NCBI GenBank assembly: GCA_963514005.1
Contig: OY740804.1
Span: 30,690,001 to 30,754,000, forward strand
DNA length: 64,000 nt
Direction of reading: 5' to 3'
From: Raja brachyura
Lineage: Eukaryota
Positions 1-64,000 of the stretch are shown here, in pieces (the stretch's first letter is position 1; each line of letters begins with the position of its first letter). The notes beneath the pieces are model-generated. The model searched no databases. It saw nothing but the letters and a program-made list of their open reading frames with translations, and had not been told where the DNA came from. The position numbers and the translations under genes are program-made.

Positions 1-2297
1 AGTTGTGAGTGTGTTTTGACAAGTTGGTCAAGATCCTCTGGCATCCTCATCTTTAGTTTAAGGCCCATATTTTGTCATATGTACGAAAACCCATACGTTC
101 TCACTATCACCAAAGAAAGACATTTTTTTCTTAAATTAGAAGCCCTGCACTATTGTAACCAAATTAAACGTTACATTTTGTGTCTATCTGCAGTGTAAAC
201 CAGCATCTGCAGTTCGGGACACCCCTGCTTCCTGTGACAGCAGGGCTAGTTATCAAAGGAGTGGGAAGGAACTACAGATGCTGGTTTATATCGAAGATAG
301 ACACATAATGTTGGAGTAACACAGCGGGACAGGCAGGATCTCTGGCTAGAAGGAATGGGTCACAAAATGCCAGAAGAACTCCGCTGGACAGGCAGCGTAA
401 GCTCCGTTTGGAAGGTGTGAGGAAATACTTGCAGTAAAAGGGAGAAAAGGGAGGGAATATTCAATATTCAATATCCAACAAATCAGAAACAGTCAGGAAG
501 AAAAAAATGTTACATTTTCAAATGAAACCACTCACATGGCAGATGGAGCTGAACAGAAGCCTTGGCTTTGGACCAGCAGACTCTTACAACATCACGTGGT
601 GCCACTGAATTCAGGATTAAAACAATTACATAGTTCTTGCAAAATGCACAGAGAAGCATAAACTTTCGCCATCTGCTGGGTCACAAAGTTAAACCGTCGC
701 TATCAAATGTTCTCTCTTACGCTTACGGCCAATGGAGCAAAACCTAAATTGTAAGAATTTGTAGAAAGGAAGTGCAGATGCTGGTAAAAACAAAGTGCTG
801 GAGTAACTCAGCGGGTCAGGCAGCATCACTGGAAAACGTATTTTCAGCGTTTTCTCATGCTTGGTTCTGTTTTATCTGAGAGGGTGAGAGTTAACATGGA
901 GAGAAAACCTTGGTTGACTGTATCCAGATTCTTTGGGATGCATCCAAAATGATCAGAGTGGATAACCACCCTGGTCCGATTGCAACATCTATTTCTGTCA
1001 GTGGGAAAATTCTCGGCTCACGAGTACGGTTTCAGATGTGTTGACATGATTCAGAAGTTAAGGGCTGGCGAGGCAAGGGGAGATGACGCGGTGGATGTAT
1101 GAGGCAAGGGGAGAGGGCACAGAGGTCGTATGAGGAAAATCAGCAAGAAAAAATACCTAATTAATTGTGACAAATCTGCTGAGGTACCAATTAACGCTCT
1201 GCGCATCCAATTTTTATTTATTAAGCCCGGCAGAAGACTCCCGGGATGCTCCGTGCGGTGACAGAAGATTCCCGGGATGCTCTGTGGAGCCGAACGGCCT
1301 GTGGGCCGCCGAGAGCAACCAGACGGACGGGTTGCTGAGAACTAAGTTGGGCCTGGTGGACAGGCCGCCAGGATCAAAGTGGGATCCGCCGGGTGGGGGG
1401 GGGGGGGGGGGGGGTACCAAGAACAACCCGGCAGCTGGGCCTTCGAGAACAGAGGGACCCAGCAAGGGGCTACAAAGAACAAAGAGGGGCCCAGCGGAGG
1501 GTTGTCTGCGGCCACGTGCGCCGGCAGGTCTGGATCGCCGCTGCGTGAAGATAAGACCATACTATGAAGTTATGAAACTTTGCTGGTGTAAGAAACTCTT
1601 TCTGTACTGTCTAGGTGAAGTTTGCTGTATGATTTTACCGGATTGTATGCAAAAACAAAGAATTTCACTGTACCCAGATGCATGTGACATTAAAATATCA
1701 CCATCACCACCACATTCATGACCCATAAGGTCATAAGGAATAGGATGGCTGATCTATCTCTCCCTCCTAACCTCATTCTCCTGCCTCCTTCCCATAACCT
1801 CTGACACCTGGACTCAAAATCTATCAGCAATTCAACCCAACAAGTCAATGTACAGAGCTTGTACTGTCGCGCCTCAACGCGACCACGAGATCGCATAATT
1901 AGCATGCCAACGACACGTAAGTGGGACAGGGGCTTTACCCACCTTCAGTCATCTATAGGTTTTGAGAACTTCAGCTGATATGATTGAATCATTGTTATCT
2001 TTATCCATCTATTCTTTAAACCTCAGAGTGTCTTTCACTGATGCAAAATTATCATAGATTTCACAGAAAACACTGCAAATAGACATTCTGGGCTTCCTGT
2101 TGAAAGTCATTAGATTGGCTGTGAGTATTATTTCCAAGATCTAATTCCTTTTTTTTCTGTGGCAGTATTTCTATTGCCTTCCTTATTTTGCAGCAATGTT
2201 AAGAGACATCACAACGTGGATAAGATGCTGGATGGTATTTGTTGCTGTTGTAGTGTAGATCAGGCATCCTTCTAGTCCCTCACTTAGATAGTGATAT

Positions 2298-2405
2298 AAT
2301 AGTAAGATTAAACGAGAACTTACCAGTTTGAAGTTTGATCTTTATTTTATGAGGAGTTGCGATGAGGGATTTCGTGAAGAACCCGCCAGCACGCATGCGC
2401 GACAT
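2298..2405 (-). repeat. DIRS 3' terminal repeat (35-bp ITR core plus about 73-bp 3' extension)
   Basis: 2371-2405 TTCGTGAAGAACCCGCCAGCACGCATGCGCGACAT is the reverse complement of 7596-7630. 2298-2376 is the exact reverse complement of 2528-2606. Confidence 0.93.
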
Positions 2406-2527
2406 CTCTTCAAAGCAGCGGTGTGGAATCACAGAACCAACAAACCAAAGGAAATGACTTGTGATAGTAAGATTGAAGAGACTCTAGTTACCAGTTGACT
2501 TTATGATCGAGGGTTGGGAGCGGAGGG

Positions 2528-2640
2528 CACGAAATCCCTCATCGCAACTCCTCATAAAATAAAGATCAAACTTCAAACTGGTAAGTTCTCGTTTAATCTT
2601 ACTATTTCATTTCGGAGTCACGTGAGTGACTTCGTGAAGA
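2528..2640. repeat. DIRS internal complementary region (ICR)
   Basis: 2528-2606 complements the left end (2298-2376) and 2604-2640 complements the right end (7621-7657). The two halves overlap on ATT and reproduce the circle junction. Confidence 0.95.
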
Positions 2641-2787
2641 CTTCAAAGCTCTGTGATTACACGCCCTGGACAACGTCCATGCTATCACACACGCCACGAT
2701 AAGGATGGACAGGAGTATCAAACATTTTCAGACTGCTAGTTCTGAAAAATAATAATATTTATTAATAATAACAAAAGAAAAAACCCC

Positions 2788-3777
2788 TCACTGGGGAACA
2801 GCCGAATGACCTCGGCCTGCATTCAGTACAGCTTCTGCAAACATTCCAGGAGCGGTAATAGGTTTATTATAAAACCGTTGAAAGGTGGCTTCACTGGCCC
2901 ATCCCGCTGCGGCTAGAATATGGTCCATGGGCACCTCCATGACCTTTGCCGCCGACGTAGATGCAGCCCTGGTGGAATGGGATTTAAATACATTAGTATC
3001 TATACCTGCTTCGTTCAAAACGATTCTGAGCCATCTGGAGATAGTCTGTACCGTCACTCTATGGTGAGGTCTCTTATGGCTGATTAGCAAGTATTGCTCC
3101 ATTCCCCTTAATTTCCGCGTCACTTTAATATAGTGGCGGATGTGGGTGGCTAAACATAGCCTGGCATCAGCGGGGTATGCTGGAAACACCAGCTGCAGAC
3201 CTGTAAACCCAGGCCTGTGCTGTTTAAGCAATTCATCAATAAAGAAAATAACCTTTTCTGGGGTAGAGATCATTCTATCAATCTTGATCTTATGAAGAGT
3301 CTGTACCCTTTGTGCCGAAGTAAGTGCCAATAACATCACCAACTTCAGGGTGAGTCTGTCCAATTCAAGCCCAATCATGGGCGACCACGTCCTGAGCAGG
3401 GTCAGTACATTCACAATATCCCAGGTAACGTTGTAACGCGGTCTAGGCGGATTGGAATTAAATATTCCCCGCATCAGTTTGGACACCAACGTATTGGATC
3501 CTACCTCCAAATTGAGGTAGTATGATAGTGCGCTCCTGGCGCTGTTGATGGCACTATAGCTGAGGTGTTCGTCATGATGTAACCCCGCAAGGAACTCCAG
3601 CACATCTGTGATTGACACGGAGTCATATGCAATGTCCAAGCGGCCGCAGTAGGTTTCCCATTTCCTGATGTGCGATAAATATTGCCGTCTTGTGGACTCC
3701 CTGCATGATGCTCCTATGGTGTCCATGGTCCTTGATGATAGGCCATACTGCAGTAATGGCCTGTTCAAATCCTGCAA
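2788..3777 (-). CDS. DIRS ORF3, tyrosine recombinase (lambda-integrase family)
   Basis: 329-codon frame with an N-terminal SAM-like region (S.R.ST..QY...W..YC) and catalytic R (SAQR), HSTR, AGW and FQRFY. The frame opens on TTG; the first ATG is only at codon 18. Confidence 0.94.
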   Translation of the reverse strand: MQDLNRPLLQYGLSSRTMDTIGASCRESTRRQYLSHIRKWETYCGRLDIAYDSVSITDVLEFLAGLHHDEHLSYSAINSARSALSYYLNLEVGSNTLVSKLMRGIFNSNPPRPRYNVTWDIVNVLTLLRTWSPMIGLELDRLTLKLVMLLALTSAQRVQTLHKIKIDRMISTPEKVIFFIDELLKQHRPGFTGLQLVFPAYPADARLCLATHIRHYIKVTRKLRGMEQYLLISHKRPHHRVTVQTISRWLRIVLNEAGIDTNVFKSHSTRAASTSAAKVMEVPMDHILAAAGWASEATFQRFYNKPITAPGMFAEAVLNAGRGHSAVPQ

Positions 3778-5693
3778 GCCAATAAATCCAAATGACTATG
3801 GCAGGGATGTGGTTCCCCTGTAACGGGGTTCGTCACCAATATTGGGCAACCCTCCAAGAGGACCCATGGTTGACTGATCATCCCAAGGACCACCGGATAC
3901 CATGACTGAGTAGGCCAGTCGGGTATGATAAGGATGCCATTAGCAGCATCTAGCTGGATTTTCCGCAATACCCGACTGATGAGGCAAAATGGGGGAAATG
4001 CATAGAAAAACCATTTCCCCCAGTCTAGCGAGAAAGCGTCCATCGCTATAGCCCCAGGATCTGGTTCCCATGATACATATGTTGGTACCTGATGGTTTAA
4101 CCGTGACGCAAAAAGGTCAATATCCGGCTTACCAAATTTGGCTGTAATTTGTTTGAATATTTGGGAATTCAACATCCACTCGATGTTATCATTGAATTTC
4201 CGTGACCTGGTGTCCGCCACTATGTTGAGCTTACCTGGTAAATAGGTAGCTGAAATCCAAATATTCCTTTGAATACACCAGAGCCAAATTGTATTTGCCA
4301 ATTCATCACATGAAATTGACCTGGTACCACCCATATGATTTAGATATGCCACCGCAGTGGTGTTGTCTATTTGGAGACGGACATGAGTGTCAGTAAAGTT
4401 TGAACAATAAGCTCTAAGTCCGTGGAATGCCCCAAGCATCTCCAAATAATTTATCCCTTGTGCTAACAAAAGGGTAGATTCTAGTGAGTCCCATCTGCCC
4501 CCACAACTTGTGTTGTTGTCCGTAGCTCCCCAGCCATGGGAGCTTGCGTCTGTTTGTAAGTATACCACCGGACGAGGCACAATGATGGGTTTAAATGAGT
4601 TATGGATATTATCAATCCACCATTGTAACTCAATTTTTGCCTTGAGTGGCAGCTGCATAGGTCTATCAAAATGTCCAGCATTCAATTTTAATGCTGAAAT
4701 CTTGGATCTTTGTAAATTTTGATAATGTAAAGGTCCGAATTGAGCAGCTGGAAAAACTGCTACGATTTTTCCAATTACCTTAGCAGTTTGTCTAATTGAT
4801 GGCATACTGGCGCAGACCAGGTTTTTGCATGTTTGGATGACATCCCCAACCTTGTTAGTTGGTATGGTGGCAATCATGTGATTGGAATCTATGGTGAACC
4901 CCAGATAGTCCATGATCTGTGAAGGACAGAACTTTGATTTATCTGGATGGATAATAAATCCCATTTTTTGGAATATATCCACAGTGGCTGAAACTGCCAA
5001 ATTTGCTGATTCCAATGTATGCCCAATAATGAGGATATCATCTAGATAAGCCATGACCGTGTGATTTGCCCTCCTCAGTGTGGCTAACACTGGCTTGAGT
5101 AATTTGGTAAATAGTCTAGGGGCTGTGGTAAGCCCATTGGGCAAAGCTTTATATTGCCAAAGTTGATCCATCCAGATGAATTTCAAGAACTTCCTGTGAT
5201 GTTTCTGAACGGATACTGAATAGTATGCATCTTTTAAGTCAATGCATGCCATGAAGCAGCCCTCAGAAATCAAAGATTTGGCTGTTTCAAACGTGTCCAT
5301 TTTGAAATGGGTGTATTGTACAAAGATATTCAAATGGGTTAGATCTATAATGACCCGACATCCACCATCTTTTTTGGTTTTAGTAAATATATTGGATACA
5401 AACTCAACCGGCTCATGTGTAGTTCTTTCTATCACACCTTTCTCCAGGAGTCTTAAGATTTCAGCATAGCCTACTGCTGTTTCCTTCTTGGAAAGTGCAA
5501 ATCTGCGATTTGGCATATGCTGAGGTGGAGGAATTTGGCCATTTGTAAACTCAATCTCATAACCCTGAATACTTTGTAGAATAAACTCATCTGAGGTGAT
5601 GGTTTCCCATGCCTCCTTAAACCCCCGCAACCTACCCCCAACATGTGAGGTTAGACATGCCAGTGTATGAAACCCAGACCCCCTTACCTTCAT
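3765..5693 (-). CDS. DIRS ORF2: reverse transcriptase + RNase H + C-terminal DNA adenine methyltransferase-like domain (likely start ATG 5693; open frame from 5774)
   Basis: RT motifs DLKDAY, LPNGLTTAP, YLDD, YLG. RNase H motifs TDAS, INYLEM, DNTTAVAY, LPGKLN..AD..SR. MT-like motifs DLFAS, DAF, YAFPPF, PDWP. ATG 5693 lies in an ACCATG context 2 nt after the gag stop. Confidence 0.95.
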   Translation of the reverse strand: MKVRGSGFHTLACLTSHVGGRLRGFKEAWETITSDEFILQSIQGYEIEFTNGQIPPPQHMPNRRFALSKKETAVGYAEILRLLEKGVIERTTHEPVEFVSNIFTKTKKDGGCRVIIDLTHLNIFVQYTHFKMDTFETAKSLISEGCFMACIDLKDAYYSVSVQKHHRKFLKFIWMDQLWQYKALPNGLTTAPRLFTKLLKPVLATLRRANHTVMAYLDDILIIGHTLESANLAVSATVDIFQKMGFIIHPDKSKFCPSQIMDYLGFTIDSNHMIATIPTNKVGDVIQTCKNLVCASMPSIRQTAKVIGKIVAVFPAAQFGPLHYQNLQRSKISALKLNAGHFDRPMQLPLKAKIELQWWIDNIHNSFKPIIVPRPVVYLQTDASSHGWGATDNNTSCGGRWDSLESTLLLAQGINYLEMLGAFHGLRAYCSNFTDTHVRLQIDNTTAVAYLNHMGGTRSISCDELANTIWLWCIQRNIWISATYLPGKLNIVADTRSRKFNDNIEWMLNSQIFKQITAKFGKPDIDLFASRLNHQVPTYVSWEPDPGAIAMDAFSLDWGKWFFYAFPPFCLISRVLRKIQLDAANGILIIPDWPTQSWYPVVLGMISQPWVLLEGCPILVTNPVTGEPHPCHSHLDLLACRI

Positions 5694-5695
5694 GG

Positions 5696-7456
5696 TTATC
5701 GGCGGTCCCTGACGTTTTTGGTGGGACGTGGAGGTGCTGGGTTGCGCTGGAAATACGGAAACCGCATTTTCCATGCTGGCCGTTGAGGGCCCTGCCCTAA
5801 AAAAGGCCTGGGCTGTTGAGGCTGTTGGTACATAGGAGGCGCTGGAACGTAGGTCCTTGCTGGCCTATCAGTGGGACCTCGTGGCCTGAAATATGGTGTT
5901 TTCTTGGCCGTCTGTCTGGTCACGGGGTGTGACCTCATCAGACCCACTGTTTTGGCATGATCATCTAGGTCTTTGACCTGCTTCGGGAGGTCTTCACCGA
6001 ATAGCTGTCTGGGTGGTGGTGTAGGAGGTGCTCTACATAACCCCGCAAATTTGGGGTTTAATGTCGGCTTGATAATACTTTTCCTAAAAGCATTAATCTC
6101 GTATTGCGTGTTGCAAAGTAGAGCCAGTGCATCCTGATCGATGCTCAAGTCCACTCCATCCACCGACCTTGCAAACGCAGTTATCCCAGATGTGAGCAAC
6201 TTCAGGATCCTCTGTAATTTTACTTCCTGAGTGCGAATGCCCGGGCTGATATTGCCCCAAATCGGCATGTTGACTGTAGGCACATTGAGTGAATTACAAT
6301 TGCCCGGCGCCTTGTGTCTATCCATGGCCTTTGCAAGGACCTCCTCCTGTAGTTGATGATTCGTGAGGAAATCAATGGTAGCAGCCAGCTTGGTATCGAG
6401 GGGTTGGCCCGATGAAACGGGTAATCCAAACTTGGCTGGCACGTCCAGGAGCTCTTCCTGGGGAACTTCAGGTGCAACTGGGGCATGTACCAAAATTTCC
6501 TCCTCTTCTGGCCTCATGCTGCCCATAGATGATGGGGATATGTCCATAAGTCCCCTGGAACTGTGGGCTTCCTGTCTTTGATTAAGCAGGAGTTGTTCCA
6601 TTATCCTCTCCATCCGGTCTATGCGCCCTTCATCATGCATGAATGGGCGATTAGAGTCCTCATGCCCGAAGGAACTTCTGAGGCTCCTATCATCGGCCCG
6701 TACCTCGTCGAGGTAATGTCGGTGCCGTGACGGTAAGTCGCTTCCAGCCGCCTCAGCGATACTGAACGACTCCCGTGCGGATCTGCTCATACGCCTCCTT
6801 TTGGCTGAGCTGCATCCGGCTGCCTCCGTGGGCATATGCGGTGATAAGTCGGCACCCGACGCTCCGGCGTGGTGACCCGACATCCGTGCGGGCTTGCCGA
6901 CTGTCCTTTTTCTGGACCCAGACGGCGTACGGTCCCGTCCATCCCCCCGCGGGGGAAGCGGTGACCGTGGCGAGCCTCCACCTGTGTGACTCTTCCTGGT
7001 CCGACTAGGTGGTGAGTCTCTACTGGCCCTCCTTGGTCTGCCAGTGGACTCAGGTCTCGCTGCTACACCAGGCCGCAATCTAGCGGCACCTGGTGAACCC
7101 TCTGCCCGAAAAGGGCTAGGCTCTCGAGCTCTATCCCTGGCCCTACTATGAGGGCTCAGGGAGAAGGGTCGTGCAGCAGCACGTAAACCCTTTTTGCTCG
7201 CCTCTGCCAATGATCCAGTTGGCGAGAGGGAAATGGAGTCAGGGTCCACCTGCTCCGGCGCTATTCCGACTTCTTGCTCTGCGGGAACCCCGCTAGAGCT
7301 CAGCTGTGCCGGTGATTCGGGTCCTGTGATTACAGGGCTCCCCGATTTGCGCGCCTTTTTCCCGGTCCTTCCAGCGGGCGCTGTAGAAGGGAGCTCCGGG
7401 CTTGGTGGCCTGCAGATCCTTCCGGACGTCCTGCGGCCCTTACTTCTTCTGTCCAT
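5696..7456 (-). CDS. DIRS ORF1, gag-like protein (first ATG at 7456, MDRRSK...; open frame extends to 7489)
   Basis: About 586 codons, uninterrupted. R/S/P-rich N-terminus and a helical C-terminal half (P.VN.PIW...QEVKLQ...LFGEDL). First ORF of the element; TAA at 5698-5696. Confidence 0.85.
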   Translation of the reverse strand: MDRRSKGRRTSGRICRPPSPELPSTAPAGRTGKKARKSGSPVITGPESPAQLSSSGVPAEQEVGIAPEQVDPDSISLSPTGSLAEASKKGLRAAARPFSLSPHSRARDRAREPSPFRAEGSPGAARLRPGVAARPESTGRPRRASRDSPPSRTRKSHTGGGSPRSPLPPRGDGRDRTPSGSRKRTVGKPARMSGHHAGASGADLSPHMPTEAAGCSSAKRRRMSRSARESFSIAEAAGSDLPSRHRHYLDEVRADDRSLRSSFGHEDSNRPFMHDEGRIDRMERIMEQLLLNQRQEAHSSRGLMDISPSSMGSMRPEEEEILVHAPVAPEVPQEELLDVPAKFGLPVSSGQPLDTKLAATIDFLTNHQLQEEVLAKAMDRHKAPGNCNSLNVPTVNMPIWGNISPGIRTQEVKLQRILKLLTSGITAFARSVDGVDLSIDQDALALLCNTQYEINAFRKSIIKPTLNPKFAGLCRAPPTPPPRQLFGEDLPKQVKDLDDHAKTVGLMRSHPVTRQTAKKTPYFRPRGPTDRPARTYVPAPPMYQQPQQPRPFLGQGPQRPAWKMRFPYFQRNPAPPRPTKNVRDRR

Positions 7457-7595
7457 GTTTCTCTGTAGGAAAAAATTACTAACAGACAAACCAACCAGCT
7501 CAAGGTTGATTATACTTACCTGAGTTGGTCCTTATGAGGGCTGGTGGTGAGCCGCGCTCCTCCTCCAGCGGTCGACTGCAAATGCGAGCGACGAT

Positions 7596-7657
7596 ATGTC
7601 GCGCATGCGTGCTGGCGGGTTCTTCACGAAGTCACTCACGTGACTCCGAAATGAAAT
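7596..7657 (-). repeat. DIRS 5' terminal repeat (ITR core plus short extension containing the hairpin AGTCAC-TCAC-GTGACT)
   Basis: Reverse complement of 2371-2405 and of ICR 2604-2640. Confidence 0.93.
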
Positions 7658-7668
7658 TGCCAGTGTGT

Positions 7669-7964
7669 GGCACAGTGTTGCAGCGGTAGAGTTGCGGCCT
7701 TACAAAGCCAGAGACCCAGGTTCGATCCTGACAAAGAGTGCTTGTCTCTGTGGAGTTTGTACGTTCTTCCTGTGACCGCGTATGTTTTCTCTGGGTGCTC
7801 CGGTTTCCTCCCATACTCCAAAGACATACATGTTTGTCAGTAATTGGTTCAGATAAAATTGTAAATTATCCCAAGTATGTAGGATAGTGCTAGTGCACGG
7901 GGTGATCGCTGGTCAGCACAGACTCGGTGGGCCGAAAGGCCAGTTTCTGCGCTGTATCTCTAAA
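7669..7964 (+). mobile_element. tRNA-derived V-SINE (HE1-like), full length
   Basis: A-box-like TGTTGCAGCGG, B-box GGTTCGATCC, V-domain TGTGGAGTTTGTACGTTCT...GGGTGCTCCGGTTTCCTCCCA, CR1-type tail GGGCCGAAAGGCC...CTGTATCTCTAAA. Confidence 0.88.
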
Positions 7965-8866
7965 GTCTAGAGTTTGGATTGTGACTTTTCCCACAAGGCC
8001 TTCTCCAAGAGAATACTGTGCTGGCGATGGCAAAACAATGCTTTGAGCATTTTGTCTTGAAGACTCAGTTGGAGGAGATTTCCCTTCCCCTTCCAAACCA
8101 ATCGCACCTTGATGGGATATTACATTCTTATTACAGACTTTCACAACTTGGGGCTGAAGGAGCAGTTAAAACAACCCTCGGTTGGTACATAACCAGCAAG
8201 TGCTGAACAAATAGAATCTCTGAACAGTGGCAATGCTCAATAAGAGGAAAGACCATAATTGTTCTTTGTCTCGACCAGAAACATCACTTATTCCTTTTCC
8301 CCAGAGATGCTGCCTGATCCACTAAATTACTCTGGCACTTTGTGCCTATCTTCAGTGTAAACCAGCATCTGCAGTTCCCTCCTACACTGTTAGAAATGCC
8401 TAGGTTCTGACATCACTACAATATGGTGCAGTTAATATTATGAACACTTCTTGGTCCTCAGGTTTTTAGTTTAATTAATAGCGTTCAAGTGGCAATCAGA
8501 CATAATTGATGAATAGTTCGCAATATAGCTTAACGATGCAAACCAATAGGAGTAGATATCCTAATCAAGTCTGCTTGCTAATGATCAAGTGCCATAAATT
8601 ATTTGTATTGATTTACAGATTTGCTTTCACCATTACAAAAATATGGTCAGGTCAGAGGTTTTCTTCCTCCACATTGAGAGTCCAGAATGAATTCTGTGGA
8701 TGTGGTTTTTTTTCCAGACTATATGTGATGAATAGAGAAATTGCTGAAGGTTTAACAGTTCGGAGATTAAAGAAAAAATAAAAAGCTTCTCTTCAAATTA
8801 ATGAATTTCAGTAGATGAAGCTGAAAGCTCAACTGGTATGATATTTCCATCCTTCTCCACCACATG

Positions 8867-9040
8867 TGTAGGAAGGAACTGCTGGTTTAAATCGAAGATA
8901 GACACAAAATGCTGGAGTAACTCAGCGAGACAGGCAGCATCTCTGGAGAAAAGGAATGGTCTCGACCCGAAACGTCACCCATTCCTTCTCTCCAGAGATG
9001 CTGCCTGTCCCGCTGAGTTACTCCAGCATTTTGTGTCTAT
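8867..9040. mobile_element. Penelope-derived fold-back insert with 15-bp flanking duplication
   Basis: Repeat unit followed by its inverted copy. CTTCTCCACCACATG occurs at 8852-8866 and 9041-9055. Confidence 0.85.
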
Positions 9041-10057
9041 CTTCTCCACCACATGCTCACACACATCTAGTTTCATTCCATGTGACTGGAAGTCAGCACT
9101 TGAATGGCAAAAAATAGATTATCGAAACAAGGACTTGTCGAAAAGACTCAAAGTGCTGGAGTAACTCGGCAGGTCAGGCAGCATCCCTGGAGAACGTGGA
9201 TAGGTGATGTTTTGGGTCGGGACTCGTCTTCAGAATCTGTTTCTGGTTGGGACACTTCTTCAGGCATCCGTCTTCAAAAATAGATTGTTCACTCAAGAAT
9301 GATTCAATATAGAAATCACATCAACTAGTCTACATCTCGAAGAGACCATAGCGCATAGAAACAGGCCCTTAGGGCCCATCTTGTGATATCTGTCTTCGTT
9401 AATCCATCTGACCACATTAGGATTGTATCCCTCTACTTCATTCTCATCGAAGTACCTGGCCTGATTTAAATGTTGTGATAGTAACTGATGCCACGACCTC
9501 CTCTGGCAGTTTGTGCAAAATATTCATCACTTCCTGCGTAAAGAAACGTACCCCTCCAACCTCCTTTAAATTTCTCTTCTCTCAACTTAAACCTGTGCCC
9601 TCTAGTTTCTTATCCTGGGAAAAGAGTACCCCGTCTGTGCCTCATCATTTTGCAAACCTCTATAACAACACCTGCGCTCCAGTCGAGATTAAACCCATCT
9701 TATTCAATCTCTCCTTATAACAATCCAGAAAATATCCTGGTGGGTCTATATTCTGTTATATGCTAGCACATGCTTCAAGTAGTGTGGGGATCAGAACTGG
9801 ACATATAATCTTCCTTTCTCCTATGCAAGAAAAGAATGGAGTGCAATAAAAGGACAAAATGGATGGGTTACATTTCAGGTCAGGATCCTTCTTCAGAGCG
9901 TTTGATCAGGTGTGACATAAAAACTCAAAAAACAAAGTCTGCGAGACTCAGAGATAAACTCTACATATCTAGACAAACTCTACATATTACGCCAGGGCTG
10001 TTGGAGATCAGCTCCAATTGAAAAACCAAAGATGTTTCTCAAGGCCCACTTCCAATT

Positions 10058-10515
10058 AGAGTCACACAGTTTGGAAACAGGACGTTCAGCCCAACTTGCC
10101 CACACTGACCAAAACATATCCCATCTACATTAGTCCCACCTGCCTGCATTTGGCCCATATTCCTCTAAACCTGTCCTATCCCATGTACTTGTCCAAATAT
10201 TTCTGAATCTTTGTGATACTACCTGCCTTAACTACCTCCTCTGGCAGCTCGTTCCATATACCCACAACCTTCTGTGCGAAAATGTTATTCCTCAGGTTCC
10301 TATTAAATCTCCCCCCTCCCCACCACCACCTTAAACTTATGTCTTTGATTCTCGATTCCACTACTCTGGGCAGACGACTCTGTGCGTCTACTCAATCTAT
10401 TCCTCTCATGATTTTGTACACCTATGTAAGATCACCCCTCATCCTCCTGCGCTCCAAGGAATAGAGTCCCAGCCTGCTTCCCTATAGCTCAGGCCCTCGA
10501 GTCCTGGTAACGTCC
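10058..10515 (-). mobile_element. CR1 LINE 3' fragment
   Basis: Minus-strand translation FNRNLRNNIFAQKVVGIWNELPEEVV...LDKYM, similar to the ORF2 C-terminus at 30400-30640, followed by a CR1 tail. Confidence 0.85.
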
Positions 10516-12149
10516 TCTAAAATGTTGTACAAAATATTGCTGGTACGAACAGTACTGCAACATCCAATGAATGTTCAAGAAGATGTTAGAATTGCTTTAC
10601 AGCACACCTTATAAACAATGTGGAAATATGTTTAGAAATGAATAGAATGAATAAAGAATCCAACATTATCAGGAAGTCTTTTTGGATGTAATTATTCTCC
10701 CAGTAAGTAGCTGCAAACACTGCAAAATTGAAAGCAATGCAAAGCGATTTATTTCTCAATTTGGATATCCAGAAGACTAATTGTAAAGCTAAGGGGAAAA
10801 CAGATTGACAATAAATGTTATGTTATTTGGTACATATTGCTGTTGTGCTATTTAGCAATCTATAAATTAGATGAGGCAACTAAACCCGAGTCTGTTGACT
10901 GAGGACATAAAGCACAGTGCACAAGAGTATAACTGGTAAAGAATAAATAACTACAACAGAGTCAGTCAATAAATCAAACAGGTGCAGTCTTGGAACAGAG
11001 AGAATGCTCCATTTAAAGACTTCCACCAATCTTTAAGAGTTAAAATCTGCTTGCTAGCATAAGATGCTGACGTTGCATAAGTGTTGCAAATCTTGTGTCA
11101 AATAATCATTGTTATTTAGTAAAATGTCGATCACTTTTTCTTTTATTCTCAGTGTTTTCTCTCCAATAATCTAGCAGAGCATGCGGAACAATTTGTGGTT
11201 TGTTTAACAACCTAAATTCACTGAACAAGCCAGGACAATACTTAAGATTTGAGACCATTAAACTAAAAGGGAACTGCAGATGCTGAAAGCGTGAGCAAAA
11301 CACAAAGTGCTGGAGTAACTCAGTGGTCAGGCACTATCTCTGAAGGACTCAGACAGACGTGTTTTTGGTCAGCACCCTTATTCTGAAGAGATTAGGCACC
11401 CTCCAGTGTCCTCTGCACCTCACCAGGAGCTGTTCCTTCCCTCGTTTCACACGACATCCAGAACTTGGATAAAAGAGCCAAATAAAGAGCCCCTTTCCTG
11501 CACCATCGTCATTTAACCAGTCCCACAGTTCACCATATTATATCTCTCTTGAGATCACACCTTCCCTGGCCAACAATCGGCCTATCAGGGCACCTCCCTG
11601 CCTGAGATCATTTGTGGCTGCCCCCCTGATTGCTCCTGGTCTTTTCTCACCTCCTCCCCCCGCCCCCCTCCCTCCCACCCCCCGCCCCCTACTGTCAGTC
11701 GTGACACGAAACGTCACCTATCCTTTTCTTCACTCAGTTATAAATGCGGTTATTAATTCCGTGAATTGCAACTTTGCTCACCAACATTTCACCGGTGACT
11801 TTCTCAAATGCCCCAACATTGTACAGCACAAAATCTTCTTTGAAGTTCTGACACTGTTTGGCATTTAACAAGATACAAACATTAGACAACAGCTGAAGCT
11901 GCCTGACGCCTGCAGACTCGAGCTGTGAATAGTTCCTAAACCATGACTAATATTTAAGAACAGCTTTGAAAACATCCAAGGGTTTTCTAGCCGCCAATAC
12001 ACAGGAATATATCTAGTAAAATAGATTAACTCAAAATTAATACAGGGCCCACGATACTGTTGCACCAATGACAGATGGTAGGATGGCCAAGACTGGAAAC
12101 TCAATGTCACAGGTACAGAGTTATCAGACTAGACAGATGGGGAGTAAAA

Positions 12150-12272
12150 GCCTGTGTCTGAGTATATATGTTTCTATGTCTCTACATGTGTGTGTATATA
12201 CAGTACATATATATGTATATATATATATATATGTGTGTGTGTATATTTATTTATTTTTAAATATATATATAC
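12150..12272. repeat. (TA)n/(TG)n low-complexity tract
   Basis: Direct inspection. Confidence 0.85.
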
Positions 12273-12407
12273 ACCCACACTGATCTTTTTGTCTCGTTTA
12301 TTATATTGTTTACAGTGTACTATGTTTAGATATTCTGTTGTGCTGCTGTAAGTAAGAATGTTATTGTTCTATCTGGAACATATGACAATACAACACTCTT
12401 GACTACA

Positions 12408-12706
12408 TTTTAGAGCTACAGCACGGAAACATGCCCTTTGGCTCACCGAGTCCGCGCCGACCAGCAATCACCCCAATACACTAACATTATCCTACACACT
12501 AGGGACAATATACAATTTTTGCCAAAGCTAATTAACCTGCAAACCTGTACATCTCTGGAATGTGGGAGGAAACCGGAGCACCAGGAGGAAACCCACATGG
12601 TCACAGTGAGAATATACCAACTACATACAATCAGCACCCAGTATAGTCAGGATTGAACCCGGGTCTCTGGTGCTGCAATGCAACAACTCTTTCGCTGCGC
12701 CACTGT
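12408..12706 (-). mobile_element. V-SINE (HE1-like)
   Basis: Reverse-complement match to 7669-7964 including B-box and V-domain. Confidence 0.85.
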
Positions 12707-12829
12707 GTCAAAGTTTGCATTACTTTATTGAACCTAGAAGGCTCTTCAAAAGAGGCCACATAGGTAGGGATTTAAAGCAGAGGGTGTCATCACTTCACTG
12801 AGCGGAGACTTCAGACCACCCGGCAGTCA

Positions 12830-13447
12830 ACGGGAGATGGAGGAACAGCTATGTGGATAGACATCAGAGAGGTGCAATAAAGGTAAAGCTAATGTACTAG
12901 GGGATTTCAATGTCCTCAATATTAACTAGAGACTACCTTAGTGTTGAGGGCTTGGCAGGGGTGGAATATGGAAGCTGGAGAGTTCAGGGAAGAGAACGGT
13001 GATTATGAAACAGGAGGCGTGGGCGGATTTAAGGCGCATGAAGGTGGTTAAATCTTTGGGGCTTAACCACGTGTATCGTAGATGTTGGGGAGAAGCAAGG
13101 GAGGAGATTGCCTGGATAGCGTAAATGTGCAGAGGATGTTTCCACTAGTGGCAGAGTCCAGGACCAGAGGTCATAGCCTCAGAATAAAAGGACGTACCTT
13201 TAGAAATGAGATGAGGAGGAATTAGTCAGGTGGCGGAGGAATTCATGGACACAGGCATCTGTAGAGGCTGTCAATAGATATTTTTTTAAGGCAGAGATAG
13301 ATAGATTCTTGATTAGTAAGGGTGTCAGGGAATTATGGGGGAAAATGCAGGATAATGGGGTTGAAATTGAAAGATAGATTAGCTATGATTGAATGGTGTA
13401 GACTTGAAGGGCCGAATAGCCTAATTCTGCTCCTAGAGCTTATGAAC
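12830..13447 (+). mobile_element. Degenerate CR1 pieces (endonuclease remnant and 3' end)
   Basis: RPP and GDFN-like codons at 12814-12920. MFPLVAESRTRGHSLRIKG segment and CR1 3' UTR at 13130-13447. Confidence 0.65.
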
Positions 13448-13587
13448 GGGTGATCGAGGAAGAGGACTGAACTTTGGTGCCTTCTCTCACAGTGGGAAAC
13501 GATAATTCCACTGTAGGTGATGTTTTTATGTTTAATGTTAAATTCTATAGTGGGAATATATTATAGTTTTAGTGTGTATAGTTTTGG

Positions 13588-13765
13588 AAACATAGAAACA
13601 TAGAAAATAGGTGCAAAATGAGGCCATTCGGCCCTTTGAGCCATCACCACCATTCATTGTGATCATGGCTGATCGTCCCCTATCAGTAACCCGTGCCTGC
13701 CTTCTCCCCATATCCATTGACTCCACTAGCCCCTAGAGCTCTATCTAACTCTCTCTTAAATCCAT
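13588..13765 (-). mobile_element. CR1 3' end with (TTCTATGT)n tail
   Basis: Reverse complement of the 30560-30740 terminus; translation FKRELDRALGASG..GYGEKAGTGY. Confidence 0.88.
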
Positions 13766-14072
13766 CTCTTAATTGTGTGCTACATGGCAACTCAAATTTC
13801 ACTGCACCAATTGGTGTATGTGACAATAAATGTTGTTTGTCCTTTGAACCTATTGCAGGAGCCCTGGCAGAGATTCCTGAACCGTTGTTAGCCACGGTTG
13901 AGATACTGGAAGACTGGAGGATGGCAATGTTGTGGCTTTATTTAAGAAGGGCCACAAGGATATCTAATATCAAAGACACACAACATTCTGGCCATTCTCT
14001 CTCCCCGACCGTGTTATTCAGTCCATCCTTCTTATCCTTCCATCCTTCTTGTTGAGTTCACTGAGTATTTTA

Positions 14073-15263
14073 TCAGAATCAGAATTGTTTATTGTCATTT
14101 GAACTGAATAAATAAGTTCAAACAAAATTGCGTTCCTGCAGTCATCATCAAACAAAATAATCAAAACACACAATTAACACATTTTCACACAAATCCATCC
14201 ATCACCCAAAGACCTCCTCACTGTGATGGAAGGCAAAGTCTTATCTCTTCCCTGTTCTCTGTCTCCATTCATCTCCCGCAGTCAAGCAGCCAAACTGCTG
14301 GGGTTACACAAAAAGCTGGAGAATCTCAGCGGGTGCAGCAGCATCTAAGGAGCGAAGGAAATAGGCGACGTTTCGGGTCGAGACCCTTCTTCAGACTGGT
14401 CAGGGATCAGGGAAACGAGAGATATAGACAGTGATGTGGAGAGATAAAGAACAATGAATGAAAGATATGCAAAAAAGTATCAATGATAAAGGAAACAGGC
14501 CATTGTAAGCTGTTTGTAGTGTGAATTGAGAAAATTCAATTGAATTTTCTCAATTCTGTTAACCCAGGCTGCCTCCTCCCCTTCCCACCTCTCCCTCAGC
14601 CCTCGGGTCCTGGCATTCCTTCTCTCTCTATCTCTCCCCCACCCAAGTCGCACTAGCTTCTGCTGCTGCATCAAGCCGATCGAGGCTCCTGATGTTAGAT
14701 GTTGGAGTCGCCCAGTGGGCAATGGTAAATCCCGCGGCCATTTATGCCGCGCCGGGCGATGTAAGGCCCCGTTCCGGGTCGATTTAAACCCCTCGACTCG
14801 GGCGGGCGAAGTTTGCCGATGCGGGAGCTCCAAAAAGCGGTCTCCCACCAGGGACCCGCGAGCTCCCAATGTTACCGTCCACAGGCTGCAGCCAGAGCCA
14901 ACGGGCTCTGAAGTCGGGTCACAGTCGGGTCGCAGCCACGCGCCACCACAGCACTCCGAAGTCGGCTAGCTCCGCAATGGTGAGTCCGCAGGCTCTGCGA
15001 CTGGAGCCACAGGTCGATTCTGGTTGGAGGCCGCCGGTTCCACGATGTTAGGTCCCAACGACAACGGCAACGGAGACTCAACAAGAAAAAGTCGGGTCCC
15101 CGTACAGGGAAGAGATTTAAAGTTTCCCCCACCCCCGCCCTCCACATATACACAGCGAAAAAAGAATATAAAAACAAAACCAAGGCATCCACTTAAGAAG
15201 ACAAAAGAAAAAAAATGACAGACGGACTGCAGAGGCCGCTGCCAACAGGCGCCGCCATCTTCA
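14073..15263 (-). mobile_element. GC-rich non-autonomous LINE-derived (Rex1/L2-like) element interrupted by a Penelope insert at about 14300-14660
   Basis: Minus strand begins AAGATGGCGGCGCC (YY1-like motif), has a CpG-rich non-coding body, and ends TGACAATAAA...TTCTGATTCTGAT like the Rex1-type tails in this window. Confidence 0.5.
14364..14397 (-). ncRNA. Minimal type-I hammerhead ribozyme motif in a Penelope terminal repeat (best-preserved copy)
   Basis: Minus strand AGU CUGAAGA A GGGUC UC GACCC GAAA CGUC GCC: CUGANGA core, stem II, GAAA, palindromic ACGU in place of stem III, GUC triplet. Confidence 0.7.
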
Positions 15264-15747
15264 GCATTCCTTAGCTCTAGAAAAATAGAATATCAACCTA
15301 TTCTAGGTCTCCTTATATGATAGTTCCACCGACCTAAGAACTAGTCAAGTGAATCTAAGCATATTTCTTCCTTTTGAAAAGGAGACCAGAATTATGCGCA
15401 GTGTGGCATGATTAATTGAAGGGCACAGCAAATCTAACACTTTACAACTCTTGTAGTAGGCTACTACTTTTACTGATCACGATTTATGATTCTAATTACC
15501 AGGAGGTAACTGAGAATAGCCCAAGTATTTTATGACTTTCGACAGCTCCAAGATATTTCATATTCCAAACAACATAAGAGGAGCCTCGCTGATCTCATCC
15601 TTCTTGGAATAATCAGTACTGGTGGCAATCTATTTCTCAGAATATTTATTCTTATTACTGCTGCATTTTTGAGCAATTCCTGTTTAAGGTTTTTATCTTA
15701 GCCCCATGACGTTTTGTTGTTTGCATGTTCGTGTATTATTACATTAG

Positions 15748-16040
15748 GGTGACACAGTGGTGCAGCTGGTAGAGATGCTGCCTCATAGAGACCCAGGTTC
15801 AATCCTGACCGTGGATGATGTCTGTGGGGAATTTGCACATTCGCCCTGTGACTGCGTGGGCTTCCTCCGAATGCTCCAGTTTCCTCCCACATCCCCACAT
15901 CCTGAAGACATGAGGGTCTGCAGGTTAATCAGCCTCTGTAATCCTTGTCCCTAATGTATGGGGAGTAGATGATGAAGTGGGATAACATAGAACTATTATG
16001 AACAAGGGATCGATGGTTGACATGGACTCGGTGGGCCAAA
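15748..16040 (+). mobile_element. V-SINE (HE1-like)
   Basis: A and B boxes, V-domain, CR1-type tail. Confidence 0.82.
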
Positions 16041-18452
16041 GAGCCTGTTTCCATGCTGTAGGATGGAAACCATCAAAATTAGCATTGCTGCAATTTAGAA
16101 CTTTAACGTTTTGCCCGTAACTATTTTAAAGCTAATGGAATTGTGGTCGCTGGTCCCAAAAGGCTTTCCCATCGACACTTCAGTCACATTCCCTGCTTGA
16201 TTCCCTAAAAGCAGTGCTGAACAATTATCTACCTCATTGGTGACCCTCAGACTATCCTTGATCGGACTTTGCTGGCTTTACCTTGCATTAAACGTTATTC
16301 CCTTATCATGTATCTATCATACACAGTAAATAGCTCAATTGTAATCATATTTTGTCTTTCTGCTAACTGGATAACACCCAACAAAAGCTTTTCACTGTAC
16401 CTCGGTACACATGACAATAAGCTAAACTTAACGAAAGTAGATCAAGCTTTGCCCTCTCCCCTTGTAGGTCCCTCAACATACTGTCTGAGGAAACTTTCCT
16501 GAACGCATTTGACAAATTCCATCCCATCTATGCCCTCGGCACTATGGCATTCCTAGTCTATATTGGGAAAGTTGAAATTCCCTACTATTAAAACCTATTA
16601 TCTTTGCAGCTGTCTGCGAACTCCTGGCATGTTCGTTCCACTAAATCCCTTGGAGGAGGAATAATACATGTTTTATTTGGGCTTGGCTTCCTTAACTTGA
16701 ACAACTGTTTTTATGTACATTAAAAAAAACAAAAAGTATTGAGTGCCTTCCAAATCTCAAAAGCATTTTTAAAGCACTTTGCAGTCAATGAAGTATCTTT
16801 TAAGTGAAGCCACCTTGGGAAGGGCATTAGCCTGTGTGTCCACTTTGCCCATTGTTGAAGTTTGCTTCTTGCAAAATTGGCCCAGAGTTTCCATCAACTA
16901 TGTGTGGGTCGCATGACATGTTTCCCCTCCTCGTGCGGCCAAAGTATATAAAACCTTCATCAGACATCATAGGCAACCAGCTTCCATCTTGCTTCCCCCT
17001 ATTGCCCAGTTGCCCTCTGAGGATTTGATTCTGCATGACTTGATTAGATGGAACAGATTTGGGTTGATAATGAAATAGCAAACAGCAGGCAGTGAGCAGT
17101 TAACAACAAAATCCTTCATTAACGGCCACGAGGGGATTGCCTCAAGTATTAAGACCAGAGGCTTCAGTAGTATTATGTTCTGAATGCTTTGTTGGTTACA
17201 CGTGCTGGAAGGAGTCTGGCACCAAAGTCCTCTGCTGAAGAGGATAGTGTGCATGGTCGTAGCCATATTAATACCCAATCCCCCATAGGACATAAAACAG
17301 TACAAGACGAGAATTAGCCCTTCAGCCCACAATGTCTGTGTCCAACATGATGCCAAGACCATCACTCTTCAATCTGTGCATAATCCATATCCCTCCAGTC
17401 CTGGCCTATCCAAAAGCCTCCTCTATGACACTCAACCACCATCACCAGCAGCACGTTCAAGGCACTCATCACCTTCTGTGTAAAAAAGATTTGCCCCGCA
17501 CACCTTCTTTAAGATATCCTCCTTCATTGAAACTCATGTCAGAGTCTAAAAACTAATTGACCAGCTCAGCAGGGAATTTGCAACAGAGCTTTGGGTAACT
17601 GTTATCCCTGAAGGATATTCACAGCCATAGGTCAAAAGGAATAGGAGTAGAATTAGGCCATTCAGCCCATCATGTCTATTCAATCATGGCTGATCTATCT
17701 CTCCCTCTTAACCCCATTCTCCTGCCTTCTCCCCATAACCTCTGACACCTGCGCATTCATTACATGAAGACCCCAGGTTTGGTTCCTGGATTACGGTTTG
17801 AGGCTCCTGAGCCAAGCCTGGATGGAATAATGGATTTAAACAGGAGAGTGAGATGGGGAATGGGGTGGAATGAAAGTGAGATAACAAGGGGATGTGTCAT
17901 AGTAGTGAATAAATTAAATCAGTTACCCTGAATCAATCCATGCCCACATCGTGAACGGCCTTGAACGGTCCTTCCATAAGCTAGGTTATTGTCTGATTCA
18001 CCTCTACCCCATTGCGGACACTGAATTTTGTCCATGGAACTGATGTGCTATAATGCGTAGAAAAGTATTTTCTGCACTCTGTATCTTCCCCTTTGCTCGA
18101 CCTATTCTACTTGAGTTTCACTTGATTGTATTTATAGCTATAAACTAAAACTAAACTAAACTAATTTGAAGAAGTTCTCCTCTCTCCGACGTCAGTATAA
18201 ACCAACATTTGCAGTTCCTTCTGACAGTATTATCTGTTCTGATTGGATAGCATGCAAAACAAAGCGATTTGCTGTACCTCGGTGCACATGACAATAATAA
18301 AGCTAAACCTATCCCACCTTAGCTCAAAACTGTAGATAGACACATAAGGCTGGAGTAACTCCACGGGTCAGGCAGCATCTCTGGATGTGCTTTGGATATT
18401 TTTCATTTTGGAGATGGATCTACCTTGAAGTTCTATTCCTCACTCCAACTCC

Positions 18453-19060
18453 AGCACACCAACGCCTCTACCTCTACTTCCTTAGAAGGCATAGGAAGTT
18501 TGGCATGTCTCCAACAACTTTCACCAACATCTACAGATGCGCCATAGAAAGCACTTTATTGGGATGCATCACAGCTTGTTTGGGAACAGCTCCATCCAAG
18601 ACAGCAACAATTTGCAGCAAATTGTGGACGTAGCCCAGACCATCACACAAACAAACCTTCCTTCCATTGACTCCATTTATACCTCACGCTGCCTCGGCAA
18701 GGCCAGCAGCATAATCAAGGACTAGTCTCACCCTGGCCACTCCCTCTTCTCCCCTCACGGGCAAAAGGTATAGGTGTGAAAATGCACACCTCCAGATTCA
18801 GGAACAGTTTCTTCACAGCTGCCAACCATCCAACTACAATTAGACAGCAGTCCTCAACTACTATCTACCTCATTGGATACTATATTTGATCGGACTTTAC
18901 TGAAGTTATCTTGACCTAAACGTTATTCCTTAATCATGTATCTGGACACTGTGAATAGTTCGATTGTAATCATGTATTGTCTTTCCGCTGACTGGTTAGC
19001 ACGCAACAAAAGCTTTTCACTGTACCTCGGTACACGTGAGCTATAAACTAAACTAAACTA
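18453..19060 (+). mobile_element. Rex1/Babar-type LINE 3' fragment (decayed ORF C-terminus plus tail)
   Basis: Frameshifted translation AHQRLY..FLRR.RKFGMSPTT.TN.YRCAIES.L.GCITA.FGNSS.QD...LQ.IV..AQ.IT...LPSI.SIY..RC..KA.SIIKD, then a tail ending (AAACT)n. Related tails occur at about 1560-1700, 16215-16430, 17930-18310, 42480-42680 and 43750-43830. Confidence 0.8.
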
Positions 19061-21519
19061 ATTTGATGAAGTTCTCCTCTCGCCGACTTCAGTGTAAACC
19101 AGCATTTGCAGTTCCTTCTGACACATTGTGGCACTCAGTTGATTGGGCACATTGGTGAAGCAATGAAATGAATGACTTGATTCACTTGATTTCTTCGTGC
19201 AGCCCCCAAAAATGAAATAGATATTGCAACAATTTAAAAACTCTATATTTTAGCAATTCAGATGGTAGATTTGTACTATTTTCATCATTATATTTTTATT
19301 TAATTTGTAAATAATTTAAAATCAATCATGAAATGCCTGCTGGATTTAAAATCCAGATAATACTAAAGTCTCCAGAGCTAAAATGGGCTTTGTTAAAATG
19401 ATCTCAATCAAATTATGCCATCATGCACTCAAAATATCAGTCAGATTACCTTGCTTTTTTAATGTTAACGGAGTTAACATTTCAGGCTGAAGACCTGAAA
19501 GAGATTAATCAAGTTAAGGTTTTAGTTGCAGAGAGAGTGGGTGAGGATTGCTTAGGGCAGGGAGAATATCTCTGAGATTCAGGATGTTGTGGTGATAAAT
19601 TGTTGATAATGCCACCTGGTTGATAGATCTTTGTGGCTTAATCAACAGCTTTTTTTACTCAGACCATTTTCCCCTCCTCTTTCTGCAGGTGCTCCCGTAA
19701 CTGCTGAATGGCTCCAGCATTTTCCATTTTTAATTCAAATTTTCAGTAAATTTTGTGTATTTGGACTTCCAGACTGCACTCCATAATGTGTCACATGAAG
19801 GATATATATATTTTTAATTAATTAAAGATACAGCATAGAAAAAGGCCCTTCGGCCCACCGAGTACAAGCAGGCCCATCTACACTAGTCCCACTTTCTTAT
19901 CCTCTTCTTACACACTCGGGGCAATTTCCAGAGGCCATTTAACCTACAAAGAGGGGAGAGGGGGGAGGGCCGAGGGGTGAAAAGGGAGGGGGGAAGGGGG
20001 AGGGGGGAAGGGGAGGGGGGAGGGGAATGGACATGACATTATCCATTTTGAAAGGTAGAACAAATGAGTAAATTATTGTATAAAAGAGTGAGGCTTCACA
20101 ATATTGCAGTACAAAGAGATCACGAACAAAAGTTAATGAAAGATCAATGAGATAACGCAATTAATTAGGCTGGTTGGTGAAATGTTGGCCTTAATTACAT
20201 GGGGCACAGGGTATAAAATTCAAGAAAGTTTAAATGCAACTTTACGGGACAGTGCTGAGACTGCATTTTGAATATTGCACACAGTTTTGATCTCCATATT
20301 TAACAAATAATTTGGTAAGACGGAGAAAGTTTACTTGATTCATTGCAGGGATGAGAGATGGTAAATGAAAGAATGTGGAATAATATTGATACTGACACAA
20401 TATTTATAAGTTACATTCCTTGGTCTCCGTGTTCATTATCTCACTCAGCCATGGCCTCCTGCCTAGGCTTCCACAGTGCACATGCGATCTGACCTCCAAG
20501 TCAGCTGATACAAAGGTCATGATATTTGCATATCACCATCATGCCTCATCATCATGACATCCCTCCTTTACCAGAATTAAACATTAAATTAATATCTGTT
20601 CTTTCTAATATACTTTCAACTTAAATTCTTACAAATTTATTACAGATTCATCCTTGATCATGCTGGTGGCCATGACATGCTGGGCAGCATGAAATGTGGA
20701 TGGAGTTATGCGATTGTCCAATCTCTTCCAAACCACACATAAATGTTGAAAATGAACTTTCAATATATGTATTTGACTGTCAAGAAATTGTTCCTATTGA
20801 ATTCAAACCAATTCCAAAGATATATGAATATTTGCTCGGTAGCATTTTCAATCTAAGAAGTCATATTTCCTGGGAAGCAATTTTAACAACTTTCCATTTA
20901 ACATCCTTAAATTACTGGAATCTTCCTCAGGAAAATGACATCATCCCAGGTAATCTTAAAATTATTATATATATCAAACCAAAATGATGTACTAAAGCGA
21001 TCAATGTTTCCCATGAAGCGACACTGAGGAATAATGCACCCTGCTATATGTGAATGTCTCACAATAAACTTCAGTCTCAATCTTTGGAGCAGTTCACTTG
21101 TTTCAATCCAGCACCAGGATAAAGCTTGGAAAAAATTAACACCACCCACTGTGTTGCCAATCGTAATAATGTTCTCACAACTGATTGCCAGTGACCTTTC
21201 GAGATCATTTCACGCAGTGAAAATTCAGCATAAATTGAGGTTTCAACCCTCTTGTAATTATTTGCAAAGCGGAGGCTGCATCGTTCAGAAATGAGAGCAG
21301 ATCACTAGGCAGTCCTTGGCATTCTTTCACCTGTTAACTCAATAATCAGAAGGTAGGCACAAAATGCTGGAGTAACTCAGCGGGACAGGCAGCATCTCTG
21401 GAGAGAGGAATGGGTAACGATTCGGGTCAAGACCCTTCTTCAAGCTTCGATCAACAATCCTTTCGCCAATGGAGTAATATTGACAATACCACAAAGGTGA
21501 ATGCCTTTGTAGCCTTGTT

Positions 21520-21860
21520 AGAAACATAGAAAATAGGTGTAGGAGGAGGCCATTCGCCCCTTTGAGCCAGCACCGCCATTCATTGTGATCATGGCTGATC
21601 GTCTCCAATCAATAACCCATGCCTGCCTTCTCCCCACATCCCTTGATTCCACTAGCCCCCAGAGCTCTATCTAATTCTCTCTTAAATACATCCAATGATT
21701 TGGCCTCCACTGCCCTCTGTGGCAGGGAATTCCACAAATTCACAACTCTTCGGTTGAAAATGTTTTTTCTCACCTCAGTCTTAAATGGCCTCCCCTTTAT
21801 TCTAAGACTGTGGCCCCAGGTTCTGGACTCGCCCAACATTGGGAACATTTTTCCTGCATG
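21520..21860 (-). mobile_element. CR1 LINE 3' fragment
   Basis: ORF 21609-21848 MFPMLGESRTWGHSLRIKG... is closely similar to the ORF2 C-terminus of the 28-30 kb LINE. Confidence 0.9.
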
Positions 21861-22058
21861 TCCAGTCCTTTTATAATTTTATATGTTCACATAACATCTA
21901 TAAGTTCTTGGATTATGTTCTAAATAACGTCTTTGAATTATATTCTTATATTCTGAAAAACAAAACACATCATTCTCACAGATGGACGAAATTATGCAAA
22001 AAAAATATGTTAAACTGTTCTTAACCCACTTTATTTCTATTTTCTATTTCCATCTTAT

Positions 22059-22460
22059 CAGCTATGGCTCAGCTGCTAGTACAGGAGATAGTGTTAGAGG
22101 TTATAGATTCCAGAATTTAAGCATAAAAATTCAAGCAGAACTCTCTCATTAGTGAGGGACCGATGTTTGCCAGAAGCAGCGTCTACCTGATTAGGCATTA
22201 AACCAAGGCCTCATTTGCTCTCTTATGGAGGATGTAAAAAATCCCTAGGTGCATTTTTCAAGAGCAGAGGAATTATTTCATTGGGTCCTGGTCAATATTA
22301 ATTCCAGTCAACATTACAATCACATACTATCTGCTCACGAGCACATTGCTGTTTGTGAAGCCCTACTTTGAACAAATTGGTGGCGACATTTCCGATATTG
22401 CACCAGTAGATATACTTCTAAAGTCCTTTAGTCCTATAATGGTTCTGAAAGGCACGAGAA
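22059..22460 (+). mobile_element. Old Deu-domain SINE (SacSINE1/AmnSINE-like)
   Basis: tRNA-like head (AGCTATGGCTCAG) then TTAAACCAAGGCC...GGATGTAAAAAATCCC...AGAGCAG...GTCCTGGTCAATATT...CACATTGCTGTTTGTG...CAAATTGG, matching my recollection of the Deu-domain consensus; not aligned computationally. Confidence 0.7.
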
Positions 22461-23356
22461 AGATTCTAACTCACGGCAAATAAAGACCAAATGGAAATAC
22501 ACCTCTTTCAATACAAATTGTGATTAGTATTTAAACCTGGGTCCCAAGTGAATTGTGAAACTCGGACTCGCACTAGCTTATAAACACTGCATTAAGTCCT
22601 TCCTTATATATTTATCTATCACAAGTACATTTTAATTGGAAAAATAATAACAGCCATCACCTATCAATCATTTCAGTATGGAAGAGGCAGGTGTGTAACT
22701 TTGTTCCACCACCAATGTTACTGCTTCATTCAAGCAACACAGTGCCACAGACAATAGAGCTGCTGCCTCACAGCATCAGGGGCCTGGATTCCATTCTGAC
22801 CTCGGGTGCCATCTATGTGAAGTTTGCACGTTCTCCCTGTGACCACGTGGGTGCTCCGGTTTCCTCAAACATATCGAAGACATTCACGTTCATTTGTTAA
22901 CCTGCCACTGTAAGGAATGGTCAAATCTGGGAGTATTTTCTGGAATAATGGAAAGAATAAAAATGGAATCAATGTAGGATTCACGAAAATGGTGTTGAGG
23001 TGGTGCAGGTGATGGGTGAAGGGACTGTTTCTCTGCTGAATCTCTCTATCATGACATTAAAAATGCCCATGTACTTTTCAAACTATGCACACACTAGATG
23101 GAGCTAACTGATACAACATTACAATTCAACTTACTTACAATTCAAACAGCATTCTAATGGGATATAAAAAATATGTTCATATTGTTTCCAGAATTATGGT
23201 TTAACCCACTGTGTAAGCGAGCAAAAATACCCCTAACGCATGTCTCAGACTCGACCAAATGTGACGAGTACCAAGGGAAGCCACATGCTGAGAAGCCACA
23301 GGTCGTTCAGTGCTGATAATCTTTCTAAATTCCAACTAAACCAGCCTCTCAGTATT

Positions 23357-23580
23357 GTGTAGGAAAGGAACTGCAGATGCTGGTTTACACTGAAAATAGA
23401 CACAAATGTTGGAGTAACTCAGCGGGGCAGGCAGCATCTCTGGAGAGAACGGATGGGTGACATTTCGGGTCGAGACCCTTCTTCGGACTGAGAGTCAGGG
23501 GAGAGTGTGTCTGGGGATATGGAAGGGTATGGTGTGAAGCTTAAGTTTTCACGCCTTACCCTTCCATATCTCAAGATTTG
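23357..23580 (-). mobile_element. Penelope-derived terminal repeat with short inverted tail
   Basis: TGTAGGAAAGGAACTGCAGATGCTGG...GGTGACATTTCGGGTCGAGACCCTTCTTCGGACT unit. GATATGGAAGGGTA and TACCCTTCCATATC form an inverted pair. Confidence 0.8.
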
Positions 23581-23784
23581 TGTCATTTAACCATATTATT
23601 GCTCCTTGCCTCTCTTCGCTCCTCTCTGCAGTAAATAAATCTGCCCGCTGCCTGCCAAATATCCCACTCTAGTATATTACTCAACACCTTTATGTTTTGG
23701 TCCTATAGGTATAGTGGTATCTATGGATTCTGAAATTTTATCCTGCACACACATTTTGAAGTATTCATCAAAGGAGTTATTGAA

Positions 23785-24080
23785 GTTTAATTTAGTTTAG
23801 AGATACAGCACAGAAACAGGTCCTTCGGCTCACCGAGTCCGCGCCGGCCAGCAATCCCCACAGGCTAGCACTATTCTACACATTAGGGAAAATGTACAAT
23901 TTTACCAATTATCCCACAAACCTGTCGGTCTTTGGAGTGTGGAAGGAAACCAGAGCACCCGGAGTAAACCCACGCAGTCATGGGGAGAACGTTCAATCTC
24001 CGTACAGACAGCACCCATAGTCAAGATCAAACCCGGGTCTCTATCCAGTGCTGCGGCAGCAACTCTACACCATGCCGCCC
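23785..24080 (-). mobile_element. V-SINE (HE1-like)
   Basis: Reverse-complement match to the other copies, with a (CTAAA)n tail. Confidence 0.85.
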
Positions 24081-25343
24081 TGCACAAGGAGCGGGCTGCT
24101 GGAACTAAGAGCTTCATTGTTCTGTTTCGGTACATATGACAATTAAGCACAATTGTACAATGACAATGTTTTCTGAATAATGAAAAGGTAAATTATGAAC
24201 CACAAATGGTTTTAACCCAGCAACTCCTCTTCTGATGCCAAAGTACAAAATGTGAGCATAAAATTTATTTTTTAAGCAGAAAAAGAATGCCCTCAAATCC
24301 ACCACAATCAAATCTCCTAAAACAATCATTTCCAGATGTGAGTACATTGCAATAAGCTTCAGGATTGTGCATCGGGGACTGGGCCAAGCGTAATAAATTG
24401 AGGCATACACCAACAGAGTTAGCAGCTGCAAGATCTGTTCCCTGTGCAGGCTTTACGCTGCAATGCATAGATAGGTCACTGCAAATCGGTCTTTGTAAGT
24501 TAACAACAATTTTTAAATATGTCTTTGCAGCATATACACGAAAAAAACTGTTTGCAATTAGCTGTCCAATGGTTATTTCCTTAAACTTACAACACTGTAA
24601 GTGTTTGTTTCCTAAACTAACATATAATAGTCACTAGCCAAATTGACTGTGGAAATATCAGAAGGGAAACTAACCAGAAAATTCAGTCAGATTATTCTGA
24701 ATAATCTTTTTCATTCTGATTGAGTCTGAGGAAGGGTCTCGACCTGAAACATCACCAATCCGTGTTCTCTGGAGATGGTACCTGACCTGCTGAGATAGTC
24801 CAGCAGTGTGGGTCCCTTCGAAATGATTCATTACGCTGCTCCAATGTAATTATTATTATATTGATCATCGAGAATGGCGGGGGGTGGTTGAAGGGATGAG
24901 ACAAGGAAAATGCGTTTCGCTTACAACAAATTCATGGCAACAATGAAGTTGAGCTTATTCATTCGAGATGGTCACGTCCCACCCACACTGTTCCCATTTC
25001 CATCATATTACACAAAGATGAGGGTATTTCTAAAGTATTTTGGAACAGTTCATAAATTCTGTTATCAAAGCAGTCTTGCGTTGGTCACTTTGGGTATGGA
25101 ATGTGTAATGGGTGGGATTGAAAAAGAGGGAAAAATAAGTTGGGGGAAGAGCAGCAGAAAATGGAGGGCTTGTGAAAGGATGCTGGGAGAGACAAAGGTA
25201 CCTGAGGGGAAAGGAAATGAATAAAGAAACCCAGGAGAAAGTAGAGATATATTTATTCTACATGACCATACATTGTGAAGTATCAGGGCTTGGCATGATG
25301 TGTCCTTCTATGTGTTCATAGAAAGTTACTATAACTTGTCTGC

Positions 25344-25667
25344 TTAGTTTAGTTTAGTTTAATTTAGTTTAGAGATACAGCATGGAAACAGGCCCTTCGG
25401 CCCACCAAGTCCCCACCGACCAGCGATCACTGCACACTAACACTACCCTACGCACGCTAGGGACAATTTTACATTTATACCAAGCCAATTAACCTACAAA
25501 CCCATGCGTCTTTGGAGCGTGGGAGGAAACTGGAAATCTCGGAGAAAACGCACGCAGGTCACGGGGAGAACGCAGAAACTCCGTACAGACAGCACCTGTA
25601 GTCAGGATCCAACCCGGGTCTCTGGCGCTGTAAGGCAGTAGTTCTACCGCTACGCTACCGTGCCGCC
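25344..25667 (-). mobile_element. V-SINE (HE1-like), full length
   Basis: GGCGGCACGGTAGCGTAGCGG head, B-box, V-domain and (CTAAA)n tail on the minus strand. Confidence 0.88.
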
Positions 25668-27699
25668 TGCCATGTCTACTGATGGATACAACCTGGTTTC
25701 CACTGTGAGAGAAGACCTTTGAAGGTCAAACACAGTTTAACACATGGGGCCTGCCATTGGCAGCACTTAAGTAACCAACTCATCAGATTGTGATTTTTGT
25801 CCAGCTATGATACAGAATTCCACTTAACTTGACTTTAGAGGATCTAAACTTTGCACCAGCTCTGCCTTTCCATAGTAATGTGATTACTTTTTCTTCTTAA
25901 AGAGCTGTACCTATATCTCCCAATCCTATTAACACAGAGGTCTCGATCAAAGATAGACACAAAATGCTGGAGTAACTCAGCGGGTCGGGCAGCTTCTCTA
26001 GAGAAAATGAATAGGTGATGTTTTGGGTTGGAACACTCCTTCAGATGGGTTTGTCTATCTTTGAGGTCTCGATCAATCTCTGCATTGAATATTGCCATTG
26101 AGTATCTACAGCTTCTGGGATGTAAAATTCCAAAGCACCACAACCCCATCAATAAAGAAATGACATCTGATTTCTGACATGAATAGTCAGGTCTTTATTC
26201 AGTCACCAAGATCATTGTACTGGATTTGACAGCCAGGAATCCTAGTATCTCAACACCTTTCTTGTCATCTTGCAAGATCTAAGCAAACATAAAAAGATAG
26301 ATCTACTCTTGTTCACTATATCCTCTTTGCACAATTCCATCATCCCAAGCTATTGGTCCTAGGATTCAGACTATCGACCCGTCTGAAGAAAGGTCCCAAC
26401 CCAAAACGTCACCGATCCATGTACTCCAGAGATGCTGCCTGACCCGCTGAGTTACTCCAGCACTTGGCCTCCTTTCATCAAACCTTTATTACATTCCATT
26501 CCTTTCTTGCATTGGAGATTAGAACTGTCCTTGGTCCCCTAGTACAGGAACAAGCAAAGCTCTATAGAATAATAGTAAGACCTAATTCCTGTACTTCAAA
26601 CTTTTTGTTGAAAATTAGCAAAATATTTATTTTCCTAATTGCCTGACACACCTAAATGTCCACAATCCAGAATTTGTGAACACAGACACTGAGAAATAAC
26701 ACTTCCTTATTTCTCCGCAGCTAAAAAAACCTTCCAATACTCTGTTAGTTAGAACATGGGTGTGGGGGGGGGGGGGGGGGGGAAATAAAAGTATCAAATC
26801 TATCTAATCTAATCTAGAATATGCCAACCAAGAAATAACCTGCTCATTTTTCTGACCATTGATCTATCCCCATTCCAAATCATTAGTCACGTCACTTCAT
26901 ACCAATTCCATTGCGGTAACTTGATGAAATAACGCAAATTACGTTTCCTCACAGAAAAAAAAGTATCATTTAAGGGTGTGTAAGAAAATAATTTTACCAT
27001 TTAGCTCTCCAAACACCGATAGCAAGCTGTGAAAATAAGTGAAACAAAGGTTCAGGAAAAGAAGAGTGGAAAGAAAGATAATGAGCATGATATAGCTTTC
27101 CAAAGGCAAAGGCAATTAAAAAAAGAGGAGAATGATCAATGTGAACAAATGGCAAAATAGATACAAAATATTCTGACTGGGAGTGCAGCAAAAGCTACCA
27201 ATCATGGCTAAAATTACAATTTTAGGATGTATTACAATGGTCAATGCTTGACAAAGACATAAAGTGCTGGAGTAACTCAGTGGGTCAGGCATTGTCTCTG
27301 GAGAAAGTGGATATGTCACGTTTTGCATCGGGACCCTTCTTCAGACTGAGTACAGGGTGGAGCAGGAAAGAAAGCTTGAAGAGAGAAGGTGATGGACAAA
27401 TCACGGCTGGCAACAGATGACGCCAGGCGAGGGAGTTCCCTGATAGGTAGATTGTTGGACGAAGGCTAGAGATTGAAGCAGCTGTGAGCCCAAAATGGGA
27501 TAGATAGTTGCGTACTATGACGCTAGTTGAAGGTCTTTTGGTGGAAGGGTTGGGGAGAAACCGGTGCAAGGTCAGCCAGGGTTCAGAAGAAGGGAGCGGC
27601 AGAAAGATGGATCTTCTCCAAGGTCAGCAGTGATTGTCAAATCTGCCAACTTCGAGAACCTCTAAATTCAAACAACATACATTTGCAAAGTTCTGTAAC

Positions 27700-30600
27700 G
27701 CCTGGACACCAAGAAGGGAAAGAAAGCTCACAAAGGGATAGGAGAGTATGGCCAAGTGTAATAGGGATCGATGTGAAAGGGGCCACTTGTCAACATAATT
27801 GTATAAGGAGTAAGAGTGTTGTAAAAACAAGTCTGAAGGCTTTGTGTCTCAATGCGAGGAGCATTCGTAATAAGGTGGATGAGTTGAAGGTGCAGATAGC
27901 GATTAATGACTATGCTATAGTTGGGATCACGGAGACATGGCTCCAGGATGACCAAGGCTGGGAGCTGAACATCCAGGGATATTCAATATTCAGGAGGGAT
28001 AGATGAAAAGGAAAAGGAGGTGGGGTAGCGTTGCTGGTGAGAGAGGAGATTAATGCAATAGAAAGGAAGGACATTAGCGTGGAGGATGTGGAATCGATAA
28101 GGGTAGAGCTGCGAAACTCTAAGGGGCAGAAAACGCTAGTGGGAGCTGTGTACAGGCCACCTAACAGTAGTATTGGAGTTGGGGATGGCATCAAACAGGA
28201 AATTAGAAATGCGTGCAACAAGGGTAACACAGTTATAATGGGTGACTTCAATCTGCATGTAGATTGGGTGAATCAAATTGGCAGGGGTGCTGAGGAAGAG
28301 GATTTCCTGGAATGTATGCGGGATAGTTTTCTCAACCAACATGTGGAGGAACCAACGAGAGAGCAGGCTATTCTAGACTGGGTATTGAGTAATGAGGAAG
28401 GGTTAGTTAGCAGTCTTGTTGTGCGTGGCCCCTTGGGCAAGAGTGACCATAATATGGTTGAGTTCTTCATTAGGATGGAGAGTGACAAAATTAAGTCAGA
28501 AACAAGGGTTCTGAACTTGAACAAAGGTAACTTTGAAGGTATGAGATGTGAATTGGCCAAGATAGACTGGCAGGTGATTCTTAAAGGGTTGACAGTGGAT
28601 GTGCAATGGAAGGTATTTAAAGACTGCATGGATGAAGTACAAAAGTTGTTCATACCAGTTTGGCAAAAGAATCAATCGGGGAAGGTGGTGCATCCATGGA
28701 TAACAAGGGAAATCAGGGATAGTATAAAAACAAAAGATGAGGCATACAAATTTGCCAGAAAAAGCAGCCTACCGGAGGACTGGGAGAAATTCAGAATCCA
28801 GCAGAGGAGGACAAAGGGCTTAATTAGGAAAGGGAAAATAGATTATGAAAGGAAACTGGCAGGGAAAATAAAAACTGACTGCAAAAGTTTTTATAGATAT
28901 GTGAAGAGAAAGAGACTAGTTAAAACAAATGTTGGTCCCTTGCAGTCAGAAACAGGTGAATTGATCATGGGGAACAAGAACATGGCAGACCAATTGAATA
29001 ACTACTTTGGTTCTGTCTTCACTAAGGAAGACATAAATAATCTGCCGGAAATAGCAGTGGAACGGGGGTCAAATAAGATGGAGGAACTGAGTGAAATCCA
29101 GGTTAGCCGGGAGGTGGTGTTGGGTAAATTGAATGGATTGAAGGCCGATAAATCCCCAGGGCCAGATAGTCTGCATCCCAGAGTACTCAAGGAGGTAGCC
29201 ACAGAAATAGTGGATGCATTAGTGATAATTTTTCAAAATTCCTTAGATTCTGGAGTAGTTCCTGAGGATTGGAGGGTAGCTAATGTAACCCCACTTTTTA
29301 AAAAAGGAGGGAGAGAGAAAGCGGGGAATTACAGACCAGTTAGTCTAACATCGGTAGTGGGGAAACTGCTAGAGTCAGTTATTAAAGATGGGATAGCAGC
29401 GCATTTGGAAAGTGGTGAAATCATTGGACAAAGTCAGCATGGATTTACGAAAGGTAAATCATGTCTGACAAATCTGATAGAATTTTTCGAGGATGTAACT
29501 AGTAGAGTGGATAAGGGAGAACCAGTGGTTGTGTTATATCTAGACTTTCAGAAGGCTTTCGACAAGGTCCCGCATAAGAGATTAGCATACAAACTTAAAG
29601 CACACGGTATTGGGGGTTCAGTATTGATGTGGATAGAGAACTGGCTAGCAGACAGGAGGCAAAGGGTAGGAGTAAACGGGTCCTTTTCAGAATGGCAGGC
29701 AATGACTAGTGGGGTGCCGCAAGGCTCAGTGCTGGGACCCCAGCTATTTACAATATATATTAATGATTTGGACGACGGAATTCAATGCAACATCTCCAAA
29801 TTTGCAGATGATACCAAGCTGGGGGGTATAGTTAGGTGTGAGGAGGATGCGTGGAGGCTGAAGGGTGATTTGGATAGGCTGAGTGAATGGGCAGATGCAT
29901 GGCAGATGCAGTATAATGTGGATAAATGTGAGGTTATCCACTTTGGTGGCAAAAATATGAGGGTAGACTATTATCTGAATGGTGGCAGATTAGGAAAGGG
30001 GGAGATGCAACGAGACCTGGGTGTCATGGTACACCAGTCATTGAAAGTAGGCATGCAGGTGCAGCAGGCAGTGAAGAAAGCAAATGGTATGTTAGCATTC
30101 ATAGCGAAAGGATTTGAGTATAGGAGCAGGGAGGTTCTACTGCAGTTGTACAGGGTTTTGGTGAGGCCACACCTGGAGTATTGCGTACAGTTTTGGTCTC
30201 CAAATCTGAGGAAAGACATCCTTGCCATAGAGGGGGTACAGAGAAGATTCACCAGACTGATTCCTGGGATGTCAGGACTTTCATATGAGGAAAGATTGGG
30301 TAGACTCGGCTTGTACTCGCTGGAATTTAGAAGATTGAGGGGGGATCTTATAGAAACTTACAAAATTCTTAAGGGGTTGGACAAGCTAGATGCTGGAAGA
30401 TTGTTCCCGATGTTGGGGGAGTCCAGAACAAGGGGTCACAGTCTAAGGATAAGGGGGAATTCCGTTAGGACCGAAATGAGGAAAACATTCTTTACACAGA
30501 GAGTGGTGAGTCTCTGGAATTCTCTGCCACAGAAGGTAGTTGAGGCCAGTTCATTGGCTATATTTAAGAGGGCGTTAGATGTGGCACTTGTGGCTAAAGG

Positions 30601-30740
30601 GATCAGGGGGTATGGAGAGAAGGCAGGTACGGGATACTGAGTTGGATGATCAGCCATGATCACATTGAATGGCGGTGCAGGCTCGAAGGGCCGAATGGCC
30701 TACTCCTGCACCTATTTTCTATGTTTCTATGTTTCTATGT
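27700..30740 (+). mobile_element. CR1-clade LINE (HER1-like), 5'-truncated just upstream of ORF2, young copy
   Basis: Complete EN+RT ORF2, 3' UTR stem GGTGCAGG...CCTGCACC and terminal (TTCTATGT)n microsatellite. The 5' boundary is approximate. Confidence 0.95.
27818..30640 (+). pseudogene. CR1 ORF2 (AP endonuclease + reverse transcriptase) broken by one in-frame TGA at 28004-28006
   Basis: ORFs 27527-28006 and 28031-30640 are in the same frame. EN motifs NARS, ETW, GGGV, YRPP, GDFN, SDH. RT motifs YRPVSL, QHGF, DFQKAFD, GVPQGSVLGP, FADD. Start position approximate. Confidence 0.92.
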
Positions 30741-31809
30741 AATAGAGTCAGCAGAAGGATGAATCTTCTACAAAATCAGCAGTGATTGTCAAATCTGCCA
30801 ACTTTCACAGCCTCTAATCTCAAACAACATACAAACAATTGCAAAGTTTTGCTGAAGAAAATGTCAGGTTCAGGCTTGTGATCTGCAAGAGACAGCAACC
30901 AACCATGAATTACTGGGATGAAGTTGGCAACTTACAAAAAGCCTGGTAGTATTCTTTCTAACCTGTCTTTTCAAGACAGGCTTCCTTGACATAAGGCCCT
31001 GAGGCAAGTGAGGTCCAACACATTTCAGCCGGCAGATTTGGTCCCCAGGAGAGTTGAGATCCTGGATTGAAAAGAAAGCTGCAAGAAATCTGCAGTGATA
31101 ATGTAGTTGGATATATATTACCCCAATGCAAGTATTAAGTCAAATGCGTTTGCTGTCCATAGATGATTCCTCATTTCAATGCTCAGAACTGTGAAATCAA
31201 TGCAGTGAGTTCACTGAGTATTCCCTCCTGATTAGTGGTGGAGATCATTAAGAGGCTGCCAGAGAACAGTAATTGGGCATGGTTTTAAGAGAATAGATGA
31301 GCTAATCAATAGCATTAGATGAACTATGGTGACCAGAGGTAGCTGCAAACACTAGAGCGGGCCTGCTGGGCCAAACGTCCTGTTTTAGTGCAGTATATTG
31401 CACAAATAAGTCGCACATGTAAATATTGCATAACAGTACCTTTTCTTTTTTTGTAATCCTTTTGCAAGACATAATTACACAGTGGGTAATAGATTACCGG
31501 TACTGCTGGTGATTTTTGTTTTATAACCATAGTAAAAGATTTTTTGCCACGGTTGAAAGAAGAATAAAAACCTCAGTTCTAAAATTTACAGCTGAGGGAC
31601 TTAAAATGCGTTTTCAAAGATTTTGCCCAACAGACCAGTCCTTTATAATCAATGCTCTATCAATAGGATATGTCAAGGATAAATCTCAGCCACTGAAATT
31701 ACATTCTTGGTGCTTTGTGGCTGCGTAACGATGAAGCAGGTAGTGCTGCTGTTTCACAGCAAAGGCACCTTGAGCTCGACCCTGACCCCAGTTTGACCCG
31801 TGTGAAGAT

Positions 31810-32122
31810 TAATTGATCACCCAGAGCAGGTGAATCGAGGTGCAGAGGAAATAGGTTTAAGGTGAAGGAAAAAATATTTAATAGGAATCTGAGGAGCATC
31901 TTTTTCACACAAAGGGTGGTGGGTGTATGGAACAAGCTGTCAGAGGAGGTAGTTGTGGCAGGGACTATCCCAACGTTTAAGAAACAGTTAGACAGGTACA
32001 TGGATAGGACAGTCTTGGAGGGATATGGACCAAAAGCAGGCAGGTGGGACTAGTGTAGCTGGGACATGTTGAACGGTGTGAGCTTTGGGTCGAAGGGCCC
32101 ATTTCCACACTCTATGACTCTA
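31810..32122 (+). mobile_element. CR1 3' fragment (second subfamily)
   Basis: FNRNLRSIFFTQRVVGVWNKL.EEVV.AGTI.TFKKQLDRYMDR, plus tail. Confidence 0.85.
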
Positions 32123-32534
32123 TAATTGATGTAAAAATACAGAATGGAAATAGGCCCTTTGGCCTACCGAGTCCACACCGACCATTGATCACCAGTTCAC
32201 ATTCGTTCGATGTTGTCGCACGTTTTCATCTACTACCTGCACACTCAGGGCAATTTACCTGCAACTCTGCACATCTTTGGGATGCGAGAGGAAAGTGGAG
32301 CACCCGGAGGAAACCCACGCGATCAGAGGGGGAACATGCTAACTCCGCACAGACAGCAGCTGTAGGTGGTGGGAGGAGAGGGGGTAGGAGAATTGGGCAG
32401 GTTGTTTGAGAATACACATGAGAATTGGTTACAGAGTACAGGAGACCCCTGTGTTACAGCAGTTCAGGTAACAAAAACTCACCCTTTCAAAAGATCTGAG
32501 ATACAAATTAAAAATTCCTCTCACAAAATTCATG

Positions 32535-32590
32535 AGAATAAATCCATAAATAAATTGATAGATAAATAAATAAATAGATAAATAAATAAA
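32535..32590. repeat. (TAAA/TAGA)n microsatellite
   Basis: Direct inspection. Confidence 0.85.
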
Positions 32591-32950
32591 CAGGCAGGAA
32601 TTGGATAGGCAGGATTTTTCTTTGAATATCATAGACGCGATGAGCAACATGGCATCTTTTTATGTTTTAAGGAGATATGAAGTTGTAAGAACCTCAAGCA
32701 AATTATTCCTCTGCCTCGATTTATCGCTGTGTTGTGGATGTTGTGAGCCAACTGTCTCAGCCTCGGGGCATGTTGCAGGAGTCGCTCAGGCCTCTGTCCT
32801 AGTCCCATCTATCACAAAGAGATGGGATCACACCTGTCTCTTCATCCCTGGCCTCTTTAAAAAAATCAAACAGCACAGAGGAGAAAGGGAAATATATTAT
32901 CTTTATCAAAATTACATAAAATGTCATTCGAAAGTTTGATGGGATGGAAT

Positions 32951-33850
32951 TCCCATTGGAGAAAACGTCAGACTTAGACACAGCAACCACTTTGCCGAAC
33001 ACTTGCACTCGGTCCATCAATGTCTACCGGGTCTCCCGGTTGCTAGCCATTTTGACTCCCTATCTCAGACTAACCTCTCTGTCCTGGGCCTCTTCCATTG
33101 CCAGAGTGAGGCCACATGCAAACTGGAGGAACATCACCTCATATTCCACTTGGGTGGTTAACAACCCAATGATATAAACATTGACTTCTCAAATTTGAGG
33201 TAACCTCTAAAGGACCTGTCTCACTTTGGCGACTCTTCAGGCGGCTGCCAGGGATTGGTTTTAAAGGAATTCATCGACGACACCTGGTGACAATCTACGA
33301 CAGCACCTACGACAACATCTACATCAACCTACAACAACCTGCGACAATCTACAACAGCAAAAATTGTCGCCACTGCCGCCAAATATCTTTCAACACGTTG
33401 AAAATTTTGCGGCAGTCGCCTGTCGTCGCCTAAGTAGGTCAGGCCCTTAACAACCCCTCTCTCTCTCTCTCTCCCCTTCATTCCTCCCCAACACCCCCCT
33501 TTCTTTCACCACCCCTCCCCTGTGCCCCACCTGGACTCACATCTATTATTCACCCCATCCCCCTCCACCTACATTCCTTCCTCTGGCTTCACAATTTGCA
33601 ACTCTTAAATTCTTTTGTCTCACATCTGTTTTTTTTTTCATTTCTGGCCTTTGTCCAATCATATGCCTATCTAAAAAAAAACACTGGCCTGTGTTCACCT
33701 ATTTCCTGCCACGCTTTATCCTTCCCCTCCTCTTTTCTAGCTTTCTCCCCAACCCCTACAATCAGTCTAAAGAAGGGTCCCACCCCAAAATGTCATCCAT
33801 CCATGTTCTCCAGGGATGCTGCCTGACCATCTGAGTTACTCTAGTACTTT
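32951..33850 (+). mobile_element. Penelope-like element 3' part: decayed GIY-YIG endonuclease C-terminus plus 3' UTR/pseudo-LTR (split by a MITE at 33211-33447)
   Basis: IGE...HFAEHLHSV....PVASHFDS....LSVLGLFHCQSEATCKLEEHHLIFHLG.*QPNDINIDFSNLR*. The sequence continues into a decayed hammerhead-bearing repeat at about 33763-33797 and is followed by an inverted copy. A similar piece (SLQPNGMNVESSNFK) lies at 35150-35340. Confidence 0.85.
33211..33447. mobile_element. PIF/Harbinger-type MITE
   Basis: TAA|AGGACCTGTCTCAC ... GTAGGTCAGGCCCT|TAA; inserted into the Penelope fragment. Confidence 0.75.
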
Positions 33851-35849
33851 AAAGGACACCAAATGCTGGAGTAACTCTACAGGGTCAGGCAGCATCTCTG
33901 GAGAAGATAGGTTACGTTTTGGGTTGAGACTCTCCTTCAGACTGTATTAACCAGCATCTGTGTTTCCTTGATTCTACCCCAGTACTTTGTGTCTGCTTTT
34001 GTAAACCAGCATCTGCAGTTCCTTGTTTCTATGTTGCAGCAATTTTTTAATGTTAGTTTCAGAGTTTGTTGTCTATTAAAGTCAATGCAGGAAGTTAATG
34101 GGAATAACAGTGTAACCAACTATTAAATGCCATGATAAATATAATGGCAATTTCTCTATCATAGGAAAGGAATAATTTAAACAAGAGACACTCTCTTCCT
34201 TTACATGATTTCACTAATTCACCCTCTGTAGTTGTCCTTCCGTTTTTTTTCTCAGATTTCATTGTTGGCCCTGCTGTTAACCAAGGTCTCAGATGTCCTA
34301 TTTCACACAGTTCCAACAAACGAGTGTAAAAGTAATTCTCAGCTGAAGGATGCACAAAGTGTAACAGGAGATGACTTGCTCCAACACGAAACTGTCCAAG
34401 ACACCACCAATGGAAATTCACTCACAGTCGAGCTCACAAAATGTGTAGGAAAGAGGAGAAATGTGCAGAGGCTGGTTTAAATCAAAGGTAGACACAAAAT
34501 GCTGGAGTAACTCAGCAGGACTGACAGTATCTCTGGAGAGAAAGAAGGGGTGATGTTTCGGGTCGAGACCCCTCTTCAGACTGAAAGGATGCTGCCTGTC
34601 TCGCTGAGTTACTCCAGCATTTCGTGTCTACCTTAGAGTTAAGCTCACCCCTGATGTTCAAATGTCATAGAAATACAATTGCACATTTTATTCAATCAGT
34701 TTTACTGAGCAATATATGACATCTAATAAATTGAGATTAAAAACACACTGTGATCATTAAAATGAGGTGGTCTTGACTGGTTCATTATCACCTTGTACAC
34801 AATTGCACATGCTCTTAAGCTACGTTGTTCTGTGAAATGAAATACAAGCTTTCTTAAAGCAAATACCATAAGATAACATTTGAATAGCATGAAAGCAGAG
34901 ATTTCAGAGTGCATGGTGTACATAATATGGCTTCAGACAGATAGGGATTTTTACAAGGAAATTGATCTTTCCTCTACTGGTTAAACTTGGAACTAGGAAT
35001 CACTGCTTAAAATTAAATGATTTGACAAATATGAGATGAAATTATCCTCGCAGAGAATCATGATTTTTTGGAATTTATATTGCTGAGACAGAAGAGGGTA
35101 GTTACTTCATAAGCAAGGGGTTGAAAATGTACTATGGGTAGATATGAATGTAGCTTACAACCCAATGGTATGAACGTTGAATCCTCCAATTTTAAGCAAC
35201 CCCTAACAAACCCTTCCCTCCCCTTTCTCCACCACCCTTTCCCCTATGCCCCACCTGGACTGCCACTTATTTATCCCCTCCCCCTCCCTCCACATTCCTT
35301 CCTTGGCTTCACAAATTGGAACACTTCCATTTTTTTTGTCTCATACAGAGGCCAATTAACCTACAGACTTTCACGTCTTTGGGATCTGGGAGAAAACCCA
35401 TACACTCAAAGGGAGAACATGCAAATTCCACACAGATAGCACACAAGGTCAGGATCGAACTCGGGTCTCTCGAGCTGTGAGGCAGTGGCTCTCTCAGCTG
35501 CATAACTATGTTGCTTTAATTCATGCATTTGTATACATAATGCCATAACGGAGAATGTGTTGATGACTGTATCCACCAGTTACCGTTATCTTTCTCAATC
35601 GTAGTGGCTGCTGGTTTAGGAGTTACTGTTGGAGTCGATTTGATATGTAACTGCAGTGCATTTTACACTCTACAACATGATACATTGGTCATAGAGTGAA
35701 TGTGACTGCACCAAGCAAGCAGGCTGCTTTGTCCTATATGACACCATGATTTGAGTGTTGACGGAGCTCCTTTCATCGAGACATGACATCACACTGCTGA
35801 TTTTGGGATGTCAAGAATTGGGTCACTCATTTTGATCTTTCATGTGGGA

Positions 35850-36150
35850 TTTACTCCCACTTGGAAGAGAATGGTTTAATACGGGATAGTCAGCACGGCG
35901 TTGTATATGACAGTGTCTTACTAACTTGATTGAGTTTTTGAGGAGGTGGCAAAGGAGAATCATGAAGGTTGGACAGTGGATGTTGTAAACATGGATTTTA
36001 ATTAGGCTTTTGATAAGGTCCCTCACAGTAGGCTAATACATAAGATTAAGATGTATGGTATTCATGATGACTTGGTCATATGGATTCGGAACCGGTTTAT
36101 CCAAAGAACCCGTTCCTGTGCTATACTGTTCTGTTTTATGTTCTATGCTT
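35850..36150 (+). mobile_element. Old CR1 RT fragment joined to a CR1 tail
   Basis: Decayed QHG..CLTNLIEF..VDVV.MDF..AFDKVPH motifs. Confidence 0.7.
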
Positions 36151-37007
36151 CTTAAAACTCGGTAGACTTTCAATTGGATACCTCTTCAGTGTCTTTAGCT
36201 CAAAGAAGACATCAACAGCCGAGCCAGTCTTGCCTTATCACTGTATTTCTCCTGTCCTCTAAATATTTTTGCCCACCTCCTCTGCATTCTTTGTCGAGCT
36301 GCTACATCTTTTCCAAGAACATGGTGACCAGAACTGTACACAGTATTCTTGGCCCAACGAGCATGTTGTTTTGTTCAAGCACGGCCAGAGTCATCTGCAG
36401 AACTTGCATAACTGCCCAGATCATTACAGGAAAATCTATTAGGAGTATCTCTTCCTTCCTGCGTCACGCCAAGACTTAAAATATTTAGCCTGATCAAAAT
36501 TACGATGGACTGAATCATGCCGTCTATTTCTAAACTTGAACAAGAACTATTTTTGTTGAATGAAGCATTACGCAGGTGAGGATAGTGCAATTATAGCATA
36601 CTGCTTACTTCCCCATGGTGTACGAATATGACAGAACTGTTTTTTTGACTGGGATTAGGCTGGAGCCCAATTATCTCTGCAGCACTTACACTGAATTTTC
36701 TCACAGTATTCTTAATCACTCCAAGTAAAATAGTAATGATGAAAACATTTGAAGTTTTCATTTAATATCGAGTTGTTGGATCAACAATGTTATTATTTTT
36801 CTCCAGTTGTGGGTAACAGCGACATTAATCTTTTTTTTAATAATTGATTTTACAGAGTTCATTTTCCATGTTCACAGGACATCCTAACATTCTCAACAGC
36901 TGAACGAGTGCTTCTGAAATGAACTTTATTTATTTTTGGTTCAAGCAAATAGCAAAATCCCACAAATCACCAAATCAATATGAATAGTCATATCTGTTTT
37001 TGCTGAA

Positions 37008-51122: not shown

Positions 51123-52679
51123 CTGACATTGTCTTTATTGTTTATCCAATAAAGTGAGACTTCCTTGGTATAAAATTAAATTATTCTTGATCCTGACAGA
51201 CATAGGATATAATGGATATCCACATTAGCCAATGGGGGACACTTATTCCGAATTGCCTGGTCACACCGTATAGATTGTCAGCAAAGATGTACCTATGATG
51301 AGAAGAGGATAAATTGAAGGATTTAGTTACAAAATAGTAGCCAGATTCTGACTGCAGCAAATGTTGTTGGAATTGCTCTTCTACTCTATTCCCCAACCAA
51401 CCCCCCACCCCCACCCCCTCCCCCCTCCCCCAACCCTCTGCAAATGTGGGGCACTAGGTTAGTGTGAAATGTAGCCATTAACAATGGAGCACAATTACAA
51501 ACCTGTACAAAAACCTTGTTGAAGAGCAAGGATCTAGGATGGGGACCAACACACTTCTGCCTCTAATTCTTGATCTTAAAGCACTTGCAACTGACCAGGG
51601 GGCTTTATATTGAACTGTTAATCTTTTTCTAAATTATGCCCCTTGCATTGCATCATGTGCTTTCTAACCTTGAGGCGGGTGCATAGGGTTTGCTTCCCAC
51701 GGTCAAAGGTGACCATTGGGATGTTGTGCTGTCACAGGAATCAGGTCATCCTCTATCGAGGATAGCTTGTACTCATGTTGGCATTGAAGCAGCACGTACA
51801 AGTATAAATCCTGCACCTTTATGTCAAGTTTCATCCACCGCCTCTACTTCTTTCTCAAAGACAATCATTTCCCTTATGTTAAACTGTCAAGGAATCAAAA
51901 AGGCTTAGAATTGTATAAAGTGCAGCACCAAACAGTATCACGAAGGACCACTACACTGCAGGTTGGTGATGAGCTCCGAATTCTGTTGCATGGCTAATTA
52001 AGGACAGAAAATAAATGTGACAAAGTACATTGAGAGAAAGAACAGCATCAGGACCGCATCATGTAACATGAAAAAAGACACAATGTGCTGGAGTAACTCA
52101 GCAGATCAGGCAGTTTCTCTTGAGAACATGAATAGGCACTGTTTCGGCCCATGTTCTATACACGTTCTCCACAGATGTTGCCTAACCCGCCTCCAGCGCT
52201 TTATGTCTTTTCTGCACTTTCTTGTATCTATAATGTAACGTGATGTCAGAAGTAGTTTGAGTCAGCTTAGACCACTGACGAGCAGCTGCGAAAACACTAC
52301 ATAGTTTGCAATAGGAAAAAGATGGTGAAAGGCAAGGCTTGATGAAAATATTTTAGATTTGTGCGTGAGGAGAACAAGCCAAAAGCCTTACAATCTGATC
52401 ATCAATGGTACTTTATTGTCACATGTACTAAGTACAGTGAAATTATTATTTTTTGAATACAGTTCAATTACAATCCTACTATACATTAGGTGCAATCATG
52501 CTAAGTATAAGAATGTAAGATAGTTGACCACACTGAGTAGATACTAGACAGATATAAGATAGCGCATGACTAATGAGTAATCAAGTGATCAATAATTCTA
52601 GACTTAGTTTTATTCCATTAGATACTACACCACTGATCTGCTTGTTAGAGGAAGGAGTTAATAAAGCAATCTCAATGTC

Positions 52680-53260
52680 TGGGCTTTCAGACATTCATTC
52701 GTAAAAGCAAAGATGGTGGTATTTTCTCTCTTTATTGAGTCAGCTACTGCTAACAGGATAAAACAAAAAGGGAAATTCTATGGTAACTGGCTGGTCAGAA
52801 AGAGAATGCTACAAGTCTATCGACATATATTGGAAGAAATGTCAGCGCAACGTCATCTGACATAATAGACAACATATTCAAGATTTTACGGAACCATCAA
52901 GCAAATAGAGCGACGTGTGAGATACACATGGCAGAACTGAAGTTGTTGACTGCGAATAACAACTGGAGATCTAAAAGACTTGATGATCCACAAAATTCTA
53001 AAGAATGTAAAATCCTGCAAAGTTATCCAAGACCAAAGAAGTCAAAGAAATCCCAAGCTCAAATTGATGAGTTGAATACGAGTTAACGCAATTCGGTTCA
53101 TGATGTCAAACGGAACAGAGGGAAAAAATAGCATGAGTGGCAAATGAATTCTCACCTTATGCTAAGTAAGGTCACAAATGCAGTGAGATGAATCATGTGC
53201 AGAGAAAGGCAGTCAAAGGACAAATAAAAGGATATGACTAAAGAGGCAACGCCACCCATG
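52680..53260 (+). mobile_element. Possible heavily decayed Gypsy-type gag remnant
   Basis: QRNVI at 52843 (cf. NVIYER-type motif) and GK.HE...HKCSEMNHV at about 53120-53199 (cf. zinc knuckle); many stops and frameshifts. Confidence 0.3.
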
Positions 53261-53751
53261 ATGTCTCACAAGCTGATTTTAATTCTATTACAATATCTGA
53301 GGGAGAACAGGAAGAGATGAAAGTCCTTTAGGAAAAGAAAGCAACAAGTCGGTGGAGTAGAGGAGGCCAAGCAATCAACACAATTCTCTGCTACCTTCAA
53401 AATTATGAAGCAGAATACTCAATGCATGGCTGCTCAAAGTCGATTATGGCCATTTGGCATTGTACTGAGGATCTCAAGACCATTCTTTAGTAGCACATAA
53501 AATCCCAGGAAAGGGGCACCCCCCTCCCACACGTTAAGATAGAGAAATGACGGAGGTGGAGTTCTAGTAGCATGTAAGACGTTTACAAGGAAGCTTAAAA
53601 AGCTTGAAAAGTGCAAACAAAATATAAACCGTATTACTGTCAAAGCACTGTGCAAGCTATAAGGGAAAGACTAGATATAAGTCCAAATCTGACATTAGAC
53701 ACAAAGTGCTGGAGTAACTCAGCGGGTCAGGCAGCATGGAGAAAAGGAACA

Positions 53752-53782
53752 GGTGACGTTTCGGGTCAGGACCCTTCTTCAG
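53752..53782 (-). ncRNA. Minimal hammerhead ribozyme motif in a Penelope-derived repeat
   Basis: Minus strand CUGAAGA A GGGUC CU GACCC GAAA CGUC ACC: same stem II as 14364-14397 with a different loop. Confidence 0.62.
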
Positions 53783-55441
53783 TTGTTTTTGTTGCAATTG
53801 TTGTATTTGGTGAACAATGTACCCAAATCTTGGTAAGTGACAACAAACTGAGTACAAATTAAAAATCTTTTGAGTCTGCAGCTTACTGCACATACATATT
53901 CTACACACAAATAGCAGCAGCTGTTAGATGAATGCGTGCATGTTTAAAGGAAATGCCACAGTAAAAGTACCATCTAGTCTAGAACTAAAGGTGTGCATGA
54001 GAAACAAAGCTGAGCATAAAAGTTAGACAGGGGAGAGATCATCTCACCAGTAGATGCTTCTCCCATTCACACATCAAGCTTAGTGTGCATGGATAAGCCA
54101 GACAAGCTGTTTAAATCCACATGATCAGAATAATGCTTGAAGAGGAACCATTATCCAATTAAGACATCGAAAGTGTTTTGCCAGACCCAGTGGAGCAGAA
54201 ATCTTCAGTGTGATGGATTTGGGAAAAATGCATTTAAGCCCTTTGAGTTCGACAGTGAACATTTGTTTGCTCAACACACTGGAATCAGCACCACACGAGG
54301 TTTCAGCAAAGGCTAGATTTACAGCGCAATAGCACATAGAGTAGCGCTGCTGCTTAACAGCTCACGTGACCCCGGTTCGATTCTGACCTCCATTACAGTT
54401 TATGTGGAGTTTGCACGTTCTCCTTGTGACTATGTGAGCTACCTCCATGTGCTCCACTTTGGTAGGTTAATTCAGTTTGTCGATTGTATATTATTCTTGA
54501 CATTTATAACAGACAACCATCTGCAATTTGCTGCAGATTAGTTTACAAAATTTGAGACCAAATGGGAATTCACTCATTAAACATTGACATTCACTATCCA
54601 ACATCAAATAGAATGTCCAAGAATGCCATGAATACAGCCACGTTGTACTTGAGAGAAAAAAAAGCATCAGCACATACAGATCCATATCACATATTATATC
54701 ACATACAGATGTGAAATATAGCAACGCCAAGGTTCAAACGTGGTCCAGTTGAGAGACTGATAAGCAGCTAAACCAGAGTGCAGCTGGCAACAGATGCAAA
54801 GCTACTGAAGCCTAAAATTCCGCTTCGAATAAGATTCTGAAGGAAGAGTGAAAAGGAAAAATGAGCTTCCTGCTATTACTGACCAACCAAAGAGATGTTA
54901 ATCCTCATCAAGGTGGCACAGGTTCAGTTGTAGCATCAAAAAGATAGCAGAAATCTACAATCATCAACAGGGCTGCCAACTCTCACGCATTGTGCGTGAA
55001 GCTCACGCATTTCATCCAAATCTCATGCTCTCAAGCTGATGGCAGAATTCTCACGCTGTCTTCATTCCCTGCACAGTTTGTCTCTTTGCACCACATGACA
55101 GCGATCTGTGCTGTCTGGGGAAGCGCATCGGTTGACGGCTGTGAGTGACGTTGCGTCTCTTCTCTTCTCTTCTCTCTGGTCGGATGTGCAGCCACCTGCA
55201 ACATGAAGCAGCCGGAGATGGAACTAACCAGGTGAATCGGTTGTAAAACATGGGGGGGGGGGGGGTGCAGACACCACAATGAGGCCAATCATCCAGGACA
55301 GGGTTCAGCAACCTATGGCCCACAGGCGAGCCGACCTGAAAATTGCAGCCAGTCCCGGGATTCTCTCCCCCACCCCCCCCCCCCCCCCCCCCCCCCCACG
55401 CACATTGGCAGCCAAATTGGGCCAGCCATGTACTTGGATAA

Positions 55442-56140
55442 AGGGCCTGTCCCACTTGGGCGACCGAAGCTGCGAGTTTAGAAAAGTTTGCCCTGGACTC
55501 AAACTCGCAGCATGGTCAACACGAGGTCCTAGGAGGTCGTATGAGGTGGCTGGAACTCTCCTTGATGCTTGAGGGAAGTTCCCGCCTACTCGCGGCCTCA
55601 GTTAGGTTGCAAAAATTTTTCAGTATATTGAACATATTTCCACGAGTAAAAATTTTGGTCGGCATGGGTCGTTTTCACTCGTAGTGCAGTGGAGTGGGGT
55701 CGCTATTTACTTACAGGTACTCGAGGGCGGCCGTAGGCAATCTCCTTCGCTGACCGGGCATTTTGATTGGCTCATTGGAGTTCCACGTCCAAGGAAGACC
55801 TACCGGTAGGTAAAATACCCGATAACTTTACCAAACTTCTTAAAAGTGTCTCCACTCCTTCTTCTCCCTCCCCCCCTTCTCTCCCCTTCTCTACCCCCCC
55901 CCCCCCCCCCCGCTCAGTGCAGCCGTTTACCTTCCTCTTCATCGCGCAGATAGCACTCCTCCGCTTTCATGGCCCCCACCTTCGCGATGTATTTGTGTGT
56001 GCGGTCGGTCGATGCAGCTCGCGGTTTCAACTCGCCCGGTCGATCCAGCTTGAGGTTTTCCAGGAGAGTGCCCTCGAGCTTGAAGGTCGAAGGCACTCTT
56101 CTGGACTCGCGGATTAGGTTGCCCAAGTGGGACAGGCCCT
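55442..56140. mobile_element. PIF/Harbinger-type MITE (699 bp)
   Basis: TAA|AGGGCCTGTCCCACTTGGGC ... GCCCAAGTGGGACAGGCCCT|TAA, a 20-bp perfect TIR. Confidence 0.88.
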
Positions 56141-56319
56141 TAACTCTATGCAGATCTGAATGGGCTTAGCATTACCATTTAAGCAAAATTGCCCCAACTT
56201 TCCCCATTTTGATTCTTGAGATTAATATACCTTTGCTCTGTTCACAGCGTTAAAGTACTTATGAGGTAGGGTCAGGAAAGGGAACATGTTATTTTTTTTA
56301 GTTCGCTTTAATTTGTTAA

Positions 56320-56407
56320 ACCCCTGTCTCACGGTTTGAGTTGACCCACAGGTGACCCCGAGTTTTCACTCGCGGTAATCACGTACAATCAACGTAGCAG
56401 GAACGTC
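56320..56407. mobile_element. Left part of a MITE related to 38698-38992, cut by the gap
   Basis: CCTGTCTCACGGTTTGAGTTGACCCA...ACTCGCGGTAATCACGTA...ACGTAGCAGGAACGTC parallels 38700-38797. Confidence 0.6.
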
Positions 56408-56607
56408 NNNNNNNNNNNNNNNNNNNNNNNNNNNNNNNNNNNNNNNNNNNNNNNNNNNNNNNNNNNNNNNNNNNNNNNNNNNNNNNNNNNNNNNNNNNNN
56501 NNNNNNNNNNNNNNNNNNNNNNNNNNNNNNNNNNNNNNNNNNNNNNNNNNNNNNNNNNNNNNNNNNNNNNNNNNNNNNNNNNNNNNNNNNNNNNNNNNNN
56601 NNNNNNN
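56408..56607. other. Assembly gap (200 N)
   Basis: Run of N; the round length suggests a placeholder of unknown true size. Confidence 0.99.
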
Positions 56608-57104
56608 TAAGGCCATGTCCTGCTCCCGGCGGCAGTCGGAATTTAAGGATTTGCGGGAAGCGGCTGACATGAGCGAGGCCAGCGAGCAGCAGGAGGTACA
56701 TGGGCCGCAGAACCGGGGGGCTGTAGCCCCGCACTTTTTTGGCTAGACATGTTTCAATATCTCTGGGTGTTGGAGAGCCGGGATGGAGGGATGGAAGCAG
56801 AAGCAGGGGCAGGGGCTGCCATGTGTTTGCCGGGCTGGCGAGTCGCTCGCTGCAGATCCGGCCATGGAGCAGCCTCAATTCAAGAGTCCCGGGCCATCGG
56901 AGGCGTCGGAAGCGTTCCGCTGCGGCCGTGAGAGTCTGGTGACCGGCATGGAACAGGCTGTGGCTCGGTGCATCCTGGAGGACAACCAGTGGCTGCTGGA
57001 AGTAGGTACCAAGTACTGGGTAGAAGCGGTGGAAGATAGTGGCCTTCAAATAGGGGTGGTTGGATAACGCATCCAGCTTGCCTACTAGATTTTCACTTAC
57101 TGTA

Positions 57105-57450
57105 ACTGCAGGAAAAATGTTCCAGATGTTGGGGGAGTTCAGAACCAGGGGTCACAGTTTGAGAATAAGGGGTAAGCCATTTAGGACTGAGATGTGGACA
57201 AACTTTATTCACCCAGAGAGTTGTGAATCTGTGGAATTCTCTGCCACAGAAGGCAGTGGAGGCCAATTCACTGGATGTTTTCAAGAGAGAATTACATTTT
57301 GCTCTTGGGGCTTGCGAAATCAAGGGATATGGGGAAAAAAACAGGAAAGAGGTACTGATTTTAGATGAACAGCCATGATCATATTGAATGACAGCGCTGG
57401 CTCGAAGGGCTGAATGGCCTATTCCTGCACCTATTTTCTATATTTCTATG
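57105..57450 (+). mobile_element. CR1 3' fragment
   Basis: AGKMFQMLGEFRTRGHSLRIRGKPFRTEM plus 3' UTR; followed by an opposite-strand CR1 tail at about 57520-57750. Confidence 0.87.
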
Positions 57451-59081
57451 CTTGAGTATATGGCAATAAAACTCGACCACTTGATTTTGAAGCATTCATG
57501 CATGGTGGAGGTATAATGTAGTCATAGAGTGATACAGAGTGAAAACAAGGCCATACGGCCCAACTTGCCCACAACCACCAACATGTCCCAGCTACACTAC
57601 CTGCCTTTGGTCCATATCCCTCCAAATCTGCCCTATCCATGTATCAGTCTAACTGTTTCTTAAATGTTGGGACAGTCCCTACCTCAACTACCTCCTCTGG
57701 CAGCTCGTTCCATACACCCACCACCCTTTGTGCGGAAAAAAGTTACCCCTTAAAAAGTTACCTCTTAAAAATATTTTGAACAAAAAACATTGAAATCATA
57801 CTTCTACAATGCACTAAAACATGATTTTAATACATCAAATTTCAAAAGGCACCCCCATCTCCCCACCCTCCCCCAACTCGGTCGCTCCACTGCCTCGACG
57901 GTAACCCCAAGGCCAGTGATCAGTGATCGCTCAGCCCCCCCCACTTTCAAAACGCTCCACGGAGAGCACTGCCAGATGTGAGCGGGGAATTGAGGCCAGT
58001 TGTCCATGATGTCTGGATCCCAATGCTCAGCGCTTCGTGTTTCGGAGTTGGCTCATGTTATTCATTTGTAATTAGCCTGATTTGTAATTAATTGATAAAA
58101 CCTTAATTTATTAATCTGGAATATCCAGGGAGATGGAATAAGTGCAATATTAAAATAACATGCAAGATGTCAGGATGTCTGTCACAACATATAGCCCCGA
58201 TAACCCATTATTTCCTTCAGTTAAATATTGGGAAGGTAGCGCTATTGTCATTTGCCACTCAACTATTATATTTGTTTGCCTCACTGACTATTTCTAACAC
58301 CCCCCCCCCCACACAAATTCCTTTGACAAGTTGAATAGAAATGTCCCCATTCTCGTTGTTTTATTAATTGAACACGTAGATGAACATCCTCAAGGAGTGT
58401 AATCAGATGGAAATTGATTCAGATGCAATGTTTAACAGCTTGTACAAAGAATGGGCATATTTTAAAGGAGTGACAGAGATACTTGCAGGGGAATGTGTGA
58501 AGAGGTTATTATTTGTCTTTAGTTTTAGCTTGAACCAGGACATCTGAAGATTCAAAGTTTAATATAGTAAGTGTGCTGATACTGACTCCAACCAACCATG
58601 TAATGAATATCATCCATTCCGGAGGTTTTATTTTTCTGATGCCATTTAAACTTCACTTGGATTTCAATCACTTCAATGTAAAAGTAATTGGGAATGGGGA
58701 GCATTGGAACAAAAATTTGCTCTCTGTACATATTAACTGTAATATAATAATGTATGCATGTTGGTAGGTACAATCAAAACAAAGATCTTTTTATCATTGT
58801 TGTGTTATGAATACCACAGAAAACATTATGTAGTCTCAAGACCCATTTAATAGAATAATATTGCTTAAATATATAGTTATTGGACATTGCATTTTGGAAA
58901 AGTCCCAGCTGAGAGGAAGACAGCAAATATTGGGGGGGGGGGGGGGGGGGGAAATGACTTCAGGACAGTTTGTTAGGAAAATGAAGGAAATTGTAACAGA
59001 ATACCTATACAGCAGAGTGAAGTATAATTTTATGGATGAGAAATTGTGTTCAACCAATTGATGACTTCTCTGACAAAGTAA

Positions 59082-59652
59082 AGGGCCTGTCCAACCAGCA
59101 TGCAACTCTATGCGATGAACGCGATCAAACCGGCAGCGGGGGACGCGCGGAGGTCGGGTGATCCCTGTACAGGGCCGTTCCCACCAGCATGCGCCCGCAT
59201 GCGGCAAGCACAACCAAACCGGCAGCAGGGGCCGCGCGGAGGTCGGGTGAGTGGAGCAACGCGGCGCAAAGTGAGGCGAACTTGGAGCGAAGTCCAAGGT
59301 AAGTTCACCAGGACAGAGAGGGGCACACAGAGAGGGGCACCAAGGCACACACACACACACAGGGCCACACACATGGAGGGTCACGGAGGCACTTACAAAT
59401 AGGTTCACGGAGGCACGATGTCCGGGTGGTGTATAAATGTCGAGGCGACTGCAAGCCGGCAAGCCGTTGCCGTGCGGAATTTTTGGACATAGTCGGTTTT
59501 TCAGAGCCCCGCGCGGTGTCGGGACGAACTCCGCGCAATTCCGTATGGCTCCGGCGATCGAAGTGGGACTGGCCCCGCGACGCCGGACGGCTCAAGCGAC
59601 CACGTTAGGTCGCGCTAATCGCATAGAGTTGCATGCTGGTGGGACAGGCCTT
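59082..59652. mobile_element. PIF/Harbinger-type MITE (571 bp)
   Basis: TAA|AGGGCCTGTCCAACCAGCATGCAACTCTATGCGAT ... ATCGCATAGAGTTGCATGCTGGTGGGACAGGCCTT|TAA; internal TIR-like copy at about 59171-59193. Confidence 0.88.
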
Positions 59653-61533
59653 TAATTAGCATGTTAGATAACAATGGATGCAGCAATTTTGTTCTACAAA
59701 ATTTGGTCTGTGAAGTACCCCATAAAAGATTACCGCATTAGATATGCACCTGTGAATTTGAACGTAATAGGTTATGTCCAGGGGGTCAGATATGGGGCTT
59801 TATGTGTGGGCCAAATATATTGTTAGTGCAGAGGGGCTAGGAGTAAGGCCAAGTTTGCATCCAGAGCCAAGGTCTGGAATAGTACTAGGTGTGCAGTCAA
59901 AGCTGGACAATGGAAGTATTCAGCACTGAGAACCTAAGCAGGTAAGCAACTATGATCAGGGTAGAATAGAAGGCCAGGTGTAAGGCTGGACACAGGGTCA
60001 GGAATGAGAGAAGGTATGCAACTGGAGTCAGGGTCAGGAGTAGTATCAGGTGTGCAGTGAGACCCAGGTTGGTCAACATGGGTCAAGTGCTTGATTATAA
60101 TCTGAAATCCATGCATGTATACACTAAAATCATTCATGTGCTGCACCTGTTGATCAGAGCCCGGCTCTACTGTGGAATGTAATTAGGAATGTAATTTAGC
60201 CTAACCTTATTCATAGCAAATCCAATTTAAAGCATAAATATTGCATTCATGTGCAAGTTAAAAGACTCGCTACAGTATGCACCAGATTGCACAATTTCAA
60301 GCTGAAAAGTGCAAAAGCTCTGTACCATGGGAGGGGGGGGGGGGGCAAAAGTGAAAAATTATTTCCTCATCTCCGTTCTAAATGGCCTACAAATTATTCT
60401 TAAACTGTGGCCCCTGGTTCTGGACTCCCCCACGTCAGGACCGTTTCCTGCCTCTAGCGTGTCCAATCCCTTAATAATCTTATATGCTTCACTACCTGCA
60501 GTACCTGCATGCTTACTTTATTATCTATTATATATATAGATATAGATATATATCAGTTTTTCGAGATGCAGCATGCAAACAGACCCTTCAGCCTACCGAG
60601 TCCGTACCAACCAACAATCACTAACATATCAATACACATAGCTGCATGAAGGTTTTTTAAATCCATGCAGCTCATGTTAAGAAGCATCTTAAATTGTATG
60701 GACACTAAATTATGTAAAGTTATGTTGGTTCTTTGAAACATTAATATGGACTCTTTGTGCACTGAATGTTGAAATCCAAACATGACTAGACAAATGCATA
60801 AAACAAGTAGTGTCATTCAGCATGGCAATAGTATAGTGAGATCTGAAGCTTATTGATCAGATGATATTGTCAGGATGGATCATAGCCATTTTGCAGGCTT
60901 ATGAGTAACTCAGAAAGAATATGACTTACCAAAAAGCTATGGAATGTGATATGAAGGATTTTTTTAACTGCTACTAGAGATAGTGAAATGTAACATGTTT
61001 TAGTTCTGTATTTCTTTCTTCACAGACCCCCATCAATCTATTCAACCATCGAAAGTGTCAACTGATCTAACTCTAATCCCTTCATATAAAACAGAGGAGT
61101 ACTCCATTCAATCCCTTTTGCTCCACTATTCATTAAGATCATCTCTGAGTGGAAACCAGGATCTGCAAATACTGCAGATACTACAAATACTACAAAACCA
61201 AAGTGCTGGAGTATCTCAGCGGGTCAGGCATCATCACTGGAGAACAATCATAGGTGACGTTTCAGGTCAGGACCATTCTTCTGATCTTTTTCCTTCACCC
61301 ACCTGCATTAATCCCATAATCCTTGATGCCCTTTATATATAAATATCTTTAATCTTTAATTTAAACATAGTCAGTGGCTGAGCCTCCACAGCCTTCTTTC
61401 CAAAGATTCATCTCTCTCCTGTTTAAGAAATGTCTTGCCATCTCTGGCCTGAACCGATATATTCATACTGACCCCATGTGCTCAACGCCCCGGTCAAGCA
61501 AAATATCGACTCGGGAATCAACTCCTGTCAAGC

Positions 61534-61826
61534 TTTAGTTTTAGTTTTTCAAGATACAGCGTGCAAACAGGCCCTTCAGCCCACCGAGTCCATGTCAACC
61601 AACAATCACACGTACACAAGTTCATTCCTACACCCCAGGGACAATTTATAGAACCCAATTAACCTACAAACCTGCACGCCTTTAGAATGTGGGGGGAAAC
61701 CAGAGCACCCGGAGAAAACCCACACGGTCACACAGAGAACCTACAAACTCCGTACAGACAGCACCCGAGGTCAGGATCTCTGGGGCAGTGAGGCAGCAAC
61801 TCTAAGGTTGCACCATGGTGCCGCCC
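61534..61826 (-). mobile_element. V-SINE (HE1-like)
   Basis: Head GGGCGGCACCATGGTGCA, V-domain and tail on the minus strand. Partial copies also lie at about 19825-19950, 22736-22910, 32140-32360, 35345-35500, 54330-54470 and 62978-63177. Confidence 0.83.
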
Positions 61827-63859
61827 CTTAAGAATTTTGCACGTTTCATCGTCCTTATCACTTTAGCCATGACTATGTATTAATGTAAAAATCTTTTGAG
61901 GATCAATGCAGCTGCCTTGGGTTTTATTATCTCAGTTGTTTAAATACACCAAATACCTCAGACATTAATTATAGCTACTATTTCTTAAACTGCATTCAAC
62001 CTGTCCGCAAGAGACTTGGATAGATTCTGTCAGAAAAAAAGATGAGCTGAGCCTGAGAGCTTGTTACTGTGGTAACTGGCAGCCAGCCAACAATGATGTC
62101 ACTTTTTTGCCACAAGAATTTTTAATTCAAACTCTGTCCGTCTCAGCAGTTTCACTATCATTAAGAATTGCATTGCAGTGTCATGTCTCTGCCATGCTCA
62201 AAAATGAGCAGCATGTCGTACTGTTCTCTCCTATGAAATATTTCAAGCTGCAAAGCTTATTATTGAAGCGCATCAACTCTCAAATCAGTGTCAGCTGGGA
62301 AGAGCTACACTAAACGAATTCAGAATTTTGAAGTTCTTTATACTGAATCTTTGTCTCATTACCTTCAAGGATCCGCGGGTTACATTTGAAAATCGCAGAC
62401 ATATTAAAAAGTCAAGTATTGGGGAAATGCAAAGATTTTAAATGGATTTTGAAAAGCAAAAGGAATAACAAGCAGTGAAAAAGCATGTAACAGGAGCATC
62501 CAGCCTAAATAGCACCCAATGTTTCAATGGTCCGTTCGAAATAAAATCCATGCATGCTGCAGAAATCTGGCCGCATAGATGGAGAGAAACTCCAATAAAA
62601 GCTTCATCTTGTAGTACTTAAATTCACCCACAAGAGGTTGATAAAACATTGGTCCTGTTCAACCTGGCTGAGGCAGCAGTTCCCAAAGAAGCATGCAGAC
62701 ACTCCTGGGAATATGTTCTGGCCCTGCGCAAGCTCGTTCCAAGTCCAGGATGTGACACGTGACATTTGCTGGTGCATGTTTTTGCTCTGTTGCATGTGAA
62801 GTCGAGTAGCAGATGCTGATTGTACTGGGATTCCCAGCATAACACTAGGGAATCCACCTGTCCCACCCTATACCAGTCAGATTTCAACAGATGCAATGAC
62901 CTCATTTGTTCCCAATAACATTTCCCAATCCTGTGAATTAAATGATAGCATGTAAGTAAGGCCAGTACAATGAGGGTTTAGAGATACAGCATGGAATCAG
63001 GCCCTTCAGCCCACCAAGTGCATGTTAACCATCAATCACCCATTCATCCCAGTTCTATGTTATCCCACTTCCTCATTTACTCCCTATAGACTGGGGGAAA
63101 TTTACAGAGACCAATTAACCTACAAGCCCACAGATCTTTTGGATGTAGGAGGAAACCAGAGCACCCAGCAGAAACCTGTTTTTGTTTTTAAACTTAATTT
63201 GGTTTGGTGTTTTAATCATTTATTAGTATTTTGTTTCCTCGTAATCTTTTACATTTTAATACGATAATAATTTGCACTTTTTAAATATGGCTTTAAATAA
63301 CAGAAAGCGGGTCCCACCCTCAGCTTTGCCTCCAGTGAAATGCTAGTGGACCGCTCTGGAAACAGTACCTCATGGATCAGTCAGCTGGGGCCTACTGGGT
63401 CCAGAGCCTTTGCTATGCCTCTCTTGGCCCGATGGATCAGCTCATTTAGATGTGCCATCAAGGTGATACTGCAGAAAGAGTTCAGGCAGCAGGCTAAATC
63501 CTGTTGGAATAGGCCCACTATGATAGCTTCCCCCAGTAACCCTATTATTACACAAAGATTAGTGTCATCAGCCAAATGCCATTAATAAAGGGGCGTAATA
63601 TCTCTCTGGCTTTACCTCCATTCCTTAAGTATATTACATTTAAAATATATGCCTGCAGTGAACAAACCTATCCCAAAGCACCGGAAATAGCTGAAGTCAG
63701 ACACAAAATGCTGGAGTAACAGCGGGTCAGGCAACATCTCTGGAGAAAAGGAATAGGTGACATTTTGGGTTCTGACTTTCTCCTGACCCACTCAGTTATG
63801 CTAACATTTTATGTCTATCTTTAGAACAAACCAACATCTGCAATTCTACCCTGCACCTG

Positions 63860-64000
63860 AGATAGCCGACCGGATAGAAAATTGGCTTCATGGAAGGAAG
63901 CCGAGTGTGATGGTGGAAGGTTGTTTATTGGGCTGGAGGCCTATGACTCGTGGTGTGCCGCAAGGACACATTGTTGTTTGTCATTTATATCAATGATTTG
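63860..64000 (+). mobile_element. CR1 RT fragment running off the window end
   Basis: IENWLHGRK..VMVEGC...WRPMTRGVPQG. Confidence 0.8.

Follow-up and report, generated by a model that had tools for sequence, protein, structure and literature searches.

We find that positions 7657 to 2298 on the minus strand of the window (the whole 64,000-nt stretch analyzed here) hold an intact DIRS1-like retrotransposon. Its pol gene probably also acts as an optional intron, and a single -1 frameshift is predicted to give access to both of its enzymes. Judged from sequence comparisons, the splice that removes pol is very probable, and the fusion of Gag to the tyrosine recombinase (YR) fed by that frameshift is probable. 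Most ribosomes would make Gag, while some would slip at U-UUU-UUA (5804-5798) into the pol frame, pass the gag stop, and read a 39-codon linker. Unspliced RNA would then give a Gag-linker-Pol protein of about 1230 amino acids, and spliced RNA would give Gag-linker-YR of about 915. Because the spliced RNA retains both termini and the internal complementary region (ICR), it could also serve as a template for copying and integration in trans, and copies that lack pol would result. In this lineage, reinitiation at 5693 may serve as an extra route.

Table 1. Parts of the DIRS1-like element, in window positions
Feature	Positions	Strand	Remarks
Whole DIRS1-like element	2298..7657	-	5360 nt, ATT at both ends
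Left terminus / left inverted repeat	7590..7657	-	Inverted-repeat pairing (I8, I11)
Possible leader intron, just 5' of gag ATG	7463..7519	-	57 nt; predicted only
gag-like ORF	5696..7456	-	586 aa, ATG 7456, TAA 5696; no Pfam match
Slippery heptamer T TTT TTA, gag frame	5798..5804	-	Predicted -1 frameshift site into pol frame
Transframe linker	5688..5804	-	39 pol-frame codons, S/T/P/A-rich, ATGs at 5774 and 5693
Splice donor AAG/GTAAGG	5682..5690	-	Phase 0 in pol frame, 8 nt past gag stop
Predicted optional intron	3772..5687	-	1916 nt; contains RT, RNase H, and methyltransferase coding region
pol ORF	3765..5693	-	RVT_1 E 1.8e-21; Dam E 5e-4 (under cut-off)
Splice acceptor ending TTGCAG/G	3771..3791	-	Phase 0 in YR frame
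Tyrosine recombinase exon	2788..3771	-	327 codons; first Met codon 16, within predicted helix 13-20
Internal complementary region (ICR)	2528..2640	-	Left 2640-2604, right 2606-2528, overlap on AAT
Right inverted repeat and right extension	2298..2411	-	Inverted-repeat pairing (I1, I8)

The element has the organization of DIRS1-like elements, with ORFs in the order gag, pol, YR, inverted termini, two ICRs that overlap on 3 nt, and NTT ends (Table 1). The part of Piednoel et al. 2011 (PMC3266345) available to us likewise defines DIRS1-like elements by their termini, two ICRs with a 3-nt junction overlap, and ATT ends. Pfam recognizes the reverse transcriptase (RT) domain in pol; after it come the Dam match under its cut-off and no match to an RNase H family. 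The third gene encodes a tyrosine recombinase and not a DDE integrase, with PF00589 and PF13495 both above cut-off and a structure model (76-row alignment) of mean pLDDT 93.9. An empty-site joint, 2297-7655 with 3 ambiguous or shared letters, is present in contigs of runs X4 and X5, and by this joint the element is inserted at the junction trinucleotide without target-site duplication. We rejected membership in Ngaro or PAT, since there is no direct repeat between the element ends and split direct repeats are thus absent. The family is young and numerous in the 2.7-Gb host genome, where identity is 99-100% across the 40 scored DNA matches and 96-100% across the 150 scored YR matches. On both sides of the element (window 174-833 and 8268-9223) lies a short interspersed repeat in several copies and both orientations. 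The right terminal extension holds a strong donor-like site at window 2323 (-), mirrored in the ICR, and one related metagenome contig (L104) carries two DIRS copies in inverted orientation.

The preliminary description joined a donor ATGAAG/GTAAGG at 5688/5687 to an acceptor GGCTTGCAG/GAT at 3772/3771. Both sites are present as described, and the 1916-nt interval between them is phase 0, with each site at a codon boundary, in the pol frame at the 5' side and in the YR frame at the 3' side. The interval has the GT-AG ends and donor consensus of a U2-type spliceosomal intron. By a matrix of rounded frequencies, which was used for all donor and acceptor scores, the donor at 5687 (7.4 bits) is outscored by just one GT of the element, the leader donor at 7519 (8.8 bits). 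The acceptor alone is middling: 10 of its 17 nt are pyrimidines, which places it 75th when the 354 AGs are ranked by pyrimidine count. Locally, no AG in the 330 nt upstream or the 27 nt downstream of it is better. Taken alone, then, the donor and acceptor of the window are not beyond chance. The lack of an early YR start codon is also borne out: the first Met is codon 16 past the acceptor, or codon 18 of the joined peptide, and in the structure model a start there would cut the predicted fold because this Met lies within a helix. The preliminary description overlooked that the pol frame is open for 57 codons upstream of the "pol ATG"; this extension starts with the slippery heptamer and includes a second in-frame ATG at 5774. 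A contig of run X1, a run that is RNA by guess only, spans the donor unspliced (5504-5815).

The leader donor belongs to a possible intron at 7519-7463 (-), with a perfect donor and a pyrimidine-rich acceptor, that ends 6 nt before the gag ATG. The same possible intron is found in sister copies L051 and L070, and its donor is retained in the pol-less copies L040 and L048, the two with the 5' end in view. It is absent from distant families, and for this lack of conservation we dropped it as a part of the splice switch.

Evidence that bears on the splice itself comes from genomic copies without pol. The preliminary description proposed a search for copies deleted exactly at 5687-3772, and about 90 were found, none of them from the window's own subfamily. 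The exact pol-less junction occurs at 87 genomic places, compared with 0 for a control pattern, and the matching unspliced acceptor (GTT-type) occurs at at least 4622. Three further copies with the exact junction belong to two other subfamilies, and one further GTT-type copy has a variant flank. When the gap between two anchors was left free from 3 to 33 nt, the exact length was found in 73/73 matches. The same net loss of 1916 nt is seen in a contig of run X2, one of four public runs examined as contigs; the joint was in no contig of runs X1, X4, and X5, where contigs show presence, not absence.

For trees and comparison, 20 of the 87 pol-less copies and 20 of the at least 4622 unspliced ones were fetched. 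The pol-less state needs two changes in the tree of the YR-side flank (44 rows) or three in that of the gag-side flank (42 rows, L040 and L062 being omitted where this region is missing), and the starred branches of the flank trees force two changes of the pol-less label. These trees point to at least two, and probably three, separate origins of the pol-less copies. Genome pattern searches found no pol-less copies in the window's own subfamily, in the ATT-type family, or among 1230 GAT-type acceptors, and we count these absences against the splice. The zero among the GAT-type acceptors is unremarkable, since pol-less copies arose only about three times among the GTT-type copies, which number at least 4622.

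It is also conceivable that nothing is spliced, that ribosomes enter YR through internal initiation or a second frameshift, this time out of pol, and that pol was lost by template switching at a 4-nt microhomology. AGGT is indeed common to both sites in all pol-less copies and in every subfamily that yielded them, which we count against splicing, and deletions of other kinds do occur in these elements. L081 has another internal deletion, of 840 nt, and L129 (1230-1600), a copy of a distant family, has lost most of pol and reads through linker and YR in one open frame; we rejected L129 as a spliced copy because its break is not at the splice donor. However, about 20,000 other deletions of at least 1 kb in the element offer equal microhomology, so two or three separate losses at one pair would be improbable if deletions were evenly spread, and this holds even at 1000 deletion events, a number that is assumed.

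The large pol-less family (L031-L050) has a slippery T-run that is 2 nt shorter, which in 18 of the 20 copies brings gag into the reading frame of the linker and YR. The full T-run is retained in L171-L173. Stops interrupt YR in 17/20 fetched copies of the large family, many copies also have stops in the linker, and selection on a fused protein was thus not used as support. In L032, L036, and their kin, tandem repeats of ~280 nt in the 5' part of gag make that end longer than in the full-length element. L040 lacks nearly all of gag as well as pol and has both termini and an open YR frame.

Are the sites conserved beyond this genome? Our sample comprises 33 representatives, 26 from metagenome loci and 7 from the host's own genome. 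The metagenome scan gave 80 loci, which were reduced to a single locus for each cluster in which the 5' end of pol is visible; the other 54 were near-duplicates, fragments, or frame-broken cluster mates. Single-protein scans for related loci in metagenome and viral contigs gave no matches. Between the gag stop and the GGRL motif, the best donor is in phase 0 in 31/33 representatives, so the donor whose conservation the preliminary description proposed to test is conserved in phase in all but two. A donor that scores at least 4 bits and is in phase 0 was found in 27/33 representatives, versus 10/947 like-sized windows of pol. This phase-0 donor is kept within an otherwise unconserved linker, which also argues against a history without splicing. 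Codon choice at the donor (27/27 G-ending, 16/16 AGY) is not counted as separate evidence, since the test is partly circular, the best-scoring GT being the one picked.

The acceptor is not fixed in place. The best acceptor near the end of pol is in phase 0 and within the open YR frame in 25/33 representatives, where 5.3 are expected; it fails in the remaining 8, and its position moves. By family, it sits immediately 3' of the FPPF codons (about -216), at -201, -78, or -75, or at the window's site, and wherever it sits, the YR frame is open from that point on. In the 12 families with an AG after FPPF, the YR frame is open from there in 11 and an AG occupies the window's site in none, whereas in the 19 families with no AG after FPPF, the YR frame is open in 4 and an AG is found at the window's site in 12 (L084 and L129, in which the motif is missing, are excluded). 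The TAG of the acceptor itself is the final stop of the YR frame in 6 families. A quick tree places the window-type acceptor in one clade and requires 5 changes among the three acceptor classes; because the families are related in this way, the counts of representatives overstate their independence.

Within the host genome, 20 copies of more distant families (pol and YR ~65% identical) have both sites at the same place and phase where the region is whole; a few of these copies are mutated or misaligned. We also examined 40 proteins, 28 of them long matches and 12 annotated matches. Three NCBI protein models from two echinoderms (P0049, P0122, and P0123) consist of gag, an FFR-led linker, Glu, and then YR, with RT absent, and these models, which are automatic, join the linker to YR at the window's acceptor position. 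P0103, a partial protein model from a coral, begins exactly past the place of the FPPF-type acceptor; this placement was judged from P0082, its relative.

If pol can be removed, how would ribosomes enter pol and YR? The preliminary description had both newly started by termination-reinitiation at the ATG 2 nt past the gag stop, giving free Pol and free YR. Its splice, with YR in frame, stands; its start codon is not general. It is tempting to accept this start, since TAA-CC-ATG-G/A in good context is found 2 nt after the gag stop in 6/7 own-genome representatives, down to ~65% protein identity, and this we count against the fusion model. However, 17/20 sister copies have ACG at this place, including the intact L052, L057, and L064, in which pol and YR are nevertheless open. 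ACG is a possible near-cognate start codon and, in the same context, could serve here. An ATG is missing from this place in all 26 distant families, and in 19 of them the open pol frame contains none at all upstream of the donor. Reinitiation would also leave a conserved slippery heptamer and an open linker unexplained. Altogether, we regard reinitiation as the general route to free Pol and free YR as unlikely.

The heptamer provides the basis for the frameshift that we favor instead. An X XXY YYZ heptamer in the gag register lies within the gag/pol overlap in 30/31 testable representatives, compared with 30/205 gag windows, and 29 of these heptamers are TTTTTTA, TTTTTTG, or AAAAAAC. Behind the heptamer of the window, the -1 frame is open, as -1 programmed ribosomal frameshifting requires. 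Folding behind the heptamers is weakly better than in shuffles (mean z of -1.05 over 29, -2.3 for the window; pseudoknots are outside the fold model). In the pol/YR overlap, heptamers are scattered and occur in 11/33 representatives; the window has no heptamer there. The position of the first YR ATG varies between codon 1 and codon 174, or there is none within 200 codons. From a conserved gag/pol heptamer, no such signal at pol/YR, and no conserved YR ATG, we infer that the -1 frameshift takes place at 5804-5798. A caution for a fused protein is that, according to the available part of PMC3783388, a protease capable of freeing YR from Gag is missing from DIRS pol.

The same observations bear on the possibility that nothing is spliced. 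A review quoted in the portion of PMC13003380 available to us considers a programmed frameshift into YR probable for Ngaro, but here the pol/YR heptamers are few and scattered, no YR ATG is conserved, and pol was lost exactly at least twice among about 20,000 equally good pairs. We therefore give this possibility little credence.

A third arrangement would read the T-run, which ends in TAG at 5797, as an acceptor that lets the leader donor at 7519 skip gag, so that three-way alternative splicing gives pol and YR their own mRNAs. No donor in the element is stronger than the leader donor, and the T-run with its AG is a good acceptor in 17/29 families. But in 12 of the 29 main heptamers (AAAAAAC, TTTTTTG, or TTTTTTA with no G after it) there is no AG, so these cannot be acceptors. 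The heptamer also holds the gag reading register, most distant families lack a matching leader donor, most families lack a following ATG, and the leader donor is kept in both pol-less copies with the 5' end in view. This arrangement seems very unlikely to us.

Returning to the frameshift combined with a splice, it is somewhat probable that animal DIRS1 elements share one old plan: a -1 frameshift and a splice switch between Gag-Pol and Gag-recombinase, with an acceptor that has shifted several times within the end of pol and an open YR frame that has followed it, and with a mobile spliced RNA that has founded pol-less families. Such a plan would explain how a recombinase gene without a usable start codon is translated, and it would account for the long and short ORF overlaps seen among families. 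It predicts where the N-terminus of a eukaryotic tyrosine recombinase truly lies, suggests a route for the recombinase into the Gag particle, and would give the host spliceosome a handle on the mobility of the element. DIRS1 elements are widespread, and DIRS1 and Ngaro together make up 2.1% of the zebrafish genome according to the accessible text of PMC9341512. In the literature covered, the only statement we found on YR translation guesses a frameshift from pol. Our literature search, which also took in parts of PMC5633606, PMC6681497, and PMC9210276, found no account of DIRS splicing or of a slippery site; the main reviews were outside its scope, and a prior mention is possible. In the available part of PMC7192593, splicing concerns only a marker intron.

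The predicted plan combines features that are familiar from other retroelements. In retroviruses, pol is removed as an intron to make the env mRNA for the 3' ORF, and HIV-type Gag-Pol is made via a U-UUU-UUA slippery site. The element described here would likewise remove pol as an intron to express its 3' ORF, with the same slippery sequence predicted for Gag-Pol. In contrast to retroviruses, it has no envelope; its 3' ORF encodes the integrating enzyme, and the same frameshift would fuse this enzyme to Gag.

Closer relatives share the gene order rather than a described mechanism. The DIRS1-like elements of Piednoel et al. 2011 (PMC3266345) resemble ours in their gag, pol (RT, RH, MT), and YR ORFs, inverted termini, two ICRs, and ATT ends, and their ORFs overlap, with long overlaps in half of 28 elements. 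Splicing and translation are not mentioned in the part of that paper available to us; here, overlap length tracks the position of the phase-0 acceptor. In Ngaro, pol and YR overlap at the end of pol, with YR in the -1 frame; Poulter and Butler 2015, as quoted in the accessible part of PMC13003380, consider a frameshift from pol into YR probable. Here, by contrast, gag/pol is the only overlap with a conserved frameshift signal, and the predicted splice would give access to YR. The nearest analogy is Ty1/Copia (Oberlin et al. 2017, PMC5580714, available in part), in which a conserved alternative splice yields a subgenomic GAG RNA and controls the proportions of the retroelement proteins. Gag is the sole product of that spliced RNA, whereas here splicing is predicted to swap RT for the recombinase.
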